Shown here piece after piece: positions 1-64,000 of a stretch of DNA of 64,000 bases. A program made the translations under genes and the position numbers. A model generated the notes under the pieces. That model ran no database searches. It had not been told where the DNA came from and saw only the letters and a program-made list of their open reading frames with translations. Origin of the DNA: Macrostomum hystrix (taxonomy: Eukaryota > Animalia > Platyhelminthes); contig CATNEN010000001.1 in NCBI GenBank assembly GCA_950097015.1, forward strand, positions 10,354,001 through 10,418,000. Direction: 5' to 3'. Position 1 is the stretch's first letter. Every line of letters begins with the position of its first letter.

Positions 1-54
1 CTCATCGTTTCCCTTTTAAATCTCCTCTATGCCAAAATCTAATTCAATATACAG

Positions 55-732
55 AAGCTGTATCTCCCATTAAACCTGATCCCAACGCAGTCTCGCTCGC
101 GGCTCAAGCAGGAGATCGAGTTAGCGCAGAAGGCTCACGTAGAGAAACAGCGGCGCATTGCTGAGACGCGAGCTAAAACAGCCGAAATTAGGCGCACCAT
201 TGAAGAGCTGAAGACCTTCAAGCAAGCCAAGCTTCTGCAGGAGAAGCAGCTCAAGCAGCATATTGAAGCAGTCGAGCAACGCTGCACTACAGTAAACGAG
301 ATGACTAGCAGCTTCTGCCATCGAAGTTTAAGCCTCAAGACCGACATGAAGGAGGCCGCTCTGCGAAATCGCCAATTGACTGACAGGCTGGCCCAGGCTG
401 ACAATGCGTTCCACCAGCTCATTATCAAGCTGAACCGCACGAATCGACTCATTGCCATTGCTCGTGATGATTTACGTCGGCGCCAGCGACGGCAGCAGCA
501 GCAGCAGCAGCAGCAACCGGGCAATCAGCGGGACTGCAGAGAGCGTCACGAGGCGTACGGTTCTCGCCACGGCCGCAGCCGCAGCCGCGACCGGCGTCGT
601 GATGGCGTCGGCGATCAGCGCCTAGCTGAAGCCATCGCCCCGCTGATTGTCCAGAACGCCCGCGACCTCTACGAGTTCCTGGATGAGCCGTCGCCAGAGC
701 CTCCGCCGTGCTTTCGTGTGCACAGGCGGTGA
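55..732 (+). CDS. Terminal exon of a coiled-coil protein gene (upstream exons outside the window)
   Basis: The frame of ORF 301..732 is open back to 55. Candidate acceptors are atacag|55 and acgcag|91, both phase 0. Translation SRSRLKQEIELAQKAHVEKQRRIAETRAKTAEIRRTIEELKTFKQAKLLQEKQLKQHIEAVEQR... is heptad-like, followed by poly-Q and RS-rich segments. Stop TGA at 730-732, then AT-rich sequence. Confidence 0.6.
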   Translation, partial: KLYLPLNLIPTQSRSRLKQEIELAQKAHVEKQRRIAETRAKTAEIRRTIEELKTFKQAKLLQEKQLKQHIEAVEQRCTTVNEMTSSFCHRSLSLKTDMKEAALRNRQLTDRLAQADNAFHQLIIKLNRTNRLIAIARDDLRRRQRRQQQQQQQQPGNQRDCRERHEAYGSRHGRSRSRDRRRDGVGDQRLAEAIAPLIVQNARDLYEFLDEPSPEPPPCFRVHRR

Positions 733-1529
733 AGTCCGCTTACTACATTGGTGGCCCTTGGTTTGAGCACGGACTCAATAGTACAAAGGATTCTTTCAGC
801 AATAATAATCGCTCATAACACAATGGGAAAATGTTTCAGTTTTTAGCCAGGGTTTCAAAAATCGTTAGTTTTTTTGCTTTTTCCCCTAGCAACTAATTTT
901 TCACTTTAGAAATGACTCATCTGATTACAGTTTCAGCTACCAGTTCTTGCATTGCTACGCATCTACAATGCTTTTTATAGAATGCTCTACAAATCTTGAA
1001 AGATTTCAATACAGAAAACTTAGCTCAAATAAGTCTTAGCTTTCTTGTCTGCTTGTTGCATTTTTGATCTACTAATTTTAATTGCTTTTATGTCTCACTT
1101 CATTTCTCACTTCAGACTTTTCAGACTTCTTGTTTGAGTGATTGATTGAAAAACATAAACATGTCATCTTTTCAGTCACCAGCTGTCTTACCCCCAGTCA
1201 CGTACAAAGGGCAGTAATAGTGCCTGTACATAATAGGCACTATAGTAGAAAATCCTGTACGTATGGTTGTGTAAAACTGATATGACAAGCCGAATCTCAG
1301 CTCTGTTTATGATAAGAACAGATCGAATAAGAAAGCAGACTCAGCACTCTGCCAGGCACGGCAGAAAAACTCGAAGCTGAGCTGAAGCTAATTACCAAGT
1401 GACAAGTCTCAGCGTGGCAACTGCAAACTTTCCATATCCCATACTCTTGTGGGAAAGTATATTGAGCTCATCGAACATTCCAAACTGCAAATTCAGTGAC
1501 TGAAGAAAATTTCCTAAGACTGTTAAGCG

Positions 1530-2695
1530 ATGGGACAACAATTCAGCCTCAAGAGAGCTGCAAGACGTGGAGACCTAAAAACTGTTTGCTTCTATCTGAC
1601 ACTGGCCTGGGACAGTCAAAGGAGGAATAAAATTTGCGCAGACTGTTGTAAAACCGCAGCTGGTGAGGGTCATCTGTCAGTGGTGAGATTTCTGGTTCAG
1701 AAAGTTACCGACCGAAGCGTAAAAGATCGCTGCTGCGTGAGAGCTGCACAGTATGCTGCATTTAGGGGCCATTTAGAAGTGCTTCAGTTTCTTGTTATGA
1801 CAGTCGCCGACCAAAGCGTGAAAGACGAGTGCTGGGTACTTGCTACGAGATGTGCTGCAAGATCAGGTCAGTTCGAAGTTATTAAATTCCTGGTGCACAA
1901 TGCGTCTGATCAACACGTGAGAGATCAGTGCTGCTTGAAGGCTGCAGAATCTACTACAATAGATGTTGTTCAATTTCTGGTAAAGACAGTTGCTGACAAA
2001 AGTGTGCGAGAGCAGTGTTGCAAGAAGGCCGTGGAACACGCAGCAAGAAACTTTCAGTGGGAATCAGCGAGAGTTCTGATACAGACATTTCCTGACCGGA
2101 GATTGAGAGAGGTTTGCCATCGCGAATGTTTAGTCATTGCTTGCTCAGGTCTTCATGAAGACGGAGTCACTCTACTTGGTCTTCAACCCGAGTGGCTCTT
2201 CCAAATCAGCGAGGTCCTCAGCTTTGCCGCCGCGATGGCCATCGAGGGCAGAAACTGGATTCTGAACAATACTTTGTCTCAAATGCAGCCAGCCCAGATC
2301 ACGCACCTATTGTGTACCTCCATAACTAATGGGCATGTCGCACTGGCTCTCACACTCCTGTCACAATCAAGTCAATATCGACTCGAACGAGAACATGTTG
2401 ATCTGCCAGACGGCACAGGAGCCACTGCTCTCATGCTGGCAGCTGATGCAGGTCATCACGAGCTCATTGAGAGGCTGGTGGACCTCGGGGCGTCAGTGCT
2501 AGCTGAAGACAGTCAGGGTCGGACAGCTCTGTCGCGAGCTTGCGAAGCGGGTCACGTGCGAGCGGCCAAGACTCTGATGGACAGAGGGGCGGATGCGAGT
2601 CATCGGGACAGTCGGGGTCGGACATGTGCGAAGCTGGCAAAGCAGCTTGGACTCCTGCAGGTGGTTCGACTCTTCGAGAGCCGCCGACGATCAAG
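1530..2695 (+). CDS. Ankyrin-cGLR (Mab-21/cGAS-like) gene, exon 1: ankyrin repeat region
   Basis: ATG 1530 (MGQQFS). About 5-6 divergent 33-aa repeats (AAxxGHLxVVxFLV...D.CC), then canonical ankyrins (GATALMLAADAGHHELIERLVDLGA; GRTALSRACEAGHVRAAKTLMDRGAD). Donor AG|GTGTGT at 2696 is phase 2 and matches the acceptor at 3051. Alternative donor GTAAGG at 2700 would need the 2847-2890 micro-exon. Confidence 0.85.
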
Positions 2696-2846
2696 GTGTG
2701 TAAGGGGCTCATTTTTTTATCTTATGTTATCTTCTCACTTTCCCAGAAAGGTACTGCCTCTCGTGAAGAGAGTTTGAACTCAAAAAACCAATAATAGCGT
2801 TGCTGAATCATAACTTTTAACACAAATTTTCGTACACAAATTTTAG

Positions 2847-2890
2847 TCACTCGAGGGCCAAAAAGGCAGCCGGACTCTGCACCGACTCAG
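2847..2890 (+). CDS. Possible 44-nt micro-exon of the ankyrin-cGLR gene
   Basis: ttttag|TCACTC...ACTCAG|gtgttg. It bridges the phase-0 donor at 2700 to the phase-2 acceptor at 3051 with no stop (SLEGQKGSRTLHRLR). Confidence 0.4.
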
Positions 2891-3050
2891 GTGTTGCTGT
2901 GTGAGCTGCTTTTTTCTGCTCATGGGGATCGCGATTTGCGCTTCAACTCAAACAGCAGCTGGACTCTCAGCTGATCAGCTTGAGATGCCGGTCACTGTGC
3001 AGGTGTACTGACTGAACTACATCAGCTGACTGAATTCCCTGTCATTACAG

Positions 3051-3415
3051 GCTCAGAGACGACTCACAGTGGGACAGGCAGCTCAGTGAGGAACTGCACC
3101 GACTGCTCATCAAGGCGGGATTCACTCAGGAGAGAGCGGAGTGTCAGCAGAGAATGGCTGACTGGCTCCAAGGAGTCGCTCGAGTCCTCACTCAGAACTC
3201 GCAGATGCAGATGACAGGCAGCTACGCAGAGGGCTGGGCCAACAGTCTGGTGCAAGTGAACGGCAGGACAGCGGCTGACTCAGACATTGACTGGACTGTG
3301 CTGGTTCAAGGGCAGAAGCTGCATCTGAAGGGCGGCTGCCATGGACATGGAGCATGCGGAGGCGCCACGAAGCTGCAAATCGCAGAGGGTCATGCGCTGG
3401 TAGCAGTTGGATCAG
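3051..3415 (+). CDS. Ankyrin-cGLR gene, exon 2: nucleotidyltransferase N-lobe
   Basis: Acceptor cattacag|3051. Reads LRDDSQWDRQLSEELHRLLIKAGFTQERAECQQRMADWL...QMTGSYAEGW...ADSDIDWTV, the Pol-beta superfamily hGS...DhD motif (GS 3217-3222, DID 3283-3291). Donor G|GTAAAG at 3416, phase 1. Confidence 0.88.
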
Positions 3416-4156
3416 GTAAAGGACATCTAATCGATTTGCTAAAATCTAAAGAAGACTAAGCTAGACTCAAAATTTCAGTTTCTTGTTTCATAATTTAACA
3501 GAAGAACTATCAAAGGGGATTCCCCTCCCCAGTCACAACTTTTTGTGCTGCACCTGAACGGAGCAACGCAAGCACACGAAACTCAAGAACACGGGCCAAC
3601 TTTTTGTTTCGAATCTTCTGAAACAAGAATCAAGACGCCAGCCCTTCAGACCGTCGAGATATTCAATGGTTCTGGTCGCAGGTCGGGTTTTTCCCATAAG
3701 AGCTAGTGTAATTCATCCACCCCTAAACACGAATAAGCACTGCGCCTCAGTGCGGCCTTGCCAGGCCTTCAAAATTGATCAGCATGTCTCCCGAATGTGC
3801 CTGCATCATCTCCGTCTTCGGTGGTCACCTGTCTTTATTTAGACGGACTGCTGGACCTTCAAGGACCTTCAACTGGTGTAACTAGGCCACTATGGACTAG
3901 CCCTGACGCGAATTTCTCCAATATTCTCCAATGCCACCACCTAGTCTGTCAACCAATCAGTCACCACCCAACGCTGTTAGCATTCGGGCGCTGACAAAAT
4001 CCCCTTTGGTATAAAACTTCATTACTTAAAAAAGCAAAAAAAATATGTTAGTTTTCTCGAAAGCAGGTTGGCCAGTTTTGATTTGTTTGCTTGGATATAT
4101 TTCCTTTCGATGAAAAAATGCAAGGCCCTGACCGAACTCATCACCACTCACTGCAG

Positions 4157-5847
4157 GCAGCCAACCTGCCGTCTCTGCCAAGGCATGCGGTGTGCGGCCT
4201 GCTCAGGACACGTGCCATGCGATCCAGTGCTGCAGTGGCTTCTGTGGCAACAGAGTTAAGAAGCTGATTGGACACAGCAACACTTTTGTTCACCTCGTGA
4301 GGGCGACCAGACCAAACTCGACCAATGAGCTCAGAGTGAGCTTCAGCTTACATGAGAAAGAGGCCATGAGTCGGCTGAGCACAGTCCAGGGACAGCTGTT
4401 CTCAATCATCAAGTTCATCTTCAAGAGATATTTGCCACTCACTCTGGACACACCTGGACTCAAGACCTACCATGCAAAGACTCTGCTCTTCTTCATGCTG
4501 GAGAAGCATGGCACAGACCCGAATGCTGAAGCTTGGCAGCCTCAGAATCTGATATCACTGCTGAAGGAGTCTCTCGACAGGATGCTGAGCTTCATCGACT
4601 CAAGCAGCTCACCCGATGAGTGCATGCCACACTTCTTCATGGCCGACGCTCCGCTCTACTTCAAGAACGCTGGAATCGGCGGCGACTTCGACAACACAAA
4701 GACGAGGGTTCAAGACCGACTGAGAGAGCTGAGAAGCGACATCGGCGGAGTGGTTGAGCAGATGAGGAGACTCGTGAGACCTCTGCAGTCAGAGAACTTC
4801 TACTTTCACCCGTTCACTCTGCTGCCACTGACAGCGCCGCCTGCTGTCACTCAGATTAGGGAGGGACACCTAAAGTTCGCAGACGTGTACAGTGTGGTGC
4901 ACCATTTTTTTCGCGAGCTGCAGTCAGAGTCTGCAGACAGAGACACCCTGATGAGGCAGCTCAGTCTCCTGCATCAGCTGCAGTGGTGCAAGTGCGCCGC
5001 TCTGTGCATGACCGCCATGGCACATTTGAAGTTCGGAGACTCCGAGGAGGCTGAGAGACTCGCGATGGAGCTTCAGAGTCACAGAGTTCAGAGTGGAATG
5101 AGGCCTGGTGATATCGGAGATTCGCTACGTAGTAGTCACTACGGTGACTCGGACTGGGTGTGGAGGTTCTGCCTCCCCGCAGACACTCCGCTTCGATTCC
5201 CATTCCTTCCCGAGTTCACGCAGACTCTGCTCACAGCCAGACTGTCACAGCCTCGCTCTGAGCACCTGTACGTGAACTTCCGCTGCCTGAGCTGGAGTCT
5301 CCAAGCTGAGCTGCTCCGCAATCGCACAGCAATCGACTTCGATGCGTGGCTCTCAGAGCTGCAAGGGGACCCGGACTTAGAGGAGCTGCTCACTCTGGCT
5401 CACTACAGCGACCAAGCTAAGCACGTGGAGTTCAGCCTGCGACAGATGGAGACCTTCATGGACGAGACACGCGTCGCCATGGAGACGGAAGACTTTGACA
5501 AGATACATTCGGTCAAAGAAAAGAGTTTAGATTCGTCATTGGAACAACTTGGCACAACTCGTGCATCACAAAAACGACAATCATTGCTCAGCAACCATGC
5601 GAGTCGCCAGTCAAGGTTACTTAAGCGTAGGATTACTGCTATAAAAATAGTAAACATAACTGACAATACCTTAAACAGTCCAGATAATTTGCGGCTGTCC
5701 CATGAGGCTCGTGAGCTGATGGTCGCCGTCGATCGTCGATTCGCTTCGGCTATTGACTGGCTTCAAGTGGCCGCTCTGTCAGTATTGTTTGCTCTTGTCT
5801 TTTTGTGCGCCATTACACCGCATAACGCCTGTGCCCCCGTCCCATGA
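4157..5847 (+). CDS. Ankyrin-cGLR gene, exon 3: Mab-21 C-lobe, helical/TPR-like region, C-terminal TM helix
   Basis: Acceptor ctgcag|4157, phase 1, in frame. Motifs QDTCHAIQC (third acidic residue at 4207), VHLV, LRVSFSLHEKEAM, LKTYHAKTLLFFMLE and CMPHFFM match cGAS/Mab-21 VDxxxAL, WRLSFSxxEK, SYHxKT and xHYFxP motifs. Hydrophobic WLQVAALSVLFALVFLCAIT lies near the C-terminus. Stop TGA 5845-5847. Confidence 0.88.
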
Positions 5848-5979
5848 GTCTTGTCCCCATGGACATGGTTCCTCTTGAAGTATTTTTACACATTTGCTTG
5901 AAATTCAAAGAAACTAACTTTCGTTTCAACAGATGCTTCACTAAAAATAGAATAGACTTTTATAGTTTGATGGATATTT

Positions 5980-6178
5980 ATTGGTCACAACTCACCAACT
6001 GCTCTGTGCAAGGACAGAGTCAGAGTCTCTTCTTGATTCTTTATTCGTCAGAACTCACCAGCTGATTGTATTGGTCACAATTCATCAACATATTCCGTAT
6101 CGGTCACAATTCACCAAATTATTTAGTTTTGGTCACAATTCATCAACTAATTTTGTATTTTTCACAACTCACTAACTG
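5980..6178. repeat. Degenerate short repeat (GGTCACAA(C/T)TCA(C/T)CAA, about 6 copies) downstream of the cGLR stop
   Basis: Motif recurs near 5981, 6047, 6071, 6100, 6130 and 6162. Confidence 0.45.
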
Positions 6179-7867
6179 TTGGATAGCTGAGAAAGATCGC
6201 CGCTCTCTTAAGTGAAGTTCTAATAAAATTCTAAACAAAAAAGTAACATTATGTAATCTTAGTTATTTTAACGCAACGTGTTTTAAATACATTGGTCATC
6301 TTCATGTAGCTGTTTATTTGTAATAATCAATGACGAGAAAGGGTTCTGAGGCGAAATATTTTCATGTTGAGGCTGAGTCGTGAATTGCACACATAACTGT
6401 TTCAAACATTCAAGCTTGTCACTTTCTAACTACTAAAACAAAACACAGTAATATATTTTCAAGAACTTAAGCAGCTAATTAAACGTTTTATGTTAGTAAC
6501 GATGCACAAATTTTATTAATAGTAATTGAACTTGTTTCAATAGCATTTTCCACAGCATTTCAATATCATTTTCCGAAAAATATTACTCTAACAATAGTTA
6601 TTCGGAACTTAAAGTACAAGATATGATCCAAATTAAATAAAGTACAGTGAATTTAACTGACAGAACAATTGCAATTATTTAGCTTTTTCAAATCTCTGAT
6701 AACAAGCCAGTGGTTAGGCCCTATTGAATTTATTTGATTAGAAAACCAGATTTTTTATTTGATTTTTAAGAAAATGACGAAAAAGTCTTTTTTGTGTTTT
6801 TTAATTAACTAAACAGGCTTTCTTAAAAAACATAATTAAAATACGAAAACCGACTTAACTAAAAAGCTAGACTAATTTTGTTTCTAATAAGCTTTTGAAC
6901 TTACATCAAAAGAAAATAGGCTTTAAAATAATATGGTGTTATTTAACTAAACTTTTACAATTAATAAATATGAACAGTAGATGTCAAGTCTAATAAGTTT
7001 GACATATGTCATATGTGAGCATTGTGATTTACATATCGTTCTATATCTCGCTGTACTTAAATCCTAAACAAAAGCTGGAATTATTGCTCATCTTAGCTTT
7101 GGGGTGACATTGTTGTTAATATTTGCCTATTTAAAATTTAATTTTTTTACTTATTGTAAGAAGGCCTGCTTCCTAGATAAATCATTATCTTTACAAGTAA
7201 TTTAACAAAATATTTTAGGGTCTATTAAGTCATATGGTAGTATTTTGAAATAAAGTTTTAGGCCCCCAGAGTCAGGAATGTGGCCTTAGCCATGGAAAAT
7301 TCTGGTGCGCATCAGGGGTCCCTAGTGCACTAGGCACCTGGTGCACTCTAGTCCTTGGTGCTGCATGGCACACAACACAGTGCACAAAGTGGTCCTTGGC
7401 ACACATCCCACACAGAAACTGTGTATAAATGACTCACAGATGGCACACAGTTGGGGATCCTAGACACTTTATCATCTTACAACTTCGTCATCCACTTGGA
7501 AGGTAGGACACTTTGTCATCCAGCCAATTGGCATGCTTTAAAGTTTGGTCAGTTCGTCATCTACTAATAACAAGCAATCAAGTTCGTCATCAATAAAGTG
7601 AGGGTGGGGTGGTAGGGCAGAGGTGTGAACACACTTCACACTCTAAATTGTCAAAAAGAGGTGTCGAAACTGATTTCATTATAAGAGTTGAAAGATAGGT
7701 GCCAACATAATGTGAGGAGAGGTGCTTCTGTTCTAACTTTAAAAACTTTTGTTTTATAGATGACAAAGTGTCCACAAGTCTAAGTCTCTTCGTTATCCAT
7801 CCTCTGAGATATTGGACTGATCGTCATCTGGATCAGCAGTTCTCAACCTTTTATTCAGGCGACCCTA

Positions 7868-8720
<853 letters not shown>

Positions 8721-10587
8721 GAGTTTGCAGACAATGCCATTAACAACAGATGAGATTGAATATCTAAGCAGATGCCTCTCTAATCCTAATCTAATCCTAA
8801 GCAGGTTATTGTGCCTCCAATCGGCTAAAGCCAAAAGGAATGGGAATGCTTTTAAATGTGGGGGTGGAGTTGTTGAGTGGAGTTCCTCCTCTGGGTAAGG
8901 AGTTGCGATCGTTCGTTTTAAGCTCGCTGGGGTAACAAGGTAAAAGGGAGACAGAGAAGGAAAGTTTGTTTTGCTTGTCGTGTGGTGTCGTGTGACTCAG
9001 CCCATATCTAGCAGAAGAGGCTTAGCTTGCGACTGCGTGCATATTTTTTGTTGCGACTTCAAGTTGAGTGCTGGGCCGCTAGTGCTATAGCCATTGCAAT
9101 GTAGCTAACAGCCTTAGACTTACTTTTACTTTTACTAAAAATGTTTTACTCTAATATCTCTAAAGGGTTCTTCCCCAATAAAAAATACATTTTTTTATTT
9201 TTCTTTTTGTTGCGACCCCCAGAAAATGGTCACGCGACCCCCAACCCACAGGTTGAGAACCACTGATCTGGATGACGAAGTGTCCAGGTACCCACAGTTG
9301 GCATACAGTTTCCCCCCAAAACTTGTTCTAGTGCTAAGTGCAATCTGTGCCACCTTCCTGACTATAGGCCCTTAGAATTTAATGCCTATATTAGCATATA
9401 GCTACCTTTGAATAACTTTCAAAGACAGACTATTAGTTTGTTTCTTAAAGTGCTTGAAAAAAAATTTAAGCAAACTGTGCACCAACTGTGTGCCATCTGT
9501 ACACTTTTTCTGTCTAGTCAACTAGAAACTATGTTAGGTGTCAGCTTTTTATATATCTATGTCTTTTTTAGGGCTTGAATTATAAGTCATAAACTTTAGG
9601 GTGATATAATTTTCTTATTATTTTAACTATTTTGTATATTTCCTTTATCTTTAGTTATATAATTTACTCATTCAATTTTGTATAAGAATTCTAAAATTCT
9701 AAATTCTAATTCTTAGAATTCTAAAAAATTATAAAATATATTGTATAAAGACATAGAGCATGACTAAATGTATATTACAAGACATTCATTAAGTGAAAAC
9801 TTTTGTTATAATTATAAGACCTTTATGTTTTCATATTGGAGTGGTAATGGCATGTTATTTGCTAATTAGCATATATAATTATATTCACAACCAACAGAGA
9901 ATAGAATGGTCTAGGTTAAGAGGTTGCATGACAGACTTCATCAAATCCCCTGCCTTAGTGAGCTGGCTCTCTGGGTCCAGAGAGAAAACCTCAAAAAACC
10001 CCACCTTAGCTAGTCAGGTTGAGTGGGTTTTAAGTGCAACTACACTGGCTCCTACTTGATTTATATAGTCTGACTGCAACAAAAAATGTATTTTATTATT
10101 TTATATTTAAGCTAACCCCATATAATTACCATAGTTTGTTATCTAAACCTATAAATTTACTTACCAACATCACCCATAAATAGTAAGAGCAATACTATAC
10201 ACACATCTCCAATTATGCAACAACATCAACAGAGAAACTTTGTGTTGAGAAACAAATTTCTTTGTTGTTCAATTTTGGCACCTTTCTTTGTTGCATAATT
10301 TAGGTTAATTATTGGCATAGTACTATAAATCAATGCTCCATTGTTAATTTATTTTGCTATAAAATTGTTTTAATATATGTTTTTTGCAACATATTATTTT
10401 CATTGTGGTTTTTATGTAACAAATGCTAACATATCCTATAATATTTCAGTCTAGGCTAAGGCTATTTAAAATTAAAATTTAGTTCTAGTTGTACTTGCAT
10501 TTAAACTTTTGTGTTTGTTTAGATTATTTATATTGGCAAGTATGCAAAACTAACAAATCCAAGTTGTAAAAGAATCCAGGGCTCAAA

Positions 10588-13500
10588 ATGAAGCATTTTC
10601 TACATGCTCAAAATGAATGCAACATTTCAGCGGCATCAGCCAATTACAACACTCCTGCGACTTGTCCAGGAGCAGCAGCGAATATGAAACCCAAGTGCCC
10701 AGCCAAAGCAAAGCCAAGAAAGTTGCGAAATCAACAAAAAGCTAAATGCACCAACAATACTACTTTAGAGAGTACTAGAAGTAGTAGAAAGCATGGATTC
10801 CGACTTAGTCGCTTAAATTTATCTCCGGAGGAGACCTTTTGTATCGGCAACGTCATCGGCGGTGCATCCACTAGCGACGTTGTATTGAAGCCAACTAAAA
10901 ATTATCTGACAAGATCGCAAAAACAAAATCAGCAGCAGCCACAGAAAGATGCAGAGCTGGAGAATGATGAAGTGTTAGATAGTACTCTAGTGCTTAGTCA
11001 GACGAACTTGCGCACTTGTGCGACATCCAACAAGTCTCAGGGTGCTAAGTTATCGTCGAAGAACTCTGTTCTTTTAAATTCGCCGATTCCCTCTGACAGC
11101 ATGTTGAATTGTTCACCCGTTGTTGTCTCTGCGTCTCGAGCTGCCACCAAAGCTGCGGTGGTTCGCGTCGTTCGTCGTCGATTACGAGCTGTGCGGCAGT
11201 CTACCGAGGTCAGTTCGCCTAGTCCCAATCGACCTGAGACCTCTAAGACGACTGATCCACCCCAGCAAGCTCCTTTGGAAACACTGGCATCCTTTTCAGC
11301 TGCGCCACTTGCAAATGAAGGCTCTGCCACTTGTGTGAAGCCGCTACAGAATGTCCACGCTGCGAGGCGGTCTAACAGTGTGCCTGTACCACGTGTTCTG
11401 GAGCTGTCTTCAATTGTAGGCGACAGCGTTGCTGCCACTGGCAATGTTGCAATGTCCACCATGGTAGTGCAGTACGGAGCCAGCGGGCGCCATCGCATTC
11501 GGTCTAAACTATCCGATGATGCAACGTCTGATAGGCTACCCTCGAATACTTCTGCGATAAAAGTTGCTTCTAGCTCGAGAGAAACTAATCGAAAAATTCG
11601 ATCCAATATTGTCAGCAGAAGTAGGGCGACTGAGATTGAGAAAGACCAACACTCTGATGTAGGCGCTGCAGCAGTGGAAGCTAGTTGTTCTTCTCGACCT
11701 AACATTACAAATCTAAACCGTCAGTCTATGGAGCAACGTATAAAACATTCGATGTCTGAATCAGAACAGTCTCAGATTGTTATTAGTCCTGACAATGGAT
11801 GTTTAGTTAATTCAACTTCGATGGTAGACGATGGCGAATTTGTGTCGAAGGCTAGTACACAGGCCTCAAACAGTAGCAAGATTTCGAGATCTGTTGACTG
11901 TCCAATTGACACTGCGACAGTAGCTGTCGAAGCGGTGACTGCTTCTATGCCATCTGCTCACACTGTCAGCTGTGCTGCTGAGTCAGCTAGTTCTCAGCTA
12001 AGTTGCAAATCCACCAGTGCTAATAGAACAAAAGAACCTCGCGCAAAGCTAATGGCTCCTTCAACGGTTATTCAAAGTAGTAGTCGCAGTTGCTGCCAAT
12101 TCGATCGCAACAGAGAGCGCAGCAGAAAACTAGAAGCAACTAGGAGCAGTTTATTGAGACGTTGCCTTCTTCGTAACAGCTTATCTATTGATCGCGACTC
12201 AATCGCTGGCCGAGTTAACCAACCAGTCAATGAAGCATCGACGGCATCGAACTCAATACTAGATGGCGATAAGCCAGATACTTCTGTTCAAAAGCAAGTC
12301 GGTTTTGTCTCTTCTCAACTATCTCCAAGCGAGAATTTCTCGCCGAATGACGATTCGCGTGTAAATTTGTCTAGACTAGAAATGGCGTCTTCCAATCTCC
12401 TATTGCAAGCTAGTTATGACGTCAACAGTGCAGGCAATAGTGAGGAGTCAAGATTGAAAGCGTCAGTTATGAAGCAAAGGTGCGACTCTGTGGGTAGTGA
12501 CAGTCCTGCTAAAATTGAATCTTTACCGTTAAGAGATAACCTTGAAGCCACTGGCTTTACTGATGGAGAACCTGATAGCGTACAGCAGAAACAGGATCCA
12601 GGCGATAGTTGCGCTTCTAGTGAAAGTTTAGTCGTCCAATCAAGTAACGATTCAAGTGCTGTATTACAAGCTAGCTGCCTCAATGGTGCTAACGAGTCGC
12701 CTAGCAAATCCATCTTGCCAGAAGATACAGTAGATGAGAATCTATGTTTAAGCATCAATGTCTATCCAGGTGATACGTTCAGCCAATCACAAAGCGACGA
12801 CAAAGAGCTTGTGTCTGACGACTCCGCTGAGACTTCTGCTACTAGTCTGTTGCCAACAGCTGGCAAAGCCAGTGCGACCAATGCTAGCTTGACTTCTGTT
12901 GATCTCAGTCAGACTAGCACAGACGATGAGGATAAAGATGAAGCTGCCAATGCTTCAAACTGCTCCGTGTATTTCGATGCCGCATCCCTGCATGATGAGG
13001 GCAGCCAATCAGATGACTACGGTAGCCAACCTTTTAAGACAACATCGATTGTTACACCATCGGATAGTGAGTCCAGTTTGCGATCAGAAGCTTATGTTGG
13101 TTACAGTCTTCGAAGCAGACCAAATTACAGATCCGATGCGATCCAATCAGGCCAGTCCACTCAACTTAGTAACCAGTCGGATGTTAGTACTGACCGAAAA
13201 TTCAAACGCACAAAATCTGCTTCCGGTTCTTCTCATCTAGTCAACGAAAGCAATTGTCAGCAGCTAACTCTACAACCGGAAGTAGCCGGATGCCGAAGTG
13301 AAGAGCTGGTCAACAGTGCTGCTGGTGAATGTTTGCTTACGGATAAGATCTTGCAGCCTGGTGTTTTGTCGACTAGCTTCAGTTTCCCGCAAAAGAAGCT
13401 GAACTTTACGTCGTGCGACTCTCAAATATGCCAACAGAGTCTAAATCGTAAGTCTACACCGGAAGTCGCTAGCAGCCTAAAGGATCAATCGATTTCACCA

Positions 13501-16500
13501 TGTCTTCTAGAAGACAGGAGTCTGCAACCAGGCGTTCCTATCAGAAGATGCAGTCGGCGGCAATTCGCTGACACACCGTCCACATCTAAGCAAGGTGAAC
13601 AGTCTGATGTTGCTTGCAGCCACAGCATCCTGCAAAGCCATGCTACGCCAAATGCATCTTTGCTTAGCGACAAAAGTTCGCTAGAAAATATTGGTACCGA
13701 CTGTATGCTGCAGCGAAGGCAGAATTTAACCTACTCCGCATCTAAGCTGAACCAGCAAATTCAGGAACAGAATGTCTGTGTTAGTTCCAGCATCCGGCAA
13801 TGCAATAATACCTATCGGCTAAACGCCAAAAGTCCACAGTCGGGTGCAACTGTCCATAGCCGCAGTTTGCGACACCCTAAAGTGTATTATTCAGCATCAG
13901 CTGCAGCTAAACTAAGCCAACAAAGTCAACAATCAGAAGGCATTAGCAGCCTCGATTTACAGCTGACCACTGTTGCATCTGATGCGCCAGTGTTGAAAGC
14001 GAAAACTTTACAGTCGGAGGTCATACATGATGGCAACGGTAATTTGCGGCAAAAACAGTACTGTGCTACGGCAACATCTCAGCTCGATGCTAATGTCCAA
14101 AGTGTTGAATCGGAAGTTGCAGCTTTGCAGTCTGAAATATCAGCGTCTCCAACTCTTAATCTGTCCAGTGCAACTGTAAAGCCTGCAGTTCCCGTTGTCA
14201 GCGCGCGGAGGTGTGCTAATTCTACGTTTACAATTTCCGAAACTGAGGATCTAATGTCCACCCAGCAACCGGAATCCCTCAATGTTAGTCGCGTGGATTC
14301 ACGAGATTCAACAGTGAACTATGTCGAGTGTCATTCTGATAGTTGGTTAATCAGTCAAAGCTCTGAGCCATGTGGTCAAGCCGGTTGCAAAACTCCAGAC
14401 TTGTCATCAACCGCTATTCTAACACCGAGTGCGAGCCGCGTTGACAAGGAGAATTGCGCACGAATCACAATAGCCAAAGGCGATGCTTTACGTGACCGGT
14501 CCTTTGTTCGTTCGAGTTCTCAGCCTGTGCTCAGTAGCTTGCAACGCTGTCGCTCAGCAATTTTAGCCTCGCCTGCAAAATCAGTTTTTGCATCAGTTAT
14601 GCCTGCTAGAAAAACCGAAGAAATCGCTTTTGCGATTACGAAAAATAAAGAGCCAGTACTTGTAGACGAATCTGTTCAATGGAGCGAGCCTTCTCCAACT
14701 GCGATTTGCAGCAGCAACAACCGGTCGGAATTCTACGAGACTGAGCTGGAGATGTCAGTCAATGATTCTTCTATTCGACGTCAATATTTAGACTCTGTGC
14801 ATGCGTCAAACTTGTACACCACTGTGGACGAACAGACAGTAGACGATGCCAATATTCGACAGGAACTGATACCCTCTGTTAGACGTCGACCACAGCGCGA
14901 AACAATTTTAAATGCTGACAGTAGCAGGCCTTCTTCTACATCCATAATCGACCCAGCCAGTGTCGCTGCTGAAACGCCTTCTAAGCCAGACGACAGTGTC
15001 CACGCTACTGAAGACAATCAACCAGTTTTAGTAGACGAATCGATTCAGTTCAATGGTCCGTCACTAGCTGTAAGGATCAGTATTCCTAGTGCTTATGGAA
15101 ACTATTCAGGCGCTGCCTTATCATCGAAGTTTTACAAAACAGAATACGAACAGTCTGTCAATGACTCATCTATTCGACGAAAATATTTGGACTCTGTACA
15201 TGCGTCTAATTTGTTTGCAACTGAAGCAGAATGGACAGTCGAAGATGCCATCGTCCGAAAAGAGCTAATACCATCTATTAGTCGGCAGCCGCACCAAATG
15301 CAGACGGAACAGGACGAAGAGGTTGCTAATATGGCTACCTATCTAACCGAAGCCGAGTTCACTGTTTACGACAGCCGGGTGCGAGGTCAGTATCTGTCCT
15401 CCTGGCGAGAATCTGGCATGTTTGTCACGGTTGATGCCGAGGTCACTGTCGATCAGTCGTCTATTAGGCGTCTATATTTACCGTCGATTTTAAATCCATC
15501 CGGACCAGATGTCGATGAGTCGTTGCCTCTACAGTTGATGGTCAGGTCGATGCATGTTGGGCTAGAGGATCATTCAGAGATAACTGACGATGGTCAACAG
15601 TCTGTCAAGCCGGTGTCGGCTAAATCAGAATCCAAGATTGACACAGGAGCAGGAGAGAATGTGTGTCTAGCAAAAGCCACGCTCAGTGACACCGAAGCTT
15701 CTTGTCACGGACAGTTAAATCAACTCGGAAACAATCGATCTGCATGTGTTGGACTAGAATCGGAAAATCTTGCCAAGCGTGTTGAGAACTTGCGCCAACA
15801 AACGGTAGCAACGCGTAGCGACAATCTCACTAATAACAGGCCGTCACAAGCTCAAAAAGAATCTAGTAGTTCTTTGGCATTGTGCAGCAGACAGGAGTTA
15901 GCTCTAGTGCCCGCTAGGCCGAATGCACAGAGTTACGCTGAGGCAGTACTCACGGACGATGACTCTCTTGAATCATCGGGCAGTAAGCAATCAATCGAGC
16001 CAGCTGAGTCTTCTGCTCAACCAGAGTCTTGCACTGAACCGGCTGCTTCAACTGCTATAGCCGGCGTTGCTGCCAGTCTTCTAAAATCTGAGAAGAGAGC
16101 TCTGCGTAGCAAGAAACTTTCCAGCGCTGTCAATGATGCTCAGTCGTCGAGTCCGGTTAGGAACGCTTGTACAGAGGCTACCGATGACAGTGTTGTTAAA
16201 TCGGTGGACTCAGCCAAAGTTGAGGATTGTCTAGTCCATTTTAGCGACGGCTGCAGTCGATCTCCAACTCAACTCTTACCACTGGAGTCTTATAGTTTCT
16301 TTTGCGACGATCGTGGCGTAGAATTCGATTTGGCGGCGTTGCAAAATGTCGAACTGTCCACTAGCATTTTGGACGAATATCGATCCGCGGTTGCTAAGCA
16401 ATCGGTTGAGACTAAAGCCGTGAGGCGTAGTGCCAGACAATTCAATAATCCGCCGATTCGACTAAAGAAGCCGAATAACAAGATTTGCGTGTTCGGCTAT

Positions 16501-16605
16501 ATCAAACATCCTGTACGAGTGATGGACAAGGTTCTCATCGGCTTTCTCGACACTAAAGAGCACGCCAAGTTAAAGCAATTGTTGGCTAAGAAGAGTTACG
16601 TATGA
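10588..16605 (+). CDS. 2005-aa Ser-rich, largely disordered protein of unknown function (single uninterrupted ORF)
   Basis: 6-kb ORF that is not a DNA tandem repeat, flanked by AT-rich DNA. It has a diverged internal protein repeat (14730-15490) and a basic/hydrophobic C-terminal tail. I recognise no known domain. Confidence 0.8.
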   Translation: MKHFLHAQNECNISAASANYNTPATCPGAAANMKPKCPAKAKPRKLRNQQKAKCTNNTTLESTRSSRKHGFRLSRLNLSPEETFCIGNVIGGASTSDVVLKPTKNYLTRSQKQNQQQPQKDAELENDEVLDSTLVLSQTNLRTCATSNKSQGAKLSSKNSVLLNSPIPSDSMLNCSPVVVSASRAATKAAVVRVVRRRLRAVRQSTEVSSPSPNRPETSKTTDPPQQAPLETLASFSAAPLANEGSATCVKPLQNVHAARRSNSVPVPRVLELSSIVGDSVAATGNVAMSTMVVQYGASGRHRIRSKLSDDATSDRLPSNTSAIKVASSSRETNRKIRSNIVSRSRATEIEKDQHSDVGAAAVEASCSSRPNITNLNRQSMEQRIKHSMSESEQSQIVISPDNGCLVNSTSMVDDGEFVSKASTQASNSSKISRSVDCPIDTATVAVEAVTASMPSAHTVSCAAESASSQLSCKSTSANRTKEPRAKLMAPSTVIQSSSRSCCQFDRNRERSRKLEATRSSLLRRCLLRNSLSIDRDSIAGRVNQPVNEASTASNSILDGDKPDTSVQKQVGFVSSQLSPSENFSPNDDSRVNLSRLEMASSNLLLQASYDVNSAGNSEESRLKASVMKQRCDSVGSDSPAKIESLPLRDNLEATGFTDGEPDSVQQKQDPGDSCASSESLVVQSSNDSSAVLQASCLNGANESPSKSILPEDTVDENLCLSINVYPGDTFSQSQSDDKELVSDDSAETSATSLLPTAGKASATNASLTSVDLSQTSTDDEDKDEAANASNCSVYFDAASLHDEGSQSDDYGSQPFKTTSIVTPSDSESSLRSEAYVGYSLRSRPNYRSDAIQSGQSTQLSNQSDVSTDRKFKRTKSASGSSHLVNESNCQQLTLQPEVAGCRSEELVNSAAGECLLTDKILQPGVLSTSFSFPQKKLNFTSCDSQICQQSLNRKSTPEVASSLKDQSISPCLLEDRSLQPGVPIRRCSRRQFADTPSTSKQGEQSDVACSHSILQSHATPNASLLSDKSSLENIGTDCMLQRRQNLTYSASKLNQQIQEQNVCVSSSIRQCNNTYRLNAKSPQSGATVHSRSLRHPKVYYSASAAAKLSQQSQQSEGISSLDLQLTTVASDAPVLKAKTLQSEVIHDGNGNLRQKQYCATATSQLDANVQSVESEVAALQSEISASPTLNLSSATVKPAVPVVSARRCANSTFTISETEDLMSTQQPESLNVSRVDSRDSTVNYVECHSDSWLISQSSEPCGQAGCKTPDLSSTAILTPSASRVDKENCARITIAKGDALRDRSFVRSSSQPVLSSLQRCRSAILASPAKSVFASVMPARKTEEIAFAITKNKEPVLVDESVQWSEPSPTAICSSNNRSEFYETELEMSVNDSSIRRQYLDSVHASNLYTTVDEQTVDDANIRQELIPSVRRRPQRETILNADSSRPSSTSIIDPASVAAETPSKPDDSVHATEDNQPVLVDESIQFNGPSLAVRISIPSAYGNYSGAALSSKFYKTEYEQSVNDSSIRRKYLDSVHASNLFATEAEWTVEDAIVRKELIPSISRQPHQMQTEQDEEVANMATYLTEAEFTVYDSRVRGQYLSSWRESGMFVTVDAEVTVDQSSIRRLYLPSILNPSGPDVDESLPLQLMVRSMHVGLEDHSEITDDGQQSVKPVSAKSESKIDTGAGENVCLAKATLSDTEASCHGQLNQLGNNRSACVGLESENLAKRVENLRQQTVATRSDNLTNNRPSQAQKESSSSLALCSRQELALVPARPNAQSYAEAVLTDDDSLESSGSKQSIEPAESSAQPESCTEPAASTAIAGVAASLLKSEKRALRSKKLSSAVNDAQSSSPVRNACTEATDDSVVKSVDSAKVEDCLVHFSDGCSRSPTQLLPLESYSFFCDDRGVEFDLAALQNVELSTSILDEYRSAVAKQSVETKAVRRSARQFNNPPIRLKKPNNKICVFGYIKHPVRVMDKVLIGFLDTKEHAKLKQLLAKKSYV

Positions 16606-16712
16606 CCTTGTAATGTTGCTCAATATTTCCTACGGATTTATTTTCTGCAGTCCGAATTTTTCTGTAACCAGTTGATTTTATTACTCTCAAGCTCCCTTAT
16701 GACACCTGAATG

Positions 16713-18514
16713 GATTCACAAACTGGTTTAGTGTGACACTGATTCACAAACTGGTTTAGTGTGACACTGACACTGATTCACAAACTGATTTAGTGTGACA
16801 CTGATTCACAAACTGATTTAGTGTGACACTGATTCACAAACTGGTTTAGTGTGACACTGATTCACAAACTGGTTTAGTGTGACACTGATTCACAAACTGA
16901 TTTAGTGTGACACTGACTAGGATTCACAAACTGATTTAGTGTGACACTGACTAGGATTCACAAACTGGTTTAGTGTGACACTGATTCACAAACTGGTTTA
17001 GTGTGACACTGATTCACAAACTGGTTTAGTGTGACACTGATTCACAAACTGATTTAGTGTGACACTGACTAGGATTCACAAACTGATTTAGTGTGACACT
17101 GACTAGGATTCACAAACTGGTTTAGTGTGACACTGATTCACAAACTGGTTTAGTGTGACACTGATTCACAAACTGGTTTAGTGTGACACTGATTCACAAA
17201 CTGATTTAGTGTGACACTGACTAGGATTCACAAACTGATTTAGTGTGACACTGACTAGGATTCACAAACTGGTTTAGTGTGACACTGATTCACAAACTGG
17301 TTTAGTGTGACACTGATTCACAAACTGGTTTAGTGTGACACTGATTCACAAACTGATTTAGTGTGACACTGACTAGGATTCACAAACTGATTTAGTGTGA
17401 CACTGACTAGGATTCACAAACTGGTTTAGTGTGACACTGATTCACAAACTGGTTTAGTGTGACACTGATTCACAAACTGGTTTAGTGTGACACTGATTCA
17501 CAAACTGATTTAGTGTGACACTGACTAGGATTCACAAACTGATTTAGTGTGACACTGACTAGGATTCACAAACTGATTTAGTGTGACACTGACTAGGATT
17601 CACAAACTGGTTTAGTGTGACACTGATTCACAAACTGGTTTAGTGTGACACTGATTCACAAACTGATTTAGTGTGACACTGACTAGGATTCACAAACTGG
17701 TTTAGTGTGACACTGATTCACAAACTGATTTAGTGTGACACTGACTAGGATTCACAAACTGATTTAGTGTGACACTGACTAGGATTCACAAACTGGTTTA
17801 GTGTGACACTGATTCACAAACTGGTTTAGTGTGACACTGATTCACAAACTGATTTAGTGTGACACTGACTAGGATTCACAAACTGGTTTAGTGTGACACT
17901 GATTCACAAAATGGTTTAGTGTGACACTGACTAGGATTCACAAACTGGTTTAGTGTGACACTGATTCACAAACTGGTTTAGTGTGACACTGATTCACAAA
18001 CTGGTTTAGTGTGACACTGATTCACAAACTGATTTAGTGTGACACTGACTAGGATTCACAAACTGATTTAGTGTGACACTGACTAGGATTCACAAACTGG
18101 TTTAGTGTGACACTGACTAGGATTCACAAACTGGTTTAGTGTGACACTGACTAGGATTCACAAACTGGTTTAGTGTGACACTGACTAGGATTCACAAACT
18201 GGTTTAGTGTGACACTGACTAGGATTCACAAACTGGTTTAGTGTGACACTGACTAGGATTCACAAACTGATTTAGTGTGACACTGACTAGGATTCACAAA
18301 CTGGTTTAGTGTGACACTGACTAGGATTCACAAACTGGTTTAGTGTGACACTGACTAGGATTCACAAACTGGTTTAGTGTGACACTGACTAGGATTCACA
18401 AACTGGTTTAGTGTGACACTGACTAGGATTCACAAACTGGTTTAGTGTGACACTGACTAGGATTCACAAACTGGTTTAGTGTGACACTGACTAGGATTCA
18501 CAAACTGGTTTAGT
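16713..18514. repeat. Minisatellite with 28/34-bp monomers GATTCACAAACTG(G/A)TTTAGTGTGACACT[GACTAG] and a 152-bp higher-order repeat
   Basis: Directly visible. Insert ends at 16920, 17072, 17224, 17376 and 17528 are spaced 152 bp apart. Confidence 0.95.
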
Positions 18515-19009
18515 CACGTGTATTGTTTTGCTTGACCATTAACTTGCAGTTCATAATTTTGTCGATGCAGTCTACTGAAAGTACTGATAAAAGCATTTCT
18601 GTGTACAATTATCTGTCGTGAAAATCTTAATTTTCTATTTTTTTCATCCAAAATTGAGTTCGATAATTAGCATTTAGTTTACTGTTTATTTACAAGTCAA
18701 ATTAAGTCTTGTTTTATAATTGATGCTGCTCTAGCTTTTGTCTTTATGGATTACCTTGGTGCATTATTACGATAATATTTCGCGTGCTGCTGAATTACTT
18801 CATTTAAGCTTATTTTTATTTTTTTCTGCTTTTTCGTTTTTTTAACTGCTGCTAATGGTTAGATAATTATTTACTTGTAATTCACAAATACAATTCATTA
18901 CATGAAAGAATGAATGTAAAGTGTAAAGAACATGTTATCCCCGTTACCATGTGCGAAATAAATTGTTAATCGATTTTCGCTAATTTTTCTTCCTTCTTGT
19001 TCTTAATTT

Positions 19010-19163
19010 ACTGTCTTGTCTGTCTGTCTTGTCTGTCTGTCTTGTCTTGTCTGTCTGTCTGTCTTGTCTTGTCTGTCTGTCTTTCTGTCTGTCTTTCTTT
19101 CTGTCTGTCTTGTCTGTCTGTCTTGTCTGTCTGTCTTGTCTGTCTGTCTGTCTTGTCTGTCTG

Positions 19164-19199
<36 letters not shown>

Positions 19200-19359
19200 T
19201 GTCTGTCTGTGTCTAAGTCTGTCTTTCTTTCTGTCTGTCTTGTCTGTCTGTCTGTCTTGTCTGTCTTGTCTTGTCTGTCTTGTCTGTCTTGTCTTATCTG
19301 TCTGTCTTTCTGTCTGTCTTGTCTGTCTGTCTTGTCTGTCTGTCTGTCCTGTCTGTCTG

Positions 19360-19395
<36 letters not shown>

Positions 19396-19477
19396 TGTCT
19401 GTCTGTGTCTAAGTCTGTCTGTCTTTCTTTCTGTCTGTCTTGTCTGTCTGTCTGTCTTGTCTGTCTTGTCTTGTCTG

Positions 19478-19513
<36 letters not shown>

Positions 19514-19750
19514 TGTCTGTCTGTGTCTAAGTCTGTCTGTCTTTCTTTCTGTCTGTCTTGTCTGTCTGTCTGTCTTGTCTGTCTTGTCTTGTCTGTCTTG
19601 TCTGTCTTGTCTTATCTGTCTGTCTTTCTGTCTGTTTATCTGTAAGTTCTGTCTGTCTGTCTGTGTGTGTCAGTCGGTCTGTCTGTCTTTCTGCCTATCT
19701 GTCTTTCTGTCTGTCTGTCTGTCTGTCTTTCTGTCTGTTTATCTGTAAGT

Positions 19751-19783
<33 letters not shown>

Positions 19784-19932
19784 TTATCTGTAAGTTCTGT
19801 CTGTCTGTCTGTGTGTCTCAGTCGGTCTGTCTGTCTTTCTGCCTATCTGTCTTTCTGTCTGTCTATCTGTAATTTCTGTCTGTCTGTCTGTCTATCTGTA
19901 ATTTCTGTCTGTCTGTCTGTCTATCTGTAAGT

Positions 19933-19967
<35 letters not shown>

Positions 19968-19985
19968 CAGTCTCTCTGTCTGTGT
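19010..19985. repeat. (TGTC)n / (TGTCT)n microsatellite
   Basis: Directly visible. Confidence 0.95.
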
Positions 19986-20809
19986 ACTGTCTACTGTGTA
20001 CAGCTGTTAAGTCGATGGACTATTGGCCACACCCTTAGTTTGGTTTAAGCAGTCCTTATTGCGTCTTGCAATTTTCTGAATAGAACAATTTAAGAATCTA
20101 CATCTGAACATTTGATTTGATGAACTACTTACGTAGTAGAGCGTTTAGGTATTAATTGATATTGATTTCGCGTTACCGTGAAATTCGGAAACTTGACGCC
20201 ATTGAAATTGGATATTGTCTCTCCAGTGTGTAACGGTTGTGTCAGAGGCAAACAACAACAGGTCGTCTATTGTTTATGAGGCTTATATGTATTATATGTG
20301 TATACTGCGCCATGCAATAAATCTACACACTGAGGAGACCTGGCTGTGTTCACGCAACCAAATTCCTTTACTCGGTCGGCTTTGACCTATAATAATAATA
20401 AGCAGATGTTCTTCTGCTTCGTGTGTCGACTATAAGTGAGTGACGGCGATGACTGAGACGTGTGTTTACTCGATTTGAGAACAATATCATTTAGGCCCCC
20501 ATGATAAGTAGATCTAAATTTATCTATTAAATTGTGTTCGTGCTTTGAACACTTCCGTGAAGCTTTTCGTCGACTAAATGATTTCATAACTTCGAATGGA
20601 TAATATCATTTTTGTGCTTATTATTGTTTGCCAGGAATCGCTGTTGCTTTGCCAAGCTTTTGTCGCCAAAGAAGCCATTGGCATCACTTAAGAGTTTATT
20701 ATAAATCGTCTGTCAAATCTTCCACGACTCTCCTAGACTCTTTCTCCCAAACCTATCTTCATCACATCCCATTCCATTCCATCCTATCATTCAATATTCG
20801 TCTCATTTT

Positions 20810-21105
20810 CTTCTTTTGTCCTATCCCAACCCGATATCTCATCTTCCTCCTATCCTCCCAAATCCTTCCCTCCCAATATTCTTCCCATCACATCCCAACC
20901 TCCCATCCCTTCCCATCCCATCCCATCCAACCCAACCCATCCCATGCCATCGCATCCCATTCCATCCCATCCTCCCCTCCCATTCCCCATCACATCCCCA
21001 TCCCATCCTATCTTCTCATCCCATCCCATTCTCCCATCCCATCCCATATTCTTCTCATCTCATATGTATCCCATCCCACCTCTCTCCCCACCCTACTTGT
21101 CCTCC
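20810..21105. repeat. CCCAT-rich low-complexity tract
   Basis: Degenerate (CCCAT)n pyrimidine-rich tract. Confidence 0.75.
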
Positions 21106-21641
21106 CAGTAAGTTATATTTCATAATCGCTGCAATCGTTAAGCGCAATCTATATTATACTTCTCTCCTCCATAGTGTAAATTAATTTTAATCACTATTTT
21201 TAATGGACAAAGCGATCGATTTCGTTAGCCCCGACTTTTATTGTATGCTGTGCAACGCTGCTTATGGCAAGGCTACTCGTACAAAGCTTCAAGTTCGTCA
21301 TTTATAAATTCAATGGTGTGAATTACATCTATGAACTGTTGCCATCTGTATCATTCAGCAATGATAGCTGTTTAAATTTCGATGCTTAGCAACTATTTTT
21401 TTAAGTAGTTAATAAGTGGATTGCCTACGATTTTAAACGCCATTTTGGTATCATACTTTCTTGAAACTGCAAGACCCAAACTACGACCCAATAGGTTGCA
21501 TGTTTCAAGTCTTACTGATTTTCTAAGGGACTTTGTTGACTGCACCCATGAATTTGCGATCTCTCTAACTCCTTTTTACCCTGTATCCTTTCTCTCTACT
21601 ATTCTGAACCCTATTATCTATCATTCTGCCTCTTTGTCCCG

Positions 21642-22580
21642 GCCTCTCACCCTCCTTCCTCTCTCCCTGCCCCTCACCCTCCTTCCTCTCTCCCTGCCTC
21701 TCACCCTCCTTCCTCTCTCCCTGCCCCTCACCCTCCTTCCTCTCTCCCTGCCCCTCACCCTCCTTCCTCTCTCCCTGCCCCTCACCCTCCTTCCTCTCTC
21801 CCTGCCTCTCACCCTCCTTCCTCTCTCCCTGCCCCTCACCCTCCTTCCTCTCTCCCTGCCTCTCACCCTCCTTCCTCTCTCCCTGCCCCTCACCCTCCTT
21901 CCTCTCTCCCTGCCTCTCACCCTCCTTCCTCTCTCCCTGCCCCTCACCCTCCTTCCTCTCTCCCTGCCTCTCACCCTGCCTCTCAACCCTCCTTCCTCTC
22001 TCCCTGCCTCTCACCCTCCTTCCTCTCTCCCTGCCTCTCACCCTCCTTCCTCTCTCCCTGCCCCTCACCCTCCTTCCTCTCTCCCTGCCTCTCACCCTCC
22101 TTCATCTCTCCCTGCCCCTCACCCTCCTTCCTCTCTCCCTGCCTCTCACCCTGCCTCTCAACCCTCCTTCCTCTCTCCCTGCCTCTCACCCTGCCTCTCA
22201 ACCCTCCTTCCTCTCTCCCTGCCTCTGATCACCCTCCTTCCTCTGTCCCTGCCTCTCAACCCTCCTTCCTCTCTCCCTGCCCCTCACCCTCCTTCCTCTC
22301 TCCCTGTCTCATCTCACATGGGATGAGATGGGATGAGCCCTGCCTCTCAACCCTGCTTCCTCTCTCCCTGCCTCTCACCCTGCCTCTCAACCCTCCTTCC
22401 TCTCTCCCTGCCTCTCTCCCTGCCTCTCACCCTCCTTCCTCTCTCCCTGCCCCTCACCCTCCTTCCTCTCTCCCTGCCTCTCACCCTGCCTCTCAACCCT
22501 CCTTCCTCTCTCCCTGCCTCTGATCACCCTCCTTCCTCTGTCCTCTTATTCTCTCTCCCTGCCTCTCACCCTCTTTCTCT
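21642..22580. repeat. 27-bp pyrimidine-rich minisatellite CCTCTCACCCTCCTTCCTCTCTCCCTG
   Basis: Directly visible; gives a 9-aa period in the spurious ORFs. Confidence 0.95.
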
Positions 22581-23117
22581 CACCCCCCTTCGAATAATGT
22601 GTCTCACTAATTATCCAAAGCCCTAAAACGGTGTTCCGCATATTGCGTGTTTGTAGAAAAACTTCCTTTTCTGATCGCAATAAATTTTGCCAATAATAAT
22701 TTTGTTGTGACCAATTTTTATTGGACATCAAATACGTTACAGAGATTTCCGTGGCATGGTACAGTATTAATTACTGTCATTCAAACACAGGAAACACCAA
22801 ATAAATCAGAAGCCAAACACTGCCATTGTGGTTTCGCAACAACCTCAAATTTTTATGACTGCCTGGGATTTTATTGCGACTATAGCGTGAACCTCTGATT
22901 CCATGCAGATTTCTGTACAAAAACTGAAGCAAAGACACGGTTGTAATATCATTCCAATGCACCGCACACACGATATCTAGTCGATCTTTGTTTATGCAAA
23001 AGAAATCATGAAACACAGAAATAATTTCAGTTGTTTTAAGCTGTGTGCCAACCTTGCAAGCTGACTACAGCATATATTGGTCACTCAAGACTGAAGTCAC
23101 TCCGAAGGGATATGGCG

Positions 23118-24470
23118 TGAGCTGTGACTGGGGATGGGATGAGCTGTGACAGGGGATGGGATGAGCTGTGACTGGGGATGGGATGAGCTGTGACTGGGGA
23201 TGGGATGAGCTGTGACTGGGGATGGGATGAGATGTGACTGGGGATGGGATGAGCTGTGACTGGGGATGGGATGAGCTGTGACTGGGGATGGGATGAGCTG
23301 TGACTGGGGATGGGATGAGCTGTGACTGGGGATGGGATGAGCTGTGACTGGGGATGGGATGAGCCGTGACAGGGGATGGGATGAGCTGTGACTGGGGATG
23401 GGATGAGCTGTGACTGGGGATGGGATGAGCTGTGACTGGGGATGGGATGAGCCGTGACAGGGGATGGGATGAGCTGTGACTGGGGATGGGATGAGCTGTG
23501 ACAGGGGATGGGATGAGCTGTGACTGGGGATGGGATGAGCCGTGACAGGGGATGGGATGAGCTGTGACTGGGGATGGGATGAGCTGTGACAGGGGATGGG
23601 ATGAGCTGTGACTGGGGATGGGATGAGCTGTGACTGGGGATGGGATGAGCTGTGACTGGGGATGGGATGAGCCGTGACTGGGGATGGGATGAGCTGTGAC
23701 TGGGGATGGGATGAGCTGTGACTGGGGATGGGATGAGCTGTGACTGGGGATGGGATGAGCTGTGACTGGGGATGGGATGAGCCGTGACTGGGGATGGGAT
23801 GAGCTGTGACTGGGGATGGGATGAGCTGTGACTGGGGATGGGATGAGCTGTGACTGGGGATGGGATGAGCTGTGACTGGGGATGGGATGAGCTGTGACTG
23901 GGGATGGGATGAGCTGTGACTGGGGATGGGATGAGCTGTGACTGGGGATGGGATGAGCTGTGACAGGGGATGGGATGAGCTGTGACAGGGGATGGGATGA
24001 GCTGTGACTGGGGATGGGATGAGCTGTGACTGGGGATGGGATGAGCTGTGACAGGGGATGGGATGAGCTGTGACTGGGGATGGGATGAGCTGTGACTGGG
24101 GATGGGATGAGCCGTGACAGGGGATGGGATGAGCCGTGACTGGGGATGGGATGAGCTGTGACTGGGGATGGGATGAGCTGTGACTGGGGATGGGATGAGC
24201 TGTGACTGGGGATGGGATGAGCTGTGACTGGGGATGGGATGAGCCGTGACAGGGGATGGGATGAGCCGTGACTGGGGATGGGATGAGCTGTGACTGGGGA
24301 TGGGATGAGCTGTGACTGGGGATGGGATGAGCCGTGACTGGGGATGGGATGAGCTGTGACTGGGGATGGGATGAGCTGTGACTGTGGATGGGATGAGCCG
24401 TGACTGGGGATGGGATGAGCTGTGACAGGGGATGGGATGAGCCGTGACTGGGGATGGGATGAGCAGTCAC
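23118..24470. repeat. 22-bp G-rich minisatellite GAGCTGTGACTGGGGATGGGAT (about 60 copies)
   Basis: Directly visible. Confidence 0.95.
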
Positions 24471-25867
24471 AGAGATATTTTGAAGGGTAAAGCAGTTCTT
24501 AAAATGCGGATCAAGTAAATCCCAAAGCGAGGATTTGCAGTCCTCAAAATGAGGAATAATTTGAGAACATCCTCAAAATCAAGATCAATCAGATCTCGCA
24601 ATGACAATCCCAATGTGAGGATCTAGTAGATCTTAAAATTACGATTAAACAGAATTTCTTATCTATCCAAAATATTGCGGCTGATACGGCCTTAGAAACA
24701 AGAGATTTTTAAAGGTCAGAACTTACTAGTAGATAGAAATGGTCCGATCGATATTTCAGACACAAGATAATAAATAAAACCTAGTTACTATGCAGCCATC
24801 CTTATACGCATGACAGAAATGGATTTCTAAAGCGATAACGGAGAATTTTGTAAGGCGCAATGAGCCATGGCTCGAATATTTTTTGTTTAAAACTGTTCGC
24901 GAACAAAATTCATCATAATTTATTGAAGCGTCGCTGATATTCAGAATGAATGAAGCCAAATCTTCATCAATCAATTTAGACTTCAAAGGCATGAAAAATT
25001 AGCCGCCTAATATTAACCTGGGCAATCCTAGTTCATGGTTGGTTTGCCTAAGACCGGGGCATGGCAACGCAAAACAATAGCGGTTTTGTTGCTTGCGTAA
25101 GCCTAAAACTCGAGGTCTATCTATGGGAATTCGTCAAATTTATGACCCTACTTTTAGTCGACATTTTCCCTTTCCTATATGTACCTTTCCGTACAGTTGA
25201 TATTTTATAACCGAAATTTAAACAAAATGACAGGTAGAACTGACTGGCGCAATTCAAAAGCAAGCTGAGCAAATATATCTTTCTTCTTCTCGATTCTATA
25301 AACAATGCTCCTTCATATTTTGCTCATTTTCCGTTTTGTTTACGATCAATATAGTAAAGATATACACAGCGCGAGTTAAAAAAAAAGAAATCGCTGGAAG
25401 AAGATTTCTTCTCCTAACTAATTTCTCTTAGTCCAATCCAGCCAGATCAATGGATGCCCTCTGGGGCTAGAAGTGTGGGGTTGAGCGCCATGGGCCAAAA
25501 AAATCGCCACCCCACACACCCACCACCTCACACGAGCGATTTTCCTCGTGCGGCGCGGGTTGATGGGGGTGGGGTGAAGGGCCCCAACGTGCGCCCAGAC
25601 CACGGCACCCACCCCCCTCCGGCGGGCCCTGGCCTATCTAGAAGATTTTCATAGCCCACCAACCCCAGACGGTGAAACCTCTCCTATGCTTTAATACTTT
25701 AATATTATGCGAGCCCCCACCGGGTAAGGACAGACTTGAGGTTTAGAAAGCGCGCACACTGAGACAGCACGATTATAGAACACACAAACTCGCACGCACA
25801 ATACGGAAAACGGAAAAGAGAAGGCCTAGAGTAATTTAAAAAAGTGAACTCTCACTTCAGATAAAGC

Positions 25868-26615
25868 ATGGACATTGATCAAGAACAGAGGCAGCATAGA
25901 TTTGGCCGCTCCATTCATCCTCATCAGCGCAGGCATCATCATCATCAACAACAACACCAAATCTACGAGCCGCAGTCCATTGCTACGCCGGACAAGTGTG
26001 CAACTAGAGACGAGGAGCTAGAGAACATTGAAGAAGGCTCCGCCTCTGCGACGACCAATTCAGCGGCCACAGCAGCCGCCGTAGGGACAGCCAGCCGCCG
26101 ACGCAAGCGAAGAAGCCTGTTTGGCGCTGCCAAACTATCGCCAACATCGAAGACGGCCAAGCAGCAGAGGAAATCAACGGCCGCCGGCTTGCTAGATGCC
26201 GGCGGAGGCAGCGGCAGGCGCGCCTGTTTGACCGAGATCCTCTGGGAGGATGTGCAGAAGGCCAAGGAACTGCTGGGCTTTAGACAGAAGGCTACGACAG
26301 GTGCTTCAACGATGGCTTCGACTACGGTGGACAAGCAGGCTAGCAGTGGTGGTCAACCGCCACTTCAACAGCATCCGGTCATTGCTAAACTCATGATGCA
26401 GTCTAGTACTAGTGCAAATACTACTAATTATAGTAGTAATAACGCTACAACTACTGCCAAAGGCTGCGAATACGATAGTCAGAATAGGATAGCACCCATT
26501 GCTCTGACAGAATCTGCTACTGAGGACGACCTGCTCATGATGGACTGTCAGACTCAATCACCAATCGCTTCTGCAGCTGCTTCAATTTGCCAACATCAAC
26601 AGCGAACTGTTGTTG
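25868..26615 (+). CDS. CUPID-domain (FRMD4/CCDC120/INAVA-like) gene, probable coding exon 1
   Basis: ATG 25868, 7 nt after an acceptor-like cttcag. Q/H/A/S-rich reading frame. Donor G|GTAAGG at 26616 is phase 1 and compatible with the acceptor at 32048. Confidence 0.65.
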
Positions 26616-26676
26616 GTAAGGGGCTCATTGGTTTCCTTTGTTTCTTCATAATCTACCTAAAGGTTTAGTCCTCTGT

Positions 26677-27480
26677 TCAACTCCTCAGTTCCTTCAGTGC
26701 CTCATTTCCCAACTCCTCAGTTCCTTCAGTGCCTCATTTCCCAGCTCCTCAGTTCCTTCAGTGCCTCAGCTCTCAGCTCCTCAGTTCCTTCAGTGCCTCA
26801 TTTCCCAACTCCTCAGTTCCTTCAGTGCCTCATTTCCCAACTCCTCAGTTCCTTCAGTGCCTCATTTCCCAACTCCTCAGTTCCTTCAGTGCCTCAGCTC
26901 TCAGCTCCTCAGTTCCTTCAGTGCCTCATTTCCCAACTCCTCAGTTCCTTCAGTGCCTCATTTTCCAACTCCTCAGTTCCTTCAGTGCCTCATTTCCTAA
27001 CTCCTCAGTTCCTTCAGTGCCTCATTTCCCAACTCCTCAGTTCCTTCAGTGCCTCATTTCCCAACTCCGCAGTTCCTTCAGTGCCTCAGCCCTCAACTCC
27101 TCAGTCCCTTCAGTGCCTCAGCTCTCAACTCCTCAGTTCCTTCAGTGCCTCAGCTCTCAACTCCTCAGTTCCTTCAGTGCCTCAGCTCTCAACTCCTCAG
27201 TTCCTTCAGTGCCTCAGCTCTCAACTCCTCAGTCCCTTCAGTGCCTCAGCTCTCAACTCCTCAGTTCCTTCAGTGCCTCAGCTCTCAACTCCTCAGTTCC
27301 TTCAGTGCCTCAGCCCTCAACTCCTCAGTTCCTTCAGTGCCTCAGCCCTCAACTCCTCAGTTCCTTCAGTGCCTCAGCTCTCAACTCCTCAGTTCCTTCA
27401 GTGCCTCAGCTCTCAACTCCTCAGTTCCTTCAGTGCCTCAGCTCTCAACTCAACTCCTCAGTTCCTTCAGTGCCTCAGTT
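26677..27480. repeat. 32-bp minisatellite AACTCCTCAGTTCCTTCAGTGCCTCA(TTTCCC/GCTCTC)
   Basis: Directly visible, about 25 copies. Confidence 0.95.
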
Positions 27481-28084
27481 AATTAGTTAATCGTTTTTCT
27501 GCCTTTTGCTAATGCCCTAAAATAAACATTCCGTTTTTTTCATGATCAGAACTTCCTACTGGAACAATCATATTAATCCCATTTGCTACATTTGCTAATT
27601 TATTAAGCCACTTAAATCACAGGTGGCTGGAATGTATCAAAAGGTTTTGTGCAGCTGGCAGTTTGGACATTCCAGTCGCTATTTCGTCAATTTTCTTCTC
27701 TCTATCTATGCAACTGTTGATTTTGGAGAAATGGTCAAGGATTTATTTTTATTTGACCACATCTACTTCTACTAGTTGTGTTAGCTGCCTTAGGACTGTT
27801 TCAGATCCATTTGGGGTTCGGTAATAAACCTAAAAGCTAACCAAACATATGTTGAATGGAATGCAATACTGTGAGTGGTGGTGGCATTGTCAGAATTTGA
27901 CAAGATCCAATCGGAATGTTCAGTGGTCAAAAATACACAACTGGAGTCAGTAAGTTTGTGACATTTCGCGGTGCAGCTGTTTCTTTGAGTGCGCGGATAA
28001 ACTAAAAATATATAGTCAGTAACAGAAGCGGTAAAGAAAAGTTTGTGGGGTGACACGGCGAGAAAGAGACAGATATGGAGAGTT

Positions 28085-28778
28085 GAAGTGAGAGGAAGGG
28101 AGGTAGAGTGAGAGGATGTGAAGTAGAGTGAGAGGAAGGGAGGTAAAGAGAGGAAGGGAGGCAGAATGAGAGGAAGGGAGGCAGAATGAGAGGAAGGGAG
28201 GCAGAATGAGAGGAAGGGAGGTAGAGTGAGAGGATGTGAAGTAGAGTGAGAGGATGTGAAGTAGAGTGAGAGGATGTGAAGTAGAGTGAGAGGATGGGAG
28301 GTAGAGTGAGAGGATGTGAAGTAGAGTGAGAGGATGTGAAGTAGAGGAGAGGATGGGAGGTAGAGTGAGAGGAAGGGAGGTAAAGAGAGAGGAAGGGAAG
28401 TAGAGAGAAAGGAAGGGAAGTAGAGAGAAAGGACATAGAAGGGAAGTAGAGAGAGAGGGAGGCATTATGAGAGAAAGGGAGGTAGAGTGAGAGGAAGGAG
28501 GTAGAGTGAGAGGAAGGTAGGTAAAGTGAGCGGCAGGGAGGTAGAGTGGGAGGAAAAGGGAGGTAGAGTGGGAGGAAGGGAGGTAGAGAGAAAGGAAGGT
28601 AGAGTGGGAGGAAAAGGGAGGTAGAGTGGGAGGAAAAGGGAGGTAGAGTGAGAGGAAGGGAGGTAGAGTGAGAGGAAGGGAAGCAGAACGAGAGGCAGGG
28701 AGGTAGAGTGAGAGGCAGGGAGGTAGAGTGAAAGGAAGGGAGGTAGAGTGAGAGGATGGGAGGTAGGGTGAGAGGACG
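28085..28778. repeat. About 20-bp purine-rich minisatellite GTAGAGTGAGAGGAAGGGAG
   Basis: Directly visible, degenerate. Confidence 0.9.
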
Positions 28779-29406
28779 CAATTAGGTTCAGTGAAGGAAG
28801 GGTTGGAGGTGAGAGGTAGTTAGTCAGTGACTGGAAGAGAGTAGACCAGGCCACCCTTGACCGCTGCTATTCCTAAATAGATTTGTTTATTCGATGTGCC
28901 TTCATTGCAGTTTTGAAATGAAATCCTTATTTGAACAGTTGATTCTCTACACATTAAAGTCGGTCAGTTCTAGAGATGCCGCCCAGATAGGACCCGGTCG
29001 TTGGGATCTTTCGCCACCATCTTTTCCCCGCTTTACACCATCTATAGCTAGCGTCTAACCCTTCCTCACTCTTACCTTAATTGCGTGTCCGCGGAATGTC
29101 ACGCTTACCTGTCTTCACATTCGCCTCTCCTCCTCCCCTCTTATCTCACCGCCGGCTAAAAGCAATTGACGACCCCCCGGGGAGACATCCCGGATTCCCG
29201 CGCCCCCAAAACTAAACGGAAAATCGAAAGCGGAGCTGTAGGCGAGAATTTTGTTTAGTTCCTCAATTGGATTGCGCAATGTAGTCCGATTCTTCTTCGG
29301 GACCACCTGGCCCTAGATGGTCTTGCTGTGGGACTTTGGCTTGCTCGAGGATGCCAATAATGCTTACTGCATTGCAGTGCCATAGAATATTCTCCCTGAA
29401 CTATCT

Positions 29407-30810
29407 TAGAATCTGACTGAAGTAAGTTGGAGTCTGACTGAACTAAACTGGAATCTGACTGAAGTAAGTTGGAGTCTGACTGAAGTAAGTTGGAGTCTGA
29501 CTGAAGTAAGTTGGAGTCTGACTGAAGTAAGTTGGAGTCTGACTGAAGTAAGTTGGAGTCTGACTGAAGTAAGTTGTAGTTTGACTGAAGTAAGTTGGAG
29601 TCTGACTGAACTAAACTGGAATCTGACTGAAGTAAGTTGGAGTCTGACTGAAGTAAGTTGAAGTCTGACTGAAGTAAGTTGGAGTCTGACTGAAGTAAGT
29701 TGAAGTCTGACTGAAGTAAGTTGGAGTCTGACTGAAGTAAGTTGGAGTCTGACTGAAGTAAGTTGGATTCTGACTGAACTAAACTGGAATCTGACTGAAG
29801 TAAGTTGGAGTCTGACTGAACTAAACTGGAATCTGACTCAAGTAAGTTGGAGTCTGACTGAACTAAACTGGAATCTGACTGAAGTAAACTGGAATCTGAC
29901 TGAAGTAAGTTGGAGTCTGACTGAACTAAACTGGAATCTGACTGAAGTAAGTTGGAGTCTGACTGAACTAAACTGGAATCTGACTGAAGTAAACTGGAAT
30001 CTGACTGAAGTAAGTTGGAGTCTGACTGAACTAAACTGGAATCTGACTGAAGTAAGTTGGAGTCTGACTGAAGTAAGTTGGAGTCTGACTGAAGTAAGTT
30101 GGAGTCTGACTGAACTGAACTGGAGTCTGACTGAACTGGATTGGAATCTGACTGAACTGAACTGGAGTCTGACTGAACTGAACTGGAGTCTGACTGAACT
30201 GAACTGGAGTCTGACTGAACTGAACTGGAGTCTGACTGAACTGAACTGGAGTCTGACTGAACTGAACTGGAGTCTGACTGAACTGAACTGGAGTCTGACT
30301 GAACTGAACTGGAGTCTGACTGAACTGAACTGGAGTCTGACTGAAGTAAGTTGGAGTCTGACTCAAGTAAGTTAGAATCTGACTGAAGTAAGTAGGAATC
30401 TGACTGAACTAAATTGGAATCTGACTCAACTGAATTGGAATCTGACTAAACTAAATTGAAATTTGACTGAGCTAAATTGGAATCTGACTAAACTAAATTG
30501 AAATTTGACTGAGCTAAATTGGAATCTGACTAAACTAAATTGAAATTTGACTGAGCTAAATTGGAATCTGACTAAACTAAATTGGAATTTGACTGAACTA
30601 AATTGGAATCTGACTGAACTGAATTGGAATTTGACTGAACTGAATTGGAATCTGACTGAACTGAATTGGAATCTGACTGAACTAAACTGGAATCTGACTG
30701 AACTGAACTGGAATCTGACTGAACTGAATTGGAATCTGACTGAACTAAGTAGGAATCTGAATGAACTGGATTGGAATCTGACTGAACTGAACTGGAATCT
30801 GACTAGAATC
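29407..30810. repeat. 21-bp minisatellite GACTGAAGTAAGTTGGAGTCT and variants
   Basis: Directly visible; variant blocks change along the array. Confidence 0.95.
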
Positions 30811-31719
30811 TAAATTAAGTTAAACTAAGTTATTTGTATGGTTATTGACGCCGTTTACCAAAGCCTTTTAAAATTCTATTAAAATTCTCAATTTTTCAAA
30901 AAAGTGGACACTTGTAGAACGTTTTTAAAACTTTCTGCTTCTTTGAATTTTCAACAAGTCGTTGGCTTGTTGTATCTTAATTTCATCTTCAAACTAATTT
31001 TCAAAGTCATCCATCTATGATCCAGATAGCTAATTTAATATAATATAACACCTGGTCTCACTGCACACCTGAAGCACTGTTGAACGGGCAATGAGGCGTA
31101 GGAGTTAGTTATCCTAGCAACTAAAACAGTGTTTAGCTAGCTAAATTGATCCGAACACTTCAAGCAGAATTACGAAAAAATGAAAAAAATCATACAGCTT
31201 CAACTGGGCTTAAATTCTATTTCTCAGTGCAAGCTGTGCCTGTGTGTCAATAATGGAGATTTGGAGCACAAATGGTTGCGTAATCAGTTGTCAACACACC
31301 AACAATAGGCATCCGCGTTCTGTCGTAGCTATAGTGGGTTATCACGCATTGGGTTATCACGATGATATTTTTTTATGTAACCATTCATTGTTTGGACTTA
31401 AATATTGGGTCTAGACTTTTTTCTTCCAATTTCTCATTGTCATTCACCTTTAGCTAACTTGAATTATTTCGATTTATTTAAATTGAAATGATGTTTTGAA
31501 AGCTTACACAATGTGGTGCAACAGGTGGGTGTGTATTTTCAATTGTCTATACTTTTCTTTTTGTCACCATCTGTTTGTAAAAACTTTTTTCTGAGCTGAT
31601 AGAAATTTGTATCGTTTCGTTTCTGACCTGTTGCCTACTAACAACTCACATAGCTTATTATTTATTAATTCCCACTTACACTCTCTCTCCTTATTCAAAA
31701 TATCTATAATCAATAGTCA

Positions 31720-31958
31720 CTCTTCTCTCTCCCCTCTTAGCTTCTCTCCTAAACATCCTCTCCTCTCCCTCCTCTTCTCTTCCTCTCCTCTCCTCTCCTC
31801 TCCTCTCCTCTTCTCTTCCTCTTCTCTCCTCTCCTCTCCTCTTCCTCTTCCTCTCCTCTCCTCTCCTCTCCTCTCCTCTCCTCTCCTCTCCTCTTCCTCT
31901 TCTCTCCTTTTCTCTCCTCTCCTCATCTCTCCTCTCATCTCCTCTTCTGTCTTCTCCA
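31720..31958. repeat. (CTCCT)n polypyrimidine tract
   Basis: Directly visible, just upstream of the exon at 32048. Confidence 0.85.
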
Positions 31959-32047
31959 ATCACATGATCCTCTACCTTCTTATTTAAATAACAACAGACA
32001 GTAATATGTCACGCAGCCGCACTGCACCAACCCCTCACTGAATACAG

Positions 32048-32454
32048 CATCGGCCGTGACTGCTTCGTCAACCCTACCTCGCAGTCGATCTCATCGACAT
32101 CGGCGAGCCAGCTCCGACTTGGCCGACGCCGACGCTTACGCCTGCGCGCCCCTGCCGCTGGTGCTTCAACAGCCCAAGCTGCTCAACAGCCAACAGCTGC
32201 CGCATAGCCTCGACGACTCAGTGTTTAATGAGTCGTCATTCTACTCGCATCACCTACTTCAACAGCCGCCCCCCAGTCTACCACCGTCGTCAGCCAGATC
32301 CCTCACTCTGCAGCATCAGCAACAGCAGCAGCGTTCGCCGCAGCATCAGCAGCGCATAGCAAGATTCTGGGAGTTGAAACGACTGCTTGCTGAGTTGGCT
32401 GTTAGGAAGGCTGAAAAACTTGCTCAGCTTGCTGCTCTGGAAGCCAAAGAAAAG
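32048..32454 (+). CDS. CUPID-domain gene, exon 2 (first coiled-coil helix)
   Basis: Acceptor aatacag|32048 (phase 1). Ends RIARFWELKRLLAELAVRKAEKLAQLAALEAKEK. Donor AAG|GTAGGT at 32455 (phase 0). Confidence 0.75.
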
Positions 32455-32461
32455 GTAGGTT

Positions 32462-33676
32462 TCAGTCCTTCTGAGTCTAATCTCGCCCTCTTCATCCTTT
32501 TGAGTCTAATCTCACCCTTCATCCTTCGGAGTCTAATCTCGCCCTCTTCATGCTTCTGAGTCTAATCTCACCCTCTTCATCCTTCTGAGTCTAATCTCAC
32601 CCTCGTTCATCCTTCTGAGTCTAATCTCACCCCATTCATTTTTCTCAGTCTAATCTCACCCCTTCATCCTTCTGAGTCTAATCTCACCCATTCATCGTTC
32701 TGAGTCTAATCTCACCCCCATTCATCCTTCTGAGTCTAATCTCACCCCATTCATCCTTCTGAGTCTAATCTCACCCCATTCATCCTTCTGAGTCTAATCT
32801 CACCCCCTTCATCCTTCTGAGTCTAATCTCACCCCCTTCATCCTTCTGAGTCTAATCTCACCCCCTTCATCCTTCTGAGTCTAATCTCACCCTTTATCCT
32901 TCTGAGTCTAATCTCACCCCTTCATACTTCTGAGTCTAATCTAACCTTCTTCATCATTCAGTCTAATCTCACCCCCTGCATCCGCCTGAGTCTAATCTCA
33001 CCCTTCATCCTTCTGAGTCTAATCTCACCCTTCATCCTTCTGAGTCTAATCTAGCCTTCTTCATTATTCAGTCTAATCTCACCCTTCATCCTTCTCAGTC
33101 TAATCTAGCCTTTTTCATCATTCAGTCTAATCTCACCCTTCATCCTTCTGAGTCTAATCTAGCCTTTTTCATCATTCAGTCTAATCTCACCCTTCATCCT
33201 TCTGAGTCTAATCTAGCCTTCTTCATCATTCAGTCTAATCTCACCCTTCATCCTTCTGAGTCTAATCTAGCCTTCTTCATCATTCAGTCTAATCTCACCC
33301 TTCATCCTTCTGAGTCTAATCTAGCCTTCTTCATCATTCAGTCTAATCTCACCCCTGCATCCTTCTGAGTCTAATCTCACCCCTGCATCCTTCTGAGTCT
33401 AATCTCACCCATGCATCCTTCTGAGTCTAATCTCACCCTTCATCCTTCTGAGTCTAATCTAGCCTTCTTCATTATTCAGTCTAATCTCACCCTTCATCCT
33501 TCTCAGTCTAATCTAGCCTTTTTCATCATTCAGTCTAATATCACCCTTCATCCTTCTGAGTCTAATCTAGCCTTCTTCATCATTCAGTCTAATCTCACCC
33601 TTCATCCTTCTGAGTCTAATCTAGCCTTCTTCATCATTCAGTCTAATCTCACCCCTGCATCCTTCTGAGTCTAATC
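32462..33676. repeat. 27-28-bp minisatellite TCTGAGTCTAATCTCACCCTTCATCCT evolving into a 54-bp A/B dimer
   Basis: Directly visible; starts a few bases after the donor site. Confidence 0.95.
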
Positions 33677-34209
33677 GTAATTTTTCTAACTAAAAGTGTA
33701 CCTTTAACGTATTTCGAAGTTAGCTCATAAAACTTCGTAATTAGTAGTAATATGATACCAGGCTTAGTGAAGACTCCGCCCACCAACCTTATTTCCATTT
33801 CGTGTTTGTGAGGGTACTAGACTATGTAGAATCCTATGGAAAATTTTATCAATACGTATTTATCTAGAAAACTAAATAGGCTAGACACGAATTTAACGAG
33901 GCGAGTATTTTATGTCTAGACGAAGACCTATCGATCGTTCTTAGCTATAGCCATAGCTACAGTGATGCAATATATAACTATATATCTGGCTAGCCCAACT
34001 ATGCTGGTCTGCCTATTGAAGCATTGGATGGATTGTTACATCATAGAGTTTGCCCTGAGGCTATGGAAAATGACTATTTATTTAAAGGTCTTCCATTTTT
34101 GGGAAACTGATAAAGAGTTGGTTTCGATAAAATGTATCCCTTAATTCAGGGTTCAAAGGCTATTAATAATTCTAAGCTCTGGGATTATTTTACCTTATTT
34201 TTCTAAAAC

Positions 34210-37200
34210 GTCAGGACTCTTAAACCTCAGCATTCTTAAACTTCAGGATTCTTAAACTTCAGGACTCTTAAACCTCAGCATTCTTAAACTTCAGGATTCT
34301 TAAACTTCAGGACTCTTAAACCTCAGCATTCTTAAACTTCAGGATTCTTAAACTTCAGGATTCTTAAACTTCAGGATTCTTAAACTTCAGGATTCTTAAA
34401 CTTCAGGATTCTTAAACTTCAGGATTCTTAAACTTCAGGATTCTTAAACTTCAGGATTCTTAAACTTCAGGATTCTTAAACTTCAGGACTCTTAAACCTC
34501 AGCATTCTTAAACTTCAGGATTCTTAAACTTCAGGACTCTTAAACTTCAGCATTCTTAAACTTCAGGATTCTTAAACTTCAGCATTCTTAAACTTCAGCA
34601 TTCTTAAACTTCAGCATTCTTAAACTTCAGGATTCTTAAACTTCAGGACTCTTAAACTTCAGCATTCTTAAACTTCAGGATTCTTAAACTTCAGCATTCT
34701 TAAACTTCAGGATTCTTAAACTTCAGGACTCTTAAACTTCTGCATTCTTAAACTTCAGGACTCTAAAACTTTAGCATTCTTAAACTTCAGGATTCTTAAA
34801 CTTCAGCATTCTTAAACTTCAGCATTCTTAAACTTCAGGATTCTTAAACTTCAGGACTCTTAAACTTCAGCATTCTTAAACTTCAGGACTCTAAAACTTT
34901 AGGACTCTTAAACTTCAGCATTCTTAAACTTCAGGATTCTTAAACTTCAGGACTCTAAAACTTTAGGACTCTTAAACTTCAGCATTCTTAAACTTCAGGA
35001 TTCTTAAACTTCAGGATTCTTAAACTTCAGGATTCTTAAACTTCAGGATTCTTAAACTTCAGCATTCTTCAACTTCAGGATTCTTAAACTTCAGGACTCT
35101 TAAACTTCTGCATTCTTAAACTTCAGCATTCTTAAACTTCAGGACTCTTCAACTTCAGGATTATTAAACTTCAGGACTCTTAAACTTCAGCATTCTTAAA
35201 CTTCAGGACTCTTCAACTTCAGGATTATTAAACTTCAGGACTCTTAAACTTCAGCATTCTTAAACTTCAGGATTCTTAAACTTCAGGACTCTTAAACTTC
35301 AGCATTCTTAAACTTCAGGACTCTAAAACTTCAGGACTCTTAAACTTCAGCATTCTTAAACTTCAGGATTCTTAAACTTCAGGATTCTTAAACTTCAGGA
35401 CTCTTAAACTTCTGCATTCTTAAACTTCAGGATTCTTAAACTTCAGGACTCTAAAACTTCAGCATTCTTAAACTTCAGGACTCTAAAACTTTAGGATTCT
35501 TAAACTTCAGGACTCTAAAACTTCAGCATTCTTAAACTTCAGGACTCTAAAACTTCAGGATTCTTAAACTTCAGGACTCTAAAACTTCAGGATTCTTAAA
35601 CTTCAGGACTCTAAAACTTCAGGATTCTTAAACTTCAGGACTCTAAAACTTCAGGATTCTTAAACTTCAGGACTCTAAAACTTCAGGATTCTTAAACTTC
35701 AGGACTCTAAAACTTCAGCATTCTTAAACTTCAGGACTCTAAAACTTCAGGATTCTTAAACTTCAGGACTCTAAAACTTCAGGATTCTTAAACTTCAGGA
35801 TTCTTAAACTTCAGGACTCTAAAACTTCAGGATTCTTAAACTTCAGGATTCTTAAACTTCAGGACTCTAAAACTTCAGGATTCTTAAACTTCAGGATTCT
35901 TAAACTTCAGCATTCTTAAACTTCAGGATTCTTAAACTTCAGGACTCTTCAACTTCAGCATTCTTAAACTTCAGGACTCTTAAACTTCAGCATTCTTAAA
36001 CTTCAGGATTCTTAAACTTCAGCATTCTTAAACTTCAGGATTCTTAAACTTCAGGACTCTTAAACTTCTGCATTCTTAAACTTCAGGATTCTTAAACTTC
36101 AGGACTCTAAAACTTCAGCATTCTTAAACTTCAGGATTCTTAAACTTCAGGACTCTTAAACTTCTGCATTCTTAAACTTCAGGATTCTTAAACTTCAGGA
36201 TTCTTAAACTTCAGGATTCTTAAACTTCAGGATTCTTAAACTTCAGGATTCTTAAACTTCAGCATTCTTAAACTTCAGGATTCTTAAACTTCAGGACTCT
36301 TAAACTTCTGCATTCTTAAACTTCAGGATTCTTAAACTTCAGGACTCTAAAACTTCAGCATTCTTAAACTTCAGGACTCTAAAACTTTAGGATTCTTAAA
36401 CTTCAGGACTCTAAAACTTCAGCATTCTTAAACTTCAGGACTCTAAAACTTCAGGATTCTTAAACTTCAGGATTCTTAAACTTCAGGACTCTAAAACTTC
36501 AGGATTATTAAACTTCAGGACTCTTAAACTTCAGCATTCTTAAACTTCAGGATTCTTAAACTTCAGGACTCTTAAACTTCAGGATTCTTAAACTTCAGGA
36601 CTCTAAAACTTTAGGACTCTTAAACTTCAGCATTCTTAAACTTCAGGATTCTTAAACTTCAGCATTCTTAAACTTCAGGATTCTTAAACTTCAGGACTCT
36701 TAAACTTCTGCATTCTTAAACTTCAGGATTCTTAAACTTCAGGACTCTAAAACTTCAGCATTCTTAAACTTCAGGACTCTAAAACTTTAGGATTCTTAAA
36801 CTTCAGGACTCTAAAACTTCAGCATTCTTAAACTTCAGGACTCTAAAACTTCAGGATTCTTAAACTTCAGGACTCTAAAACTTCAGGATTCTTAAACTTC
36901 AGGACTCTAAAACTTCAGGATTCTTAAACTTCAGGACTCTAAAACTTCAGGATTCTTAAACTTCAGGACTCTAAAACTTCAGGATTCTTAAACTTCAGGA
37001 CTCTAAAACTTCAGCATTCTTAAACTTCAGGACTCTAAAACTTCAGGATTCTTAAACTTCAGGACTCTAAAACTTCAGGATTCTTAAACTTCAGGATTCT
37101 TAAACTTCAGGACTCTAAAACTTCAGGATTCTTAAACTTCAGGATTCTTAAACTTCAGGACTCTAAAACTTCAGGATTCTTAAACTTCAGGATTCTTAAA

Positions 37201-38075
37201 CTTCAGGACTCTAAAACTTCAGCATTCTTAAACTTCAGGACTCTTAAACTTCAGGATTCTAAACCTTCAGGATTCTTAAACTTCAGGATTCTTAAACTTC
37301 AGGACTCTAAAACTTATGGATTCTTAAACTTCAGGACTCTTAAACTTCAGGATTCTAAACCTTCAGGATTCTTAAACTTCAGGATTCGAAAACTTCAGGA
37401 CTCTAAAACTTCAGGGTTCTTAAACTTCAGGTTTAATAAACTCCAGGACTCTAAAATTCCAGGATTCTAAACCTTCAGGATTCTTAAACTTCAGGATTCT
37501 TAAACTTCAGGATTCTTAAACTTCAGGATTCTTAAACTTCAGGATTCTTAAACTTCAGCATTCTTAAACTTCAGGATTCTTAAACTTCAGCATTCTTAAA
37601 CTTCAGGATTCTTAAACTTCAGGACTCTTAAACTTCAGCATTCTTAAACTTCAGGATTCTTAAACTTCAGGACTCTTAAACTTCAGCATTCTTAAACTTC
37701 AGGACTCTTAAACTTCAGGATTCTTAAACTTCAGGACTCTAAAACTTCAGGATTCTTAAACTTCAGGACTCTTAAACTTCAGGATTCTTAAACTTCAGGA
37801 CTCTAAAACTTCAGGATTCTAAAACTTCAGGATTCTTAAACTTCAGGATTCTTAAACTTCAGGACTCTTAAACTTCAGCATTCTTAAACTTCAGCATTCT
37901 TAAACTTCAGGACTCTTAAACTTCAGCATTCTTAAACTTCAGGATTCTTAAACTTCAGGACTCTAAAACTTCAGGATTCTTAAACTTCAGGATTCTGAAA
38001 CTACAGGATTCTAAACCTACAGGATTCTTAAACTTCAGGATTCTTAAACTTCAGGATTCTGAAACTACAGGATTT
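34210..38075. repeat. 16-bp satellite CTTCAG(G/C)A(T/C)TCT(T/A)AAA, about 3.9 kb
   Basis: Directly visible, about 240 copies. Confidence 0.97.
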
Positions 38076-38619
38076 TTCAGTTTACAAACTTCCTACTTGT
38101 TATAAATGGTTATTCACCTGGGTCCTAGTAACTAATATTTTTGCTACAAATAGCTACCATAGAAGTAAAGATGCTTATCTGCCGAAAAGCTAGATTTAAA
38201 ATAGGATTGTATCTTTGAGTTGCTATGCCGCTAACTTCGATGATTTCCAGTTTTTTTCATATTATCTTTACTATTGTTATTGTTAAGTTGATAATGGGGG
38301 CTAGTTGAGCAGTGTGTCATCGACATCTCCCCATCTGCACAATCTTGTCCTATTATGATATTATATCAAGTATGCTACCATTACGATCGTATTTTATTGA
38401 ACCAAAGCTTTTTTAGACTAACGAGACACGTGTGCAGCTAATTACAGGGTCGAGCACAAGTGTGCTTCGAGCATACTTTTTTGACAGGTTATAATTAGCA
38501 CGTTTTTCATCACCCATTCATTCTCCATATTGTCAGATTGTTTTTAGAACAGTTTTTGTACCCTTTGTAGTTTTTTACTTTAATTTTTAGGATCTGTCAT
38601 TGCTCTCTCTGTCACCAAG

Positions 38620-39220
38620 TTCTATGACCGGTCATTTCTCTTTATCTTCATGTAGCATGATCCGACATTACCCTCTATCCTCATGTAGTTTTACCCGTCA
38701 TTACTATCTATCATTATGTAGTATGATCAGTCATTACCCTCTATCATGAAGTATGACTGGTCACTGCTCTCTGTCATCATGTAGTATGACCGGTCATTAC
38801 CCTGTATCATTTAGTATGACCAGTCATTTACCTCCCTCTATCCTCATGTTGTATGACCGGTCATTCCCCTCTGTCCTCATGTTGTATGACCGGTCATTAC
38901 CCTCTGTCCTCATGTTATATGACCGGTCATTCCCCTCTATCCTCAAGTTATATGACCGGTCATTACACTCTGTCCTCATGTAGTATGACCAGTCCTTACC
39001 CTCTATCCTCAAGTTGTATGACCGGTCATTACCCTCTATCCTCGAGTTGTATGACCGGTCATTACCCTCTATCCTCGAGTTGTATGACCGGTCATTACCC
39101 TCTATCCTCGAGTTGTATGACCGGTAATTACCCTCTATCCTCGAGTTGTATGACCGGTCATTACCCTCTATCCTCGAGTTGTATGACCGGTCATTACCCT
39201 CTATCTTTATGTAGTATGAA
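38620..39220. repeat. 33-bp minisatellite containing the palindrome ATGACCGGTCAT
   Basis: Unit TATGACCGGTCATTACCCTCTATCCTCGAGTTG. Confidence 0.92.
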
Positions 39221-39268
39221 GAGTAACCCTAGCCTATCTCTTCCTAATAATAATTAATCGCCCCACAG

Positions 39269-39469
39269 TCACTCTCTGGCGAGTTTCATCCCAAGGATCA
39301 CACTGCATCGGATCATTGTGGCAGCAGCGATTCATTGCCGCGCCAGCAGCAGCAGCATCAGCAACAGCAGCAGCAACCGCAGCAGCAACCGCATCAGAAC
39401 CCCGACGCTCAGCTGTGCTTTCCAACTCAATACCTGGTGGCTGTGGAAGAGGAGAGCAGCCCATCGGAG
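39269..39469 (+). CDS. CUPID-domain gene, exon 3
   Basis: ccccacag|SLSGEFHPKD...QQQQHQQQ...AQLCFPTQYLVAVEEESSPSE|gtgagt. 201 nt, phase 0-0. KEK-SLSGEFHP resembles CUPID REAELTGxLP. The frame differs from the ORF-track ORF 39316..39498. Confidence 0.75.
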
Positions 39470-39829
39470 GTGAGTTAGAGAAAACTTTATTGGGATAATT
39501 TGTGATTTTAAGGATAGTTTTACAACTCAAGATTCTGATTTTTGTCAATGACGAAAAACCTTGTTGAGAAAGACCATTGTTTGTTGAGGTTGCGACGTGG
39601 AAGTAGAACTTTCACTTGGACTTGTTTAATCATCCTTTTTTATTCCTTACTTAATGACACAAAATTATTGTTTGTATTTGTTTTCTGAGTATTATTCCAA
39701 TTTTTGCTTTAGTTAAGCAAATTCGTGTTTAATGTCTTCTTTTAAAAATCATGTTTACATTGTTTCAAGTTTTTGTCACGATGCTTTTACGTCATACACT
39801 TCCCTCATTCATTGTCCACTTCCCACTTG

Positions 39830-40365
39830 ACCTACTTTCCTCAGTCATGACCCACTTCTCTCAGCTATGACCTTTCTTCCCTCAGCTATGACCTACTTCC
39901 CTCAGCTATGACCTTTCTTCCCTCAGCTATGACCTACATCCCTCAGTCATGATCTACTTCCCTCAGCTATGACCTACATCCCTCAGTCATGATCTACTTC
40001 CCTCAGCTATGACCTACTTCCCTCCGCTATGACCTACTTCCCTCAGTCATGATCTACTTCCCTTAGCTATGACCTACATCCCTTAGTCATGATCTACTTC
40101 CCTCAGCTATGACCTACTTCCCTCCGCTATGACCTACTTCCCTCAGCTATGACCTACTTCCCTCAGCTATGACCTACTTCCCTCAGCTATGACCTACTTC
40201 CCTCAGCTATGACCTACTTCCCTCAGCTATGACCTACTTCCCTCAGTCATGACCCACTTCCCTCAGATATGACCTTTCTTCCCCCAGCTATGACCTTTCT
40301 TCCCTCAGCTATGACCTTTCTTCCCCCAGCTATGACCTACTTCCCTCAGTCATGACCCACTTCCC
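39830..40365. repeat. 20-bp minisatellite CCTCAGCTATGACCTACTTC
   Basis: Directly visible. Confidence 0.93.
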
Positions 40366-40875
40366 ACTTCCCTTAAACACTAAAAACCAAATTCTTTAAT
40401 TCAATTGATATTTCGTAAAATCGCCATCCCACAGTATTTATTCCACACTAATCATTCAGACACGGAACCGCATGACCAGACACAATAGTCCCAAGAGATC
40501 GCAAAGTCTGATAGTCACATTCGTGAAAAAATTCGTGAAAATTCACTCTTCAGTTCGCGAAAAAATCTAGATTCATAAAATTAGCGTTTACAACTCAGTT
40601 GTCAAGCTAGGAAACTTTCCTAGGTTTAAAACAAATCTGGGTCTTTGTTCTACTGAAGGCTTCAAGTTCTTTTATTTTTTTACAGTGATTTTCCCACACT
40701 TCAAGTCCGGAATTCAACGACTTACTTTTGTGATCTTCACTCGCATTTCTTCTTTCTTCTTTGTTGAAGTGCTGCACTTTTAAATGCGCTTCGCACTGTA
40801 ACTAATATTCGCGTTTTTTAAGAACAAGAAAAAGAACATGAGTTTCGTTCGCAAACTCGGGTTGGATTGGCTGAG

Positions 40876-43086
40876 GGGAGATGAGACACGGGAGGGATGA
40901 GACACGGGAGAGATGAGACACGGCAGAGATGAGACACGGCAGAGATAAGACACGGCAGAGATGAGACACGGCAGAGATGAGACACGGCAGAGATGAGACA
41001 CGGGAGAGATGAGACACGGGAGAGAAGACAGGGCAGAGATGAGACACGGGAGAGATGAGACACGGGAGAGATGAGACACGGGAGAGATGAGACAGGGGAG
41101 AGATGAGACACGGGAGAAATAAGACACGGGAGAGATGAGACACGGGAGAGATGAGACAGGGGAGAGATGAGACAGGGGAGAGATGAGACAGGGGAGAGAT
41201 AAGACACGGGAGAGATGAGACAGGGGAGAGATAAGACACGGGAGAGATGAGACACGGGAGAGATGAGACACGGGAGAGATGAGACACGGGAGAGATGAGA
41301 CAGGGGAGAGATGAGACAGGGGAGAGATAAGACACGGGAGAGATGAGACAGGGGAGAGATAAGACACGGGAGAGATGAGACACGGCAGAGATGAGACACG
41401 GGAGGGATGAGACACGGGAGAGATGAGACACGGCAGAGATGAGACACGGCAGAGATAAGACACGGCAGAGATGAGACACGGCAGAGATGAGACACGGCAG
41501 AGATGAGACACGGGAGAGATGAGACACGGGAGAGAAGACAGGGCAGAGATGAGACACGGGAGAGATGAGACAGGGGAGAGATGAGACACGGGAGAGATGA
41601 GACAGGGGAGAGATGAGACACGGGAGAAATAAGACACGGGAGAGATGAGACACGGGAGAGATGAGACAGGGGAGAGATGAGACAGGGGAGAGATGAGACA
41701 GGGGAGAGATAAGACACGGGAGAGATGAGACAGGGGAGAGATAAGACACGGGAGAGATGAGACACGGGAGAGATGAGACACGGGAGAGATGAGACAGGGG
41801 AGAGATGAGACAGGGGAGAGATAAGACACGGGAGAGATGAGACAGGGGAGAGATAAGACACGGGAGAGATGAGACAGGGGAGAGATGAGACACGGGAGAA
41901 ATAAGACACGGGAGAGATGAGACACGGCAGAGATGAGACACGGCAGAGATGAGACACGGCAGAGATGAGACACGGGAGAGATGAGACACGGCAGAGATGA
42001 GACAGGGGAGAGATGAGACACGGGAGAGATAAGACACGGGAGAGATGAGACACGGCAGAGATGAGACGCGGGAGAGATGAGACACGCAGAGATGAGACAC
42101 GGGCGAGATGAGACACGGGAGAGATGAGACACGGCAGAGATGAGACAGGGGAGAGATGAGACACGAGAGAGAGATGAGACAGGGGAGAGATGAGACAGGG
42201 CAGAGATGAAACAGGGGAGAGATGAGACAGGGGAGAGATGAGACACGAGAGAGAGATGAGACACGGCAGAGATGAGACACGGCAGAGATGAGACACGGGA
42301 GAGAAGACAGGGCAGAGATGAGACACGGGAGAGATGAGACAGGGGAGAGATGAGACAGGGGAGAGATAAGACACGGGAGAGATGAGACACGGGAGAGATG
42401 AGACAGGGGAGAGATGAGACAGGGGAGAGATAAGACACGGGAGAGATGAGACAGGGGAGAGATGAGACACGGGAGAAATAAGACACGGGAGAGATGAGAC
42501 ACGGCAGAGATGAGACACGGCAGAGATGAGACACGGCAGAGATGAGACACGGGAGAGATGAGACACGGCAGAGATGAGACACGGGAGAGATAAGACACGG
42601 GAGAGATGAGACACGGCAGAGATGAGACGCGGGAGAGATGAGACACGCAGAGATGAGACACGGGCGAGATGAGACACGGGAGAGATGAGACACGGCAGAG
42701 ATGAGACAGGGGAGAGATGAGACAGGGGAGAGATGAGACAGGGCAGAGATGAAACAGGGGAGAGATGAGACAGGGGAGAGATGAGACACGAGAGAGAGAT
42801 GAGACACGGCAGAGATGAGACGCGGGAGAGATGAGACACGCAGAGATGAGACACGGGCGAGATGAGACACGGCAGAGATGAGACACGGCAGAGATGAGAC
42901 ACGGCAGAGATGAGACACGCAGAGATGAGACACGGGCGAGATGAGACACGGCAGAGATGAGACGCGGGAGAGATGAGACACGGGCGAGATGAGACACGGC
43001 AGAGATGAGACACGCAGAGATGAGACACGGGCGAGATGAGACACGGCAGAGATGAGACGCGGGAGAGATGAGACGCGGGAGAGACT
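40876..43086. repeat. 16-bp purine-rich minisatellite GAGATGAGACACGG(G/C)A
   Basis: Directly visible. Internal block duplication of about 510 bp (variant GGAGGGATGA at 40891 and 41401). Confidence 0.96.
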
Positions 43087-43879
43087 GCATAAATAATTAC
43101 CTAGCCTAGATTTTCACTAACTTCAGGCATTTAGTTTCGATTCTTCTTGTCCAGATGTAAGCATTCAGAAGTGGCCCAATGCCCCTGCCAACTGTAAGTC
43201 TTTGTTCCATCGATAAAGAATCACTAGAGTACCTAAAAAGATCTTCAAATAGAGATAAAATTTTGTTTAAACATCTGAGATGCACTTTTAGTTAGGTTTC
43301 TTTATTCTCTTCTTTCACGTGGTGAGTGCGTGTTTTTTATCAGTTTTTTATCCCATTTTTTCCCTCATTTTTGTTGCGAGGTTACACTGTCTAGCATTGG
43401 CCACTATTAACTAGTCCACACACTCTTATCTCCCGCCTCGTGGCACCACCCAGTTTGACCATCTGTCAAAGTGTACAGAATTCCCAAACGGAAATTAATA
43501 TTAGCTAAATTATTCTCGCATAATCGATACTATAATACGAAAGTGCTAAACAGTAATAGAATAATGTGTGCGACCCTGGAGTTTAGATAGGTTTTATATA
43601 ATGACTTTACTAGTGATTATAAACCAGAAGTAATTCTGTAAAATATATCGGATTGTTACATATATTTTTTGTTAAGATCTATCCTATATTTCGAGGTTTT
43701 TCTACCCCTTTGGTCTTTTACAAACATTTACAAATATTATTCAGAGATGCTAATCTTCAACAAAGATCCCAAATCTGTACAACTACGAGTAGATCGTAGT
43801 TTTATCATTCTGCTGGCTGTTGTACAAAGTACAAATCTGTACTAAGATAAAAAATCTCAATCTTAGGCAAAAATCACAT

Positions 43880-44305
43880 TTCCCAATCTTGTATAACGAT
43901 CGCAATCTAGTACAAAGTTCCTAATTCTTGTGAAAATATCCCAATCTTGTACAAAGTTACCAATCTTGTAAAAAGTTACCAATTATTGTACAAAGATCCC
44001 AATCTTGTACAAAAATACCAATCTTGTACAAAGATGCCATTCTTGTACAAAGATACCAATCTTGTACAAAGATGCCATTCTTGTACAAAGATACCAATCT
44101 TGTACAAAGATGCCATTCTTGTACAAAGATACCAATCTTGTAAAAAGTTACCAATTTTTGTACAAAGTTACCAATTTGTAAAAGGATCTCAATTTTGTAC
44201 AAAGATGCCCATCTTGTACAATGTTACCAATTCTTGTACAATGTTACCAATTCTTGTACAATGTTACCAATTCTTGTACAATGTTACCAATTCTTGTACA
44301 AATGA
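43880..44305. repeat. 19-20-bp minisatellite with TTGTACAA palindrome
   Basis: Units CCAAT(T)CTTGTACAA(AGAT/TGTT)A. Confidence 0.88.
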
Positions 44306-44381
44306 TCCCTTTGTTGTACTTAGATCCCAATATTTACAAATATTGGCTAAATAAACCACATCCCTCACCCACCCAACCCAG

Positions 44382-44525
44382 CTGGTGCAGTTGCAAGAGG
44401 AGGCAGCGGTACAGCGGGCTCTGGTTGAAGCCAACGCCAGACTGCTGCGCGAATGTCAAACCGACCGCGCTGCTCGACAATTGAAACGAAAGCGAACTCA
44501 AGAATATCAGCGATCGCAGGAGAAG
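44382..44525 (+). CDS. CUPID-domain gene, exon 4 (second coiled-coil)
   Basis: aacccag|LVQLQEEAAVQRALVEANARLLRECQTDRAARQLKRKRTQEYQRSQEK|gtaagg. 144 nt, phase 0-0. Aligns by eye to the FRMD4A-type [42 protein letters not shown]. Confidence 0.82.
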
Positions 44526-44632
44526 GTAAGGAAATGTGTGTTTTTGTAATAATTGCTTTGTTGTACTTACCGTGTAAATATTGATCATTTGTACAAGTGT
44601 ACAAATTCCCTAGCAATAGTTAATAATAATTG

Positions 44633-44980
44633 CAGGAGGGCTGCGGGCAAAGGCACATCATTTAGTGGCACTAGACCCGCAGCCAGTGAGGAGGCAATTC
44701 TGCTCATTCCGCTGACTCCTGAGCACACACGCACACAGATACTGTACGCAGGCACACACTCACACAGCTGTGTACATCTGCCCTGACTTTCTCATCGTCA
44801 GGCAGTGTACACTCTCACTGTGCCTTGGAGGTTGGCCCTCAATGGCGTAAATTGCACGACAAGCCACCAAGCCTTCTCACCGCGGCTGCGCCCCAAATGA
44901 ATGTGGCCTCGCCGCGGAATCGAGCTCAGGGACCTCGGTGCGAGAGGCAAACGCGTTAACCGCTCTGCCACCGACCCTCT
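44633..44980 (-). mobile_element. tRNA-derived SINE (Pol III A and B boxes)
   Basis: Minus strand reads GGGTCGGTGGCAGAGCGGTTAACGCG...GAGCTCGATTCCGCGG: A box TGGCAGAGCGG, B-box-like GCTCGATTCC, then a GC-rich body. The 3' boundary is approximate. Confidence 0.6.
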
Positions 44981-44994
44981 AGATTCCTTAGTTG

Positions 44995-45250
44995 TGTACA
45001 AGGGTACAGGTCTTTAATAGTGTATGACACCCCGATTGGGCCAGATGTAGCTATCTGAAGGCTGCGTACAGCTGTTCAGTCCATGGACTGGGACGGACGC
45101 CTCACCCACCCTCAATTAACCCAGCCGATGCTGGCACCCATTTAACAGCTGGGTGAACTGAAGCAATGCAGAGTTAAGTGTCTTGCTAAAGGACAGCAAT
45201 TTTTTCAGTGGATTTGGGAATCGAACCCTTGACTTTCTAGTGGTGAGTCT
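44995..45250 (-). mobile_element. 5'-truncated SINE with a CORE/Nin-like central domain
   Basis: Minus strand has B box GGGTTCGATTCCC, then GTCCTTTAGCAAGACACTTAACTCTGCATTGCTTCAGTTCACCCAGCTGTTAAATGGGTGCC, resembling the conserved ...GCAAGxCACTTAAC...CTGTAAAATGGG domain of metazoan SINE superfamilies. Confidence 0.65.
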
Positions 45251-45285
45251 AATTAATATATAAATTACACCTGTCTGTCTTGTAG

Positions 45286-45626
45286 CTTCGCTCTCTCAAC
45301 CAGAGAATCGCTGAGATTCGCGCCAGAGATTCAGCAAACGAGGCGGCTGTCGCGGCGGCAGCAGCAGCAGCTTCCTGCAGCAGTTTCAGCGGCAGCCTGT
45401 CAAACAACGATGACGCAATCATTGTAGACGCCGGGGTTGACTGCAACAATCCGGCTGGAACCGGTTCCCAGCTGCAGTCGCCGATTTTGTCCTCGGCTGA
45501 GGTGAGCGAAGCGTCCGCCTGGTCCCAGTCCCTGCCAGCTTTGATCAGCGCCAGTTCCCAAGCTAACCAGCTGCAGCAACAGCAGCAGCAGCAGCAGCTG
45601 GCTAATCGAAAGCTGAACTCATTTCG
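45286..45626 (+). CDS. CUPID-domain gene, exon 5
   Basis: cttgtag|LRSLNQRIAEIRARDSANEAAVAAAAAAAS...QQQQQQQLANRKLNSF(R)|gtaagt, phase 0-2. It completes the KKLQEIENAINE-like helix. Absent from the ORF track in this frame. Confidence 0.8.
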
Positions 45627-45941
45627 GTAAGTTCTTGTTGAGTTTTTTGTAACCTGAATCTTTCCTTTCCCCTTTCCTTAATCCTCTCTTCAATAAATCT
45701 CCCCTTTTACCCAAAATATCCTTTTCTCCCCTTAGTCTCCCCTTCCTGAAAATCGACCGTTGTCAAAATTTCTCTCCGTTTCTTTTAATCTCGCTTTTTG
45801 TTGAAATAGTGTTTTACCAAATCTCACTTTTCCTAAAATCTCACAAAGGAAATTTCTTATTTTGAAAAATTTCGTATTTTTTTAAATTCTCCGTTAAAAC
45901 TGTTTTCATTCACTGTCTCCCCTTTCCCAGTCTCCATTTCC

Positions 45942-46120
45942 TCAAAGATCTTCCCTTTCAAAGATCTCCCCTTTCAAAGATCTCCCCTTTCAAAGATCTC
46001 CCCTTTCAAAGATCTCCCCTTTCAAAGATCTCCCCTTTCAAAGATCTCCCCTTTCAAAGATCTCCCCTTTCAAAGATCTCCCCTTTCAAAGATCTCCCCT
46101 TTCAAAGATATCCCCTTTTC
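45942..46120. repeat. 16-bp minisatellite AAGATCTCCCCTTTCA
   Basis: Directly visible, about 10 copies. Confidence 0.9.
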
Positions 46121-46376
46121 GTAAATCTCACATTTCTCAAAGTCTACCTCCTCCCTTCCCCAACATCTCCTATTTCTGAAAATCTAGCCTTTCCCAATCC
46201 CCCTTTCCCTTTAAAATCGCCGCTTTTAAAAATCTCTTCATTCACCGTCTCCCCTTATCCCAAAATCTCCCCTTTCCCAGTCTCCCCTTCCTAAGAAATC
46301 TCCCCTTTCTCAAAGTGTCAAAATTCTCAGAAACGCTCAAGTATCCTAACCATCGAATATCATTGGAAAATTGCAG

Positions 46377-46668
46377 CGCGTTCAGCAAGCCGCAGCCGCC
46401 CCATCGTCGGTGTCCGAACGCTTCAGCCGTGGCCTCCACAGTCAGCGTCGACTCGGGCTTCCAGGACATCTCGTCGTGCTGCACCAGCTCCACTACTAGC
46501 CTGGAGTTAAACTGTCAGGCCAAGTTGACGTGCCATTTGAAACAGCTGGCCACCACTGGTAGCAGTGCACCTGCTGCTGCTGCTGATGCTGCCGCCGCCG
46601 CTGATGATGAAGTTGTCAATGTCTTGGACGGCCAACACGAAGCCATGGATGAGGATGGGGACTTTTAA
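46377..46668 (+). CDS. CUPID-domain gene, exon 6 (terminal)
   Basis: ttgcag|46377, phase 2, in frame with ORF 46315..46668 (AFSKPQPP...VDSGFQDISS...DEDGDF*). The joined CDS is 2133 nt, 710 aa. Confidence 0.75.
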
Positions 46669-46851
46669 AAGCTACTCAAAATTATTTCGAGATCTTGCTT
46701 TGCTGTCTGCAAACCGGTGTGCCTATTGTATTGGAGTCATTTCGATTGGCAAAAATTTTTATATCACTGACACTGTCCATTTTTATAAATTCTCTTATGA
46801 ACTTTGAAATCGCATAAGATTGAATTAGTGACCTTTTACCTAAATTTACTT

Positions 46852-47372
46852 TTCCAATTCAGCCTATCAAACTACCAATCTACCGCGTCAAACTACCAAT
46901 CTACCCTGTCAAACTACCAATCTACCGCATCAAACTACCAATCCAGCCTATCAAACTACCGATCTTCCCTTTCAAACTAACAATCTACCCTATCAAACTA
47001 CCAATCTACCCTGTCAAACTACCAATCTACCCTATCAAACTACCAATCTACCCTGTCAAACTAACAATCTACCGCATCAAACTACCAATCCAGCCTATCA
47101 AACTACCAATCTACCGCATCAAACTACCAATCTACCCTGTCAAACTAACAATCTACCGCATCAAACTACCAATCCAGCCTATCAAGCTACCAATCTACCG
47201 CATCAAACTACCAATCTACCCTATCAAACTACCGATCTTCCCTTTCAAACTACCAATCTACCCTATCAAACTACCAATCTACCCTATCAAACTACCTATC
47301 TACCCTATCAAACTACCAATCTACCCTATCAAACTACCAATCTACCCTATCAAACTACCAATCTACTCTGTC
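46852..47372. repeat. 21-bp minisatellite TCAAACTACCAATCTACCCTA
   Basis: Directly visible. Confidence 0.93.
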
Positions 47373-48242
47373 ATACAAACACTTTACCTATCAATACCAG
47401 CATTTTCTATCCACTCACCAAACCTACTTTATTTGCTTGCCTATTTCGAATTGTTTTTTTGGTTTCCCAAAGTCCTAATCTTTGTTTAAATGAGTCTTTG
47501 TTTCCTCAATGATTTTTTTAGCTAAAAAGGCCTTTGTGATTAGTTGTGTGGCCGCCTGACCTAAGTGTGAACTATCTGTGCTATTTCCGTATATTTATAT
47601 GTTCACCTCTTAGTCTTATTTTACGTTTTAAATGGCTTAGAATCAGTTCAGCTAAATTTATATTTTTATATTCGCTTTATCCTACTTATATTTTTATACG
47701 AGTAGAGTAGTGAGGAAGCGACTGTAAAACTTAGCGATTTCATTTATCAATCATATTGAAGGCTGATATAAAAATGCAACTCTGTGCTTTTTTCAGATGT
47801 GAGCTACTTGTGTTTCACGCCTGTATTAACTACCGTAACAGTTATATAAGTACACTAATTGTGCAAAGGATCAATTACGCATGCAATGACTCTTTCACAC
47901 TAAATGCACATGTCATACACTGCTATAGTTTATTAATAACCATGGCAATCTGCCCTGTTTGACTGAAAGTATTCTTTTTTATGACACAATGCTAACCTTT
48001 TATAACAAAAAAACGTTTGATAATGCAAGGAATTGTTCAGTGTTACATTGTTTAATCGAATATATAAATATATTTATACATATATCTTCATATATATTTC
48101 CAGGTTGAGTAATTGCTCAATTTTAAAAGTGCAACACAATTGAGCACGCTGAATCTGATGAAAATTTAACGGCAAAAGTTTTTGCTTTTGTGCGATCGAC
48201 TTTTTATTTATGCGACTGTAACACAGCATGAATTTATTGTCT

Positions 48243-48850
48243 GATCTAGTACTGGTCTACAGACTCATCTAGTTCTGATCGATAGGCTAATCTAGTTCTG
48301 ATCTACAGACTCATCTAGTTTTAATCTACAGACTCATCTAGTTCTGATCTACAGACTCATCTAGTTTTAATCTATATACTCTTATATTTCTAATCTACAG
48401 ACTCATCTAGTTCTGATCGATAGGCTAATCTAGTTCTGATCTACAGACTCATCTAGTTCTAATCTACAGACTCATCTAGTTCTGATCTATAGACTCATCT
48501 AGTTCTGATCGATAGACTCATCTAGTTCTAATCTATATACTCTTATATTTCTAATCTACAGACTCATCTAGTTCCAATCTATAGACTCATCTAGTTCTGA
48601 TCTACAGACTCATCTAGTTCTAATCTACTGACTAATCTAGTTCTAATCTACAGACTCATCTAGTTCTGATCTACAGACTCATCTAGTTCTAGTCTACAGA
48701 CTCATCTAGTTATGATCTACAGACTCATCTAGTTCTGATTGATAGACTCATCTAGTTCTGGTCTAAATCTATCATCTATGATTGACAGATTATCTTATAA
48801 CGATCTACAGATAATCTAGTTACGATTTACTGATAATTTAGTTCTGTTCG
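48243..48850. repeat. 23-bp minisatellite ATCTACAGACTCATCTAGTTCT(G/A)
   Basis: Directly visible, degenerate at the right end. Confidence 0.9.
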
Positions 48851-49494
48851 ACAGACAATGTTTTCCGAATCTATCGATTAATTTAGATTAAAACATTATT
48901 AGAGACTAAGCCTGAAGCAGTGTAGTCACTAGAACGAATTTATCTTTTCACAAAAATCCCAATAAAAGCTTCCAAGTAATTTATCCCGTCTCACTCAAAG
49001 CTGCTATGTGAGGAGGATTTCAATGGGATCATGAGCAAACTGACTTGCCACCTGAGCTCCCGACGTCTCAGAAAAATTTAAAGTCCCGCAGTTAGATGAA
49101 TTTGGCTAAGATTTGGCCTAAATAAATTTCTATGCATAGCAACACGCGAGACAATTTGTTGTACAGCCTTTGAGTTGCTCTCAAATCTACTGTACACACA
49201 CACTATAGACTCAAAAATAGCCTGTGTATGTACATACAGTAATTAATCATTTGGTGCCTGATTAGGCAGTGATATCACTTATAGAATAAGCTCAGTTAGG
49301 GTTGACTTCCCAGTAAGTAGTCAGCTAATACTGATGTGTCAATGTAAAAGTACAATCTGCTGATTAATATCCAGCGTTATGCAGTAGAAAAAAGCAATGG
49401 TGTATTATTTTTAATCATATTAATAAACTATTTTTTTAGATTTTTAATACGTTTATTGTTAAATGCTAAAATAACAGAAGTCTGATAGTCGATA

Positions 49495-50260
49495 AACCTT
49501 AATCTCAACTTCCGTCTCAATCTATATATTACTCTGTCTCAACCTACATCTCACTCTCCGTCTCAACCTACATCTCACTCTCCGTCTCAACCTACATCTC
49601 ACTCTCCGTCTCAACCTACATCTCCCTCTCCGTCTCAACCTACATCTCACTCTCCGTCTCAACCTACATCTCCCTCTCCGTCTCAACCTACATCTCACTC
49701 TCCGTCTAAACCTACATCTCACTCTCTGTCTCAACCTATATCTCACTCTCGGTCTCAACCTACATCTCCTTCTCGGTCTCAACCTACATCTCACTCTCCG
49801 TCTCAACCTACATCTCCCTCTCCGTCTCAACCTACATCTCACTCTCCGTCTCAACCTACATCTCCCTCTCCGTCTCAACCTACATCTCCCTCTCCGTCTC
49901 AACCTACATCTCACTCTCCGTCTCAACCTACATCTCCCTCTCCGTCTCAACCTACATCTCACTCTCCGTCTCAACCTGCATCTCACTCTCGGTCTCAACC
50001 TACATCTCCTTCTCGGTCTCAACCTACATCTCACTCTCCGTCTAAACCTACATCTCAATCTGTCTCAACCTACATCTCAATCTGTCTCAACCTACATCTC
50101 AATCTGTCTGAAACGACATCTCAATCTGTCTCAACCTACATCTCATTCAGTCTCAACCTACATCTCATTCAGTCTCAACCTACATCTCATTCAGTCTCAA
50201 CCTACATCTCAATCTGTCTCAACCTACATCTCAATCAGTCTCAACCTACATCTCACCTCC
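49495..50260. repeat. 24-bp then 22-bp minisatellite built on GTCTCAACCTACATCTCA
   Basis: Directly visible. Confidence 0.93.
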
Positions 50261-50879
50261 CGTCTTCACATATCTCGACCAACATCTCACCCCAAGTTAA
50301 GTCACCCCTCGTTAACGCCAGTCAGCATTATCCCAGTTATCAAGACTTATTACTTTAGTCGCATCCTGACAGACATTACTCAAAATTCAAGTAAATAGCC
50401 TATGTTGCAAGGGTCCTCAACTCAATAATCTAAACCTCACTAAAGCTAGCTACGGCCATTTTACCGACAATGTCAAAAACTCCCTTGGGAAAATGATTCT
50501 GCCTGTGTCTCTCGTCTAGCATTGATCGATAAATTAATCAAACGATTAATAGATGGGAGGGTAATTAAAACTGATCCCATTACTACAGTAACTGGGAGAC
50601 TGACCGCCATGAGCTCAGGAATGAGATATGACTACAGCTTACCCCAGCTAATTCTCTCTGGATACGATTTTATTGAGCCTTAGTTGCAGTCAAATCTCCC
50701 AGTCAGTCTGCTCACTTCCTTGATGCGCAGGCACTATCGCTGCCGATATTGACTTTTCGCTTTAATAAAAACTTTTGAGTCACTGGCCAGTGGCAAATCA
50801 AAATGCATATGCCGTCTTAATTTGCATGGGAGCAACACCTGCTATAATGTCCATTTGAAAGCTTTGGGATCTAAATTTT

Positions 50880-51782
50880 ATCCGTCTCAATATCTTTCTC
50901 ATCCTGTCTCACCCTAAATCTCATCCCTGTCTCAACCTATATCTCACCTGCTGTCTTAACCTACATCTCACCTGCTGTCTTAACCTACATCTCACCTGCT
51001 GTCTTAACCTACATCTCACCTGCTGTCTTAACCTACATCTCACCTGCTGTCTTAACCTACATCTCACCTGCTGTCTTAACATAAATCTCATCCCTGTCTC
51101 AACCTACATCTCACCTGCTGTCTTAACCTACATCTCACCTGCTGTCTTAACCTACATCTCACCTGCTGTCTTAACCTACATCTCACCTGCTGTCTTAACC
51201 TACATCTCACCTGCTGTCTTAACATAAATCTCATCCCTGTCTCAACCTATATCTCACCTGCTGTCTTAACCTACATCTCACCTGCTGTCTTAACCTACAT
51301 CTCACCTGCTGTCTTAACCTACATCTCACCTGCTGTCTTAACCTAAATCTCATCCCTGTCTCAACCTATATCTCACCTGCTGTCTTAACCTACATCTCAC
51401 CTACTGTCTTAACCTACATCTCACCTGCTGTCTTAAACTACATCTCACCTCTAGTCTCAACCTACATCTCAATCTGTCTCAACCTACATCTCAATCTGTC
51501 TCAACCTACATCTCAATCTGTCTCAACCTACATCTCAATCTGTCTCAACCTACATCTCAATCTGTCTCAACCTACATCTCAATCTGTCTCAACCTACATC
51601 TCAATCTGTCTCAACCTACATCTCAATCTGTCTCAACCTACATCTCAATCTGTCTCAACCTACATCTCAATCTGTCTCAACCTAGATCTCAATCTGTCTC
51701 AACCTACATCTCAATCTGTCTCAACCTACATCTCAATCTGTCTCAACCTACATCTCAATCTGTCTCAACCTACATCTCACCG
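50880..51782. repeat. 24-bp then 22-bp minisatellite of the same AACCTACATCTCA family
   Basis: CCTACATCTCACCTGCTGTCTTAA units, then TGTCTCAACCTACATCTCAATC units. Confidence 0.93.
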
Positions 51783-52174
51783 CCTCACCACCCATCAGCA
51801 TCAGATCATCACAAGTGCACAATATCCTAGTAGAGCGTACATTAGCTATCGAATAGAAGCCAAGAAAGAAAATTCATTATTCATGCCCGCTAGAAACCTT
51901 ACCAAGGAACATAGGGACCCTCACACAGTTGGCAGTAGCGAAGGCTATCCATTCTCAGTTTGCCTTGAATCTTATTCCCGCTAATATTGCCGGCAGGGAA
52001 CCACTTGGGACTTTCCGAATGTTGTCCACAAAATATACGAATTTTGTTTGTTCTGTGAATCTAATTCTACATTCGAAATATGGGCCTAGTACGGTAAAAG
52101 AAGCGAATAGATTTGGCTGAAAATTTTTTCGTTTTGAAAATTCTAACAACTGCTCTGCATGCATGTATGTGCCG

Positions 52175-52875
52175 ATGAGATGAGACACGGGAGAGATGAG
52201 ACAGAAGAGAAATGAGACACTGGAGAGATGAGACACTGGAGAGATGAGACGCGAGAGAGATGAGACACGAGAGAGATGAGACACGAGAGAGATGAGACAC
52301 GAGAGAGATGAGACACGAGAGAGATGAGACACGAGAGAGATGAGACACGAGAGAGATGAGACACGAGAGAGATGAGACACGAGAGAGATGAGACACGGAA
52401 GAGATGAGACAGAAGAGAGATGAGACACTGGAGAGATGAGACACTGGAGAGATGAGACAGAAGAGAGATGAGACAGGGGAGAGATGAGACAGGGGAGAGA
52501 TGAGACACGGGAGAGATGATATAGGAAAGAGATGAAACAGGTTAGAGATGAAACAGGAGAGAGGTGAGACGCGGGAGAGATGAGACAGAGGAGAGATGAG
52601 ACAGAGGAGAGATGAGACACGGGAGAGATGAGACAAAAGAGAGATGAGACAGAGGAGAGATGAGACACGGGAGAGATGAGACACGGGAGAGATAAGACAG
52701 AAGAGAGATGAGACAAAAGAGAGATGAGACACGGGAAAGATGAGACGTGGGAGAGATGAGACACGGGAGAGATGAGACAGGGGAGAGATGAGACAGGTTA
52801 GAGATGAGACACGGGAGAGATGAGACAGGGGGCAGATGAGACAGGTGAGAGATGAGACAGGGGGCAGATGAGACT
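52175..52875. repeat. 16-bp GAGATGAGACACG(A/G)GA minisatellite (same family as 40876-43086)
   Basis: Directly visible. Confidence 0.93.
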
Positions 52876-53731
52876 GGCGAGTTGTCAATCTTATAGCTAG
52901 CTAAATGTTTTTTTATATGTGGGAGATTTTTTTCTCATGTTTGCACTTCTATGAATTCTAACCGGGTGGTGGAGAGTTCGAAGCCGAGTCCAGCTGTGCC
53001 AACAGATCGAGTCGTTGATCAATACACCTGATATTTACACAACAATACATTAGCTGCGGTAGAAAATTGTTGAACAAGTCTCCCTTGTTCAATGTTCAAT
53101 AACATGGTTGAATCTGAGTAGTCAACTCAGAAACAGCCGAGTCGCTGATTCTCATTTATTTATTCGGGAATGGCATCTAACAAGCCAATCGAATTTCTAA
53201 AGATGACATTTGAAAAGGCTCGCCAGTAGTTAAGTTTAGGATTCTGAAGTAACTCACGGAGCTGAGCCCAACAGGAACTAGACCGGACCGCCTTGCTCAA
53301 TTCGATAATCTCATGGACAATCAGACCTGCTTTGAGAACATTCGTGAGCTGATGGGGCTATACAGTGTATTTTTGCGATGACACATCATTATCTCGCAGT
53401 GTTGGGAAGCGAGGTATTAATCTATTGGGAATTTGTTATCTTCATAACATGCGAACCCACCCCCGCATGGCGTCAATTTCAGAGGCGGGCAAAACTTTTG
53501 AAATTACTTTCACCGTACTCAGATGAAACTGCACTCCTGAGTCCTGTGAATGAGTTGATGTTTTTTTATTTTGTGGGACATTATCAAGTTGTGCGAATTT
53601 CGATTCATAAAGAATTTCCTGTTTATTAAATACGGTTTTCGGAAATTTACAGAATACTCGTAGCAGAGTTTAGGAATTTTCCGAATAAAAAGTATTATTA
53701 TTTTTCTTAAAATGGTTTTAAAATTAACAAA

Positions 53732-54775
53732 TTTCTCACTGAAATTCCATATTCTCACCGAATTTCCCCTTCGTTCCGAATTTTCTAATTGTCCCTGAGT
53801 TTCCCAATTCTCCCTGAATTTCCCAATTCTCACTAAATTTTCCGATTCTCCCGAATTTCCCAATTCTCACTAAATTTTCCGATTCTCCCGAATTTTCCAA
53901 TTCTCACTAAATTTCCCGATTCTCCCCGAAATTCCCAATTCTCCCCGAATTTCCCATTTCTCACTAAATGTCCCAATTCCCCCCGAATTTACCGATTCTC
54001 ACTAAATTTCCCAATTCTCCCTGAATTTCCCGATTCTCCCGAATTTCCCAATTCTCACTAAATTTCCCAATTCTCCCTGAATTTCCCGATTCTCACTAAA
54101 TTTCCCAATTCTCCCCGAAATTCCCAATTCTCCCTGAATTTCCCGATTCTCCCTGAATTTCCCAATTCTCACTAAATTTCCCAATTCTCCCTGAATTTCC
54201 CGATTCTCACTAAATTTCCCAATTCTCCCCGAAATTCCCAATTCTCCCTGAATTTCCCAATTCTCCCTGAATTTCCCAATTGTCCCTGAATTTCCCAATT
54301 CTCCCTGAATTTCCCAATTCTCACTAAGTTTCCCGATTCTCCCCGAAATTCCCAATTCTCCCCGAATTTCCCATTTCTCACTAAATGTCCCAATTCCCCC
54401 CGAATTTACCGATTCTCACTAAATTTCCCAATTCTCCCTGAATTTCCCGATTCTCCCGAATATCCCAATTCTCCCTAAATTTCCCGATTCTCCTGAATTT
54501 CCCAATTCTCACTAAATTTCCCAATTCTCCCTGAATTTCCCGATTCTCACTAAATTTCTCAATTCTCCCTGAATTTCCCAATTGTCCCTGAATTTCCCAA
54601 TTCTCCCTGAATTTCCCAATTCTCACTGAAGTTCCTGAGTCTCCCCGAATTTCCCGATTATCCTAATTCTCCCCGAATTTCCCAATTCTCCCTAAATTTC
54701 CTAATTCGCCAATTCACCTTGAATTTTCTAATTCTTTCTAAATTCGCTGATTCTCCCCAAATTTACCAAATTCTC
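53732..54775. repeat. About 19-bp minisatellite AATTTCCCAATTCTC(CCTG/ACTA)
   Basis: Directly visible. Confidence 0.92.
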
Positions 54776-55539
54776 TTTAAAATTTTCTTTTTTTATGAGA
54801 TTTGTTTTCCTATTGTCTGATTATCCCATAATTTTTGAAGTCCTAAACATCTGAATTTCTTGATTATTTCAAAATTTTCCCATTTTACCCAGAATTTCCT
54901 GAGATTTTCCAATGAAACTGAGAACAGTCACTCAAAGTTTGCAGTTCCATCAGCACCTTAGATAAACTATTGTCAGCCTGGCCTTCAATAGTTTAGTCGC
55001 ATAGATACGTATCAGGCAGCATCTGAGCAGCTGCTGTTTGGTTTCCGAATACACTTTGCACCAGCCTCGTAACCGCGACGCGCTACTGGTCAGAAAGAAT
55101 TTGGGAAGAAAATTCCCCAAAGCCTCTCTTCCTCCAGTTTTCTACAAACTAGCTGCCCTCACAACCAACAACCAACGGGGATCGACTAACTAGGGATACA
55201 AATAGAAAATATCTGGGAAATAGTAAATTCTTAAGTGCTAAACTGTTCTTCCACCATGTTAAGAAACGTGTCTTCGTTGAAGTTTTAGTTTAACAAAAAA
55301 TCTACAAATTAGCAAACAGCATTCAGCAGTTTGTTGACAGTCTTGTCAGTGCCGAAGCAGAAGACATTTTACGACGCGTAAGCTAAACATACTTTTTTGA
55401 TTTATTAGTTGTTTTGATTTTCGGCCTAATATCTGATTGTCAGTGAGTGGTGTTGAATTCTAATTATAGAATTTGGGTACATTTTAGAAACCCACACAGA
55501 ATGGACGTACAGACAGCCTGGAAGATAAATATTGACAGT

Positions 55540-56010
55540 TGATAGACAGATAGATGGTGATAGAGGTAGATAGATGGTGAATATATACTTGTAGATTGGT
55601 AGATAGACAGATGTTAGATAGATTAATGGTAGATAGATAATTGGTAGATAGATAGATTGTCGATAGATGATAGATTAGATGGATGGTAGATAGATAGGTG
55701 ATAGATAGCGAGATGGTAGGTAGATAGATAATAGACAGATGGTAGATAGACTGATGGTAGATAGATAGGTGATAGATAGCGAGATGGTAGGTAGATAGAT
55801 AATAGACAGATGGTAGATAGACAGATGGTAGATAGACAGATGGTAGATAGACAGATGGTAGATAGACAGATGGTAGATAGACAGATGGTAGATAGACAGA
55901 TGGTAGATAGACAGATGGTAGATAGACAGATGGTAGATGGAGACATTGTAGATTGATAGATGGTAGATAGATACTTGGTAGATAGATTGTAGATAGATCG
56001 ATGATAGACG
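55540..56010. repeat. GATA-derived repeat including 15-bp GATAGACAGATGGTA units
   Basis: Directly visible. Confidence 0.9.
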
Positions 56011-56697
56011 GTAGTACGTACAGAAAGTTGCTAGATAAGCATATTTGGAGTGTATATGTTTTAAATCCAGTTTTGTTTGGCTTCTAATTGTTAGCTTTTT
56101 AATTTATTGCAAATCATTTCCAAGTCTAGATCAGTTTAATTGTAATTCTGCAGAATTTGCAGGAAAATTATTTTTGTTTAATCAAAAAGCAAATCTACCT
56201 GTCTGTCAATTTACTATTTGCAAACTCTAAAAGACAAGGTGTTTAATTATCAGCTAATGTAATTCCCCATGGGCAGGTGTCGTGGGCCAGTTTTTTCAAT
56301 TAATCCCACAACTATAGTCCGACAATGTGACAACCAACGCTGTCAGCCCTTAAGCTGTAGACACTGGCTCTCGAGGGAGAAGACACGACACGAGAAATGT
56401 CCAACTTTATTAGATAATTGCTAATTGTTAATTGGCTGCGTGGGAAGGTAAAATTGAATCAGCCTTTTAACCCAAATCCCAAACCAGTGCTATTTTACCC
56501 CCACAAAGAAATCAGATCCTTCACTTGGGAAAATAGAAAGTCAACTGAACTCACTTGAGTAAACAGGCAGCGCACCTAACATTGAGGTGGGTTGACTGTC
56601 TGCTTGAGTACCTCACTGTTTGTCGATCCAATTCAATTCGCACCAACGAACACAGCTCACTGCGATGCAAATTTATCTCTGGGTGCCCGTTTACGGG

Positions 56698-56734
56698 ATC
56701 TATCTATCTTTCTGTCTATCTATCTATCCATCTG

Positions 56735-56769
<35 letters not shown>

Positions 56770-56806
56770 GTCTATCTATCTATCTGTCTATCTATCTATC
56801 CATCTG

Positions 56807-56892
<86 letters not shown>

Positions 56893-56893
56893 G

Positions 56894-56969
<76 letters not shown>

Positions 56970-56976
56970 GTCTATC

Positions 56977-57074
<98 letters not shown>

Positions 57075-57075
57075 C

Positions 57076-57106
<31 letters not shown>
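56698..57106. repeat. (TATC)n microsatellite
   Basis: Directly visible. Confidence 0.97.
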
Positions 57107-57107
<1 letters not shown>

Positions 57108-57679
57108 GGACCAAAGTTGATTCAGAATTTTATAGGCACTGTTTTATTAATTGTACCGCAATACTCAATTTATAATCCATTCTGCTAGCAATACGCCTTC
57201 ATTTGTTATTGCCGGAATCTCAAAGCAGAAGATAGCAACACTGCGATGACTTTATAGAAGATAAAGAAAGATATGGAGTGAGAGAGACGGGGGGTAAGGA
57301 AGGAGGGAAATGAATCGATGGTAAACACGCGCACAACTCACAAGAAGCGGAGCTACTGAAACACTTGGGTGAGGCTATTTTGCATTTTAGACTTATCCCA
57401 TCTAGGAGCTAAATCTATGGGAGATGGTCTTGGGAGACTTACTGTCCAGTCTATGATGCGGATTAAGAAGCAGCCGGGGGTTGTGCGCCCTAGCGCATGC
57501 CCTAGCGCTCACAAACTCCGACCACCGTTGAACTTGCGCAAGCCGCGAATTTTGTTTTCCTAGAATCTGTTTCTCTTTCAGCGTCTCTTTTTCTTCTCTT
57601 TGTTCTTATAAACTTTTCCTGCTATTTATTTTTACGCGAGCTTTGAGAAATTTAGTTGTTTTTTGTCAGATTCCTAAGC

Positions 57680-57912
57680 GATTGGTAGAGTGATTGGTAG
57701 AGTAATTGGTAGAGTGATTGGTAGAGGGATTGGTAGAGTGATTGGTAGAGTAATTGGTAGATTGATTGGTAGAGTGACTGGTAGAGTGATTGGTAGAGTA
57801 ATTGGTAGAGTGATTGGTAGAGTGATTGGTAGAGTGATTGGTAGAGCGATTGGTAGAGTAATTGGTAGATTGATTGGTAGAGTGATTGGTAGAGTGATTG
57901 GTAGAGTGATTG
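57680..57912. repeat. 12-bp minisatellite GATTGGTAGAGT
   Basis: Directly visible. Confidence 0.93.
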
Positions 57913-58009
57913 ATGAGTGACAGTTGTGGTGAAACGAAAGCTGTCAACTCCTGTCCTACCCTTTCAGACCCAACAGACTGTAGAAGCCGCTGAGTGATTG
58001 CCACCGTCA

Positions 58010-58578
58010 ATGGCTCCGTCCACCGCCGAAGAGTTCTGTCGCCTCCTGGACATTGAATACTATCCCTACATGCTGGTGGCTCCTTTCACATTCCTCGCGG
58101 GACTGGCGTTCGCCTTCTCGGCGTTCGTGTTCCAACGATTGCGCAGCGAGTCCAACAGTGTCACCGGGTTTCTCACAATTGTCATCACCGAGATGCTCAT
58201 CTGTTTGAGCAGCGGAGCCTGCTTGGGTCTGAAGCTAGTCAACATTGCCGAGAATCGGGCCGCTTGCATCGACGGCAGCATCGGGCAGCTGTTGGCGATG
58301 AATTCTAGCAATCAGTCCATTCCTACTAGTAGCAGCAATTTTAGCTTCGTTCATCAGCAGCAACAGCGTGGCAAATACTTCCCAATTCCATTGTTGGTAG
58401 CATTCTATTCAACAAACTATCTACTATTCGCCAGGAACTATTGCATTGTGGTGAAGACTGTACTGACTCTGGTAGCCATCGCGTCGCCGATGCGCGCTCG
58501 AGTGGTCCTGACGGCTGCAAGGGCAAGGGCCGCCTTCGCCGCCTGCTATATATTCGCCGTGGTGCCCAACTGCGTGCG
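58010..58578 (+). CDS. Rhodopsin-like (class A, flatworm peptide/chemoreceptor-like) GPCR, exon 1 (TM1-TM4)
   Basis: ATG 58010. Four hydrophobic helices; TM3-ICL2 FARNYCIVVKTVLTLVAIASPMRAR. Donor CG|GTGAGA at 58579, phase 2. Confidence 0.78.
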
Positions 58579-58594
58579 GTGAGACAGCTTTAGG

Positions 58595-58706
58595 AGGTAG
58601 ATGCAGGTAGATGCAGGTAGATGCAGGTAGATGCAGGTAGATGCAGGTAGATGCAGGTAGATGCAGGTAGATGCAGGTAGATGCAGGTAGATGCAGGTAG
58701 ATGCAG
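58595..58706. repeat. 10-bp repeat AGGTAGATGC
   Basis: Directly visible, about 11 copies. Confidence 0.93.
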
Positions 58707-59644
58707 TTGATAGATAAATAATAGGATAAATATATAACATAAGAAATATGTAGTTAAAAATTTAAGAATATTTCATGTGGAAGCCATTAGTAGATTATTG
58801 GTAAATTTGTAGATTACTTGCTTTTAGGTAGCCTATAGACGAGGCTAGTGGCCGATATGTTTCGAAAAAGTTTATTTTTAAAGTGATCCATGTACTAAGA
58901 ATGCAGATTTTTCTATGAAATAAGGTCAAACAGCTTAGGAAAAATTCCCATAGAGAAGAACTGTGAAATCCCATTCTCTTGGCGAACTTTAGCGGATTAA
59001 TTTTTGCACTCCGATTCAAATCAGGCCTTACAGAATGGGATTTTAAAAGAAATTCAGAAATTAGTTTTCTAATTCAGTTAGAAGCAATCCTGCACTGTAC
59101 CATGGCGAAGTGCTTTGTGGCTGTTTGATTTCATTTTACTCAAAGTAGATTTCCATTTGATTTCGAGACATACGGCCCTTAAATCGAGTAGCTTATCTAT
59201 ATGGAATCCAAATCTAAAGATTGTAGTAAGGTGAATCAATCCCTACGGATTAACTAAACTTTTACGATTCTCATGCGCGGAGTAAAGTGGAGGATAATCC
59301 TCCAACTGCTTGAGCACAACTGTTTCACCCACTGAGGCCTGGCAAATTGCCCAACATTACAGCCTGCCAAATCAATATTATCATTAGATTTCACCCTGGC
59401 GGACATTCAGGATTAAATCGTATTGTTCTCTACCCGCCGTGAGAGAGTTGGCTGGCTAATAAAAGCAGTTGCTTCTGTGATTCACTGGTCTCTGGCTAAA
59501 TGATCTTGTTTTTCTGCTGGCCTGTTGTTTGGTTTGGCAAAATGCTACTTTGCTTGGCACCGTGGGACAATACAGGTGATTGACAACCAGCGTGAGATTC
59601 GTGCGGTTTTACACGGAACTAATTAGCTGACGGATTTGGGAATA

Positions 59645-61195
59645 AGGTAGAGGGTACGGTACAGTTGAAGGATTAAGGATGGGGTAGAGGAAACAGCTGA
59701 AGGATTTGGGGATGGGGTAGAGGGAACAGCTGAAGGATTTGGGGATGGGGTTGAGGGTACGGTACAGTTGAAGGATTTGGGAATGGGTTGAGGGAACAGC
59801 TGAAGTATTTGGGGATGGGGTTGAGGGAACAGCTGAAGGATTTGGGGATGGTGTAGAGGAAACAGCTGAAGGATTTGGGAATGGGTTGAGGGAACAGCTG
59901 AAGTATTTGGGGATGGGGTTGAGGGAACAGCTGAAGGATTTGGGGAATGGGTTGAGGGAACAGCTGAAGGATTTGGGGATGGGGTTGAGGGAACAGCTGA
60001 AGGATTTGGGGAATGGGTTGAGGGAACAGCTGAAGGATTTGGGGAATGGGTTGAGGGAACAGCTGAAGGATTTGGGGAATGGGTTGAGGGAACAGCTGAA
60101 GGATTTGGGGATGGGGTTGAGGGAACAGCTGAAGGATTTGGGGAATGGGTTGAGGGAACAGCTGAAGGATTTGGGGATGGGGTTGAGGGAACAGCTGAAG
60201 GATTTGGGGATGGTGTAGAGGGAACAGCTGAAGGATTTGGGGATGGGGTTGAGGGAACAGCTGAAGGATTTGGGGATGGGGTAGAGGGAACAGCTGAAGG
60301 ATTTGGGGATGGGGTAGAGGGGACAGCTGAAGGATTTGGGGATGGGGTAGAGGGAACAGCTGAAGGATTTGGGGATGGGGTAGAGGGAACAGCTGTAGGA
60401 TTTGGGGATGGGGTAGAGGGAACAGCTGTAGGATTTGGGGATGGGGTAGAGGGAACAGCTGAAGGATTTGGGGATGGGGTAGAGGGGACAGCTGAAGGAT
60501 TTGGGGATGGGGTAGAGGGAACAGCTGAAGGATTTGGGGATGGGGTAGAGGGAACAGCTGTAGGATTTGGGGATGGGGTAGAGGGAACAGCTGAAGGATT
60601 TGGGGATGGGGTTGAGGGAACAGCTGAAGGATTTGGGGAATGGGGTTGAGGGAACAGCTGAAGGATTTGGGGATGGGGTTGAGGGAACAGCTGAAGGATT
60701 TGGGGATGGGGTTGAGGGAACAGCTGAAGGATTTGGGGAATGGGGTTGAGGGAACAGCTGAAGGATTTGGGGATGGGGTAGAGGGAACAGCTGAAGGATT
60801 TGGGGAATGGGGTTGAGGGAACAGCTGAAGGATTTGGGGATGGGGTAGAGGGAACAGCTGAAGGATTTGGGGATGGGGTTGAGGGGACAGCTGAAGGATT
60901 TGGGGATGGGGTTGAGGGGACAGCTGAAGGATTTGGGGATGGGGTAGAGGGAACAGCTGAAGGATTTGGGGATGGGGTAGAGGGAACAGCTGAAGGATTT
61001 GGGGATGGGGTAGAGGGAACAGCTGAAGTATTTGGGGATGGGGTAGAGGGAACAGCTAAAGTATTTGGGGATGGGCTAGAGGGAAGAGCTGAAGGATTTG
61101 GGGATGGGGTAGAGGGAACAGCTGAAGTATTTGGGGATGGGGTAGAGGGAAGAGCTGAAGGATTTGGGGATGGGCTAGAGGGAACAGCTGAAATG
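59645..61195. repeat. 33-bp G-rich minisatellite GGGAACAGCTGAAGGATTTGGGGATGGGGT(A/T)GA
   Basis: Directly visible; multiple G-runs per unit. Confidence 0.96.
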
Positions 61196-61274
61196 TTAGG
61201 GTTAGATAATTTCTAAGGATCGCAGATTCCTATATTAAGTCGGCACCTATCTCCGCCTCCTTCAACCACTGCAG

Positions 61275-61632
61275 CTTCTCCGCCGAAGCATTCAACGTGT
61301 ACGTGAGGACAGACCTGCTGCCGCACTACATTCAGCTGCTCACTCGGAACCATGACACCATCCACGGCATTATCTTCTCACTGCAGGGTCCAGTCCCAGC
61401 TGGCCTGGCATTCTCCATCTCGCTGGTAATCTCATGGCGCCTACTGCGACATCGGGACGATCGGCGACTCCTGACTGACAACGGCAGTCGGCGACTGCGA
61501 CGGTTGCCGCTGTCGCAAAGAATTCGTGGCAGCATCGGTGGCGCTGGCACGACTGCGGCCAGGAACGGAAGGGCTAGCATTGGTGATGACGTGGCGGCGG
61601 CGACTGCGCCGGTTGGATCTGCGGGGTCCCAG
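61275..61632 (+). CDS. GPCR exon 2 (ECL2, TM5, ICL3)
   Basis: ctgcag|61275, phase 2. TM5 IIFSLQGPVPAGLAFSISLVISWRLLRHR. Donor CAG|GTGCGC at 61633, phase 0. Confidence 0.78.
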
Positions 61633-61679
61633 GTGCGCGTTTTGGGAGAATTGCTTTAAATGCAGTCTGCTTTGACAGC

Positions 61680-62420
61680 TTTCTCACCCTAGAATCACTC
61701 TCTTCCCCAATTCTCACCCTAGAATCACTCTCTCCCCCGATTCTCACCCTAGAATCACTCTCTCCCCAAATTCTCACCCTAGAGTCACTCTCTCCCCAAA
61801 TTCTCACCCTAGAATCACTCTCTCCCCCGATTCTCACCCTAGAATCACTCTCTTCCCCAATTCTCACCCTAGAATCACTCTCTCCCCCGATTCTCACCCT
61901 AGAATCACTCTCTCCCCCGATTCTCACCCTAGAATCACTCTCTCCCCAAATTCTCACCCTAGAATCACTCTCTTCCCCAATTCTCACCCTAGAATCACTC
62001 TCTTCCCCAATTCTCACCCTAGAATCACTCTCTCCCCCGATTCTCACCCTAGAATCACTCTCTTCCCCAATTCTCACCCTAGAATCACTCTCTCCCCCGA
62101 TTCTCACCCTAGAATCACTCTCTCCCCAAATTCTCACCCTAGAATCACTCTCTTCCCCAATTCTCACCCTAGAATCACTCTCTTCCCCAATTCTCACCCT
62201 AGAATCACTCTCTTCCCCAATTCTCACCCTAGAATCACTCTCTTCCCCAATTCTCACCCTAGAATCACTCTCGTCCCCAATTCTCACCCTAGAATCACTC
62301 TCTCCCCAAATTCTCACCCTAGAATCACTCTCTCCCCAATTCACACCCTAGAATCACTCTCTTCCCCAATTCTCACCCTAGAATCACTCTCTCCCCCAAT
62401 TCTTACCCTAGAATCACAGA
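61680..62420. repeat. 30-bp minisatellite TTCTCACCCTAGAATCACTCTCT(T/C)CCCC(AA/GA)
   Basis: Directly visible; fills almost all of GPCR intron 2. Confidence 0.96.
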
Positions 62421-62473
62421 ATTCTCCCCAGAGTTACTCCTCAAATACCAATATCAACCACAATATCGGCCAG

Positions 62474-62815
62474 GTGTCCACAAGGGCCGTGTTGCGGGTC
62501 ATGTTGGTAGCGCTGATATTCGCGCAATGCGAAGTGCCCACAACGGTCCTGGCGGCACTAGACAGCGGCGAAGAGAGCGCCAAAGTGGTTGCTAGCCGGG
62601 TTGTCGGCAATCTATTCGTGATAGCCGACTCCTACTTCAATCTGGTGGTGATAGCTTTGACTAATCGGCGATTTCTAAGAAAAGCCGGCGAGCTGATGTC
62701 CGGCAAGCCGCATCGGCTTCGTCACGTTGACGGCTTCTCGCCTAGAAACCTGCCCCTGCCGGCCAGGGAGTCCATATTCAGGCAGGGCCTGGTGGCTGGC
62801 ACTGCGGCTGCTTGA
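62474..62815 (+). CDS. GPCR exon 3 (TM6, TM7, helix 8, C-tail)
   Basis: ggccag|62474, phase 0. TM6 STRAVLRVMLVALIFAQCEVP; TM7 VGNLFVIADSYFNLVVIALTNRRFLRK. The joined CDS is 1269 nt, 422 aa. Confidence 0.8.
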   Translation: MSTRAVLRVMLVALIFAQCEVPTTVLAALDSGEESAKVVASRVVGNLFVIADSYFNLVVIALTNRRFLRKAGELMSGKPHRLRHVDGFSPRNLPLPARESIFRQGLVAGTAAA

Positions 62816-62924
62816 TCTGAGCATGTTTTGCACTATTTGACTAAATTATTTTTTCGCGAAAAACTTTTTCATATCGATTTTTTCCTCTTGAGAGACTCTA
62901 GTGGAGGATAAACTACTAAATTAA

Positions 62925-64000
62925 GATCTAGAGAGACTGATCTATAGATTTATATAGTGACTGATCTATAGATTTATCTAGTGACTGATCTATAGATTTA
63001 TCTAGTGACTGATCTATAGATTTATTTAGTGACTGATCTATAGATTTATCTAGTGACTGATCTATAGATTTATCTAGTGACTGATCTATAGATTTATCTA
63101 GTGACTGATCTATAGATTTATCAAGAGACTAATCTATAGATTTATCTAGTGACTGATCTATAGATTTATCAAGAGACTGATCTATATATTTATCAAGAGA
63201 CTGATCTATAGATTTATCTAGTGACTGATCTATAGATTTATTTAGTGACTGATCTATAGATTCATCTAGTGACTAATCTATAGATTTATCAAGAGACTGA
63301 TCTATAGATTTATCAAGAGACTGATCTATAGATTTATCAAGAGACTAATCTATAGATTTATCAAGAGACTAATCTATAGATTTATCAATAGACTGATCTA
63401 TAGATTTATTTAGAGACTAGTCTATAGATTTATCAAGATATTGATATATTGACAGATCTACAGACTGATCTATAGATTTATCAAGAGACTAATCTATAGA
63501 TTTATCAAGAGACTAATCTAACGATTTATCAATAGACTGATCTATAGATTTATCTAGAGACTAATCTATAGATTTACCAAGATATTGATATATTGACAGA
63601 TCTACAGACTGATCTATAGATTTATCTAGTGACTGATCTATAGATTTATCAAGAGACTAATCTATAGATTTATCTAGTGACTGATCTATAGATTTATCTA
63701 GTGACTAATCTATAGATTTATCTAGAGACTAATCTATAGATTTACCAAGATATTGATATATTGACAGATCTACAGACTGGTCTATATATTTATCTAGAGA
63801 CTAATCTATAGATTTACCAAGATATTGATATATTGACAGATCTACAGACTGATCTATATATTTATCTAGAGACTAATCTATTGATTTACCAAGATATTGA
63901 TATATTGACAGATCTACAGACTGATCTATAGATTTATCTAGAGACTAATCTATAGATTTACCAAGATATTGATATATTGACAGATCTACAGACTGATCTA
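62925..64000. repeat. 24-bp minisatellite GACTGATCTATAGATTTATCTAGT (palindromic core), running off the window end
   Basis: Directly visible. A later longer composite unit includes CCAAGATATTGATATATTGACAGATCTACA. Confidence 0.95.

Follow-up and report, generated by a model that had tools for sequence, protein, structure and literature searches.

One intact gene with three exons lies on the forward strand of the window, a 64,000-nucleotide stretch of the Macrostomum hystrix genome (contig CATNEN010000001.1, positions 10,354,001 to 10,418,000), and is predicted from the genomic sequence to encode a protein of 1073 residues (Table 1). As the preliminary description of this DNA had proposed, removal of two GT-AG introns (GT at 2696-2697 and 3416-3417; AG at 3049-3050 and 4155-4156) brings the ORFs listed at 1530, 3154 and 4192 into a single reading frame. 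Exon 1 (1530-2695) holds 388 codons and 2 nt, the codons split by the introns are AGG and GGC, and the codons sum to 388+1+121+1+562 = 1073. The protein combines ankyrin arrays with a core of the cGAS-like receptor (cGLR) type, a family-specific C-terminal domain and a predicted membrane helix.

Table 1. Features of the ankyrin-cGLR gene (positions in the window; paralogues are those of the same genome)
Feature	Position	Strand	Content and basis
Exon 1, first part (aa 1-230)	1530..2219	+	About 6 atypical 33-residue ankyrin-type repeats; Ank_4 60.8 bits, Ank_2 59.6 bits
Exon 1, second part (aa 231-388 + 2 nt)	2220..2695	+	Helical linker, then three canonical ankyrin repeats; Ank_2 91.5 bits
Intron 1	2696..3050	+	GT..AG, phase 2; acceptor AG in 13/14 paralogues; donor from GT and phase only
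Exon 2	3051..3415	+	N-terminal spine helix and first half of nucleotidyltransferase core; from translation and alignment to P0006
Intron 2	3416..4156	+	GT..AG, phase 1; donor GT in 17/17 and acceptor AG in 19/19 paralogues
Exon 3, first part (aa 1-200)	4157..4758	+	Third catalytic Asp, remaining nucleotidyltransferase core, Mab-21 C-terminal helical lobe
Exon 3, middle (aa 201-460)	4759..5538	+	Family-specific, acidic C-terminal domain with helices and short strands intermixed; pI 5.4
Exon 3, tail (aa 461-562 + stop)	5539..5847	+	Variable, basic; last 100 aa without match in any paralogue
Predicted tail-anchor membrane helix	5761..5817	+	Kyte-Doolittle 2.44 over 19 residues

The proteins P0006, P0011 and P0030 of Macrostomum lignano are colinear with all three exons in protein alignment, residue 1 of P0030 falling at position 1530. 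In paralogues from the own genome the splice sites lie at homologous positions (counts in Table 1), with intron 2 ranging in length from 80 to 1084 nt. Because the M. lignano proteins are colinear and the paralogue splice sites are conserved, the gene model goes beyond a chance joining of frames. It is very improbable that the ankyrin ORF and the Mab-21 ORFs are separate neighbouring genes, or that the locus is an untranscribed recent duplicate: although the junctions are known from comparison of genomic sequences and not from RNA, the intron-1 donor at 2696 is placed by its GT and phase only, and the database model P0004 begins just before the cGLR core and lacks the ankyrins, the frames of all exons are intact, the order ankyrin, exon 2, exon 3 is found in 19 of 20 own-genome paralogues, Ank and Mab-21_C occur together in most annotated M. 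lignano proteins, and the conserved coding of exon 2 begins at 3051, with a first start codon of its own only at 3154. The only runs that contained this stretch (X3-X5) resemble low-coverage genomic DNA. A high-copy dispersed repeat is present inside intron 2 at about 3514-3966, where contig depth is about 350-1800, compared with 3-7 for exact-match contigs over 1400-2437.

Exon 1 encodes two ankyrin arrays, and both of its parts matched Pfam ankyrin profiles (1e-16 to 5e-26). The repeats of the first array share the core 'AA..GHLEV..FLV' and a conserved Cys-Cys pair. The catalytic residues are divided between the two following exons. Exon 2, which aligns to residues 309-431 of P0006 with 68.5% identity, carries MTGS at 3211-3222 (Gly-Ser at 3217-3222) and Asp-Ile-Asp at 3283-3291; the third Asp, within RPAQDTCHAI, is encoded at 4207-4209 in exon 3. 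Counted piecewise over the two exons, the active site reads M-T-G-S, X20, D-I-D-W, X56, Q-D-T. This agrees with the published cGLR rule, h[QT]GS X8-20 [DE]h[DE]h X50-90 h[DE]h (Li et al. 2023, PMC9980059), with two deviations: the residues around the third acid are the non-hydrophobic Q and T, and the spacing of 20 from GS to DxD is at the upper limit. The motifs LRVSFSLHEK, LKTYHAKTLLF and CMPHFF are located in the Mab-21 helical lobe, and exon 3 scored 29.3 bits against Pfam Mab-21_C (cut-off 24.1). Exon 2 alone matched no Pfam family, and the Mab-21 nucleotidyltransferase profile PF03281 gave no match to either exon piece or to P0004; in HMMER, weak links (E 1e-9 to 1e-4) lead to proteins that carry PF03281 and PF20266.

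The fold was assessed on a stand-in for the window protein, the paralogue P0004 (about 75% identity). Its AlphaFold model (pLDDT 88.8, pTM 0.88) places GS after the strand 61-64, D87 and D89 in the strand 87-93 and D148 in the strand 146-156. With this model, the Foldseek matches listed were all cGAS (E about 1e-7, probability 1.00), and VIA-align of residues 21-335 with residues 161-521 of human cGAS gave Z scores of 15.2-13.7 at an rmsd of about 3.5 A over about 264 aligned residues. The model thus predicts structural homology to cGAS and known cGLRs, and supports a cGAS-like fold for the window protein. We regard membership of the cGLR family as very probable. The catalytic residues are conserved, which would fit an active enzyme: GS, DID and the third D were kept in all 20 own-genome paralogues, down to a core identity of 37%, and also in most of 45 aligned relatives. 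Some family members have degenerate active sites (SNVN in P0022 and CDMN in P0034; P0037 and P0111 too). The preliminary description had read the locus as an ankyrin/cGLR fusion with an intact GS/DxD/D site and a Mab-21 C-lobe; the Pfam ankyrin and Mab-21_C matches, the motif spacing and the P0004 model agree with this, and the motifs quoted there are all present in the translations of exons 2 and 3.

The region after the Mab-21 lobe had been described as TPR-like. The segment quoted for it, AMAHLKFGDSEEAERL, is present in the exon 3 translation. However, TPR_4 reached only 12.6 bits (E 0.23; cut-off 27), and the paralogue model interleaves helices with short strands, so that a TPR identity is not supported. 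No Pfam family matched the middle part of exon 3 or the last 232 aa. In the P0004 model the C-terminal domain (helices and strands, residues 361-606) has a pLDDT mostly above 85, and aa 331-460 of exon 3 are 85-88% conserved in the nearest paralogues. Near the C-terminus, the hydrophobic helix LQVAALSVLFALVFLCAIT (Kyte-Doolittle 2.44) ends 9 aa before the end of the protein. Hydropathy supports the transmembrane helix noted earlier, but it is no family trait: it was found in 0 of 20 sampled own-genome paralogues, searched in contiguous frame, and in only 3-5 of 46 database family members. The helix is specific to the window gene and not part of the family architecture.

The family is large. 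In the own genome (220 Mb) we counted at least 77 loci (77 scored matches among 193 candidates), many of them in tandem arrays, which answers the earlier call for a genome-wide count of paralogues. The modules of the protein differ widely in conservation: identity to the nearest paralogues is 87-91% in the core (exon 3 aa 1-200), 78-81% in exon 2 and 75-79% in the canonical ankyrins (aa 231-388), and falls to 40-45% in the N-terminal array (aa 1-230). The paralogue arrays have a 99-nt periodicity, and the number of repeats in the N-terminal array ranges from about 6 to about 50 across own-genome paralogues, with about 50 in locus L026. The N-terminal ankyrin array is the hypervariable module of the family. 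Unequal crossing-over makes repeat arrays diverge fast, and for this reason the variability is no proof of ligand-driven selection. The family members checked by name were all from M. lignano, and among these named database proteins the ankyrin-cGLR radiation was seen only in Macrostomum.

The architecture itself is not new. Ankyrin- and TPR-fused cGLRs are a catalogued class in the survey of Li et al. (2023, PMC9980059), in which cGLRs are absent from only 'most' platyhelminthes and five M. lignano cGLRs were cloned for a screen. The novelty claimed in the preliminary description was therefore overstated, and the window gene adds a member to a catalogued family. Two of the cloned proteins, PAA93208.1 (BOX15_Mlig001946g3) and PAA68676.1 (BOX15_Mlig016402g1), are samples 92 and 93 of the screen (PMC9980059, Table S3) and belong to the same subfamily as the window gene, with near-identical motifs (TGSYAEGWANSL.QVNGRTAADSDIDWTVLV, RPAQDTC.AI, LRVSF, LKTYHAKTLLFFML, CMPHFF). 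The database proteins P0001-P0007, with Ank and Mab-21_C, are 73-77% identical over exon 3. The window protein comes from another species, its best M. lignano match reaching 77%; its ankyrin array is its own, and it ends in a predicted membrane helix. What is new here is the size of the family with its tandem arrays, the hypervariable N-terminal array and a divergent family of STING-like ORFs in the same genome; no description of the very large copy number or of the variation from about 6 to about 50 repeats was found in the literature text searched.

Among characterised proteins, vertebrate cGAS (for example PDB 6ct9, 4k9b, 7uyz) shares with the P0004 model the bilobed fold of nucleotidyltransferase and helical bundle; across the entire catalytic domain Z is about 15. 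Both have a GS activation loop, a [DE]h[DE] pair and a third acid, and three hallmark motifs of cGAS correspond to those of the window protein (WRLSFSHIEK to LRVSFSLHEK, SSYHVKTAFFH to LKTYHAKTLLF and NYFIPEFNLF to CMPHFFMADAPLY). However, identity is only 18-22%, the loop from GS to DxD has 20 residues instead of 11, the core has a near-neutral pI (about 7.8) instead of being strongly basic, and the window protein has N-terminal ankyrins, a C-terminal domain of about 260 residues and a membrane helix in addition. The Crassostrea virginica enzyme Cv-cGLR1 (PDB 8gjw) is an invertebrate cGLR of the same fold (Z 14.2 over 265 aligned residues of the P0004 model), but it is 15% identical and answers long double-stranded nucleic acid. 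The ankyrin-fused cGLRs of other invertebrates (ANK class, Fig. 1C/S2A of Li et al.) likewise have ankyrins appended to a cGLR core, but none was seen to be closely related in sequence, the matches checked by name being all from M. lignano. The developmental proteins MAB21L1/L2 belong to the same Mab-21 fold family; MAB21L1/2/3 have no predicted functional active site and a non-immune developmental role (Li et al. 2023, PMC9980059). With its complete triad and its accessory domains, the window protein is not of the MAB21L type.

The published constructs of PAA93208.1 and PAA68676.1 were cut at the residue equivalent to the start of exon 2 of the window gene, which removed the ankyrins. In Table S3 of the survey (PMC9980059), none of the five M. 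lignano cores, which were incubated with dsDNA and poly I:C, carries the note 'active', and the ankyrin-less cores of this subfamily stand outside the 15 active enzymes (Li et al. 2023, PMC9980059). A missing ligand would explain this, but so would an inactive enzyme. In the same survey (PMC9980059), nucleic-acid-sensing cGLRs have a higher pI, and the ankyrin repeats appended to cGLR cores were proposed as ligand- or protein-interaction modules. Given the core pI of about 7.8, the higher pI of nucleic-acid sensors and the five unflagged cores, the ligand is probably not a nucleic acid. The earlier suggestion that the ankyrins might replace or gate nucleic-acid sensing fits the hypervariable array and the near-neutral core.

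A candidate for the downstream receptor, separate from the window gene, was found in the same genome. The ORF G000:C2:9104028-9105038(-) scored 25 bits (E 1.4e-5) against Pfam STING_LBD PF15009 and has 14 matches in the own genome; its weak PDB sequence matches were STING chains in 30 of 30 cases, at helix 1 of the LBD, and its single-sequence model was too poor for use (pLDDT 36). The search for STING proposed in the preliminary description thus yielded a divergent STING-like ORF family, but the score of this ORF lies below the Pfam cut-off of 27 bits.

We consider the following mechanism, taken as a whole, reasonably probable. The resting protein would be inactive and fixed by its tail anchor to an internal membrane, on the side of the cytosol. 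The fast-evolving ankyrin array would bind a ligand, a protein or other non-nucleic-acid cue being likelier than dsDNA or dsRNA, and binding would remodel the GS activation loop, which is unusually long. NTPs might then be turned into a nucleotide second messenger at the Asp-x-Asp...Asp site, and this signal would probably be read by the divergent STING-domain proteins that the genome also encodes. What we infer in this scheme is the catalytic activity, the identity of product and ligand, the place in the cell and the receptor.

It is rather unlikely, in our view, that the protein, though an active nucleotidyltransferase with the cGAS/OAS fold, does not serve as an immune sensor of the cyclic-dinucleotide/STING type. 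Such an enzyme might make linear 2'-5' oligonucleotides like OAS or another nucleotide adduct, or serve a non-immune role, for example in self/non-self or reproductive recognition in a hermaphroditic flatworm. The fold and the catalytic triad leave the product unspecified, Li et al. (2023, PMC9980059) report none for the cores from M. lignano, the STING-like ORF is under the Pfam threshold and the large C-terminal domain of the family has no assigned function. However, the best structural matches are cGAS and the oyster cGLR, with OAS absent among the matches listed, the active site agrees with the published cGLR rule and a STING-like family is encoded in the same genome. Immune receptor families, moreover, typically combine tandem radiation and a hypervariable recognition module. 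It is still less probable that the protein is a pseudo-enzyme or scaffold, in which the Mab-21 domain would be structural, as is thought for MAB21L, and the ankyrins would mediate protein assembly with no nucleotide signal. The absence of an activity flag on all five recombinant M. lignano cores (PMC9980059) would fit such a protein, and the loss of the motif in P0022, P0034, P0037 and P0111 indicates that the fold can persist without catalysis; but GS, DID and the third Asp are invariant in all 20 own-genome paralogues, in spite of identities down to 37%, a stricter conservation than would be expected of a scaffold.

As a tentative proposal, the Macrostomum ankyrin-cGLRs may form a germline-encoded, diversifying repertoire of protein-sensing receptors, in which the hypervariable ankyrin array would be the specificity determinant, comparable to the LRRs in NLRs and to lamprey VLRs. 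The targets of the array would be proteins, from pathogens or otherwise non-self, instead of nucleic acids, and the array would switch on a cGAS-type enzyme whose signal is read by divergent soluble STING-domain proteins. If true, Macrostomum would have a whole, rewired cGLR-STING system, although its phylum is otherwise reported to have lost it.

The cGLRs are an established family of innate immune sensors, and most of the enzymes tested are silent in vitro. To our knowledge, dsDNA and dsRNA are the only activating ligands of cGLRs, and ankyrin-fused members are obvious candidates for the sensing of other cues. The family pattern suggests a reason why the published ankyrin-less constructs carry no activity flag. 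RNAi and transgenesis are established in M. lignano. With at least 77 loci, strictly conserved catalytic residues and the ankyrin array as the most variable part, Macrostomum is therefore a practical system for the ligands of accessory-domain cGLRs, and since a STING-like ORF family is encoded in the same genome, the downstream half of the pathway is also testable.

The observation that the gene at 1530-5847 (+) of the window joins ankyrin repeats to a cGAS-like receptor (cGLR) in three exons was confirmed at the level of the sequence. The preliminary description had spliced three ORFs in phase through two GT-AG introns, and the splice sites and phases (see the table) bear this out. Exon 1 (1530-2695) comprises 388 codons and two bases, the codons split at the exon junctions read AGG and GGC, and with 121 whole codons in exon 2 and 562 in exon 3 the total is 1073 codons. 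Every motif quoted in that description was found in the translations of exons 2 and 3.

Coordinates of the features discussed (window positions unless a contig of the Macrostomum hystrix genome, G000, or a fetched locus is named)
Feature	Coordinates	Strand	Basis or character
ORF 1	1530-2777	+	ORF track
ORF 2	3154-3459	+	ORF track
ORF 3	4192-5847	+	ORF track
Intron 1	2696-3050	+	GT start and AG end on window sequence
Intron 2	3416-4156	+	GT start and AG end on window sequence
Dispersed repeat	3514-3966		high copy, within intron 2
Upstream ORF	301-732	+	143 residues; poly-Gln run and Arg/Ser-rich stretches
Long single ORF	10588-16605	+	2005 residues
Satellite	40878-43084		16-bp unit (GAGATGAGACACGGGA), ~138 copies
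L034, divergent paralogue	G000:C1:10342459-10343775	-	37-52% identity by piece; GS/DID/D site intact
L024, paralogue	G000:C1:3358710-3368709, exon 2 match at 7428-7880		GS activation-loop segment internally duplicated, reading MTGSYAEGWANSLVQVNGRTGQDSQMQMTGS
L026, paralogue	G000:C1:13851304-13861303, repeats at ~3521-8479	-	~5 kb of unbroken 99-nt ankyrin repeats, ~50 repeats, N-terminal
STING-like ORF	G000:C2:9104028-9105038 (L013 1000-2010)	-	337 residues; Pfam STING_LBD, 25 bits (cut-off 27 bits), E 1.4e-5

Comparative evidence strongly supports the predicted three-exon gene model. In tblastn, residues 1-290, 309-431 and 428-887 of P0006, a database relative from Macrostomum lignano, matched the window at 1530-2687, 3049-3417 and 4147-5523. 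Two further M. lignano relatives, P0011 and P0030, matched the exons in the same fashion, with residue 1 of P0030 at base 1530. The order of ankyrin array, canonical ankyrins, exon 2 and exon 3 is kept in 19 of 20 paralogous loci of the same genome. At homologous positions in these paralogues, an AG acceptor was kept for intron 1 in 13 of 14 and for intron 2 in 19 of 19, and the GT donor of intron 2 in 17 of 17, while intron 2 itself ranged from 80 to 1084 nt. The weakest point of the model is the intron-1 donor, for which the support is its GT and the phase alone. A search with exon 3 returned 29 proteins, 28 named as M. lignano and one an unnamed JGI protein; the majority carry ankyrin domains and about half additionally carry Mab-21_C.

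A search for sequencing runs gave five, none of which is recorded as RNA, and three contain the stretch of the window gene. Because the contigs from these three runs, which are short, match exactly even across the non-coding 1400-1530 at a depth of 3-7, we interpret the runs as genomic DNA at low coverage from the same species. Apparent joints in the run contigs were ruled out as splice evidence, since they either contain replaced letters or derive from paralogues. Over the dispersed repeat within intron 2, depth in the three runs rose to ~350-1800, whereas the exact-match contigs over 1400-2437 had a depth of 3-7, and loose contig ends were numerous at 3540 and 3999-4000. Intron 2 is therefore long in the window gene, at 741 nt compared with the 80-430 nt given for paralogues in connection with this repeat.

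The earlier interpretation was right as to the family and the intact active site, as judged from motif, domain match and modelled fold. The searches used the exons singly, and database paralogues stood in for the window protein where an unbroken chain was required. Pfam Mab-21_C matched exon 3 at 29.3 bits (curated cut-off 24.1). Exon 2 alone matched no Pfam family, and the Mab-21 NTase domain (PF03281) matched neither the exon pieces nor P0004, a 659-residue M. lignano paralogue. The catalytic pattern of the window gene is M-T-G-S, 20 residues, D-I-D-W, 56 residues and Q-D-T. It fits the defining cGLR motif, h[QT]GS X8-20 [DE]h[DE]h X50-90 h[DE]h (Li et al. 2023, PMC9980059), with the first spacing at the upper limit and non-hydrophobic residues flanking the third acid.

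The fold was modelled on P0004, which is without ankyrins and ~75% identical, using 44 aligned relatives (AlphaFold, pLDDT 88.8, pTM 0.88). In the model, the first strand leads into the GS, the strand after that carries D87 and D89, and D148 falls in a later one, a predicted placement that is the usual arrangement of polymerase-beta-type nucleotidyltransferases. The matches listed by Foldseek for the model were all cGAS (E ~1e-7). In VIA-align, its residues 21-335 superposed on human cGAS 161-521 with Z 15.2-13.7 and an rmsd of ~3.5 A over ~264 aligned residues, and the model aligned with the oyster cGLR 8gjw at Z 14.2. A profile search of PDB sequences with the family alignment was dominated by ankyrin matches and gave no residue-level alignment to cGAS.

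The novelty of the architecture had been overstated. The cGLR family and the class of ankyrin fusions are already known from Li et al. 2023 (PMC9980059), who defined cGLRs across animals, reported 87% of them as stand-alone enzymes and some as fused to TPR or ankyrin repeats, and found none in nematodes and "most" platyhelminthes. Their M. lignano samples 92 and 93 fall in the same subfamily as the window gene and start at the residue equal to the start of exon 2, so that the ankyrins were removed; sample 90 (PAA45980.1) is a member of one of the family clusters that we retrieved. Their table marks active enzymes in its Note column, where none of the five M. lignano rows has an entry (PMC9980059). 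The literature search found no paper with "cGLR" and "Macrostomum" together in its main text and, among the papers listed for Macrostomum with STING, judged from title and abstract, none that deals with a Macrostomum STING. The present analysis adds how large the radiation is, how variable its ankyrin array is, and that a STING-like family co-occurs with it.

When the genome (220 Mb, 42 contigs) was searched with exon 3, at least 77 matches were scored out of 193 candidates. The majority of those scored keep an intact frame, 450-600 residues long, and contig 1 carries many of them in tandem arrays. The catalytic triad of GS, DID and third Asp was kept in all 20 paralogous loci sampled, even at 37% core identity, and the motif is lost in only a few members of the wider family alignment. 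All family members checked by name, to 28% identity, were from M. lignano. The best M. lignano match to the window reached 77% and paralogues in the same genome up to 89%, from which we infer a Macrostomum-type species other than M. lignano. The divergent paralogue L034 is located ~10-12 kb before the start of the window and is encoded on the other strand. L024, the paralogue with the duplicated GS segment, may have been altered or disabled.

Divergence from the nearest paralogues is unevenly distributed along the protein: identity is 40-45% in the N-terminal ankyrin array, 75-79% in the canonical ankyrins, 78-81% in exon 2, 87-91% in the core and 85-88% in the C-terminal domain, and the last 100 residues have no match. 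Pfam identifies ankyrin arrays in each half of exon 1 (Ank_4 over residues 1-230, 60.8 bits; Ank_2 over residues 231-388, 91.5 bits). The length of the N-terminal array varies among paralogues by steps of 99 nt, from about six repeats in the window gene to about fifty in L026; L017, L023, L027 and L028 have intermediate numbers. Tandem Repeats Finder did not detect the ankyrin repeats in the DNA of the window gene, since they are too diverged as DNA.

The region after the Mab-21 lobe had been called TPR-like, and this did not hold: TPR_4 gave an E-value of 0.23, and the P0004 model mixes helices with short strands there. The last 232 residues matched no Pfam family. The transmembrane helix fared better in part. 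Hydropathy clearly predicts a terminal hydrophobic helix in the window protein (Kyte-Doolittle 2.44, nine residues before the C-terminus), but a comparable helix was found in a contiguous frame in none of the 20 paralogues of the same genome and in only 3-5 of 46 database relatives. The predicted helix is therefore a feature of the window copy and was rejected as a family trait.

The function proposed for the protein is unproven. The window protein would be a ligand-gated cGLR, and its ankyrin array, as the most variable part, would be the likeliest module for recognition or gating. That the triad is so strictly conserved suggests that the protein would carry out catalysis, and the tail helix would anchor the window copy at a membrane. 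Nucleic-acid-sensing cGLRs have a higher pI (Li et al., PMC9980059). The near-neutral pI of the window core (~7.8) and the silence of the ankyrin-less M. lignano cores make nucleic acid a less likely ligand.

We infer a candidate receiving end of this signal in a family of STING-like ORFs in the same genome, one of which, on C2, was detected by a genome-wide search with Pfam STING_LBD. At its start, the ORF on C2 closely resembles the first helix of STING domains of known structure, and all 30 of its PDB matches were STING chains, each of them weak. It has 14 matches in its own genome; C2 carries a cluster of them at 8.97-9.10 Mb, and there are copies on C7, C38 and C39. A word-based search returned no homologues, the ESM Atlas search was uninformative (top score 0.76) and the AlphaFold single-sequence model was unusable (pLDDT 36).

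Elsewhere in the window, the 2005-residue ORF had no Pfam match at E 0.001. Nor did Pfam match the 143-residue ORF directly upstream of the gene, which may either belong to a neighbouring gene, as an exon, or be non-coding. The 736-762 aa ORFs at 40878-43084 are artefacts, because the satellite keeps all three minus-strand frames open over 2.2 kb.
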